Assembly (NCBI GenBank): GCA_964247055.1
Contig: OZ176050.1
Location: 4,836,001-4,900,000 of the forward strand
Length of the DNA: 64,000 bases
DNA from: Paragordius varius
Lineage: Eukaryota; Animalia; Nematomorpha
Reading direction: 5' to 3'
Shown: piece after piece, positions 1 to 64,000 of the stretch
How positions within the stretch are numbered: position 1 is the first letter of the stretch
Layout of the letters: each line of letters opens with the position of its first letter
Notes under the pieces: model-generated
Told to the model about the DNA's origin: nothing
Database searches by the model: none
What the model saw: the letters and a program-made list of their open reading frames with translations, nothing else
Translations under genes and position numbers: made by a program

Positions 1-189
1 CTCAATATTCTTTTGATAATAAAAAGCACTTATTTAGCCCAATATATTAAGGTTAAGAAATAATTTTAGAAAATTTTAAATTTTTACATATCTTAGTAAA
101 TTTACATTGCTTTATTCAAATCATTGCCTAATAATGTTATATATTGTTATAACACTGCGTTTAAAATAGGGGGGTTTAAAAAAATATCC

Positions 190-1253
190 TGATTAATATA
201 TATATCCTGAGAGGAAAATGTATCGAGATTATAATGATACTTTTGGTTTTAGCCCTTACTAATTAAGATAGTTTTATAAACTTTTTTGGTAACTGCTATA
301 TATCAGAAAATGACAAAATTTTCGCATATTTTGTATAAATCTTTCTTGGTGAAAGCTAAATGCTTTATTTCAAATATCACTAGCATAACAATTTATAAAA
401 TTTTAATTTTTTGATGAGGGCACAGAAAGTCCCAATATCCTTAGTGAAACGCAAAAATGCCGAGTTAGCGCGATAAATTTTTAAATGTATGTTAAATTTG
501 GACATCAAAAAAGTTTTTTTCCAAAAAAAATGGACATTTCTTTTACGCCAAAATTTTGGTGAAGCGTACTTTATACTATTTTGAGGCATTATGGAAACGG
601 TATAAAAACTCTTTAAAATGTTTTATATATAATTCGATGATGCTGAACATTTCTATCACTCCAGAATTTGAAATATCCGCTTACCCTTAAATTTATTTTA
701 TTTACATTGTGTTTTTCACGAGCAAACGAACCATTAAATTAAAATTCTCTGATAAGTAAAAAATGTTCAATATAAAAAAGGTTTGTGTAATATCCTAAAG
801 CGATTTTATACTGTTTCTATCATGCCTCAAAATATCAAGTAGGATTCAACAAAATTTGCTAAAAATTAAATTTTTAAGCGAAATATCCATTTTTCTGAAA
901 AATTTTTGTGTCAAAATTTTATTTTTGCGTTCATTTTAGGAGAACTAGACCATACTAGCGGCAAAAATTGGGACTTTGGGAGCCCACATGTAAAAATAAA
1001 AAACTTATAATATTGTGATACTTTTTATATTTAGTTTATAATGTATTTTAGTAATATTTTTTGGAAGGAAACTTCACCAAAAACTTTTATTACCAAAAGT
1101 GCGCAAGTTTTGCCATTTTCTGATATGGATCAGGTACCAAAAAATCAAAAATTACTTTCTAAAATCACTCAAAAGGGCCAAACCCAAAAGTCCATGATAA
1201 TTTTCGATTATATATATATATTTGATCAAGGTTTTTTTTGTGGACACTGTGTA
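190..1253. mobile_element. Foldback MITE (Tc1/mariner-type end), about 1.1 kb, long imperfect inverted arms
   Basis: Right end reads TACACAGTGTCCACAAAA on the - strand (TA at 1252-1253). Motifs ATATCAGAAAATG-CAAAA, TTGGTGAA and GGG-C-AAAGTCCCA occur on + at 300-440 and inverted at 970-1130. Related copies at 29792 and 51777. Confidence 0.65.
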
Positions 1254-1915
1254 ATACAAAATATCCTACACGATCTTTAATCAAATATTTTATCGTTAAT
1301 CAAATTACGTTTATAATTTGTAATTTGTTTTTGCAAAATATTAGACAAATATAAAATCGAGACACTTATTTACCGATATAGCAAATCAAACATGGTTAAA
1401 ACTAGTTTTGATAGAATGTACAAAGTCAATAAATTAAGTACATATAGAGTAAACAGAGGTGACTTAAACACAACCAAAAAAATGCAAAATGAACCAGTTT
1501 TTTGCGAAATTCAAGATAAATTAAGTATTGCGCAAAAGAGCTAAGACACAAACTTAAATTAATTATAACATTTCATTTATTTGATTTTAATTGTATAATG
1601 ATTAAAAATAAATATATATAGATATATATTAATTGGGTCATCATTCTAATAAAAATATATCAAAATGAAAGATCAAATTTAAATATTGTATAATTTGTTC
1701 GCTTTTATAACCATAAATGTATAGGGTTACATATAATTCTACGGTTTATTTAAATTAAACAATTTAATAAATACTAAAATGAATGCAACTATTATTGGTC
1801 GATTAGGGATAAAATTTGATTAAACATACACCATTCCATGCAAATGTTTTTTGTGAACACAAAATTGTGATATCGAAGATTAAATAAATATTATATTTAT
1901 AGATAGATATATAAT

Positions 1916-4900
1916 TTAGTCAAGTTTGTAAAGTCGAACTATGATTTGAGGTAAGGAGACATTATTATTTAAGCAATTATTATTGTTTGTAATATAACTA
2001 GGGTCATCTTTGTGTGTCGTAGCTGGTGTCATATTGGCCGTTTGTCGAGCAAACACATTGCTATCTGGTTGAATCATAATGTGTGCATAGTAACGAGAGG
2101 CATCCACCATATGTTGAACGACTGTATCATTCAACAAAACAGCAATGTAATTTTCACCCTTCCACGAATCCGGAAACGTGGTATTGTAACACAATCCTCC
2201 TGGATTAACAATTTTAAGCGATTGTACCGTTCCAACGGATTCTGAATTGATTAGTTGCCCGAAATCGCTTTGAGTTGTATTATGGTTTTGGATTAAAGAT
2301 CCCTCTGAAGAATTACTCTTAACTTCTGCCGATGGCCCGCTTAATTCTAAGCATCCTTTACTAGGAGGTACTATAGAGTTGTCATTGGTATCGGATTGTT
2401 GAGCAACTATTTCGGTTCCTAGAACCCGAACCATCAAAATTATTTTGAGATTCGATGGGGGCGAAATGTTTTGAGACGATGAGGCATATGTCCCATCTTC
2501 CGTACTACTCCCTGGAGTATATAATTGTTGATTATCAGTCGTCGGTGAATTTAGTTCAGCACCAATATTTACATCATTCGCTGTAGTATTTGGATAGCAC
2601 TGTTTCAAAATTTGTGGGAAAGCATGACAAAGCTTTTCACACAATTCCCGGTAGTTGAGTTCATACAAGTACATGAGATGAAAGATTGGTTCAGTTGACC
2701 CCACATCGTCAGTGTTGCTTGACCCATCATTGACATCATCGAATAACTTAATGTTTCATTAATTAACAACGATAACGTTATGATATTGATATATAAATAT
2801 ATGTATGTTTATTTTTAACTGAAATGTAACAATGGGAAGAAAATTTAGAGAATAGTAGATTAAGAAATGATTTTAAGTATTAAGCATTTTAATTCCTTTT
2901 AACTTATATATTTGTATAAAAAATATCTATACCTCAAATGATGTTGAAGTTAAATCTGGCATGGAATGAGTGTCACAAGAACCAATATTTTTTTCGCTTC
3001 GCATATCATCGGCTCCTGGCCAACATAATCTACAAAATTTATGAATATTTATGAATTATATGATCTTTTAATGCACTCAATAATTAATTCTAATATTTGT
3101 AAAATTGTTAAACATACAATATAAGTAATAGGGTATTTAACCTATCCCTTTATGTAATATGACAATGTTTTTTTAGAATAATTTGTCAATGTAATGCATT
3201 ACCTTATGTGATTGCTAATAAATGCAGGAGTAAGCAAAGTTTTAGGAATCCGACGCGTGATATACAAAGTCAATCTTGGCCGGGCTGGTATACACTGCAG
3301 GGCGTTATTGAGACGTATACCATCCGCAACGCCACAAATATCAATTAAATCTTGACGTGAAAGTCGACGCATATCAAGAGCCGAAAAATCTTTAAAACAA
3401 TTTATGATGAAGGGGCTAAATGCATGACTTTCCAACCAAGCCGCTGTGTCACTACTATGAGTGCTATGATTGTTATAAAATGCCGATCGATAGCCATTAT
3501 TAGCATGATGCGATTGGGTGGTATGAAAAATTTGTTGGATACTCTGGGTAAAATTGGTGTAATACGGATTCGCTACGTCTTTATTTAATGCAGTATTTGA
3601 TGGTATGTTGAAGCTTGGTTGATGATTATAGGTATGAGCAAAATGGTAATGGTTGCCATTAGTTGGTCCATGTGTATCATTGTAAAATGTAATGTCTTCG
3701 TGTTCCACGAGTGGTGAAGGTCCATTGACTCCACTAGAACCCGTCTCTATGAATCCGGTTGCTGCCACGCCACCACCAAGCTCATAAGCGGTTAAACTAA
3801 ATTGGGAAGATGTGTCTTCCAAAAATAAATTCCCAATGTTAGATTGAAAAGTTGCGTTACCACCACCATGTGGAGCAGACGATTGTGATGGAAATGTTTT
3901 CAAGGTTGGAGTTGTAAGTGAAAAGGAATTGATTGAAGTACTACCAATGTGATTGATATTTAAATTATTATTGGTACTTATTATACCAGCATTACTATTT
4001 GCTGGTTGAGCATTTAATGATTCAAAGGTGGATGTTATCATTTGAACCTGATTATTGAAACCAGTAACGCTGCTGGAATTCGATGTAAACGATAAGGATT
4101 GGGATTCTCCACCATACCGTTTTTTAGTAATTTGTTGAGTTTTAACCGATTGTTTAGCAACCGAAGATGATATAGTTTGGCCTCCTGATACACTACTAAG
4201 ACTTTTTCCGGTAAAATTTTCATTTAATCCGGTATATTTCGCATCTCCAAAATTGTTTGCATTTGCCATACCATTCTTAGCGGACAAGTTTGAAGAAAGA
4301 GCTTTTTCAAAGGTGTCATCTTCATCACACGTTGTATCATCGATTTCTCGGCGTTTTTCAGGCAAAGATTTATTGATTGTCGAGGCAGAATTGGCATTCA
4401 GTTGAAGTAATTTGGATACGTTTGGTTTTGTGTGGTCGTCATCTTCATCATCAGCCAGAGTGTGATATAATTTGTAATTGCTTAAAGTAGCGGACATAAG
4501 TGAAGATGTTGGTAAGGTTCCCATCGTTTTGTGAAACAATTTCGGTTTGGCTGCTTTAATGATCCGTTTGTTGGGGGATATGGATTGAATTGTAGTTGCA
4601 ATTACATTATTACTAATATTATTGTTAGTACTAGCATGGAATAGTTGGGATTGATTTTGTACCTGCATTTGGGACTTATTATTATTGTTTAGGGTAGGAT
4701 GAGGTGTTGGGTAAAACACATTATTATAATCGAAAATTCCACTTGATTGATTGGGTATATAGGAAGGGGGATTTAAATTAGCATTCGTAAATTTTGCGAT
4801 TGTTTGTACATCAGTATGGGAATTAACGAAACTGTAAGATATATTATTATTTCTATCTATTACAGTTTGTGGTGTCTGATCACCTGAAGAAGCAGTGTCC

Positions 4901-5763
4901 GATGTCAAAACGGCAGTCAAACACATATAATCAGCATTATTTGTATTTTCCGATAAAACTGTAAATGGACATGAAGGTTGGTATTTAAATTTATCGTTTG
5001 GGAGTTGCTTTTCAAATTTTTCACGATCAGTTTTATGTTTACGATCGGCGCCTTTGGGTTTAAATATCTTTACTTGACACCCGGCTGAATAAATTAATTT
5101 AAATTGCCCATCTTCTAAAGCATATGTTTCAGTTTGAAGTCTAAATGGCACACCCTTTTCCCCACCATGTTTTTTGGGAGTGAATTCAGTACTTATACAA
5201 TTAATTTTTATGTATAAACTGGCCGTTTTAAATGGGTCCCAAGAAACTTCGACTAGATTAAGATTATAGGGCAAATTTTTGGCATCTATTATACCCCGAG
5301 ATAAAGGGGTATCGACTTCTAGTATCCGCTCAGCCGGATGTTCGGATCTCCAAAGTGATATTTGTTTATCCTCACAATACAGCAAGCGTCTATCATGAAA
5401 CGTAACTTTTACATAACTTTTAAGTAAGGTAGTTTTTTTAGTTATACCATTTCCAAAACATTGAAATTTTAGTTCATAAGGTTGCCCCTGATTTAAATAA
5501 GTTAAGGATTCTTCTTCAACTTTCATGGCAGGCGATGTAGGGGCATTTAGTATAACACTTATAACTTGATCTGATTGCGATGATCCCGGTTGATTATGTG
5601 CTTCAACATGGCCTCTGTGATCACCATCGAAAAGCGGTAAAGCCATTAGAGTATCGGTAATGTTGAAATTTGAGTTATCAATTTTAATGCACAAACCCGA
5701 TAAAGAATCATCCAAATGCTCATTTATGACATGGTCAACTGCATTATTCCATAGAATTGACAT
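1916..5763 (-). CDS. TFCP2: LSF/CP2-family transcription factor (TFCP2/UBP1/gemini-like), 3 exons: 5763-3203, 3029-2933, 2746-1916; about 1162 aa
   Basis: CP2 DNA-binding domain (LTYLNQGQPYE, INCISTEFTPKKHGGEKGVPFRLQ, QVKIFKPKGADRKHKTDREK). LSF-type SAM domain (FSALDMRRLSRQDLIDICGVADGIRLNNAL). C-terminal motifs FHLMYLYELNYRELCEKL and IAVLLNDTVVQHM. Both GT-AG introns keep the reading frame. Confidence 0.9.
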
Positions 5764-5888
5764 TAGGGGGAATAATTAATTCTATTATGTGTGACGCAAT
5801 CAAGTACACGATGTAAAAAGAGTAACGAAAACAAAAGAACGAGGCGATATTAAAACACTCGTTTATGCATATGCAAATATATGCATGA
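5764..5888. promoter_or_regulatory. Bidirectional promoter region between divergent TFCP2 and FTSJ1 start codons (125 bp)
   Basis: Head-to-head ATGs at 5763 (-) and 5889 (+). Contains an octamer ATGCAAAT (5871-5878) and a CRE-like TGACGCAA; the function of these motifs is unverified. Confidence 0.6.
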
Positions 5889-8800
5889 ATGGGCAAATCG
5901 TCCAAAGACAAGCGTGATATTTTTTATCGGTTAGCAAAGGAGGAGGGATGGAGAGCCAGAAGCGCATTTAAATTGTTGCAGATTAATGAAAAATATAAAG
6001 TTTTGGAAAATGTTAATTATGTTGTAGATCTATGCGCTGCACCTGGTAAAATTTATATTATATTTAATTATTAAATATCTACATTTGCTTAATATGTTCA
6101 TATAAAATAAGTGTTTTTTTAGGTAGTTGGAGTCAGGTATTGGCAAAATATTTGGATCCAGTAACACATACAAATCGGAAAATTGTTGCTGTAGATTTGC
6201 AAGATATGGCCCCCATACCTGGTGTAACACAATTAAAAGGTATTTTGTGCCAATGTAACTGTATTTTAGGCGATATAACTAGTGCCGAAACTGTCCTAAA
6301 TATTTTAGAGTTATTTGTTGATCAAAAGGCTGATCTCATTATTTGTGATGGAGCTCCTGATGTTACTGGCTTCCATGATATGGATGAATATATTCAACAC
6401 CAACTTTTGATATCAGCACTTAATATAACGTTGCATTTACTAAAAACCGGGGGGAATTTTGTTGCCAAAATATTTCGTTCAGGGGAATGTGACATTATAT
6501 ACCGAAAGATTCGGCGGTATTTTGAACATGTAATTCGATTTATTTATAATGCGTTTTAATAAAACAATTTTTTAAATAAACCGTAATAATATTTTATACT
6601 AATTTTAAAATTTTTGTAAATTTAGGTAACTTTTGTTAAACCGTCCTCCAGCCGAACTAGTAGTGTGGAAGCTTTTGTCGTCTGCCAAAATCTTTTGCCG
6701 TTTGATATGGATATTGGAACTGAATTACATGGGCGCGATAAACTATTAGACCTTGTTTCAAGATTTGACCAAGAGATAAGCATCGATCCAGATCCAGTAA
6801 AGTTTTTATGTTAATTTTAATCGCAAAAATATAAAAGGCTCATTGATTTAAGACCGCTTAACTGTAATGATAAATTTAGTGGGTTAACGAAGATTAATTG
6901 GTAATAAATTAAGTGGGTGACGACGATGGGTTGTTAAAAAAGATTCGTGTTAACGTCATGAATAATGAAAGAAAATAAAATAAATTTATTATAGACTCAA
7001 ATTTTCGCCCAATGGCATCATCATCAGGAAAGAAAAAATTTTTAAAATGAAAGTAAATGTGAGACAAATCAATACATATAAATTGATACAATAGACAAAG
7101 GAAAGTAACATAAAAGAAACCGTTATAATCTTGAGCGCATGTGCAATATAATTTAATAAGAACATAAATATATATACATTATCAGACAAATAAAACAGAA
7201 ATTATCAAAAATAAAAAAAATTTCCAAGTAATATCAATGCTGTATAAAGTTTTTGGAATAAAAATATTACGGCTTTTTATGAAAATTTTGGTTTGAGGGT
7301 GAATTTCTCTTTTTTCTTCTCGCCTATTTAAAAGGTCATGTTCAAAGCTCTGTATGAATAAGGCTTCCTTTGTCAGTCTAGACTTGAGTTTCTTCTCTAT
7401 TCCCAAGATATCTATTGTTGTAGAACAACAGTGATCATTGTCAAAGCAATGTAAGAACATTGCTGAATTCTTGCATCTTACATGTTCTTTGTACCTCAAT
7501 TTGATGTCACGTTTGACTGACCTATATATTTGGCAGGACAGTCTCTACAATTCAATCTGTATATTGTGTTTTCCAGCTCGACATCGCGAGTTCTCAACAT
7601 AGTGAGAACGTTCGCAGTAGGTTTGTAGTAAACCTTTAAATTCTTTTTCCTTTTTAAAATTTTGCCTAGGCTGGCAGAAAATCCGCTGTATGGAAGGCAA
7701 ACATTACGAACAATTGGGATACAGGTAGATGATTGCGATTCATTTGTATGACAAGTGATCGGTGTTGCAGTGTCTCTGTGTCATTAATAGGATTGATCGA
7801 TGCTGATGTATTTTTGTTTTTTAGGACTGCGTTAACGGCAGACGTGATCCATTCCTGGTGGTAACCCTGGCGTAGCAGATATTGCACGACTTCACCTGTC
7901 TGTTTTATCTGCATTTCTAATGTGTTTGGTAGAAGGAGTGTACGCTTTATGTAGCTAGATACTATGGCTTTGTAGGTGGATGGCGGGTGATTAGATTCCA
8001 AAGACAGGAAGCTGAAATTAAATAATTTTTTATAATGGACTTTGGTGGTTTTGGATATCTGGTTGTCATTGCGAATTTTAGATATGACAATGTCTAAAAA
8101 AGGTATTGAGTTGTCGATTTCCTCTTCTTTTGTGAATTTTATTCCGATTCGTTGTTTAGCGCTATAAATAATTAATTTTGGTTAATTTCTGAATCTATTA
8201 TTAAGATGTCATCAACATATCTCTTGTAAAATTTTATTTCGTTGTTCGCCAAAACGCTTTTCTCAATGTGTTGGAGGCACAATTCACCTATGACTTAAGA
8301 GAAACTGCTACCCATAGGGGTTCCGTTTTATTTGTAATATTCACCTTTAAAGGAGAAATAGTTGTTGCGCAAAACTGTTTGGATTAAGAGGATGCATGAA
8401 CTGATGTGGAGATGCTTTTCAAAATAGTCTCTATGTTTGTAAACGAATTCCTTTAGAATATTTTCTGCCCAGAAGAGGTATAGTCGTGTATAGTGATGTT
8501 ACATCAAACGATGATAATTTATCCTCCTCTGTTATCATTAAGTTCCGAATTTTTTGTGTCAGATCAAATAAATTTTTAACACCGTGTATATAATTGCCTA
8601 GTAAGGGGTTGAATAATTTTGTTAGAAATTTACTTATATTATAGGTTGGAGCTGTTCTATAATCAACTATTGGCCTTAACGGATTGGAAGGCTTGTGAAT
8701 TTTAGGATTAGCGTAAAACTTAGGACATTTTTGTGAATGGGGGACCAACCTTTTGTAAGTACTATCATCAAGGTGTTGTTTACTCTTTATATTTTTTAAT

Positions 8801-11800
8801 AATTTCGTTTTTTGGTCAATTGTTTTTTGAGTAGGGTTTTGATTTAACCGAGTATATGTGAGTTCGTCTGAAAGCATTTCTTTTACGTTCTTTTCGTAAT
8901 CAGTTGTGTTCATAGCTACTATAAATTTGCCCTTGTCTGCTTTGGCAAACATGACGTCCTTATATGTTTTTAACGTTTTAATAATTTTAATGTCTTCTTT
9001 GTTACTGTTGGGTTTGACATGTATGGTGCGTTTCAATGTTTTGTATAAATCGTTTCTAGTTTGGTCGTCGTTCTGGTCCAAAACGTCTTCAAATATTGTT
9101 ACGAATTCTCTGGTATTGACTCTGGTTACTGGTGCATGTTTCGGTTCTTTGTTAAGCAGATCCACCTCGTTAGGAGAAAAAGATTTCGAAGATAGGTTTA
9201 TGAAGTTTTTGTGTGTGTTTTCTGGTATGATGTGTTTATTATTATTTCTTAATAGTTCTCTAAACTTCTTATCGTGTCTTTTTTCTGTTTCGTACTTAAT
9301 TTTTTCACAATTATCTTCAACTTCATTGTTTACGTTGTACTTTTCTATAGGGCTCAAATTTTTTAACCATCCTTCAAGCTTTGATAACTGATTTTTTATC
9401 TCCTGTATGCTTTTAATTTTATTGTGGATCAACGTTTTTAATAAGTTTAAAGAATAATTCAAGTTGATTTTATTTGCGTTAGGGATATGTTTCCCTGTAG
9501 GAGAGATTAAGAACTTTGGAATTACTTTGTATTTCAAACAGTTTTGGAGAAACCGCAAGTCTAACTCAAACTTTACGAGCTTTTTATTATAAAAATTGTA
9601 ATTTTGACTTATAACGCACATTCAAATTGCTCTTCTAAAACAACTGAGGATAAAAATAGAAAATAAAGATGTCGGTAAAGAAATATAGTAAAATTTTTGG
9701 TATAAGTTGAGTGGGTGACGACGAAGTGTTGTTAAATAAAGGAAAAAGAATTTAAAGGTTTACTACAAACCTACTGCGAACTTTCTCACTATGTTGAGAA
9801 CTCGCGATGTCGAGCTGGAAAACACAATATACAGATTGAATTGTAGTGACTGTCCTGCCAAATATATAGGTCAGTCAAACGTGACATCAAATTGAGGTAC
9901 AAAGAACATGTAAGATGCAAGAATTCAGCAATGTTCTTACATTGCTTTGACAATGATCACTGTTGTTCTACAACAATAGATATCTTGGGAATAGAGAAGA
10001 AACTCAAGTCTAGACTGACAAAGGAAGCCTTATTCATACAGAGCTTTGAACATGACCTTTTAAATAGGCGAGAAGAAAAAAGAGAAATTCACCCTCAAAC
10101 CAAAATTTTCATAAAAAGCCGTAATATTTTTATTCCAAAAACTTTATACAGCATTGATATTACTTGGAAATTTTTTTTATTTTTGATAATTTCTGTTTTA
10201 TTTGTCTGATAATGTATATATATTTATGTTCTTATTAAATTATATTGCACATGCGCTCAAGATTATAACGGTTTCTTTTATGTTACTTTCCTTTGTCTAT
10301 TGTATCAATTTATATGTATTGATTTGTCTCACATTTAATTTCATTTTAAAAAATTTTCTTTTAACAACTCCTGATGATGCCATTGGGCGAAAATTTGAGT
10401 CTATAATAAATTTATTTTTATTTTCTTTCATTATTCACGACGTTAACACGAATCTTATTAATTGGTAATATTATAATAAATGTAAATTAATCGATTAGCT
10501 TGTAGAAGGATGTTAATAAATTAACGCGTTTTTAAATTTGGTTTGACATATGTTTTTTATGTCAAAATGTCTTGAAAAGGTTGTATTTATCTTACAAACC
10601 TTGGCATCCTTTTTATATCCCCAATAAAAAAACCCAAGCGCTTACAATGTTGTCTATATCCACAGAACAATATATAAGTTGTGGTGGGGGCAAGAAACTT
10701 TGAATCCGCAGCTTTATCTTTACCTACCTACTTTAAATTTCTGTTAATGTCAAAGAAAATGCTAGCATCACTTTTTAGTTTAAAACATGACGGCGTTTTT
10801 TCCTATAGTTTTTACTCATAAAAAAATTAGACTGAATTTTAAGTAAGTTTAAATAGTTGTGTGAGAAATAAGGCACTACAACGCAATTTTTCGATTTTTG
10901 TCAAATTTAAAAATATGGACATAATAGCGTCATAAAAAATAAATATAATATGAACTACAATTAAATCACAAATTGATAGTATTAGAAACAACCAAGGAAT
11001 TCCAAAACTAAATTCTCCAGAAAACAGAATCATCAAAAATTCTGACATAAGATGTTTAAACTATAAAAAACTCACAGACGACGCGCAGAAAACAGCTAAA
11101 TTTAAATCATCCATAACTGAAAAATTAAAAAAAACTTTACTCTCAAACCCAACTTGGGAAAATTTAAAAAACACTTACATCCATACAGTTGAATGCCTGG
11201 TGGGGAGGAAAAAATCAAAAAAGGTCATCAAAAAAAATATCAATTTTGGTGGAATAATAAAGTGAAAGAGCATATAAAACAGAAAAATTTGGCACATAAA
11301 ATTTGGTTCAAGGAAAAGACACCATTAAATAGAAAATTATATCTAGAATCCAAAAGTTTATGTCGAAAAATTATCAGAAATGCTAAAAATGAGGAAGCGC
11401 TAAAGTATGCGAAAGAAATCGATATTAAAACTAAAAACAAAACTGTATATAAATGGGCTAAAAGCAATAATAATAATAAAACATCCGCACCAAAATCAGT
11501 GAGATTAAACAATACAATAATAAATGATCCAGCTATTGTTAAAAACACCTATCTTACCTACTTCTCGGAAATTTTAAACCTAAACAACCCCATCACGACT
11601 CCTATTACATCAACACCTACTCAAAGCTGTGCCGAAAACCTAACTGAATCAGATATCCATACCGCTTTATGCAAAATGAAAAATAAAAAACTTCCTGGCC
11701 CTTCAGAACTCACGGCCGACATGCTTAAACTAACTGACCCTCAGATTATCGATTCATATCTGACAACTTTATTCAACAATATAATAAAAGACGAAAAAAT

Positions 11801-14078
11801 CCCTCCTGACTGGGAAAACAGCCATATCATTCCCATATACAAAAAAGGAGACCCTCTGCTGCCGAAATCCTACCGTCCAATAAAGTTATTAGATCACACT
11901 ATGAAAATATATGAAAAAGTAATTCTCTCCAAAATCCTGCCCAAATTGCATTTAAACGAAATGCAATGCGGGTTCCGGCCAAATAAAAGTACAATAGATG
12001 CCATATTCACGCTAAGACAACTTCAAAGCGCATACATCAAAAAATCTCCTTTATACTACGCTTTTCTTGACAAGCCTTTGATGCCATTCCAAGAGATCTT
12101 ATACCATGGGCTCTTAGGCGTCAAGGCATTGACGAATGGTTGATAACCTCAATAATGCTCTTATACCGTAATACCAGAGCCCAAATCAAAACCCCGTTTG
12201 GACTAAGTAAAAGTTTTTCAATAAAAAATGGACTCCACCAAGGATCCATATTAAGCCCAACCCTCTTCAATGTCATTATGGAAGAAATAACTAAAGACAT
12301 CACAACCGGCATGCCACACCAAATTCTTTACGCCGATGACCTCGTAATATCATCGACATCGGAAAGCGATCTCATAGGGAAAATTCGTCTGTGGAATGAC
12401 ACCTTAAAAAGCTATGGTGTCAAAGTCAATTTTTCAAAAACCAAATTAATGTACGATAATCTCACCGCAAAAAACCCATGCAGCCTATGCAGAAAAGAAG
12501 TTAAATCAAATTCTGTACGCTGCAATTCTTGTCTTCTATGGGTACACAAAAAATGTAGTAGCCTCAAATCTATAAATGATTACGATAAACACTACAAATG
12601 CTCGGCATGTTTAAATAATAATATTAATTTAACAATCAACTCGATTCCCAATCCTTTCAATATGGAAACAGTGAGCAGTTTTTGCTACTTGGGCGATATG
12701 ATATCAGCCGGTGGAGGAATAGAACCTGCAATTAAGCATCGCATATCACAAATGTGGAAAAAATACCATTCGTTAAAATTAATAATAAATTATAAATTCG
12801 TCAAACAACAAACTAAATGTGCCATTTACACTACAGCCATTCGTTGCGTCCTCACATACGGAACCGAATCCTGGCCGATATTAAAAATAAAATCTAAACT
12901 CATAAACGCTGAATCCAAATTATTGAAAACAATATTATTCGCACACAATCCTTCTAAATTCAATTATACCAAATCCATAAACCCGTACCATACACTCAAT
13001 CTCAACCCCGTCAACAACGTCATCAGAAATCTCCGGTTACAATGGGCTGGACATGTTGAAAGACGGCAAGATACTCACATTCTTAAAACTATGAAAAATT
13101 ACTCGGTTGAACTACCAGCAAAATCCGGCCGACACCACATGGCTCAACACAATAACTAAAGACCTCGAATCGCTTAATTTAAATCTAGAATTAGCCAGAT
13201 CAAGAGAAGAGTGGAAAAAACGGGTGTACCGTCATTTAATGGCGAATCCCCATACAAATGAATGACGATGATGAATGATATTATGTAGACCGAGGTATCC
13301 AAAATAAATAACTTTACGACCGCATTTCTATATTTTATTTAAATTAAAACATGGGACTGTAAAATGTAAACACAATATAACATTTTAATCTAATTCATTA
13401 TCATTCGATAGAAATATTCAGAAAAATTGGTAAAAAATATTAATATTACTCAGATTTTAGCATTTTTAAATTTTAGATTTCCCAAGGGCTCCATGTTGGA
13501 CCCGCCTAATGTAAACAGTTTAGCGATGCATTTTTTGTACAAAAATTTTTTGCGCATAACTTGCAATAAGAGCCTTATTTAAAAATGTTTTAACCGCCTT
13601 TCATGTTTCATATCGCGATTTTGAATAAAATTCTGGCAAATAGCTGTCTAAATAAATATATTATGAATAAATCGAGTTTTAATTAGGAGTTATGTCTCAA
13701 TCGTGTGTATATTAATGTGTCTCAAACAATGTCGTATCATATATATTTTTTAATTATAACTATTTACAATTATTTTAGCAATAAATAATTGTATAAGTGT
13801 TTAAAAAATATATTTATTAATTTTATAATAGTAAATCAATTAATCATATTATTGTTGTATATAAGCTATGATGTTTACAGCTTTTTACATTAAATATTAA
13901 ATATAGATTGCCTAATTACTTTATAAAATTTTTAATATAATTTTTTATTATTGTTATATTTAGGTTAAAAACTTCCCTAATCGAACCATTATACCTTTTG
14001 ATATATGTCCAGATTTAAGTGGCTTTAATCTTGATTCCGATACAAGTTATCCTTTAGAAGTATGATTTTTGCAATACA

Positions 14079-14122
<44 letters not shown>

Positions 14123-14617
14123 AAAATTATTTATGTTAGGAAAATATCGCCCTTGCTATTACATTTTTTGTCTAGAGTAGAACTTTATATATGTTAAAAA
14201 TATAGATATATAAATATATGAGTTCGATGTATAATATATTCAAGTTTATTTACTTGCATTAAGGCGAAATAGATATCATTTATTTCTTTTTAATCTAAAA
14301 CGAAGCCAACTAATAATTTTTCTACAGGAGATACATCTATCGATACTTTATAAATATCAGCAATGTATTTTTATTCATACTGTATTTTAATATAATCGAG
14401 ATTTGAAGAAATTTTTTATTATACAATTATCATTTTTTTATAGTTACATGGTAAAGAATATATATATTGTGAGCCGGTGCAAAAACCAATCAATCCTCCA
14501 TATAAACATGCTTTGGAGTTGAAAAAAGCAAATAAATTGTCCCAAGTTGAAAATCAGATCACGGAAATTAATTTTAGCCAAATTATTGAACACCCTGAAC
14601 CTCAAATAGCTTTATAA
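5889..14617 (+). CDS. FTSJ1: tRNA (cytidine32/guanosine34-2'-O)-methyltransferase FTSJ1/TRM7, 6 exons: 5889-6045, 6123-6239, 6270-6529, 6626-6796, 13964-14059, 14444-14617; 324 aa
   Basis: [74 protein letters not shown] (K-D-K-E tetrad). Family C-terminal motifs ([31 protein letters not shown]) lie in two exons beyond a 7.2 kb intron. All junctions are GT-AG and in frame. Confidence 0.93.
6995..7031 (-). ncRNA. Degenerate minimal hammerhead ribozyme in the 3' pLTR of the Penelope element
   Basis: - strand reads TTTC CTGATGA TGA T GCC ATTG GGC GAA AATT T GAGT. An extra TGA and a weakened stem I relative to the copy at 10367. Confidence 0.5.
10367..10400 (+). ncRNA. Minimal type I hammerhead ribozyme in the inverted Penelope pLTR
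   Basis: ACTC (stem I) - CTGATGA - T - GCC ATTG GGC (stem II) - GAA - AATT (palindromic stem III) - T (cleavage nucleotide, 10396) - GAGT (stem I). Confidence 0.75.
11040..13278 (+). mobile_element. RTE-type non-LTR retrotransposon, 5'-truncated and frameshifted, in FTSJ1 intron 4
   Basis: [51 protein letters not shown] (frameshift near 12070), [45 protein letters not shown]-terminal GR..TW..DL..A.SREEW after a second frameshift near 13130. Ends in an (ATG/GAT)-like repeat tail at 13258-13278. Confidence 0.9.
14083..14120. repeat. (AT)n microsatellite
   Basis: 19 perfect AT units. Confidence 0.95.
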
Positions 14618-15280
14618 AAGTTCAGACAATGGATAAAGAAACTAGAGAATATTATCTTCGGATATATGTGTAAATAAATTATCCTAATTATAATATAAAT
14701 TATTTTTATATATGAGTAGGTCTATAATAGTTAGTATAAAATAGCTATGGTTATAAGCTTTTCTCATCATCTTTTTATTAAAGATACTAAATTAACAGTT
14801 TCTACACCTGTTTGGACAGTAGAAATAACAAACTTTTTTGAGTTGGTGTAACTTCAAGAGCCATATTAACTCAATTAATTTTATAATTCGTAAATTTTTG
14901 GCAGCAAAAAATATTGCGTTAAAATGAATTTTTTAAACATCTATTACAATATGTCATATCAATAATTCGAATATTTTAAATATATTTGGATTTTAACGGT
15001 GCATTTGGGACTTGCAGGTAAACAATATTTGCGATTACACTATCAAAGTTTTGTGGTAGAGTGATTAGGACATTCAACTCTTGTAATAAATATTATGTGT
15101 AGGTCTATCAGAATTCGAATTCCGAAACTGCCAAATTTATTATCAGCACCGCCAGCCCTAAGCAGGTGAGTATTGGGTTTACATGTTCTTTAATGGAAAT
15201 TAATCCCTTACCACCCTTAAAAAAGACTAAACTGTACATGTTTGTAGGATCGTTATTTAAGTAAGTAAGATAATAAAAAC

Positions 15281-16016
15281 CAGGGCTTAGAACCGGTTCA
15301 AAAAAAGTGGAACCGGAACCGCGTTGATTTCTTGAAGATTTAGCGGTTCCGGAACCGGTTCTTTGAATTTAAAACCGGTTCCATTTTCGGTTCCTGGCTT
15401 TTGATTAAATGAATTACAAAATTATTATAATAATAATATTAACAATTAACAAACAATTTATTATAAATTGCCAAATTTGAAAGAAATATAGTGTAGCATA
15501 ATAAATGAAACAAATTATAAAAATATAATAGGAAAATGTCTAAGTTAACAAAGGTATGAAATGGGAGTAAATTAAGTATGGCATCTAAAAGATCTTTATT
15601 TAACTTTAAATTTTGCACCCAGCAATTCGTTGGTCTAACTACTTCTCAAGACTCAAAATAGAATATTAACAGAGACCTATATATACGAACATGTGTATTA
15701 TAAATAAACTCGACTTATGACCATTAGTTTTTTTAAAACAGAATTGCCCAAAATTTAAAAAGTATCGCTAATATAATATTAGGCGCTTAGTTTTAAGTTT
15801 GAAGTATGTAATATGTAGTGGTACAATCAAATTTAATTAATAAAACAACATTTTTATAGTAAAAATATGGGAACCAGAAATTAAGGGAGTTGAACCGGAA
15901 CCGGGTTGGTTCCTAAAAATTTATAGATAGAACTGGGGTGGTTCCCGGAGGAACCAAAACCGCGTTGACCGGTTCTTGCTAAAATCCCAGGAACCGGGTT
16001 CCGGTTCCAAGCCCTG
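15281..16016. mobile_element. hAT-type MITE, 736 bp
   Basis: TIRs CAGGGCTT(A/G)GAACCGG; many subterminal GGAACC/GGTTCC motifs. 8-bp flanks ATAAAAAC and ATAAATAC (7/8 identical) fit a hAT TSD. Confidence 0.85.
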
Positions 16017-16243
16017 ATAAATACCCTTTATGTTTACTCTTATTATAGGATATTATTGCTAAAAATAAATTTAATTCAAGATTGCTAGAACAATATACCA
16101 ATTCTATGGATGTATACAATATGTAATTTATTAAACAAACATATATTTTTGCATAGGTATAAAACATTATATTACATGCATGTATGTAAATATTCTAATA
16201 GATTAACATTAAACATCATTATTTGAATCGACTAGTATAACTA

Positions 16244-19200
16244 TTATTTTTGACATAATTTCTCTGGATCAATGCTTTGTTGACTTCTGACGCTACTGTT
16301 GCACGAGTCCTCCTCATCATCCTGGTCGTCTTTAGATTCGTCTCCTTTCTTGAATTTGGTCCTACGATTTTGAAACCAAACTTTGACCTAAGATAAGATC
16401 ATTTATATAATTAGAAATATAAATGGTAAAATATTTTGAGCAAATAACTAAAATTGACAAGAGTTACTTGAGTTTCCGATAATGTTAAGCTTTTTGCCAA
16501 ATCTTTTCTTTCATTACCGACGACGTAATGATTTTTTTCAAATGCATGCTCCAACTTTAAAAGTTGAGAGGGCGAAAAGGCCGTCCTAATACGTTTTCCT
16601 TTTCGAAAGAGCGAAGTTTGATAAATGTAATCCGGTAACATAATGTCATTTGGTGAAAGGAATGTTGTGAACGCTGAAAAATACAAAAAAGATCATTAGA
16701 ATTTTCTAGTAAGACATAAATGTGCTGTTTATCATGGCATTCTGCGCACGATTAGTGTAACGGCGCGAACAACTCCAGCGCCCAACCGCGGTTCTATGAT
16801 CGAATAATAACTCTTACGCGTTCCTTCACACAAAATTTGCAAATTGTAAATTTTTGTTAAAAATCAATTACTATCTAAAAGACACTATATCTTTGGACAT
16901 GATAAAAATTATGCATAAAAGTATGATTTAAACCAAATGATACGATAGATGAATACTTACATTGCGAAACCATTATATAGTTTTAACATAAATAATAAAA
17001 ATCATATTGTATGAATTATTTTGGCCTACGAGTCAATTATTAAACTGAAAACCGCATTTTACAGTGTAGTGTTCAAAAATTGCAAGTTTCCGGCATATGT
17101 CAATTTATTTCTTTGGAGATGCCCTCTGGAAATTTGAATTTCCATCTATTATAATGCACAAAGCAAAGGTTGTGCTGTAATTTAAAAATTAGCTTATGCA
17201 TTTACAAAAAATAATATATTGAAAGCGTAAATTTATCATTAAAATACCACATACCAAAAACACCTTTAAATCCTGTTTGAAATATTTACCTGACTATAAA
17301 ATGAATCTTATTCAAAAGTAAGTCAAAGTTTTTTCACGAAAATTTAAATTTTAGAAGCATATATGAGTTCTATAGTGTTTTTCAGATGGTATGAGAGCAG
17401 GTTTGTAAAATGATTCTGCCAATAAGTGTTTTTAGGAGTTGGGACTGTAAACCGGAACAAAAACAATACCTTGTTACTTTAAATTTAGCGAGAAATTATT
17501 ATTCTATAGAATTAACTTGATTATATTTAAATTTTTCATCCTGGTGCACTTATTGTTTTAACTCTTTTATTGGATTGTAATAAAAATGTATATTAAATAT
17601 ACTTGGTGATAATATGTATAAATTATTTAAAACGAAAAAACATAAAAAAAAATATTTTTATTATGAATCGAAATCAGTGAGTTATGGAGTGAATGTTATA
17701 TACCATTGTCAAAAGCAAAACTATTTCCACCAAACGCAACACTTTTTCAACTACATCTTTAGTTCCGTTTAAATGGAAAATGTTGCGTTTGCTTGAAAAA
17801 TGTTTGGATGATAAAATGCGTTGGTTTAAAAAAATGTTGCGTTTGCTTGAAAAAATTATGCGCGTTTGGTTGAAAAAGTAAACTTTTAAATGAAAAATGA
17901 TATACCAACCATAGATTTCTGTAAAATATATATCAAGATTTAAAATTTTGTATAAATAATTTGACTCTTAATTACAAAATTATGGTTTAAGATGGCAAAA
18001 ACTAAAATCAATTTAGAAATGCCGCATCACCCCTCCTATAAAATATAAAAAAATAGCATAAATTAATTTTGATTGCTTTAAATAGAAAATGTTTAGCACA
18101 ATCCAAATACAAGTGGCTGAAGACATACTCTTAAATTAATTTTTTAATAATCGCAATATTATATATTATCATTCAACTATATTTTTTATTTTATTAGTGT
18201 CGTAATAATGCGTTTAAGTTTATTTCTCATCTTTCAAAAAATATATAATGCAAATATAATATAATATAATAATTATCAATTAAATATTCCATTTAATAAA
18301 AAACTTCCTTCCTCGTGTGCTCTAATATTTTTTTGCGAAGACACTTTGTTAAAATTTAATTATTTGTAGTTTATAAGTAAAAAAATATATCTTTAAAATA
18401 TATAATTTATCAACGATATTATCCAAATTTATTATTTTTAATTGAATTCAAAGAACACAATCATCCCCTCATCCATAATAAGTTTTATTAAAATTAAGTG
18501 TTTTTAAGTTTGAAAATTTGTAATTTCCCTTGTAATTAAAAAAAAAGACAAATATGGGTGGTTTTTTGAGCAAAAAATGTCGATATTATTAATATTATAA
18601 TTGTCACGCATTGAAATATATTTTAATATTTGTTATTTATTATTTTATTTGTCATCTCTTAAAATGTCGAAAATAAAATCAATTTTGATTTAAAAAGTTT
18701 AAACACAATAATAACAAATGGGAAAAATCTATTTGTTAATTAAAAAATAATTTAGGAGAACCCCTTAAGCCTTGAATATTTATCTCTTAATTAACAATTT
18801 AAAACTAATCATTTTAATCTATCAACACCCAAATATAGTAGTTATATGTGATATGTAGAGTATAAATGAATATATAATTATCATAATTAACACTTTATAC
18901 ATATTTTATGATAATTTTGAATGACATTTCTTCACTAGTAATAGCAGTTACATTTACGATTACTAAAATATTTTAAGAACAAAAATATTTTTAGCTGTAT
19001 AAACAAGTTTTAAAACTTACAAAGGTCTTCTGCCTGTCAAATTTTGATTTAGGCCTTTAACTTGTCTCTATACTTTTTAGAAACTATGCGTCTTCATTAA
19101 TTCATAAATTATCGTTATAATATGTTTAAGGGACAAGTTAATGTATAACGAAAATGAGCAAATTTTAAAAATTGTAATTAATTAAAACTTTGAATACATT

Positions 19201-20496
19201 TAAAAATTATGTAATAGAGAACTTACGGTTAAAACTTGTGCCATACGCAGCAAAATATTTTTCCCTTAAATATTTAAGCCGCTCTTCTGACATTTCATTT
19301 ACCGCGGTAGATTCTCCGTTTTGACTCTGTTCTAATGGATGATCTTTTTGCGATTTATTATCTTTATTGCTATTGGAGGCTGATATATTGTCAGATTTCT
19401 TAACTTTTTTATTGTGATCTACCCTAGATTTTGATACAGGAGAAAGGGAATGGTGTGATTTGCTTGAAAGTGTAGGACTATTATCACTTGATAAACTTTG
19501 ATCCAATTTGCGTTTTTCACCTCCCTCAATAATTGATTTAATCAAGGGTTTGACTTTTATCGACGTGGCAATAGAAGTTTCTGTTGGTGGTTTTGTTTCA
19601 TTTTTGGGGAGATGGGTGTTGATATTGCAATTATTTGCTTGAAAACTTTTATGAAAGGTTTGGATTGAAAGATTATCTTCCGCAATTCGGGAATGTTTTA
19701 TCGACTTGAGATCATGGTTGTTAAAATATGAATCTGACCTGTTAACTATATGAGAACCCAATTTATTTTTTGTCAAGGATGGCGGTACTGGTATAATATT
19801 TTTAACTGCCTTCTTATTGCTCACATCTCGGCCGTCTTGTTCCAAATAAGATCCCTGGATTAAATGCTGAGTTAATGCTTTATTCGATTTGGTCGCGTCT
19901 GGAGATGACAGTAAATGGCTAATAGAAAAGGGTGTTGGTTCACTATTTGATGATAATTTTACTGGATTTTTGATGGGTTCAGTGTTGGGAATCAAGCCTG
20001 TGTATAGATATTGAAGATATGGGTTATATGATGTCATGGGTGCAATGTAATAAGGCCAAAATGTGGTTAAATATTTGTAAAAAGCTAAAATAGAAGCCCT
20101 GTTTGCCGAAAAATCTTCCATATTATTAACAAAAGATTTCAGTTGTGGACTCTCCGTGGTGTCATTTATTACGTTATCATTGGTGCTTTTTGTGTTTGGC
20201 AATGAATTTTTATAGTATTCCTGGAATAATTTATTAGTCATTTCTAATGAATCAATCTGGTTTACACTTGTCGTTTGTTTATTAATTTTTGTGGAAGATT
20301 TTGAGATTATGGAGGTAACTGGCGTGGAAAAATGATTTTTCAAAAACAAAGTTTCATCTGAATATGGGCGAAAAGGTATGTTTTGTATTTGCTTTATATC
20401 ATTACTTTTATGGCCATATTTTATATCCAAAACTTTGTGTTTAAAGTGGGCATTTTTTAGTGGTGGAATTTTGTTTTTAACTTCATCGTTTTTCAT
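16244..20496 (-). CDS. EMX: Emx/empty spiracles homeobox protein, 3 exons: 20496-19227, 16673-16468, 16387-16244; about 539 aa
   Basis: Homeodomain [43 protein letters not shown]|[13 protein letters not shown]. Exon 1 ends at a perfect C|GTAAGT phase-1 donor that matches the phase-1 acceptor at 16674, and carries an eh1-like FSISHLL motif (about 19908-19929). Confidence 0.92.
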
Positions 20497-22232
20497 ATCC
20501 TGCGTTACTTAATTGTGATCAAATTTGCGAAATCTGATATATTTAAATTTTTTTTCGAAGATTAACAAAAATTAGTTACGATAAAAATGTTATAATATTG
20601 GCAATTACATTTATTAGATAACGATATATTGCAATATTTTATATAATATTATAATAAAAGACTCTCAAAATTCTGTCATGATAACTTGTCAAATGTCTCA
20701 TATTTAAGTATTAAAGTTCAAGTCTTCGATTTTAATATCGGATTAATTTTAATGTAGAAAAGTATAAACTTGATGTTGTAAATTAAAAACTAATCAAGTA
20801 AAAGAATCTTTATATCCAGAAATATTGTAATTAATAGGGAATTCTTCTTTAAAAAATAAAACATAACGAGTTTTTAACGCTTATAGATCGAATATTGGGT
20901 AATATATTAGTAAATAATGTATCATTATACGAAAAAAAAGTGTGAGATGGAATTCCTAATTAACAAGATTGATTAGGTAGGAATCGTCTCTTTATAATTA
21001 GAAAAATGTATAAATGAATATCATTAAACATTAAGGAGGGTATACGATTTATGTATATATGTATGTGTATGTAATATATTAGGCGATATGATAATAAGAT
21101 TAAAAATGACAGACAGGTTATATGTATTTACAAGTATGCATCAAAATGTTCATACTGAGAAAAAATTAATATACAATATTAAATATAATTTTATCTATTT
21201 ATGTAATAAGAAAATAAGTTACTTTTGTGTCATTTAAATTTAAATTGTCGATTAATTTTAAATAGGTATGTGCAATCAAAACAATTTCTGAAAATTCAAA
21301 TTTTTCGGTATTGAGTAATTTTAAACTCGACAAACAATTATAAATATTAATTAATCTCAGTACTATGGCATCCTATAATTCGACTTTTCTCTTTTATGTA
21401 TTATGTGTAGAAGAATAATTATTTACTAATTAACTTTTTTAAGTTAGATATTTTTTTGTAAAATGAATGATGAGACGAAACGATAATATCTAACTTATCT
21501 ATCTTAATAAAAATTGAAAAGGTGTGAAATATAATATAATTAACTATAATAATCATCTTTTATGATACATCTTTTATTAAATAATCATTTAAAAATTAAT
21601 ATTCAACATACTAATAAATTAATTAATTAAATTTAATTCTATATATATATTTAAAAACTTAATCGTGATAATTATTGATAAACAACATTGTATGAGGAAA
21701 TTACACAAATTTAATTATTTTTTGTTATTCCAATAAATGTATGCGACAATTATAAATGATTAATTTAGGCTAATACATAATTAGTTAAACTTTCATTTTT
21801 TTCATAAATTTGGAACTTTTTAAGACAAAAATTTAAATGTATACACGGTGTTTTTTAAATATACCTTAATTTTATTTAAGTTTTTTTTTTAATTGTGGAA
21901 TTTATCATTTTTAATAATTATTTTTATATAATTTTACATTATGTGTGCAACAGTTAAATTTTGCAAAAACTCGTATTAATTTAAAAAGTGATTTAATTTT
22001 TTGGATACGATTTTTACGAGAGAAATATAATGTGAACAATAAAGTTAACATTTGATTGATTTATTATTATAGTTTAGAGTGTAATAAAATAGGTTTTGGT
22101 TGTTGATTAAAATTAATAAGGTGCGAATTTAATGAATTATGTTGATATTATTATTATTATTGTTATAATTTAAAAAATGGTATAAAAATCTTAAAAGTTC
22201 CCTTTGCCAAAAAGCGCACATAACTAACATCA

Positions 22233-22354
22233 TACAGTAGCGTATGGTAACAAATAACAAACGGTTGATAATAAAGACCTTTTTTTCTAATTTTTAACAC
22301 CAATTTTGTATACATAAATATGGACAAACTATTTTTATACCATACGCTACTGTA
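22233..22354. mobile_element. 122-bp Tc1/mariner-type MITE
   Basis: Perfect 17-bp inverted ends TACAGTAGCGTATGGTA / TACCATACGCTACTGTA, including terminal TA. Confidence 0.8.
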
Positions 22355-23084
22355 TAAGAAAATGAAAAATATAATAAAAAAATTTGTGGCATATAATAAA
22401 TCAGAAAAATCGTAAATCTCAATTTTAAACAGTAGTGAATTTAAAAAAAGAGTGTGTGCATAAAAGGAAGTTTTCTACACTTCTAACATACTTAGCAGCC
22501 GAATTTTCGATATAATTTCTCTTAAATTGTTGAAATTTATTACCACTTATCTCCACTCAATGTGTGAAATCTTAATTAATTTTAATCTGATTTAATAGTA
22601 TTGGAACAGAAGTTTTTTACTCATTTAATAAATGATTCGTTTATTGCAAACTTTTTTGAAAAGAAAAATTAATAATATGTGTAGTATTATATGCGTAAGG
22701 TAAAAAAGTATGATTATTGAATAGTTTTATCAACACGATGGACACAAGGTTTTATAAGAATTTGGAAAGAAATATTTAGACCTTATTTATCCAGTTATAC
22801 TATGGATTTAACAAAATATTACGCAAATTTGACCAAAAAATATATTTTTAATTAAAACTATTACCAATTACAGCGATATTCTATATTCTAAGGCCGATAA
22901 AAACTAAGAATCCTTAATGGTATTTATATCAATTATATTATTTTTGCGATTAACTGTAAAGTTTTTACAAATCGACCTCCGTATATACTGGCACAGTCTT
23001 ACAAATCTATATATAAAACTTATCATCCATAAATTATACACACGGTCTTATTTTGATTGACATTGTGACAAACAATTTCAATCA

Positions 23085-24450
23085 TTTATGTTAAAATAAT
23101 AATTTGTATTCTCGTAAAATTTATTGAATTCAGACTATATCCAAAATTTTCGATACATGAGAGTATCTTTTTCAATGGATTAACTAAAATAAAAGAAAAT
23201 AATAATAAGATTAATTAAAACAAAATTTGAAAAATATAATTATAAATTATGATAACATAAAAAATGCAAAGTGGTGTGCATGTGTTATTGTTTTTTCCTT
23301 GGTGTGGTAAATATTTTGAAATAGTCTGTTTCTTTTAGGAAGTCTTTTGTGACTTTGTTAAGATCTTTCCTCTCTTCTCTTCTGTTGATGAGGTGTGTAA
23401 TGTTTGAATGGATGAAACAAGCCTCCAAAATCAACCTATCGGATAATTTGTCGGCTTGTGCTACAATGGATGCTGGGCCGAAGGTGTGACCTGTATTGTG
23501 GCAATGGTCATAGATGGCCGAACCTTTTCTGTTGTGTTCTTTTTCTCTAATATTTATAGGGCGTTTAGATTGTCCAATATAGTGTGCTGGACAATCATTA
23601 CATCTTTTGTGGTAGACTGTACATTCGTTTTTTGGTTCTCGGCGTGGTCTTAACAAACTTAATAAATTCTTTGGTGGTTTGTAATAAACACGTACATCCT
23701 TTTTTGTAATAATATTGTTAACTTTTTTGGATGTATTGTTATAAGTCAGGCAAATACATTTTTCGGGCGGATTTTGTTTTTCTCTTGGGTTTAATATATT
23801 GTTTATTGAATCTGTTATCCAATGCTTTTTATAACCTTGATCAAGTAATATGGTTACGATTTCTGATGTTTGAGATGTTCGTACCTTTATGTCATTTGGT
23901 AATTTAAGCGTTCTTTTTAGAAACGCGTTTGTTATGGCTTTGTAAGTTGCTACTGGATGGTTAGACGTAATGGATAAAAATTGGTAAGAGAAAAGTTCTT
24001 TATAATGGACTTGTATGGATATACTATTGATTCTACGGGTAAGATTGAGGTCTAAAAAGTTGATACTGTTGTTCTTTTCTTCCTCTATTGTTAGTTTTAA
24101 CTCGGATATTTTGTTGATAATGTTTTGAAAAACTTTTATATTGTCAATGGTGTCGATGATTAAAATATCATCCACATAACGGGTATAGAAGTTTGGACGA
24201 AATTTTTCAAAAGCCTGTTGCTCAATTAGTCTCATGCAAACTTCACCAATGATTGAACTAAATGGTGAACCCATTGGAGTCCCGCGAATTTGCTTATAGA
24301 AACTATCATTAAACATAAAATAAGTATTATGCAGCGCAATATTTATTAGGGATTGAAGCGCACTTCGATGGATCTGGCTGTTAAAATAATCTATGTTATC
24401 ATTAATTGTTTTGTTTAACGCCTGAAACGCTAATTCAATTTATATAACTA
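23085..24450 (-). mobile_element. Second Penelope-like element (different subfamily), 5'-truncated
   Basis: ORF 24316-23285 with [34 protein letters not shown] and GIY-YIG (TVYHKRCNDCPAHYIGQSKR..REKEH..LILEACFI). Degraded RT continues to about 24450. Boundaries approximate. Confidence 0.9.
23139..23180 (-). ncRNA. Hammerhead-ribozyme-like fold with decayed core in the 3' region of the second Penelope
   Basis: ATCCA - TTGAAAA - A - GATAC TCTCAT GTATC - GAA - AATT - T - TGGAT. Same architecture as 10367-10400; the core has two substitutions versus CTGANGA. Confidence 0.6.
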
Positions 24451-26459
24451 AAATCTTGATATATTTTTATTAAAGGCGCCATGTACATATCAAAATCCAT
24501 TTGATCAGGATTTAGTTAGGCCCGTTTATATCAAATTTGCTAAGAGTATTTTATCAAGCGCAGTGTTAAAAGTTGTGTTGTTGAAACTCATTTTTATACC
24601 TTAAAATATATCATGAAATATCGTAATAAATAGTTAAGTTATTTGCTTGATACATAGGATATCCTATTAAAAAAGTTATCACAAGTCATTTACCAATTAT
24701 TATCATATATCATCCTTCATTGTGATAACATATATATTAATTGCACACAAATTACTTAATCGATCAATTTAATACAAATTATAACAAGTGTAAATTGCAA
24801 GTTATGTAAAACTAATCACAAATTCGTTTATCAATCAGGTATAATCATATAAAAAATTATCAATAATTTATTAACATATATAGGCATGATATCTTCAATA
24901 CTTTTCATCAAATAATTTTGCTAATAGTGACTTAGAGAAGTCACAATATTTTTCGATTCCGTTTTAACATCAATCTATCAATAAGATGATATATTACGTA
25001 ATTATAGGTTATAGAATGACCGGACATCCTTGTGAGATATGTCGTCAAGTTCAGTTGACAATAAATTATATTTAAATGCACACCATTTATATAAAAAAAT
25101 ATATTCTTGCCTTCCACACCTACCATTCATCATTGTTTTATATGAATAATAATTAGTTTTTAAAGTAATAGTAGTCATTACAGGTATATTTATAATATTT
25201 TAACGTAATTTATCATTTTAATTTATTTTTACTAAATGTATCATTATATAACATATTGTTAATGATTCATTTTTTAATTTTAGTCAGATTCTTTAATAAA
25301 GCAACTTTAACATCTTTGTGACTAGACTATAAAATATACTTAATTATTATATAAATACGATTTCAATTATTGCACATGAAATAAATTAAAAATTTGTTTA
25401 AAATATATTATTATATATAATGACATATTTATTAGCTTAACAGTTGGGTAAGAGTTTTTCGAATTATTTATCCACAAAGCGTGGCTTAATATCGAAACAT
25501 ACAATGTATTGTAGACATAATTTTGTTTTACCAAAATATTTTCGAGTTATATTGAAATAATAATATTGAATACTCAATAAAAATTTTGTATAAAACCTAA
25601 GTGGTCGTTGATAAAAAGTTGTGAAACTTTTTGTATATATATTCTTGTTAAATTAACATTTAAAACAAACAGGTATTAAATTTAGCAAACAGTTTCATTA
25701 TAAACATTATCCATTTTGTAGATACCAGAAGTAAGCGTCAATGTGATTCAGTTGAACACAATAGCTAACAAATAAATCGGTTTTATCGATAATATCAATA
25801 AGTATAATAGAAATGTTTCCAATATTTAATTTTTTTGTGAATTGATCCTTTTTACCTATTTTTATAAAAAATATTTAATATTTTTTTTTTCAAAAGTCCC
25901 GAGATAGTTTATTAATTAGGGCTCCTTTAAAACTTTTGTTTTATTCGTATGCAATAATAAATATAACATTTACCAACATATCATCTATAAAATATCCATT
26001 TTTTTCACAGTATGTGGAATATATTTTGACTACAATCGATTTTAACATAATTAAAAGCGAATTTTAAATTATAATATAAATAATAATTTTTAAAAACGAA
26101 AGTTATTAAAAGCAAATTGTTTAACAATAATATATATATATATAATATATACAAATACAGATATTGCAAATGAATTTTAATTTAATTATTTATCTATCAG
26201 AAAAATACATAAAACGTTTAGATAAAATAAACGAAACTTATCATTTCACAAAAAATAATGGCTTTTTTTAAAATATAATCTATTTTTGTGTAAATGATCG
26301 AAAATGCATAATATGGAATTTAAATGGATAAAAACATGTACCCGTTGACGGACATATAATTAAATTAAAAACCTTAAACCTTATTAATTATTTATTTCCA
26401 GTTTTATTCTAAAATTTTTGCCAAAAATGAATGAAATAAGTATGTATTTAGGACAAAAA

Positions 26460-26640
26460 TTTTTTCGTAACATCCAGATAAAAGGTGAGATGGCTTCTGA
26501 TAAAACAGAAAGATATTGCCAAACGTTGGCGAATATCATAAAAGATATATAAAAGATTGGCCAATAATACGGGGAATTATTCTCAAAAAATAGACAATTA
26601 ACTATGAAGAGTTTTTATTAAAAAAGCTTCACTCTTAAAT
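26460..26640 (+). pseudogene. Possible pogo/Tigger transposase remnant
   Basis: Translates to FRNIQIKGEMASDK..RY..LANII, resembling the Tigger segment before the first catalytic Asp. Interrupted by stops. Confidence 0.35.
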
Positions 26641-29600
26641 GGCAAAACATGATGGCGCCATATGAAAAAGTTAGATCAATGAACATGATACCAATCGTTA
26701 ATGACGATAAACTACAAATGTATTTAAATAAAAAGATAATTTAATTTTTGTCATTTTTTAATCATATTTTTTTCAATAATAAATCTTTGACTATCAGTTA
26801 GCTTTGGTGTGCCAAAGGCATCGAACCCTGCGAATTTATTTCGCACAGAAGTTTTTTTCCATTTTTTACGATACTAAAAATGGTTAACAAAACTGATTTA
26901 TTGTGAAATTTTTTTATGCCCTTCCCGGTACCTATCTGTATCGCTAATGTATAAATATTTTCTAATTAAGTTACAACCTTTATCCTGGCTATTATATTGT
27001 TTAATATAATAAATACGTTTCGGGTTTTGACCCTTCAACCCTCGTACCAAGAATAAACAAAAGACCTATTAGAACTCTTGTACTCTAATAAACATAAATT
27101 GACAGTCAACATTTAACTTGAATTGGCCCACATGTTTTTTCCAAAAGCTTTAAACCCGAAATTTTGCATTTTTTGATATATAGATGATGACCATATTACG
27201 AAAACGATATTCAAAAACTTTTCATACTCCGACTTTTTTGGATTTAATGTATTTTTACGGTCTGAACCCAATAACATTAAAAAACGGTACGTTTGGCTTA
27301 ATTTTATACAAATGGTCCATATTTTTGAAGAAACATATTGTTTTCTCGTTAATTTGGATAAGCCCAGGTATAAATATTAAAAAACTTCGTTAGCTCTGCG
27401 ATAAGAAAAATTAACTGGTTCGCAGGGCTGTGATGGTCATTTTTAATAAAAAATGCTTCAAAAAGGTTAAACCTCAGGATGCCTATGATTATTAAAATGT
27501 TAGTTTTTTAATGATACATTGTTTCCAAACGGTCGAAATTAAATGCTAATCTTTTTAGCAGAAAAATTGCCTTTAATGCAATTTATATAAATTTTATCCG
27601 ATATTTAGAATAAGTTGATCAAAGTTGGACTTTATAATTTGATGTTAGTTATTAAAAAATTGTAATGATCGGGGATTCATTTTTAGAGTTTTTAGATAAT
27701 AGGGTTGTTTATTTTGTTAATTATTTACATGCAAACAAACATTTTGTTGAATATATAAAATCTTTTGATGATTGCTCAATTTTTTTGAGGATTAAGACTT
27801 AGAATAATAAAATTAAATCCCTAATTAGGTATTACCGAAAAATATTATCATAATCTAACAATTCCAAACATATCACATAACCAAATGAATTTGTATTTGG
27901 CGCTCACACATTTTAGAAAGATAGTCAAAATCCATCTTTCGTTTAATTTATATGGAAAAAAGCTAATTTTGATTCTTGTCTGTTAAAAGTGATGTACAAT
28001 CTCCTGGCACAGGGATGGAAGTTTCACTTGGAATCATTAGAAACACCGAATAAGATTTCGCACATTTTAAATTTTTTACTTCTTTTTTGGAATCATCATT
28101 ATCAAAAAAAAGAAAAGAACCGATTATATTAATTCTCTTTTAACGTTTTACTCTATTATTTCAATAATAATAATCTAGCCAGAAAAGGGTGTCGCGGGCG
28201 CGCTCTTTACCACGGTTGTCGACCGAATTACGGATTTTCTACGCTTTTGCACGCTTCAATACAGGGGGCACTCTTTGCTTTTTCGTTTCTTCTATGGAAT
28301 ATATATGACCCTTATAATTTTGTTACCCACCCTCTAAAATTATTCTTCTCTTTTATATGGTAGTAAAAAATTAAAACATTTATATTTAGTTTTTAATTGA
28401 CACAAGCTAGAAGGGAAGCCAGCTTTTGTGATGCACAAAGTATATGATCTCGCACGATTATATTGAGGTCCAAGTTTCAGTTATATAAATTTTGATTTGT
28501 TGGATTATGATTCGTTACGCTTATCTATAATGTTGTACTTTACTCATATGGAAGGAAACCGGTGTTGTTAACGTGATATTATATGAAATGGGGCTCGTCC
28601 AGATGTGTGAAAATGTCAGGAATTTCAAAACTGCATTTCCATTATCATTGTCGATACTAAATAAGTTTTGTTAAATTTTTCATAGATCCTTTATAAAATT
28701 TAACTCCTTACCTTTCTTTTATAAAACAAAGGAGAAATGAGACATTGAACTGTGTATATTTCTTTTTATTTGGAATGAGTAGCGTCAGCATGGGTTGACT
28801 AATTATATTTTTTTTCATTATGGTATTATTTCATTGTTTTTGCTTAAGTTATAGATATCAAAAAATTCAGTTTGCAGTCTTCGAAGCATAAAAAATTGGA
28901 TTATTTTGATACAGGTAAATTGGTCATGATGCAATATTAGACCAAATCTATTCAAAAAAATTCAGATAGGGACCACCTTATTTGTTCTTTGTGAATATAA
29001 TTACTGATTGAGGTTTTCAGAAACGGCACAAAAAAGTTGTCTTATTACATAGTCTGCAAATTATTTGTGATAATATCTTGATAAATTAAATATTTTGTTT
29101 TTGGATTTAAGCCTTAAAAACCTATTAAATTATATCCTTAATACATAAATGGACGACAGTAAATAAATTAGCTCTAAGAATGGAACACAGTCTTACAAAG
29201 TGCTTAATGAAAATTTAAAAGTATCCATCAAACTTTTTAATGAGTGACAATCACCAAAAATTTAGCGAGCCATATAAAAAGTTTTATGCACGCCACACTA
29301 CTTAATAAAATTAAATTTTAAAACAGGGTCAGAATTGCTGATTACTAAAAAACAATATGGTAGATATGTGGATATACTTTGGTAGAAATAGTCAAGGTCA
29401 TTATTAAGGCAATTGAACTAGTCACTTGTTTAATTTCATTCCTTGTAAAAGTAGCGCTTGTTATTATAAATTGAGCTCAAAAAATATTTGCAAATCTGCT
29501 CCCATGTATTTTATTTATAATGCCAACGCATTTGTAAAAATTAAATGAGTTTAGTAGCCCCACTTATAGTGGTAAAATAAATAACTTTAATTTGGTCAAC

Positions 29601-29791
29601 GTTGTTTGGAATGGACAGATGTATTTAGTGTTAATTCTTCAAAATCATTTTCAATATAGTTGGCAAATGCAATTGAGTAGCCGCATCCGGAGGGCATAAT
29701 ACAACCCTAATTTTATACCTATTTAAGGTTTTTTTAAAGAATATATCTAGGTTATACTATCTATTAATTTTTATTTATCAGTTAAGCTCAT

Positions 29792-30600
29792 CACAGTGTC
29801 CACAAATGGTCTGATGAAATATATATATTCTGACAGGGAAATAGGAAACTTATGGTGCTTTTGATTTTGGCCCTTACAAGTGATTAAAGTAACTGCTCCA
29901 TATCAGAAAATGGCAAAATTCGGTCACATTTTTTTGCATTAATTTTTTTTGGTGAAAGCTATTCATACCAAAAAATTACTAAAATACTGTATATATTACA
30001 ATGGGAGTCACACTATAGTAGGGGAATTCGCAACACAGGAGTGTATAAAAAGAAGGAAATAAAGTTTATTCAACATTTTATAGTTTTTTCCATGAATTAC
30101 TGTGTTCCAAATTACCCAACTATAGTGTGAAATAAGCAACCATTAAAATACATACTGTATATCATAAACTACATATAAAAACCAAACAATAATTTTATAA
30201 GCATTTATTTAGATGTAGGCTCCAAAAGTCCAAAAATATTTTGTCTTAAGAAAACGCATAAATGCCGGGATTGCGTGATAAAAATTTAATATATATGCTA
30301 ATTGATATCAACTAAAAGTATTGTTAAAAAAATTTCAATTTTTTTTAAAAATTTAATCTTAACAAAATTTTGTTGAAGCGTATTACATACTATTTTGAGG
30401 CATGATAAAAACGGTATTAAAATGCTTCAAAATATTATAAAAACATTATCTATATATTTCGATAAGGCAACATTTTTCTCACCACTGAATTTCGATCAAA
30501 ATACACTGGAAAACAAATTTTTCTGCCACTCGTTTTTTGCATTTTCTGATAGTATTATTTTAACACTTGGATTCAACACATTCAATTTAGTTCTTCGATT
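29792..30600 (+). mobile_element. Partial copy of the foldback MITE family seen at 190-1253
   Basis: Starts CACAGTGTCCACAAA; shares ATATCAGAAAATGGCAAAA, TTGGTGAAAGCTA, CCAAAAGTCC and TTTTGTTGAAGCG blocks. Confidence 0.65.
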
Positions 30601-31299
30601 CAAATTGGGGTAGTTGGATACCCCAGGCCTTTGTAAAGCACTAACCTAGTTTTAAGTTCCATCGCTTATTTTATATTCATTAATGCCTAATTAACTAAAT
30701 ACAACAGGAAATTTACATTTTAATTTAAGTCTCTACATGCTTCAGACAATTGTTTACAATTATCTATTATTTATGTTTAGCATCGCCATTACAGAAAGAA
30801 AATATCTTTTAAAGTAAGTTTTTGTAATTTATAGGCTTATAAAGATATATACTTGAATATCCTTATGTGATTGGACAGTTATTGAATCTCGAGAAGCAAC
30901 TATACAATTAGTCTTATAAATTTTGTAGAGATTTGCTTATATCAAAAACATTCCACGTACTTTCTAAAGTATATTTTACATTTAGGTTTACTATAAAATA
31001 TAGTATTAACATCATGAGAGAAACAGAATACACTAAGATGGTTTTGTCAACAGGTCATCAAAATTTATATAAATCTTAATCTCCCAGAATAGTTCTGCCG
31101 AATAATTTTATATTTGATGCTTTATATCTAATCATGTATTTTTATTTATTCTACGATCTCAAAATATATAAAAAATTGCTTTTTGCCTCCTAGAAGTAAA
31201 TCGTTTATTAGATCAGTTAAACTTACCGCGGCCCGGGCACCTCTATTTTAATGCCAATATTAGATTATTTTTTTGTGATTGTTTAAAAAATATTGCTAA

Positions 31300-32030
31300 T
31301 TTCTCATTTTTTAACCCTTCAAAATTTATCTGGTTTAATAGGTATTTCGTTTTCGATCCAAATATTTAATTTCCAAAACGATCTTGTTGTTTTGTCAGCT
31401 TGCATAAAGGCACATTAAAATAAAAATTATTTTAAAACACATAAAGGTATGACGTTAGATTGGCCTGTTATGATAATCAGATTTGTCAAAATTGGTCAAT
31501 ATTATTTGTTATATGTTATTCTCAATATATGTAATATTTATCGGCATTATATTGTGGCCATAGATAAAATATATTGTATTTGGCCCGTTAATTTTGGTGA
31601 GTATTTAGAGTTGTTTGATGGATAATCACAACGGATTCCGATTTAGCATGGATCGATAAATATAGTATAATAAAATCTTATTTACAAATAATTTATTTAA
31701 ATTATTTCATAGTTTGTGCATACAATTTAAGAGGATCGCAATAAATGATTGTTTTTCTGTTGACATGCTTGGCAAAATATTACATATTTTTTGGGAACAG
31801 ATCCACCCAAATAGCACCTTCTAGAATATATAAGTATATAAACCTTTTTGGCACATTAATATTATTGCAAACCGTTCTAAAGCCGAAAAAGATTATTTAA
31901 GGGACCATGTATGATTTGCGCAAGCCCATAGCAATCAAGATACCTAAATTTGTATATAGATAATATACCTGAAAAGGCATCAAATTCTTCTATGTTCAAA
32001 TTAATCTAGTTTTCCGATTTTCATAAATTT
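31300..32030 (-). pseudogene. Possible piggyBac transposase remnant, heavily decayed
   Basis: Fragments EEFDAFSGILSI, PKRFIYL and KYNIFYLW..NADKYYIY appear in the order expected for piggyBac transposases. Many stops and frameshifts. Confidence 0.3.
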
Positions 32031-32526
32031 TTTACGTCTAGGTTATAATAAAATTAAATAATTTAAGTGGGTCCTGGATAATTGATTTGAGCCCGGAGAT
32101 AAAACGAATTATATTGGATTGCTAGATTTTCCATTATATTAAAATCTAAATAAAATAATTTTATACCTGATTTCGAAGATGAGGAGTCATCCACATTATA
32201 ATCTCTGCTACTATCAAAATTATCTGAAAAATCTTCCATAACAAAAAAATAAATGCCTTGTAAAGAAAAATACTTTAAATCAGTGGTACTCACCAAAAAA
32301 TTTGTCGGGCCAAATAAAATATATTTTTTTTCGAGGGCCATGAACCTTAGAATGCCAAATATTCCATAGTTGACACATATGGACTTTTTAATACTCTAAA
32401 TCAGCCAATGGTTTTTGTGGATCGCATAATCCAGCTAAAAACTCGTTTTACCATTTAGTTTAAAAAAGTAAAATATTTTGATAACAACACTATTGGACAT
32501 TAACCAATAACTTTTGACAAATTCGG

Positions 32527-33700
32527 TTACGCCTCATGACAGGACAATCTTAATACGTCGTCCATATGATCATCGGTTAGGCGATTTCCGCATGTATTTT
32601 TAACATACTTCATTTTTGAATATGCCGTCGAACACGTGTAAGTTGAGGGAAAAACAGTTAGAATAACTTGAGCACATTTTATATTTTCATATTTATTTGG
32701 CACATAAAATTCTACATATCTTTCTTCCCTACGATTCTCCTTGAATATAGCCCCAAATTGGAATCATTTAAAATCTACGAATTCTTTAATGAAATGCGCC
32801 TGATTCCCAAGTTGCTTAATATTGGATATATCCATATGCCATGTATTTCAACGTGTTTTAAGCAATTTTTAATATTTATTTTGATATCTGATCATTTCAT
32901 TAGATAAAAATATTAAATGATTGCCTATCATTAAATTAATCTCCTCGGTAAATTCCATATTTTCGTCATGAGTTTTAAGTGTTGGAAAATATAGGAGTGT
33001 TTTATTTATAAAATCTTGTTATTTTAGTTTTTTTTCAGAAGCAAATATATGATTAGCAAATTGATTTATTGAACTTGTATTAAAAATATTAAGTTTATAA
33101 GTAATGTCGCAAAGGTGTAAAAACCGACCATTTTTCACTATTATTTTCATCGTCAAACCTTCCGTTATCTTTTAAAAATAATGGAATTTCATGAAACAGA
33201 AAATCTTTTTAATACTTTGCTAAGGCTTAGCCATCTCACAGCGGTATACAAAAGAATATCATCAAACTCGCTGTGGATACCTTTCAAAAGGTTTTCGAAA
33301 CAGCGGATGAATTCTCTGCAACGGATGTGGTTAGCTATATACACAACCGTTTTAATAACTGAATAAAGTGATTCATCTTTTACATACGAAACCAAGTTTT
33401 GCTGATGAATAACATAGTCAAAGGATAAAATATTTTGCAAATTATTTGTTTTTCAAAAGAGCAATAAATCCTTTTTATTCCTATCATTGAGGGACAGCTA
33501 TCTGTGCAGATCGAAACCAATTTTTTCATAGATATACCATTATTATCGAAAAAAGTGCTGATTCGTGAAAACTTTCTTTCGTGGTATTATATTTTTGTAA
33601 AAATTTTAAATATTCTTCGTTGATTATGTTGTCGTTGAAAAATCGTACGAATAGCGCACATTGAGGTGTTGAACTAATATGAGTGCTAGAATCAATAGCA
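32527..33700 (-). pseudogene. hAT (Buster/Charlie, GTF2IRD2-like) transposase remnant
   Basis: ICTDSCPSMIG (TDG-PxMxG), YVIHQQNL (CxxH region), EFDDILLYTAVRWLSLSKVLKRF, and dimerisation domain FPSTYTCSTAYSKMKYVKN..NRLTDDHMDDVLRLS. Confidence 0.8.
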
Positions 33701-34344
33701 ATACTAAAATATTTGCAGTTTTTGCCAATAATGTATTGTTAAAAATATATTTAGACATATCTTCAATGCGTCGATTGAATCAGAAAAGTTTTTTAATTTG
33801 CCTCATGATTTGATCTTTATTATATAATTTATCAAATACAAAGTGCAACCATTTATTAAACATTATTTTATTAGTTGGGAATGGTTTTATATTTTGTCCT
33901 AAAAAATAGCAAATTTTATACAAAGCTAATGTTAAGGCTTTTTCCTGATAGAAAGCCATGGATATAATAGATTTTTCTTTCTGGTTTAATCTTTTTGTAT
34001 TTTTCGTTTTCCGCATTCTGTTAATTTATAAGAAATTTGGATTGTAAAATGTCTTTTAATATTGTATTTTTTTATTATTATGTTTCCTTACATATAAGGC
34101 AGGTAACAATATTATAATTTAAAACAACAAAGAATTTTTCTTGCCATTCTTTTTTATCGATTTTCATCGGATAATTTGAGTTTAGCATTCATTTGAATTT
34201 ATGTTTAAATACTAAGTAATCCATAAAATAGGAATATATTTTGAATTATGCTATAAAAAACAGGTCGAAATTTATTTATGTTAATTTGAAAAATATTTTA
34301 TAGGAATGAGTTATAAAAAATGATATGCAGGATAGCAATGAAAA

Positions 34345-34345
<1 letters not shown>

Positions 34346-34396
<51 letters not shown>
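34346..34396. repeat. (TA)n microsatellite
   Basis: About 25 perfect TA units. Confidence 0.95.
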
Positions 34397-34399
<3 letters not shown>

Positions 34400-36896
34400 A
34401 GTTTGGGTGAAAGGCTTGCTTAAATACAAAAAAATGCAATAAAAATTTCAAAATAGAAAAGAAAATAGAATACAGAAACAACGTGCGCAAAAATTTTGAT
34501 ATCATTTTAATGTAGGGAAATTTTTCTACATTTCGAATTGGTTAAATAATAATTTCCAAAATTTAATCTAAAGAAAACAAATTAATATTAAAATAAAATT
34601 CGTTTAAGTGTATTTTAAAAAAAATAAAAAAATAATTTAAGAAGCACTCTTAGGGCCGCGGTTTAAGTATCAGTGCTTTAAATGATATGTTTGAAGGAGG
34701 TGGGATTCTTTAAAAATAATATGTATTCTGATAAAAAAATTCAAGAATAATTCTGGCGCCAACCAATTCGAGATGAAAATTTTTTTAAAAAAATAAATTT
34801 CATTAAGTTATTTTTTATATAATTTTTATATAGATAGAAGGATGAATTTAAATTAGGGCAATTCTATTGAATAGTTTTTTGAGAATACTAATTTGGAAAA
34901 GGTCTGGGGTATTAAGATACCCCAATTGGAATCGAAGTGTTAACAGTAAATCTGAAATAAAAATTATAACTCCACGTAAGAATTTTGTATATGCGCCCTC
35001 TTTATCAAAATTTTACTAAAAAATGTTTTTCTTTGAAAATATACAAGTAATGCCCATTTGTAATATATTATTGGAAAGAGTAATAAAAACTCTATAAAAT
35101 GCATTCTAATATGTATTACATCGACAGATAATATTGGACACAGAGAGCGACAAATGCGCGAAGCTAGTTTTTTAATATATTTTTAATGGATGAAAATAGC
35201 TCAAACTTTGTCTTAGGTGATAAATTTCCAAAAAAGATGACACAAGAAAGTTTTTTTGATCAAAACACTTTTTTATTGCTTTTATGTCATTCAAAACAGT
35301 CATTTTTAAGTTTTTTGTTTTTGAAATATTACCATCTCATCCATATTAATTTATTTTTACGAGGCTGATAATTTCGAAATTTTTAAGATAAAAACAAAGT
35401 TTAAGGTATTTTTAATCTTTCATAGCCATTATGTAATAAATTTACAGTTATAACTATGCATTTTAGTATCTACTAGGTAAAATATTTATAATAATAATAA
35501 TTTTTATTAAAAAAGCAAACCAAAAGCTTTTTCAAAAAATTTTTAAAATAAAATACTAACCCTAATAATTATATTAAAATAATTTATATGATTTTCATAT
35601 TAGTTTGACTGTAAAATCTTTTGACTTATATAGGGGTTGTAAATTTCGATCATATAAACCCTAATAACTTATACATCCGATTGATATAATGACTTACTAC
35701 CATTTGAAAGATACAGTTTTTCACGCTCTTTCGAATAATATAAAATACATGGCTTCATACCTAAAACTTTTATTTTTCAAAATTTCGAGTTTAATGTTAA
35801 ATTAAGGCCAAAAATTATCGATAAACTCTAATATAAAAAAAATTCTTGCATGCTATACCAATTTTCTTTTCAGATATACTAATTATGTACTTTACTTTAA
35901 TGAAATTAATTTTAAATTTACAAGAATGGCAGTTAAAAAAAGTCAAAATTTGTTGTCTAGTGATATCGTTGGTCTTCAAATTTATGTTAAATATAAATTG
36001 TTTTTACAAAAATTTACCATAATTTTAAAATAAACGCACCTACCTTTAAAACGGGGCGGTTAACACGCAGCCCTCTAAAATATTTATGCAGCTTACGAGA
36101 AATTTCAACAAAATTCTACAAAATTTAAGTAAAAATAAATTTTTTAAATAATTTCCGAATTTTGGCATTTAACTATAAACAAATGATAAAAAATAGTAAT
36201 TTTTGCAATTTATGTTTGAAATCTAATAAAATATTTGTTGATGCCCATATATTTTGCGAATGTGGCCCGCGAAGCCATTTGTGTTCACCGCTGTTTTAAA
36301 ATAAAATTCTGAAACGATAAAAACGTTGGCATAATATATTGAAGCATTTTTATACCGTTTCCATCGTCATATGAGATACGCTTCTAAAATTTTTTTAAAA
36401 ATCAAATTTTTGAAAAAGTATACAATATTTTAAAAATATTTTGAGTTAATATCAAGATTTAGCATATATTAAATTTTTTAAGAAAACTTACCAATTTAAA
36501 ACAGCAAAATAAATTGAGACTATCGGAGTCCACATCTAAAAATTAATATTATAAAAGTATATTTAAGTGATATTTTTTGCAATAAAGCATTTTGCACAAA
36601 AAATTTTATTTTCAATACTTTTAAGTATAATTGCGAGGTTTATCTCGCTCAATAAATGTCAATTTTCCATATTTAGCCAAAATTAAAAGGCATGATTGTT
36701 TTGAGGTATTCTTTTCAAAAAACCATATTTAAAATAAAAACATTGCCAGTTTTTATCTATTGTTTCTATATCCGCCCGAAAATAAAATTAAATGCTTAAT
36801 ACATAATAACTTATATTTTAAACAGCGCATTGGAGTTTTTTATGTAAATTTAGCCTCCCTTATTGACTAAGTCACATATTATAAAAACATTGTACA

Positions 36897-37067
36897 TACA
36901 GTAGCATTCTAAAAAGTTATTAATTATTGCCAAATAGCATATACAACAAAGGGCAGTATTATTGGCTAATAATAGTAAATAGTGAAAAAAATAACTATGC
37001 CCTTTGTTGTATATACTATATGGCAATATTAATAACTTTCTAGCAATGTATACTTACTCATACTGTA
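36897..37067. mobile_element. 171-bp Tc1/mariner-type MITE with long internal inverted repeat
   Basis: Ends TACAGTA / TACTGTA. Internal arms AAAGTTATTAAT..TTGCC..ATATACAACAAAGGGCA and their reverse complement. Confidence 0.7.
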
Positions 37068-37805
37068 ATTCATTATCATTGAAAATATTTATTAAAATTT
37101 GATTCTGCATTCATACTTAAGCTAAAATATTAAAACCAGTTTTTTCCTTAAATATGAATTAAAATTATGAGGCTATATATGTTCAAGGATTAATTATGTA
37201 TAAAGTGTTTTTATAATATTTGGATGTTTTAACAACTTTGATATGATAATATGCTTATCCTTTTTCTTGCAATAATCTTAAAACGATTTTATGTATAATA
37301 TCTAAACTTCTGCGCTCGATGAGCCCTAAAACAATAAATTTTATTTGAGGGAAATTTCGTCGCTTGGTACTGTTGACCTGTAGGTTTTTTATTTAAAAAC
37401 CTAGTATGATGCAAAATACAAAACATGAATCTACCTCAGCATAATTTTCGATTATATAAAATTTTTATCCATTTTTGCATTAACCAATACAAGATAATTG
37501 GATTCCACCAAAAATTACCATAATAAATATATCATTTAAATAAAATATTGAAAACTTTTGCCATAAATAGATGTAAACATTAGATTTAATTTGCCGTCCC
37601 TTAAACATACCTGAATATTTAAAACACATAAATAAACGACATTTATCCTTTTATACTTTTGCAGGTGTTACATAATATACATAATTACATTTATATACGT
37701 TGTTGTTATATTCAAAAAATGATATGTAAAATAATAATAAACCATAACTATATCAACAATATACATATTTGTTGAAATAAATTTCATTTCTATATGTCGT
37801 CATCT

Positions 37806-40800
37806 TCATCGCCTACTATTTCTACCCGTGTTTCCGTAATGACGATTCCTCAATTTGTGCGATAGATCCCGAGACTGCACTCCTGAATCCAGTCCTTTTC
37901 TACGGTAATCTCCTCTAACACCATCTCCATGGCTAACACCAGTATTCCGACTATTGCTCGTATTTACGAGATGAGCTAAAGTACTTGAATAACTCTTTGG
38001 GGATTTTCGTCGATAAAATTCGCTAGTTCCGCTTGTGTCATTGTTTTCTCCTCTACCAAGACCCTTGGCCCCAATATAGCCCACATTTCCACTGGCATAT
38101 TTATGATGATGATTACTATTACCATTATTATTGTGATCAAAATCGTTATGTTGTTTGATACGTTTAGTGCCCACCTTTTCTTTGTCATAACGGTGATATT
38201 CATCTTCAAAAGTTGTTGGTACTTTACGCTTACTGGAAGCATTCGTTTGAGTCGCAAAGCCAGCTGATCTTTTGGAATGACGTGATTGATCTTCTACAGA
38301 TACACCATAAGAACCATATGAAGGAGGGGACATTTGGCGACCTCTTGAATAATAACTACCTGAGGGATATGAGTGTCAATTTAAATTTTATCTATCACTT
38401 AATTAAATAACATAATAACTAGAGATGTAAATTGCAAATTATATCCGCTCCAAGATCAAAAATTATGCGCCATTTTACTGATTGCTTCATCACACTAATT
38501 TTTTACCAAAAAGTATGCCAATGTGGGACGCCTTATAGACACCATATAAAAATAACATTTAAAAATATTTTTCTAGGTGATCGAATTATTGTCTTTTTTG
38601 GATCCAGCATAAAAACTCACCATATTTTGATTTTTCCAGTAATATTACGCATATATAAATTTTAACACAAATTTGACTAGAAAAAATTGTACGAATAATT
38701 TGATAAGAACATTCTTCGTTTTCAATCCATATATCCATTCCCTTTTTGTATAAGATATCGGTGAATATTTTTGTAAGAGAAAGATAAAGCGCGATTTATG
38801 TTTTTTGTCAATAAAATACAGCAGCAAATGTCAAAGCCCAGGCCATTGCAGCTATAAACCATTCACTCAATCCCTTTACTGATGGGAATATGAGAACACT
38901 ATTCTTACAAATTTGTGCTAACATACAACAATTTAGATAAATAACACATTAGGAATAAAGTAATGCTTTCCAGCGCATGTATATATATCTGTGGTTAGCA
39001 GACATTTTTTACAATTACTTGATGATGAAGGCTGATATCCAATGGCTGTACCATTATCACTTCTGTGTTGAATAGTCGATGTTTGGGAATAGGGATCATG
39101 ATATCCACGAGTGCTTGATGAGAGAGGGGGTGGCGTCGTAGGAGGCGAAGGAGGTTTATTCAACATGGCAGGATTATGACTGGTAGTGCCATATAATTCA
39201 TGAGAACGGACTACTAATTTAGAGGCGTTTCCCTCGTTGTAACGAGACCGTTCATTACGGTCAGTAGTATAATCTACAGCGCCTGGGGCAGAACGATGAT
39301 GCGAAGATGAAAGAGCTTCCGCCGTTCGTCTAAAAAACATGTCATTTTGGCATTAATAGATTTTAAATGTTAAATTATATCAAGATGATAAAAAACGCAA
39401 AAGATTCAAAGTTAGAAAAAACCTGTAAGGTGGGGGATGATCCAATCTATGGCGATCCAAGTTTGGTAGATAGTCTTGCCGATGTTCCGGATTTGTTCGA
39501 ATCCCCACCGATTGTTCTTGATAATAGGGATAAGGGTTGTTGTAAGTCCTATTAGATTCCTGATAACTACCGCGATATGATGTAGAATTATTTTCGGAAC
39601 GTTGTTGATGGGATAATTTTTGAGAACCTGACATTGGGTTATTGTTACTGTAATTATTCGAGGAGCGCATATCAAAAGCATTATATGATGAATAACTGCT
39701 TGAAGGATAACCTTAACACGGAAAGAACAAATATGGATATTAATATGTTATCTAAAAAACCATAATTCATTATAGATTTTATATCAGGAGCAGTATAATT
39801 CATCTATATACAGTTTTATAGTTTTATCGGATCTTTATCATTTAAAAGACTATATTCTCGCTAACAAAAGTTGGAACAAAATATCCAATGGTATATGTTA
39901 GTATGAAAGAGTGGGCGCATTACCAGAGTTGTACTTTGAAGATAATCCATGGGATTGTTCTGCATTTAGGTGACTTCTTTTATCATATCGATCTCGGGAA
40001 TCGTCCATTCTTTTAACATTATTAGACGTTGAATTTGAAGGATAATTTTGACGAGCACTCTATATAAATTTATTAAAATTATCTTACATATTGATAATTA
40101 ACAAATATATATATCGATAAATCGACACTTTACCGGAAATTTTGAACGGCTTTGTCGATCAGGTAGGCTTCTATCCTTTGTATAATTGGGGTACATGTAA
40201 GAGGGTGCTTTCGCCGCATTTTCTCTTCTTGGAGAACTTCTCGCGGGCCTGTCTGAACCAAAAGTTCTGGCGGTTCCTCGTCCACGAAAATTTCGAGCTG
40301 GTGTAGATTGAACACCTTAAATTATATTAACGAATAAGTGATTATAGTTTCAACGGCGTTTAATTCTCTCGCTAATATAAATAAAACATTGTTTGGGTTT
40401 GTCTGTGTATATTATGTATGGCAGTACCCAAAACGTTTGCATTTTAAAAAGTAGATTAATAAAAGTGAGATTGGTCATTGTCATAATGATTGAAAATACC
40501 AAATCTTTTTGATGAAATGGGAAACTTTCTTGCGGATTCGAATCTTGACATTGTATTTGACTGATTTCCCCTCCCAAAACGACTATTTAAAGTTCCTCGA
40601 CTCCGAACAGACATTATTCTCGATTTGAAGGAACTTACAAAACTATTATTTTTTGGAGATGTTTCAACTGGCCTTCGCCTAGCAAAATTGTATTTCACAT
40701 CATTTCTATCATTTACAATACATAAAAAGGGTTAGACAATTTTTTGGAATGCGTGAATGCTAAGAAATTTATATATTACTGAGTTTTCCGTATCCGTGAA

Positions 40801-42026
40801 GGTGAAAGCCTATGCTTATTATCCGATGATAGAGTAGATTTGTGTAGTGATGAAGATATTTTTGTCGTTCTCGAAAAGGCAGGCATTTTTTTATCATCCT
40901 CTCGCTGTTTTCTGTTTTTATTAAAAAAATTAATTAATCCCATTCCTTAGTGTTAATCTGATTTTTTTGTACAAGTCAACCAATATATAATTACTTGCGG
41001 ACTTGTCTTTCCCGCTGTTTTCGTAAAAATGTTTGTCGTTTTTTCTGATAAACACTAGAATTGAAATATCGTTCAGGATGATTAACTATACCGCTTGTTT
41101 TTTCGGGAGTTTTTACATGGTCCGTCTTGACACGTTCAATGAAATTGGATGTCTTAAGAAAAGTAAATATCCGTTTAAATAAAACGCGAAATATAAAACA
41201 TCCAAATTCGATATATTTAATTTACATGCCTTATTAGAGGGTGTGATGTCTCTTGATCTTTTACGAGTCATTTTAATGGTACTTTTAACAGACTTTTTTT
41301 CGGATAAACCAACTTCTTGATTAATATTGGTGGATGAAGGCCGTATGACTTTAATTACTTTGTCTTCTTCATTCCATGTGAATGTAGGGATATTGGTTTC
41401 TTCTAATTTTTTATTCTCGGTATTGGGTTTAGTTTTTGGTGATGACATTTCAGTATTTGCTGATGATAATGTAGGATCTGATTGAGCCTACATTTATGGT
41501 TAAGGTTATGAAAATGTGGAAATAAAATATATAATATTTACAAATGTGATTGCAAGTTTTGTTCCATTGTATTCCAAGTTATTCAATTTGCTTATACACA
41601 AGCTAGCTTCTTGGGGAGTGGATAAATTTATCAATCCAAAACATAAAGAATTAGGAGCTGTTGAAGTAGATATGACTTTAACACCCATAACCTTGATATA
41701 AAACCGACACAAACTTTTCCGTGTTTATCAAATAATTCTTTCAAATCAGCGGCTTTTGTAGCAGTAGTCAATCCTTTGACCCATAAATTTTTACTCAAAA
41801 GTTCCAAAGAAGGGGGCTCCTCATTACTATTTTCAATTTTCGGTTCCTCTTTAATGTCATCCGGCTCTCTAAAAAAATTAACTATATAAAACTTTTCAGA
41901 TTGAACGACATTTGGTATAATATCCTGATCCAAATCATTTTGATTATCATCCACAACATAAGTCATTTCATCTTTCAACGTTTCAAGCTCTTGGTGAAAT
42001 TCTAAAACAGTCTGGCCTTCCGACAT
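37806..42026 (-). CDS. SAFB: SAFB/SLTM-like RRM protein with long R/S/G/Y-rich C-terminus, about 11 exons (first three start at 42026-41715, 41691-41542, 41487)
   Basis: RRM NLWVKGLTTATKAADLKELFDKHGK|VMGVKVISTSTAPNSLCFGLINLSTPQEASLCISKLNNLEYNG resembles the SAFB RRM. Downstream exons could be chained in phase with GT-AG introns to the stop at 37806. No SAP domain seen; orthology tentative. Confidence 0.7.
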
Positions 42027-42312
42027 TTTAATTTATCGAACTTAAGTTTTATACAGGTGAAAAAATTAAAATTAATTTGAATAATTTTAAAATATATTAA
42101 AAAAATATTAATTTAATTTATTGTTATTTTTTAAAATCGGATGATTTATATATGATAAGCCGTATGTGTTAAATCACGTACTTTCTTTTGTTAAATTTGA
42201 TGACACAATCTGAAACAAGCTCTCTGACTGGTATATCAAAAATATAAACATAGGTTCTTGGGTTAAATTAAATCATATAAGTGGAGCTATAATTAATTTA
42301 CCAACAATCCCA
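42027..42312. promoter_or_regulatory. Bidirectional promoter region between SAFB-like and BNIP3-like genes (286 bp)
   Basis: Head-to-head ATGs at 42026 (-) and 42313 (+). Confidence 0.55.
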
Positions 42313-43396
42313 ATGGATGAAACGAATGTTTCTAGAGAATCAAAATATTCCCATATAGCTCAAACTCTTGACATATTTGGTTATCCTACAAAAAATAAAT
42401 CGATATTGGACACTGCTAATCTTTACCGAAGCTATGTTTTAAACTCAAAAAATATACCAAAGAAAAAACATTTTGTAAAGAAAAAGCGTTTTCCAAAAAC
42501 TCCCCCCAACACTCCTACTATACGTTCAGAACCACCTCTATCCCGCGGAGATCCCAATTCTCTAGGTGGAGATACATTCATATGCAATCGACCTACTATC
42601 CCTACTTTTACTTGCAAAGAATGGCATCAGTATTTGACAGAATGTCATGATAAACGGAAACTTTATACACTGAACTGCGATTATCCCAGCCCAAACACAT
42701 CTTCATGGACTTCGGTTGATCAAATGCTTAAACAAGCTATTAAAGATAATATCCCTTTTGCTCCTAATGCGAAACCACCTTCTGAGTGGAGTAGGTCGGA
42801 AAAGTTTTTTTTGCTAAATACTTTTATATAAGTTACCGATTTCTAAACAATATTTCATCATTTAAATATAGTCCACTTTATCCAGCAAGTCCGTATCCCG
42901 AAGGCACGATTCTTTCAGTAAACTTAAATATAATGATTTTAAAATAACAGTATTTATTGTTTTTGAGCTAAATTTTTCAAATTTAGGATGAAAATTTGGA
43001 CACTGATTGGATATGGGATTGGTCGAATGGAAATGCTCAATTTATGTAAGATTTTACAATATTTTTTTTCAAAATTTTATTTCACTTATTTCTTTTCCAT
43101 ATATAATTTAGGGATGATCCCATACTTTTTGATTATAAGAATGAATCATCTAATGGCATATATAACGTTATAAACGGCCGGTTGCGAAATTCCAAATTCA
43201 TGAAATTTTTATTATTTTCGCCTGAAATACCATGGATTCTTATTACCAATTTATTTTCTCTTGCACTCGGTACCAGTATTGGGTATGTAATTTTATCAAT
43301 TTTTTTATTATTGAAAATTGCTCTTTGAAAGATATATTTTATAAATTTAGAATAATTTTGGGCATCCATTGGTACAATACATCTGGCTCATCTTAA
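42313..43396 (+). CDS. BNIP3: BNIP3/NIX-like mitophagy receptor, about 5 exons
   Basis: Spliced translation gives SSWTSVDQMLKQA (LIR/MER-like), DTDWIWDWS (hallmark BNIP3 motif), LRNSKFMK..FSPE and C-terminal TM WILITNLFSLALGTSIGIILG with GxxxG. The first donor (42786 or 42795) is uncertain. Confidence 0.75.
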
Positions 43397-44649
43397 TACG
43401 GTTAAATGAATTGATTCGCAAACTAATTGTCGAATCTACAATTTTTTATCTATGCATTGGTTTGATGGCTTTTTATATTTAATAACTTGCTTCAATATAA
43501 AGTCTCCTCGTATGCAAAAAATGGTAGATTTGCTTTAAACTCTATATATGTATAAAAAATCAATTCAATACATACATGTATTTTATATAAAAATAACCGC
43601 ATATGATAGAGTATTCCCCTTTCATCACTCGTATTAATATTTAACGAAAACTTATTTATGCATGTAACTGTATACAACAATGAATTGACCAATTTAATAG
43701 CAAATTATTCTTTTTTAACATAATACATATTTTATTATTTGAACATCACATTCTCATTTAAAATTTTTTAGATTTTTTTATATACCGATTTTAATTATAT
43801 ATTGATTGATCTCATAAAATAGGTTTTTTATTCATTTTTATTTATTATTCAAGAATAATTATTGTACTTTTTGTACGCAGTCATTTCTCACGTTTGGTTT
43901 AATATATATATATATTTTGCCCGTCATATATTTTGTAGTGTTATCTGTCTATTTTTGACATAATTATAACAAAGATAAATTTATTTTTTTGAAATAAAGT
44001 TGGCAAATTCATGGAATTTTAATTTCTCACTCTTTTTTTTATTTCATCATGTGTAATTTGGCTATTCATATTATCCAATATTTATTTTAATCAACTTAAC
44101 ATTAGTTGATGATTTTTCGATGTGTTCTCATTTTTTTAATTAAATAATTTTCCAATTCATTGCACGAAAAATCTTATTTATATTATTTCTATGTATTGTG
44201 ATTTATATTATATTGTAATGCATAGTTACTTAATAGCGTTAATTTTTATTTATCGGTGTATATGTGAAGATATATTTTGATTGAAAATATTATTGCAAAA
44301 ATCTTATTTTGAAAACTATGTAACTTAAAGTATATTAGCAAGCAGCACGCAAAGAGCTCTCTAACATGCATACACTACACTCTCTCAGCAATATTTATGT
44401 GTATCTTATACATCCCATATATGGCATATTTATAATTTATCATACCATATAGATTATTAATTTATTAAATTAAATTATATAGTTGATAAATTTTTTAAAG
44501 AGCTTACACATATAAGGGTTTAATACTGACTGTTATTTAGGAGTTAAGCTATTTAAAATTTATCTAATGAATGATTTTAGTGAACGTACCGTTTGCGGTT
44601 TATAAAAGAATACTATGCTCAATGAACCCTAAAAGATTAATATTAATAT

Positions 44650-45330
44650 TGAAAGGTTTTGTAATCTTAAGTCGTAAACGACCTATTGGATATAGATTGC
44701 CCTATTAATTTCCACTTCTTCCTATCTTTACTGATATATTCAAAGTCCTTCAATGTTATTCTACTCTTTTATCATGGCTAGCTATTTCATCGATGATCAG
44801 CATTATTTTCTTTCATTTTCTACCTTTCCAAACATTAAGGTTTTCTCTAGGGATTTAGACCGCAAAACTTGACAAACAACATTCTTTTATAAATTAGCTC
44901 TATTTGAAATCATCTAAATGAGCTTTTCATTATTAATTTTTCATGTATATCCCGTCTTACGCCAGCAGCTTCTTTCAAGAGCCATAAGAACTTTCTTGTC
45001 TTTTTTTAAGATTCCAACTCTCACATCCATGTGACCGGGAAATTAATATGGTTAATTTAGTCATGAACTAATTTCACACAACTGTGTTTTACCACTAAAA
45101 ACCCTTTAACATTTATATTTACTCCACATTATCACAATTCATCCCATAAAAAAATGTGTTTCTGGGCCAAATAAAATTAGATATTTGTTGGTGGCTAACA
45201 TTTGTCTGTTTTCCACAGTTAATTATTTACGAAAGGAATTCATGTACAAAATTAGGAAACTTAAATATTGATTGTTTTAACACTTCATTACCATGTTTTG
45301 AAAATTTTGGTTTTATTGATGAAACATGAT
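44650..45330 (-). pseudogene. Old RTE LINE 3' remnant
   Basis: HGCESWNLKK, KVLMALERSCWRK and LMFGKVE motifs of RTE C-termini, with many stops. Boundaries approximate. Confidence 0.6.
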
Positions 45331-46921
45331 TCTCCTGTGTTATATAAAAAAGTTTCTATTTTCACAGTTTTGTAAATTTTGGACTTCCGAATGAGATATC
45401 TCCGAAACATGATTGAAACAAACAGCTATTTTAAAAACCGAAATTCAAGAATTTGCGGTAAAATGCAATTTAGCATTCTAAAGTTAATTAATTACATTTT
45501 TTACAATAATATACATTTTGTCTGTTTTATTAGCGAATTAAAAAAATCCAAAAAAATGGAAGCAAAAAAGTTTGAGATGAGTGTTTTTTGGAAACATACG
45601 CCTGAAAAGTTAAAGAAAGATATTTTTAAACTTGTCCCACTGCATTTAATATTTTTGAAGATATATAAATTTATTGCTCTGGGGTATAAAACTACTCCAA
45701 AAGGGAATGATTTTATTTGTATATATTTTTATCCAAAATAAGTCCCTTACAATCATAGTTAAAAATCTAATTAATCAACGATTATATTATTTTTAAATAT
45801 CGCGGTTACCTTAGAATTATTTGACCAATTTTTATTAAAAAGTATTTTTTTATCAAAAATATATTCCAAAAGAAACTAATGGTTAAAAGTATAAAATAAG
45901 CTATAATAATTTTAAAAATTTTGACCGTTTTTATTCGTATTAAAATAGCCGTCGTGTCTTTTTTTATCTCTTGTTGACAAATTAAAAATATGGCTTTAAA
46001 TTTTGTTTTCCATAATTGACTGTTAGATTATTTACGTTAAAGGCCCTATTTTTTCATAGATAGGAATGTCCAACGCTTTGTTCAGTGCCCCAAAATGTTC
46101 TAAAAAATGAAAAAATTGTGTAATCAAAATTTTAGGATTTAGACAATATATCATCCGAAATTGGGGTTTAAAAATTAAAAAGCCAAAAAGTATCAAACCA
46201 GTCACCAAGACATATGTGTTGGACACCCCTGATTTAGATTATTTAGGTTAAATTCATTGAAAATTAAATTGCAATGAGCTTTGTTACTATTGAGTAAAAT
46301 TAATATTTTGTCTAGTCTATTCAATCCAAAATTTAACGCCTATTTTAAAAGTGGGGGTATTACATTAACTGTGTGATCAACTTTTTTACAGGGGATTAAT
46401 ATATATTAGAAGGATTATTTATTATTATTGATTTTAACAAATATGATTGTTTTATCATAATAAAAAATTATAAATTTATAGTAATGTGTTTTGTGTGTAT
46501 TATTATAATAAAAATCACAGTATAACAATGTACAAATTTTTACAAGAACTTAATAATTCATTGTCTCATAGAAAATTAAATGTGTAAAATATCACTTGTT
46601 GTATAAATAATGGTTTTTTTGATTGTCCATCATTTTGATTGCGAATAATTGCCGCATGTTACCATAGTAACTTCCCGGGTGACAGTTATTCAAAAAGATA
46701 TATTTAAATTTTAAACATCTTTCTACTTAATAAATAAGGTTTTTTTATCTACTATTCAATTGATTATATGTAATATATAGATATAAAATTTGATAGTTTT
46801 TCACAGTAGCATAAAAATATACAATGGCACCATAATGAAATTACACAAAATTTAAAAAATCTATAAAATATGATAGAAAATTGTTTAAGTATATTTAATA
46901 TGGTTTTTATTAGCTGTTAGA

Positions 46922-49900
46922 TTAATTTGTTAAGTTATCGTTTTGATAGTAAGAATAATTTGGGTTAGGTAAGGATGAATGGGGATGATAATCAAGATAT
47001 ATCATATTTTTTGGATTGCTATAATTGGAAAAAATATTTTTTGGAGGCATGCTGGTGACACAACACTTTTTTCGTGAAATTGGGTTACTTTTTGGATTCT
47101 CGTATTCTTTCAAGGCATATTCAATTGCTCTTCCTGTCTCATAATGTAAAAATGTATCATCAGAGGGGTATTGGCATAAGGGCAGGGATTCAGTTTCTTG
47201 CTTCATATCAGGCGAATCACTAGAATGTTCGGACAGAGTGGGTGACCGTTCATTTGATGGACTGCTGTTGCTGTTTATATTACTGGCTGTGTGACAACTC
47301 TGACTTTGACGGCCAGATTCGTATGAAAAACTATTTTCCTTATTATCAGTATTTGTAATATGTTTCTGTTGTTGATGACCAACATGAAGAGTAGTATAGT
47401 TATAATTAATGCCATTGTTGTTTGTTGGATGATTAGGTATGTGGTGTCTGAAATGAACAGTGTTGTTATGGTGAGCAAATACAAATTGTTTTTCCGTTGA
47501 AGAACAGACGGAGGGTGTATCTAGAGAAACTCCTAAATCTTGATATTCCTACAAATATGAAAAGATAAATCTCTGTTGAAGCTAAAATTAGATTTGTGTT
47601 ATATTATAAAATCGTATGTTGGTGTAATTCATTTTTTAATTTTTGGTATTGTGATTACTTTTATGCTTAAAATTTTTATTATGCTACAAGATCAATATTG
47701 TAAAAATCTCTGATTAATGACTTTTGTCTTGCGTTAAGTAAGTTATATAAAAATTCAAAAATCAAATTTTACCACATTGAGCGTTGAAACCAAGATTCGA
47801 TTAAGGATTTGAGTCAATTTAGAAAAATCTGGTCGTGCTTCCGGAAACGCTTCCCAACATCGCATCATCACTCCATATCTGTGAAATATATATATTTTTT
47901 TACATTTTATTCATAAATAATATTTCACCCGAAAAATCTTATTTTAAAAACAAAGGGTAATATTTGAAGAAAGTTTACATTTCTTGGGGACAATTTTGTG
48001 GGCATTTAAGACGCTGTCCAGCTTTCAGAAAATCAAACAATCCCTCGACTGGTAAACTTGGATAGGGTGTTCCACCTAATGTCATAATTTCCCACAACAC
48101 GATTCCAAAGGACCAACTATGGTTCATAATTATAAAAAAGTTTTACAATAAATTTAGTGAATTTTCTACATTTAAATTTCATATAGTTAAAATGGTAATA
48201 TATATTAATAATTTTTTATTACATCTCAACTGGAATATTAACATTCTTTTTACATTTATGTGACCCGCTTCTATCAAATAAGCTTTAATCGATTTATAAC
48301 GTTTTTATAAAAGATAGCGACATTTTAGCGAATGACTTTAAATATCGTCACAAAAAAACTTACACATCGCTTTTAATGGTGTATTTTCGATCGAATAATG
48401 ATTCAGGCGCCATCCATTTTACTGGAAGTCGACCGTCCGTTGTCTTTTTATAGTAATCGTTCATGGCTAAATCTCGGGCTAAACCAAAATCAGCAATTTT
48501 GATCACGCCATCCTTGGTGAGAAGAATATTTCTGGCTGCTAAATCTCGATGTATGCACTATAAATTTGTATAAGTACAAATTATATTTGTTAAAAATGAT
48601 ATCAATCTTTGTTATTTATAAAAATAGATAAAAATTGGAACTAATTGATTTACTAGTAATGAATATATGATATAAAACAAATATATTTATGATTGAATAA
48701 GGTAACAACCGTTTTTATTCACCATATTTATACCATCAATTTACCTTTCGTGATGCCAAATAATCCATTCCTTGAGCAATTTGAACGGCAAAATTTACCA
48801 GATTTTTAGTTGACAGATGTGGGGTCGTCGAGGCTTCAATTTGTTTTTCTTGATTTATTTCTTTGGCCTTTACACTTTTCTCTGATGTGCAGAGCGATGT
48901 ATTATGACTTCCAGGGTTAGTGCTTTGGGTATTTGTATTGGAAGATGGGGAATATGTACTTTTAACTTGTTCGTATTGTGATTCGCGATTTTTTCGTAAA
49001 AAATCCCGTAGATTGCCTAACGATGCCATTTCGACTACCACATAAATGGGTCCTACAAATTATAAAACAATTGTAAAGGCTAATATAAGTGCCAAATAAG
49101 CCTAAAAATTTATTAAATTAACCGAATCTTTTAAGAGTTATTTTATCAAAATCAAGGGGCAAATATTTTAGAAAAACGTTCTGTATATGTATCTAAGTAT
49201 TTACATTCAATGGCCCTATTAGTATAAACAAACATTGAGAAATTTTATTAAATGGCAGTAAATCATTTTTTTTCGTATTCTTACATTAATACAAAGCATT
49301 GATTTTCCAAAATATAAGGCAGTGTGGGGAATAAAATACTCAAATTCTATCCCATACACCTCTAGAGAAACCTAAAACTCTTTTATAAGGTTAAGGGTAT
49401 ACAAGATAAATTAATTGAATATTACCCCCAATGCTAGTGCAACATCCAATCAAATTAATAATATTTTTGTGATGTCCAATAATTTTCATGACTTCCAGCT
49501 CAGAAACCAGATCTGCCAGCTCACGGTCTCCGGCATTGTCTTTAAGCATTTTAACGGCTACTTGTTTGGAGAATAGAATCGGAGGATATTGATTTAAATG
49601 CCGCTCCTCTGCATCTAATTGATGGTCTGGACTTTGAGTTGGAGGAATTTCGTGTTGCAGAAGGGATTCGAAAACGATCCCAAAAGCTCCTTCACCAATC
49701 TTACTTCCAAGTTTCAAACTGTTTTAATTAAACATATAGATTAATTATGATGAGTATATTTTATAAATGTTTGAAATTTTTTAAAGGTGCAAAAATCAAG
49801 CTGTAGTTATGAAAGATTTTTCAATTTATTCAAAAGATTTACCATTCTCTGGGTATTTCCCATCGATCGTCATACACCATAGAATAGTCTGTCCAGAGAC

Positions 49901-52900
49901 CAGATTCATCTGTATACTTTTGATTTGGAATGCTATATAATGCATTCCTTCCATTTTCCATATCATAGCTATCAGTTAATGGTATACTTTGCAAATTATC
50001 ATTTTTGGTATGTGAATGATTTTGACTTTTGGAATTTTTGACATTATTCTTAATTAATTGTTTAATGGTTTCTTTATCATTTTTGACATATTGTATCTTA
50101 ACTATTGGTGGTTTTATACCTTCATTTTCTTGATGCCTTTCGACTGTCACCTAACATAATATGTGGAATTTTTTAAATATATCAATTTTTTAAATTGGTT
50201 TATTTTTTAAGAATTATAATATAAATTATACAGGCTTCTCCAACACAATTTTTCGATGGTAATAAAACGGATTCTCTGTCACATTGTTCGTTGAACCGAC
50301 CGGGAACAGGGGAAATAGCTTTGTGTTGAAATGTTTGAATTTTTGCAAGGCTTTTACCTTGCGACAACATATGAGAGATGCCGATACCGATACTACAAGT
50401 AGAAAAGACATGATAAAGGCGACGCTTTTAAACCATTTATGCCGGCTCAGGAAGGTCGATGTCTCTAGTGTCACAAGTTCCGAAGCCTTCTGTTGGGCCT
50501 TGATAAGTAACATTTGCATTTGGGAGACGGATCCATTAACAACCGTATAATTATTGTTAGGTGGTGGAAGAGCTATAATTTATGAGTATATGTAGGCATA
50601 TGAGTTTATTAAAAATCATAAAGCAATCGCAAGACGGCTTCAAATCAAAAAATCTTACTCAATTTTCCCTTTTATTTCTAAAAAAGATTTTTAAATGACA
50701 TTTTAAAAGGAGATATCTTATAAATTTGGCCCAATATAAAATGTTTATTGAGGTATAAAGTTTTGGTTTTTACGCAAAATTATAAATTTATTTTAAATAT
50801 TATAATTTACCATCAATAACTCGTAACCATGCGGATGCTTTGGATGTTCCTATCGAGTTAGATGCACTACAATAGTATTGCCCAGCATCTTTTCTGGTTA
50901 CATTGGTTAATATTAAAGTAGTTGGATCTTCCTGGTCTTGCGACGTCTAAAATAAATTAGGACAATAGATAAAAAAATTTATAGTTTCATATTTATATTG
51001 GAATGGCATTTTAGGATCGACTGTCAAAATTTAGCACAACTTATATATGCTTTTCCTTAATAAACCGAACAGAAACATTCTTTAAATTAAATTTATAAAT
51101 GCATATTGTATTTATACTTGTATAACGTGGGCATATAAAATGCCATCGTCATTTTTGTTTGATCCATTAATGTGATAAACTTTCATCCAATGTATGGATA
51201 CTTCCATATCCACGAACAAGGGGCAATTCAAAACTGCCGTTTGGCCCAAATAAACCGTCACATTTTGCGGGTAACCAGGAATAATTAGGGGTCGATGTGG
51301 AAAAATTTCTATGCAATCATAATTATATTGTTAAATAAAACATAAGGCATTGGAATTATTTGAATTTGTTCGGTAAATAATTACGCAAAAAAAATTGGTA
51401 AAAGTAAAATAAAAAGATAATCTTTTACCAATAACATCAAGCATAAAACTAGCGTTTATGGAACCATGTTCATTTTGGACAACGCATGTGTAGTTTCCTT
51501 TATCGAACGTCATTAAATATTCCAGGATTAAAAGCCATTTTCGTTTCTAATAATCAATTATATTTGGGATATTAATTAGGATTTTGAAAACAACTACAAG
51601 TGCTCAATTATTAATACAATTAGTTAGATTTTATTTGAATCAATTTTTAATTGGTTCGGTTTCAGTTAATTTTATTCTCTATCATAGATATATAGGTTTA
51701 AGTTAATGTGACCATATATTTTGAACTTTGACGCAGTACTTTATATGTTATTAACCATCGGTGTGGTCGTATATCACACAGTTTCCACAAAAAATACCCA
51801 GATCAAATATATATATTCTGATAGGAAAATATCAGGATTTATGGTGGTCTTGGTTCTAACCTTTACGAGTTATTAAAGAAAGTTAATTACACTTTTGTGG
51901 TAAGTGCTCCGCATAAAAGTGCAAAGGGCGCAATTTTTTCAATGCTTTATTACAAAAAATATCACTAAAATATATAAACTACATTAAAAAGCAAAATAAT
52001 ATTTTTAAAAATTTTAAATTATTAGATTGGGCTCTGAAAGTCCCAAATTTTTTGGCTCTTTTAAAATGGACTGTAAAATAAACACAAAAATTCCGACATT
52101 GTGCAATAATTTATATATACTTAGTTTTGATATCAATTAAATATATAAAAAAATGTATGCTTTTAAAAATTTAATTTTTAGCAAAATTTTGTTGAAGCAT
52201 ACTCATATTATTTCAGCATGATGGAAACGATATAAACGGTTGAGATGTTATAAAACTATATATATATATATATATAATTCGATAATGCTATAATATTTTC
52301 ACTCAGAATGATTAAAATATTTGTTCGATTTGAAATTTATGTTAAATAAAATTGTAATTTTTACAAAATTCACCAAACTTTGCAAAAAACAAACCTTTGA
52401 ATTAAAATTCTTATAGAAAAAAAGTTTTATTATATCTTAAAGCGTTATACCGTTTTCATCATGATTCAAAACAGTTTGTAGTACGCTTCAACTAAACTCA
52501 AATTTGTTTGTGCAAAAAAATAAGAAAACTAATAAAAATTAAAGTTTAAAAAAAATTAAAAATAATATACCTCCCGCCTAATGAGTATAGAAAACGTAAA
52601 AAACTCTTAATTTTTTATTGCGAAAAATAATTCGAAATCATTGCCAAATATATAATAAATTCTAAATATACGGAAATAACAATTTTTACAATTGTCCGTA
52701 CAATAATTATAACAAAAAATGAACTTTCTAAACCTGTTCAAACATTTATTAAAATATCATAAATTAATTTTATTTATTTTAAATTTTGAGGCACCTCTTT
52801 TTGCGGAAGCCCTGAGTGAAAGAGCCATTAGCCTAAATCTAACGGTGTGAAGTCCGAGCTTATTGTTTCGCCACTGCGCGAAAAGCTGAAATCCCAAGTT

Positions 52901-55900
52901 TTATGTATAATAGCAGAAAATAAAATATCAACCAATTAAAAATAGTCTAATCTTAGTTTTTTACCGCAAAATAAACCTTTTTTTTTACAAATTATGGGGT
53001 TATTTTTACAGAGGGTATTATATTAAATTCTAAAATAATTTTTTTAAAAAACAAAAGGTAATTAAAATATATTTAAAAAAATTAATTTTTTTAATCTTAA
53101 AAAGCAGTACAAAAGTGGGCGCAGTACAGTCGCAGTTTTTTTCCGAAAACCCAGTACTGTACTGCGAAAAACAGCCTATCTGGTCACATTAGTTTAAGTG
53201 AATGATTACAAACAAACCTTAATTCTTTCATTATCGATGGGGAGTATATTCCCATTTTTAAACCAGGTTATGTTGGGTTTGGGATTAGCCACAGCCGGAC
53301 ACCTTATGACAGCTCTTGTTCCAGCGGCATTTACAATTTCTCGATATTTCCAGGATTCGGCTTCGATAAATTTTGGAGGACCTAACAAACAATATAGATT
53401 TTATACCTGGGGAAGTGTATGTTAAAAATTAAACTCATTATCACCCCCAATTCAAAAAAGTGCATGCATTGGTTAAAAGATATCGCCCTTAATAATGTAT
53501 TTCATGCAAGAGGGTTAGAAACACAAATTTTAAGACTGATGTATTTTAGTTTTTAGGTTTCTTCATAAATTAATTTTACTTTAATAGCAAAATTGAGGGA
53601 ATTACGCATTATATTTTATGAAATTTATTAAAAAAATTAAGCTGAAATGCGTATATTATAAAAATATGTATTTTAATTTTCGACTTTTATATTAAAGTCT
53701 TTTTTGATAAAGACTTTACTATAAAAGTCGAAAATTAAAATATATATTTTTATATATACGCATTTTTTCAGCTTAATTTAATAATTTTACTTTATTTTAT
53801 ATTAAATGTTTGCTGGCTTATTTAATTTTTATTCATATTTAATATAATTTATATTTTGCTATATTGGAGCACCTAAGTTAAATGCCTGAAATTTGCAATC
53901 GCGCAATAGCCATATATTCAATGAATTTTAGGATAAAATTTTTGGGTATTTGGAGTAACAATTGACATTCCAAATACAGTAAAGGTTTAAATTATATAGA
54001 CAAATAAAATTATAAAGACCATATATTTTAAACGCTATACTTTTTTAAACTTGATTTTTTTATATATAACTCATTGTTTTTAACTGCAAAGTATGATATA
54101 GAGATGTAAAATAGTAACACAATCACTTATATATTATTCAATTGTGATTTAATAGTTTAAACAGGAATCTTTATGTTTTGTATTTTTCTGTATAATTTCA
54201 ATTTTTATTTAATTTTTTCCAGTATTTTTGTCCTTCCAATCACATATGAAGTAATTGCATGCATTCAATCAACTGTGTTTACTGTGTTTACTGTGTTTAC
54301 CGTGTTTTAAAGCAGTCGAATTTTGTATAAAACCAACTTTGTTAGCGAAAGAATTAATTCGAATATTGTTTCAAAAGACTTTTATAATTAATTTATAACA
54401 TCATAAGAGAAGCCCTAGTTTAAGAATAGTCGCTAAAAAATTTGCTAAGATAAAATTAAGTAAATAAACAACTCATTGTCACGTAAGTTTCAATATTTGG
54501 CCTTAAAACATGCCCTATAAAAATACCTTGTCCTTAGTAATATTTTTCGCATGTCGTTTTCGTAAAAATGACCTACAAACAATAACTTTTTATATTTATC
54601 CCATCATGCAAATAATATATTGGGTGTAAACGGTTATGATCAACATATTCAAAAAACTGGTCAAAACTATTCCATTCACGCAAAAATTTAATAAAAATAT
54701 CAGGGGTTAGTCGTAGATAGATGTCAACAAAAGTAACCTAATATAAGGTTAGATTTGAAGGCTTCAGCGTTACGGGCTGATATAAATAATCCTGGGGTCG
54801 TAACAAATATCTCCTCCTCAAATTCACCTTTATTGTAAAAATTATTACATTATTGAAATAATTTGTTAACGAATCGATTTATAAAACTGCAAGTACACAA
54901 ATAGTTATAAAATTATTATTATAACTATAGTAAGAAATTTGTACTGCAGTTGGATTGGCTCAATATATAATGTATAAACTGTTCTTAAATAAAAACATCT
55001 AAAAATGATGAATTTATATTTTTAAAATTAAGTAAAAATATATTTTGTTAGTTTATTTAAGAAATAACTTTCCATTTGAATGAGTTATGATGTATATATT
55101 AATAAATATGAAAAATTGTATTGAATTTTTTTATGATTTGTAAAAAAATATTTATATAAAACATGGATAGAGAATATAGGATATATCATACTTAGGGGCA
55201 GGACATCGATTCGAAAATCGCGTTCTATCATAAACGGTTTCCAGTCAGGGTGTGTCAGTTGATAGGGGGACATTCTTTCAGGCACATCTCCTAACAAAAG
55301 TTTTACACTATTGAACTCTGGATCCTTGCTAGTATCCACGGCAACCACGAGACATTTATAGTTTCCTTCATCTCGTATTTTTATACGTCCAAACCATAGT
55401 TCATCATTTAGGGCAGATCGTGAACGGAAAAACACTCGTTTTCTCCCAATGCTTGAGGGGTTGGGTGCCGTCGAATTGGTACTATTTGAGAGCGTTATAT
55501 TTGTGTTATTCATATTGTTGGTAGTAATAGATATTGGGGCCATAGTATATGTCGGCATTTCATCACGCGGGTCATATATTTGACCATCTTTGTACCAAAT
55601 GACAAAAATCTGTATCAATTTCCGCAAATGATTCAAATCTTCGGCCGATGTCTGGGAATGGCCTGAACGCGGCACAAGCACAACATTACATCCCAACTTT
55701 ATTAACTCATCTTCCGGGATTTCGATTAAACCGCCGTTCATTTTGCTGTTACGGAATCGGACGGAAAAGAAATCTATATAATATTTGTTGGCAATTATCT
55801 AAAATATTAGATACAATTTTGCTTATCTTACAAATTTACTTTGTTGTATATACGTGGTTTGACTGAAAGCTCTATCAAATTCCAAACCCAATTCAGAGAA

Positions 55901-56305
55901 TGTTACTTATCAATAAAAATGGTAGTTTTTACTCAAAAATAAGGGTTATTATGGATTTTAGATTAAAAGCCTATTTTAAATATTGTTTTTATTCAAAAAA
56001 TCTTTTTCGCTAAATAAAAATCATTCTTGAATCACAATTTAATTATTTACATACCCCCAATTAAAGTTAAATAAGTTTCCACACAAATGGGCGATATATT
56101 TTAAAATATTTCAAAAATACTTTTATTGGCTTATTAACTTTTTAAGATAATTGTTGACAGATAAAATTCATAACAATTTATACTAAAAATAAATTATATG
56201 GAATATACCGTTATCCATTCCAGCTTGGGAATCTTGACTCCATACATAACGATGAGTTAAAAAGTAGATTGTGATAAATATAAGTTTTTTGAGGTGATAA
56301 TACAT
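46922..56305 (-). CDS. FGFR: Fibroblast growth factor receptor (signal peptide, 3 Ig domains, TM, split tyrosine kinase), multi-exon
   Basis: Putative signal exon 56305-56209 ([25 protein letters not shown]). Ig[21 protein letters not shown] and [17 protein letters not shown]; IgII-III linker EIFPHRPLI; IgIII DAGQYYC; [22 protein letters not shown]. Kinase [69 protein letters not shown]; tail EYQDL (Y766-like). Confidence 0.93.
51777..52500 (+). mobile_element. Third, degraded copy of the foldback MITE family, in an FGFR intron
   Basis: CACAGTTTCCACAAAAA start; GATCAAATATATATATTCTGA, GGGCTCTGAAAGTCCCA and TTTTGTTGAAGCATAC blocks shared with the other copies. Confidence 0.55.
53634..53779. 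repeat. Imperfect 146-bp palindrome in an FGFR intron
   Basis: Arms AATTAAGCTG..ATGCGTATA..TTTTAATTTTCGACTTTTATA..AAAGTCTTT and reverse complement, around a 6-nt loop (53703-53708). Confidence 0.85.
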
Positions 56306-59300
56306 GTTAGTTTTGTTAAGTTTTTTCCAGGCAATTCAATTGGAATTTTGATTCATCATTCGAGTCGCAATGCTAAATCTTAGATGATAAAAATGAAGCA
56401 AAATAGTTTATAAATTGGTTTAGATTTTTATAGATATTAAATATATATCTGGATGGATAAAATCGGAAATGAAAGGGAGATCATCATTTATATATTTCAT
56501 TGATTTGTAATTATTAATTACATGTGGTGTTGATTAACTTTACAGGTGAATATAACATTATTTGATATACACCAATTACTTAAATCCATATTAGTTTTTC
56601 CGGATATTCTGAGTCTATTTTTTATAATTCATGTGTTTCCAATAGCGGCTCAAAAAGATGATGTTTTATAAAAATATGATACCCTAAGAAGTTTTATTAA
56701 AAGTACTTAAAAGGTATAATACATATATAAAACATGTGTGTCATTTATATTACAATTAATTGCAATCATTTATATTTCAAGTGGATAGGAAATGAATTGT
56801 TGTAATTATTTATCTTTGTCGGTTAATATTTTTCAAAAAAATTTTAATAATCAACGAAAAAATTAGTGTTATATACAAATTTAAAGATCCGAGCACCATT
56901 CTTAAAAAAAGAATTTTTTCTAAAAATATAAAATTTTTGCAAAAAGCCGTATATGTATGTATATATGCATCTGCATATTTTTGGATAAAAAACCACATTT
57001 TATTTATCATTTTTTTGACCACACATCCCTCATGATAATAATTTTAATTTTGAAAATTTGTTATAAAATTTATCGTATTTTTATAATATACCCTTAACCA
57101 ATACTTTTTTAAGTAAAAAAATTGATTTTACAATATAGATATACAGTAATATATTGAATAGTTATTAATATAACTCAAACAAAATCTCATAAAAAATGAA
57201 ATATTTTAAAATATGAATCAAAATTTTGGGTATTTGTTTTAAGCATGACTAATAAAATATAATAAATGAATTTTTAGAAATTTATATTTTCTATATTTCA
57301 AAAAGGAAAATATGAACTTAGTAAATATATTAACCAATATATATGCCGAAATATAAAATTCGGCATTTTTAATTAAATTATATAATAAACATTACTCAAT
57401 GAATTTCCAAATTAGAAAATATTTTTCATGGTGAATTAATTAAGATAAAGAATAGTCCACAAAGGTGTCAAACATTTCAACACACACTTCACAGGGATAT
57501 GATTTGAAAGATTTCGTTAAAAAAATTGGCAATATATATGGTTTTCGTTCGGTATTATAATTTTTTTAAAGTGTTAACAAATAGTATTGTTATATATAAA
57601 ATATATAACAATAATTCGTTAAATGTTTAATTGTTATATATTATTTGATTGAGCCTTTAACGATTAAATCGATCGATGGTATATTATACTGATTGATATC
57701 TGTTGGTTCACATCATGTTAAAATTTGGATACGAAAAATAAGTAAAAAAACGTACATCAGGTAAAATAGATATTTTTTATTTCATTTCATCGTATTTAAG
57801 ATGATTTTAATGTAAATAATATATGTTGCTATTCTATCTCCCTACCTTATAGATTAGATAATGTGTTATTGAAAAAAAAAAACGTATTTCTCAAAATAAG
57901 GCGATTAATTTGTTGAAATAAAAAATGTAATAATAAAATTGAATGTTACAAAAAAGGTGTAGTAAAAACAAAATTTCATGTAAAATATCCAATTTTTGAT
58001 TTAAACACGTGGAATTTTGTGCAGGAATAAGTCAATTAATAATTTTAATATCAAAGATTCATAGGAATATCAAACATTTGCAATGCATAAATACAGGAAT
58101 ATTCTAGCCGTAAGTTTAGAAAATTAAAAGTTTTTTTAATTAATAGTTGGAAAAAATTTTCAATTTTTCCAATTAAATATTGAGAATCGCGGAACAGAAC
58201 ATCCACACGAATTCATTTTACATTATTTTAACGGTTCAAAGACAGTCTTCGGTTATGAAAGAAAGTAACTGACAAACATACAATAGCAGAATGTTTCAAT
58301 ACAAAAATATATATGAATAAATATAGATAGTATCAAATAAATTAATATACTATTATTGCTTTTTAAATTACAACAAACTTGTAGCGATTAGAAAATTCGT
58401 AAAATAAGCTCTGTAACTCAACGTATGTATGTATGTATATCTCTAAGTAAATAATAAATAGATAAATAAGTTTAAGGTGTTGTTTATTTGCGTTTTTATA
58501 GTGTGTCAATAACTATTTTTATTTTTAAACCAGGTAATATCAAGGCTCAATGTTGCAGCTACATTGCATTTCCAAAGAAATTGGCCGGATTCGTTGGTTT
58601 ATTTTTCCGCCTATTAATTTTAAAATAGAGGCTAAAATTTATTAAATGCATCAATCGGAATATTTCGTAGAAACTTAAAATATTGCGTAAAATTTTCTTA
58701 AGGGCGTACCTGAATGTTAAAAAATGGATTTTATTTGTGTTTTAATTTAAATATGGGTTATACGAAAATTTTTTCAAAAAAATATTTACTCAATGGCCTA
58801 ATATCAGATGTAATTTCGCATGTATTAAAACTATTAATCAAAAGCAGGCATACATATTATCCTAACTTTTAAATCATTAATATTATTTATTCAAACTTAA
58901 TCTCATTGCTTATTGATTATTTCATTATTTATTAATAAATGTTTAGACGTCATTGTTTCTAAAAATGAATTACTAATACTGTCTCGCTTATTACAGCATA
59001 TATTGATAATTCCTCTGATTATATTATCATGTAGCAATAAAGAAGAGAGGATTGATTTTTTTTCGTAGACAACTTTCACAAAGATGTGTTATACTTCTTT
59101 TATCTGGATATCCATATGATGTGCAATATATGACCCTATAATGTCATAAAAAAATTATAAAATATAATAATATTTTTTGAAAATAAAAAAGGTGTACCCG
59201 GATACAAAACCATTTCATTCCATAAAGTTTTTTAAGTCGGTTTGGGGTTTAAAATTTTAAATAGGAAAAAACCATATTTGGGAATTGGTTAACCAATGGT

Positions 59301-62300
59301 CTCATAAAAGTATTATTATTATCTATTTTGGAAAACTAAAAATTTATATATACCTTTTGTTTATCTTCAACTACACATCTTTACCTAATGAGTTCAACCA
59401 GATTGTTTTTGGATATTAGTTTTAAAGCTTAGCGCATCTTCAAATTCCCTAATTTTTTATTAACTTCTTAAACAATCAAAATTATCATTTTTATAAGTTT
59501 ATATAAAAAAAATTTGTTGCCAGAAACCATCTTTAAAAGCTACTTGATTCGTATAAAAAACCAACATAAGGGTAAAGAATATCATTAATTTAACACAGAA
59601 TGATAAGGAATATACCATATGCGGTAAATGCCAAATATTTTGCATACTTTCTCGCACAAATTAGTTAATAGTGTTTTATTAATGAGTTATTAGGCTTTTG
59701 GCAATTGGTCTTAATGAATAGCTGTACCCTGTCACGTTGCTGTGAAATCTAAGAAGATAAATTAAATTTGTACATTCGAGCGTTCAATTATGCTCACAGT
59801 TAAGGTATAAAATAAAATAATCTGTTTTCAATCAAATTAAAGAATATATTATTTAAAAATTAGACATGAGATTTTGTCACACCCCTATAGGAATGGTGCC
59901 ATTCGAAACAATACAAGTCCCAAATATTGTATGTTGTTTTAAACTTATTATGTATACAAGTCTCATTTTAGGATGCTCAGATTATTGTTAATTGTTTGCT
60001 CTATGGATTGTCCCACTGCCCTTAACAATGTCATTATTCGATAAATAATTATAACATTTGTGGAGTTTTCGAATATAATCATCAATAGCCTAAATATTAT
60101 AGAAACATCATGTTAGCAATATATTTGTCCATTTAAATATTTTTTGTGGAATATTTTAGGGATCGAACCATTTGCGGAAAATTCTGCTCAAAATAATTAA
60201 TTTTAGAATTAGCCCTTGTTAGCCTGTGATACAGTAAAACATGCTCTTTAATTTCTTAAAAAAAAGTAAAATTTTATTTGAACCATGCTTGATCAAAGTG
60301 CTTATTTGGTCTGACACAAACATTAAATTAAGCATTTTTACTAATCATATTATTTCTTCGGTGTAAATTGTAAACATTTTATATTTTATCTTTTAGCAAG
60401 AATTGAAAAATTAGCACACATTATGTTGAAAACATTTAGTAGTGTTAATTTATAATAATATATAATATGGATTATATTCAAAGAATGTTTGTTTTGAATT
60501 AATTTGTTTTTATCGGCACCCAGAGATCCGAGTGATTTTGTTTAAACAAAAAGGCCTATGCCAAACAGTATAACGAATCACTCTTATTAGATAAAAATTT
60601 GGAAGTATTGACAATGCCGATAAAAAGTAACAAAATAATTTAGTTAACGTAAATATAAAGAGTGTTTTATTTATTTAGCCTCTCGATCTATCCCTACTGA
60701 AAGGAGTGGATTCGGCAATATTAAAATTAACTTTAGGGATTTTATTAGAACCAAATACTATCCAAAATTAAGTTGTGATTGATAATACACATAGTAGTGG
60801 TTAAATTAGTAAAACAGATAATAGGGAAGTAAGAAATATTAAATATTTTTTAGCGCCATCTTGATTTTCAAGATATACCTGTATCTAGGCAGATTTTTTA
60901 TTGGGTAAAAACGTATATTTCTATAAGGGATCATTATTTAGCATTTTAATTATCTAGCATAATGACTGCCACCTACGAAACGACAAAGATTATTAATTTG
61001 ATTTGACACTTTGATTTAAATTGGGGTATCTAAATATCCCAGAATAAATTTTAGTTAGTTTTTAGAAAACTACTGAAGGAAACGGTTCTAGTTTAAATTT
61101 ATTCTATCCTAATAAAAATTATATAAATATGCCAAAATATCTGAATAAAATTTTGTTTTGAAAAAAAAGTTCCATGTCAAACTACTTCGACGCCATTTTT
61201 ATTTTACAAAATTTTTGCAAAATATCGTCCTCATTTAATTTTAAAGGTAAATTAAAGCTAAAATTGATAGAAATAAAAAAGTGGTTTATTTTGTATTTTT
61301 TTATAATTTTACCAATGCACTCATGTCACGTTGACTAAATTTTACCTTTCGGTTTTAGATTAAAATAAGTAATAACAAGTATTTTTGAATAAAATTTTTT
61401 ATATATTTCGGTTTATTTAATGTTCTATAAGTGCAAAATTTTGCCATGGTTTTGATTCCTGCCACATCTTTTAATGAATTTAATTTTAAACAGGCCTGGG
61501 GTATTTAATTACCCCAATTGAAATCGAAGGAATAATTTGAATATATATACCTTCTACAATATGCTTTACAATTAATATATATAAATAATAATATTACGGG
61601 GACCTAAATTTTAAAAAACCTTTGAATTAACATAATAAGACAAACGTAAGATTTTTTTACCCAATGATTCAAATTTGTTATAAAATGTTAATACAAAATT
61701 ACATTATGAATTATAATAACTGTAATTATTTTGTAGTTTTCGTGTTTTTATATTTAGAAAAACACCATATTTTATAATTCAAAAAATAATTGGTTTTGGT
61801 CAATTTTATAAAATCGATCATCAGTAAGTCGTTATTATTAAAAGTTTAAAATAAATGATTGAAATTTGCTAAGAGGTTTCATACTAATTGATAAAAATTA
61901 TTTTATTATAAGGATAAGCCACTAGTTTTTTATGAAATTTATTATTTTTTTTAAAGATTATTTGTTAATTTAATAGCTATATGCATTTTCTCTTTATGGG
62001 AATTTAAGATATTTTAATATATTGCAACCAATTCAAAATTTAGACGTTAAATTATTACTACGAATTATCACAAACCTTAGAAACTATCATAACATTTAAT
62101 AAAATATTTTCTCCTCAATATTTTTGCATTTTGCATTTCATTTTTTATCAATTTCCACAAATATTGGGGCTAGAGAACCTAAGTAGTAATTTTAGAGTTT
62201 AAAAGCTGGTTTTGTACCTAATAATACCTCTAAAAATTATTTAAATTTAAAATTTGTCACACCATGCGTATATTATCGTAAAAATTTTACAATTCTACAT

Positions 62301-62392
62301 ATTTTACTTTTTATTACTACTTGCACAAAATATCGATGGATTTATTAGGTAAAACATCTGCGTAGGTAAAAATATTGTGTTGATACACTTTT

Positions 62393-62999
62393 ATGTTCGT
62401 CATGGATCAGAGCATGGTATCTTTGGACTTTGATATTTTTGAACCATGTGAAGCCGATTTTGATGGATTATATCTGAATTTAACCAAAGTTATTTTTATT
62501 TGTAAGTTAGATTTTGAAAAATGATGCTGAAAAATTTTGTAAAACTTTACTGCAACAACGAAATACGTCCTACCTCATTAAAGTATAAAATAAAAATTAA
62601 AATAGTCAGCCAATGTGAATGTAAATGATGCCGAAGATAACTTTGTATTTGGTCTAATGTCGTTTATAAAAGATGATCAAGTATAATTTTTTATTATAAT
62701 AGTGTTTATCTGCTGATATACTAATTTTAGATTGTTTGTTTAACGATTCTAAAGATTTTGATTGGAAAGCTCACCTGAAGAATTCCTATCTATTTTTAAA
62801 TGACAGGATCGTTGATCTTCCTTATCAAATTTTACCTCCATTATATGAAAATATTGCGTTAGATTTTTTTGCGAATGTCAAATTTCGTTATCTATTATGC
62901 CTAACAAGGGTAATCATTTATGAGAATGAATCAATTGAATGGGTTTGCCCGGATATGAAATATTTTTTTCAGGTTTTACATAGTTTGGCTACAAATTAA
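62393..62999 (+). CDS. BCCIP: BCCIP/BCP1 homologue, exons 62393-62488, 62511-62582, 62606-62680, 62703-onward (3' end unresolved)
   Basis: VSLDFDIFEPCEADFDGL, KTLLQQRNTSYLIK, DNFVFGLMSF, LFLNDRIVDLPYQILPPLYENI and FRYLLCL align with BCCIP motifs (VNIEFE, DYDGI, LLIQQN..SVIK, EVFGFIS, SERFINVPPQI). Confidence 0.8.
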
Positions 63000-63110
63000 G
63001 CGCTACTAGCTTTAAAATATTTATAAATAACATTTTTTATATTTGATATATATTCTCTAATTACTGGCTATTTAAAAGATAAATATAAATATCACATAAA
63101 TAATACGATT

Positions 63111-63147
<37 letters not shown>

Positions 63148-63841
63148 AAAATTATTATGAGTCAACTGCAGAAATACCCTAATACCTAAATCATGTATCT
63201 AGGTTGAATATATTTTTATGTATGGCCTTCAAAATTTTTTTTAAATAGTCCAATAATGCGGCGATATTTTGCACACTAATTGAAAATTCATTTTATCATC
63301 TTTATTCGAATACCTATATTAGTATCCGCTAAGGATAACCAAAACCGTTTTTGTAGAACCGGAACGATAAATTATAAAAACGATTGCTAAAAATAAATTT
63401 TTTTACTTTTTATGTGAATTTTAATTAATATTTTTTGGATTTTAATATTGTCAGACAAGTTTTTGTGCGGCAAAAAATGGTTTGAATCAAAAATAAAATC
63501 TAAAATAAGAACAATAAACATTTATTAAAAATTTTAATAAGCTAGCATTTTTTTGCAAAAGATATTAACTTTAAACATTTTGCCCTATTCTTTTGGGTTT
63601 TAACTGGTACCAGCAAATTTATAGCGGGTAATTAAATTATAAAATTGATTAAAATTATTATTATGGGAACAAAAAACCTCCAAGATATATGTAAATTAAT
63701 GTGCAAAATAAAATTTCAAAAAAGTTATTTTTTCTCCAGAGTCAAAACTAACTCTCTACAAAAAAATCGAAGTCACAAAATAATTTTTTGAATCTTTTTT
63801 AAAAATCATATTTTTATACGCCATTTACGTATATCCCATAG

Positions 63842-64000
63842 AAAAGTATTCATCATAAAGATGTAGACAACTCAATACAAACAAACTTACCGACACCTAA
63901 ATTGGACAATAACTCTGATATAAAAGCAAACGCTGAAAATTTGGAAGAAAAATTAGACGACTCCGACAATCCTAATCAAGAGATTAAATATCAAATAGTG
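63842..64000 (+). CDS. Probable coding exon running off the window end (unidentified)
   Basis: CCCATAG acceptor followed by 53 open, hydrophilic codons (KSIHHKDVDNSIQTNLPTPKLDNN...). Confidence 0.35.

Follow-up and report, generated by a model that had tools for sequence, protein, structure and literature searches.

A BCCIP gene with three probable introns of 22-23 nt

Positions 62393-62999 (forward strand) of the window (i.e., the whole stretch of 64,000 nt analyzed here, from contig OZ176050.1 of the hairworm Paragordius varius) very likely hold a single-copy BCCIP gene with three spliced introns of 22, 23, and 22 nt, as judged from its reading frames, its profile alignments and the structure of other genes in the same assembly. 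On the same grounds, this gene is a probable instance of a real and unusual class of introns (hereafter micro-introns), which recurs across several contigs of the 44-contig assembly, in numerous genes unrelated to each other.

Once the three segments are excised, four open pieces form one 179-codon frame (Table 1). Retention of the first intron leads to a stop after 11 codons, and retention of the second or the third to a stop after a single codon. The frames of the two middle exons are open exactly from splice site to splice site, and the third intron carries TATAAT directly ahead of its terminal AG. An earlier reading of this DNA, made from the letters only (hereafter the sequence-only reading), had proposed the same segments, and its coordinates, lengths (22, 23, and 22 nt) and sequence strings all proved exact on re-reading. 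One correction concerns the start codon, as 62402 is the second in-frame ATG of exon 1, the first one being 62393. The sequence-only reading had also stated that the BCCIP-like pieces join in frame only if all three segments are removed. Their removal does give an open frame, but the word "only" was too strong, as removing a single 214-nt GT-AG segment (62489-62702, which joins 62488 to 62703) or skipping either middle exon also stays in frame, because all junctions are in phase 0.

At its C-terminus, the predicted product is short, the frame stopping at around position 169-190 of the 205 positions of the family profile, and no further BCCIP exon was seen 3' of the stop codon (window 62997-63400). 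A (TA)n microsatellite lies at window 63113-63146, ~115 nt 3' of this stop codon.

Table 1. Predicted structure of the BCCIP gene (window coordinates) and micro-introns in other genes of the assembly.
Feature	Position	Strand	Length	Characteristics
BCCIP exon 1	62393..62488	+	32 codons	from first in-frame ATG; open frame
BCCIP micro-intron 1	62489..62510	+	22 nt	GT..TAG, phase 0, 18% GC
BCCIP exon 2	62511..62582	+	24 codons (72 nt)	frame open exactly from splice site to splice site
BCCIP micro-intron 2	62583..62605	+	23 nt	GT..TAG, phase 0, 9% GC
BCCIP exon 3	62606..62680	+	25 codons (75 nt)	frame open exactly from splice site to splice site
BCCIP micro-intron 3	62681..62702	+	22 nt	GT..TAG, phase 0, 9% GC
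BCCIP exon 4	62703..62999	+	98 codons + TAA	stop codon at 62997-62999
BiP-type HSP70, first micro-intron	locus on contig C4 (C4:12482291-12482573)		23 nt	GT..TAG, after the GIDLGTTYS codons; Hsp70 profile resumes at 13
BiP-type HSP70, second micro-intron (same locus)			28 nt	between Hsp70 profile positions 87 and 93
Fucosidase gene	200 kb adjoining the window		25 nt	between profile positions 108 and 110
Erv1/Alr gene	200 kb adjoining the window		21 nt	between profile positions 48 and 51
MraW-type methylase gene	200 kb adjoining the window		25 nt	between profile positions 128 and 131
LCAT-like gene	200 kb adjoining the window		31, 23, 25, 26 nt	four introns in a row
CCT6-like gene			23, 23 nt	gene starts with two introns around a 21-codon exon
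CCT4-like gene			25, 26 nt	gene starts with two introns around an exon of 17 full codons
Another CCT gene			24 nt	first intron
Assembly positions of micro-introns	contigs C4:3727702-3727811, C1:9887284-9887387, C6:5287869-5287892, C1:4960630-4961109			

Family assignment and copy number

Pfam was scanned exon by exon (24,736 families). Exon 4 matched the BCCIP family (PF13862) with an E-value of 7.1e-6 and a score of 26.3 bits, its residues 23-76 falling on profile positions 109-169. Alone, this exon is 0.7 bit below the gathering cut-off of the family (27 bits); exon 4 together with its same-frame neighbours scored 27.3 bits in a six-frame search of the assembly. The sole Pfam hit of exon 1 was also BCCIP (E = 0.16 over all 24,736 families, 12.1 bits), with residues 5-23 (reading from 62402) aligned to profile positions 1-19, i.e., in the expected N-terminal place. 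The BCCIP assignment made in the sequence-only reading holds at the level of the family, through the PF13862 profile order of exons 1 and 4. A PDB search with exon 4 gave yeast Bcp1 (7c4h) at E = 0.18.

Exons 2 and 3 lie between these two alignments. The six-frame PF13862 alignment enters at profile position 35 (base 62523), which is inside exon 2 and where collinearity from exon 1 predicts position ~30. The 89 profile positions between 19 and 109 would have 77 residues to cover them with exons 2 and 3 included, and 28 residues otherwise. Searched one by one, neither exon 2 nor exon 3 had a relevant match in Pfam or PDB, which is not surprising for stretches of 24-25 residues in a divergent protein; homology of these two exons to the family is suggested by length and collinearity only.

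A six-frame profile search found one PF13862 locus in the 110.6-Mb assembly, and neither a second DNA copy of BCCIP nor a retrocopy was detected in these 110.6 Mb, the locus itself being the only match. Outside this genome, exon 4 had zero matches in an exhaustive search against 1.84 billion proteins, a word search with this exon gave no candidate relative, and the ESM Atlas held no meaningful neighbour. Compared to BCCIP and yeast Bcp1 (PF13862; 7c4h), the predicted hairworm protein is alike in the collinear placement of exons 1 and 4 on profile positions 1-19 and 109-169, and differs in being very divergent (26.3 bits), 179 residues long, and terminated before the end of the profile.

Three micro-introns or one ordinary intron

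We searched 62489-62702 exhaustively for parses with at most four excised GT..AG segments (15-40 nt each), and exactly one was stop-free and in frame across the interval, namely the three introns described above. When the 214 nt were shuffled with their dinucleotides preserved, an in-frame parse was obtained in 14 of 3000 cases (0.5%) and in 45 of 1720 genomic control segments (2.6%), the latter being GC-matched GT..AG segments of 205-225 nt with stops in all frames. The same control on the reversed genome was similar in outcome, with an in-frame parse in 58 of 2679 segments (2.2%). Taken by itself, the unique parse set against these chance controls (0.5-2.6%) is moderate evidence.

These controls bear on the main rival explanation, in which 62489-62702 would be one ordinary GT-AG intron of 214 nt and the middle exons chance open stretches (or, in variants of the same idea, one middle exon would be real, or the two would be cassette exons that are sometimes skipped). 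Such an intron would join in frame with all junctions in phase 0, would have a common size for this genome (9 of the 55 introns estimated below measure 100-300 nt), and would agree with exons 2 and 3 having no Pfam or PDB match of their own. It would, however, leave only 28 residues for 89 BCCIP profile positions, and it would require the full micro-intron parse to have arisen by chance, as happened in just 0.5-2.6% of controls, in a genome where the same 5' layout has Pfam support in an LCAT-like and a CCT6-like gene (see below). We consider this explanation quite unlikely.

Base composition is a poor discriminator between the two. The three BCCIP introns pooled have a GC content of 11.9% vs. 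29.9% for exons 2 and 3 (Fisher p = 0.0055); ordinary long introns have a mean GC content of 24.8%, and 18% of intron windows equal or exceed the GC content of these two exons, so that the contrast between BCCIP exons 2 and 3 and ordinary long introns is weak evidence.

Micro-introns in other genes

Beyond BCCIP, BiP, LCAT-like, fucosidase, Erv1, MraW and three CCT genes together contain another 14 GT-AG introns with lengths of 21-31 nt (Table 1), nine of which have contiguous Pfam coordinates across both flanks. The third intron of the BiP-type HSP70 gene, after its two micro-introns, measures ~69 nt. In the LCAT-like gene, profile positions 5-24, 27-60, and 66-97 are covered by exons of 51, 39, and 32 codons, respectively, and positions 102-250 by the exon that follows, i.e., the junctions are contiguous (24/27, 60/66, and 97/102). 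The 21-codon exon of the CCT6-like gene covers positions 18-38 of the Cpn60_TCP1 profile and the next exon starts from position 39 (38/39); in all three CCT genes, the end of a micro-intron is the exact start of a Pfam match. As far as these profile alignments indicate, the layout predicted for BCCIP (micro-introns in a row near the start of the gene, with exons of ~20-25 codons between them) is documented elsewhere in the genome. The sequence-only reading had proposed a class of ~22-nt introns beside longer ones, and these 14 independent introns, with nine bracketed by Pfam matches, give support to that proposal.

Part of these introns came from a screen of the window and 200 kb, which yielded 17 candidates, 12 of them tested with Pfam or by reading. 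Four of the 17 candidates were confirmed by Pfam matches on their flanks, and for five of the 17 the flanks were without Pfam match. The 31-nt LCAT candidate, whose flanks had no match at E<=0.01, was retained from reading the sequence. A candidate in a PP1 gene turned out to be a 79-nt intron, and a 31-nt candidate after a kinase exon at window 49403-49723 (reverse strand), of which only the upstream flank matches, is probably false. This exon itself encodes the first part of a protein kinase domain (positions 1-75 of the PK_Tyr_Ser-Thr profile, E = 6.3e-12). We also attempted a homology-free spectrum of intron lengths in the window and 200 kb, based on open-frame joining and codon-usage log-odds, and gave it up: GT-AG pairs were not commoner than control dinucleotide pairs (38 vs. 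29-33), and the codon-usage model barely separates exons. This spectrum is uninformative because chance open frames swamp the signal in a genome of 27.7% GC.

The recurrence of the class also weighs on the two remaining explanations of the BCCIP locus. If the locus were a decaying pseudogene, the three segments would be insertions or frameshift lesions resembling introns, and the strong divergence and short C-terminus of the protein would fit such decay. BCCIP/Bcp1 is, however, an essential ribosome-biogenesis chaperone, and the decaying copy would be the sole BCCIP locus in the genome, with no intact parent copy beside it; moreover, all four pieces remain open, and decay is not expected to generate three lesions that are each GT..TAG, in phase 0 and of the size of the class. 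A pseudogene is highly improbable in our view. Handling of the segments outside the spliceosome (DNA elimination like that of ciliate IES, or translational bypass) or an assembly artefact, with no direct point in favour, is scarcely credible against GT..AG ends in 17 of 17 introns, TAG in 15 of 17, and recurrence in many unrelated genes on several contigs.

Sequence features and putative splicing route

Features of the class were compiled from 17 introns, i.e., the three of BCCIP and the 14 comparison introns, with lengths of 21-31 nt and, for the 14 comparison introns, a mean GC content of 16%. All 17 start with GT and end with AG. The donor is reduced to GTW (GT then A or T), with a G at position +5 in one intron of 17, and the acceptor is TAG in 15. 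The U12-type donor [AG]TATCCTT was found in none of the 17 (12 checked by script and five by eye). Most micro-introns have A residues 3-10 nt ahead of their 3' end. A pyrimidine tract is absent and would have no space; in the three BCCIP introns, pyrimidines make up 20-60% of the 10 nt that precede the final TAG. The motif T(T/A)TAAT is present in six of the 17 introns, compared to ~3 expected from composition by a hand estimate, and among the BCCIP introns only in the third; it is a tendency at best. Lengths divisible by 3 occur twice among the 17 introns, both times in the comparison set; the screen was biased against introns of such lengths.

These features suggest how the preferred reading, that of three spliced micro-introns, may operate. 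The BCCIP pre-mRNA would contain three U2-type GT-AG introns, with two coding exons (24 and 25 codons) between them, and would yield a 179-residue product. The introns would be removed by the major spliceosome through intron definition, using a minimal GTW donor, a TAG acceptor, and a branch A located only some bases ahead of the AG. A route of this kind has been proposed for tiny introns of myxozoans, Dicyema and Stentor from their conserved U2 snRNA and U2AF (PMC13644364, PMC9505925).

Micro-introns within the intron landscape of the genome

To place the class in the genome, we used 55 introns of CCT, HSP70 and proteasome genes, whose lengths were estimated from the gaps that separate collinear Pfam matches. 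Their median was ~458 nt (about 460 nt), one of the 55 estimates was below 35 nt, and none fell in the range of 29-66 nt. This set gives too low a share of micro-introns, as small 5' exons are invisible to an exon-wise Pfam search. Ordinary introns read directly from the sequence measured 62, 69-79, and ~115-130 nt.

All micro-introns whose position could be judged, a set that leaves out the MraW intron, fall within the ~first 150 codons of their gene, often as introns 1 and 2, and the later introns of these genes range from 62 nt up to several kb. In animals, it is usually the first intron that is longest, and the 5' bias of micro-introns runs against this pattern. One could speculate that the introns of 21-31 nt form a separate cap-proximal class, i.e., a second, lower length optimum in an otherwise long-intron animal genome, which would occur in the ~first 150 codons of genes only and be recognized by a dedicated mode (e.g., a cap-complex-assisted, U2AF-independent intron definition with the branch A nearly touching the AG). 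We hold this as a tentative idea, and would rather bet against it in this complete form.

Mitochondrial contig and other features of the window

Contig C44 of the assembly is the mitochondrial genome, and its COX1 gene contains six in-frame TGA codons, read as Trp. A COX1 fragment of this contig is 76-79% identical to many database COX1 sequences. Myxozoan and dicyemid mitochondria are very divergent, and the level of identity seen here would speak against a mitochondrial genome of either group. The contig carries hairpins that lack a spacer and have arm lengths of 131 and 97 nt, the 97-nt one inside an open reading frame whose start resembles ATP6. Long, perfect, zero-spacer palindromes within coding sequences are known from Nematomorpha mitochondrial genes (Mikhailov et al., 2019, PMC6649704), and the hairpins of C44 match this trait. 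Upstream of COX1, C44:6752-7451 holds a tandem array in which a palindromic unit of ~50 nt recurs every 72 nt; this array shares the open frame of COX1 under the mitochondrial code.

Within the window, positions 3202-5763 (reverse strand) form an uninterrupted frame of 854 codons for a transcription factor of CP2/grainyhead type (Pfam E = 1.5e-53) that carries a SAM domain at its C-terminus (Pfam E = 4.3e-11), and an intron is absent from that part of the gene. Reverse-transcriptase fragments (RVT_1) are located at 11193-13156 (forward strand) and 23288-24316 (reverse strand); the former is split over two frames at ~12140 and is probably a decayed retroelement. Near-identical stretches of ~45 nt at 7522-7548 (reverse strand) and 9843-9869 (forward strand) are inverted and lie ~2.3 kb from each other on either side of several open frames, and may be the terminal inverted repeats of a mobile element.

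Implications and comparison with known tiny introns

If RNA confirms these introns, hairworms would become the third animal lineage with introns <30 bp, and as far as we found the first in Ecdysozoa. Tiny introns would in this case not be the product of a genome-wide compaction, and would instead represent a discrete, 5'-biased class beside introns of hundreds to thousands of bases, such that a single nucleus could show what a spliceosome needs to process 22 nt. The literature searched contained no published link between hairworms and intron size, and the word "intron" is absent from two hairworm genome preprints.

A practical consequence concerns annotation. Standard aligners and gene finders apply a minimum intron length of 20-40 nt, and gene predictors or read mappers run at their default minimum intron size would frameshift genes such as BCCIP. 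This may contribute to the low BUSCO completeness of hairworm genomes (71.6% in the Gordionus montsenyensis preprint, where nuclear GC is 26.9%; nuclear GC is 27.7% here). Were the cap-proximal class true, a sizeable share of hairworm gene models would be broken, and part of the "missing" universal genes could be an artefact.

Among 51 metazoan genomes, introns <30 bp were reported only from Myxobolidae and Dicyema japonicum, where they are the genome-wide norm (Hadjez et al., 2026, PMC13644364). The median intron of myxobolids is 22-27 bp in that study (September 2026), which expects further animal lineages with introns <30 bp and whose main text has no mention of nematomorphs; the mean intron of Dicyema is 38 bp (Lu et al., 2019, PMC6736024). 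The micro-introns described here are similar to both in being animal GT-AG introns of <30 nt, with motifs reduced to about GTa...AG, no pyrimidine tract and a few A residues upstream of the AG, in hosts that are parasitic. In contrast to these lineages, in which a tiny size is the norm, the hairworm median is ~460 nt, far from a median of <40 nt, and the tiny introns would constitute a minority class at the 5' ends of genes, in a genome that contains transposon fragments.

Two other systems offer partial parallels. Ciliate introns (~25 nt in Paramecium, 15-16 nt in Stentor; PMC5014332, PMC9505925) have similar lengths and are AT-rich, and are intron-defined and removed by a conventional spliceosome; however, ciliates are unicellular and nearly all of their introns are tiny, and ciliates have a documented deficit of 3n introns that is linked to NMD. 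Human "ultra-short" introns of 43-65 nt, and the short introns that depend on SPF45 (PMC4463651; bioRxiv 10.1101/784868), are likewise a minority class with truncated pyrimidine tracts in a long-intron genome, but exceed the hairworm micro-introns two- to threefold in length.
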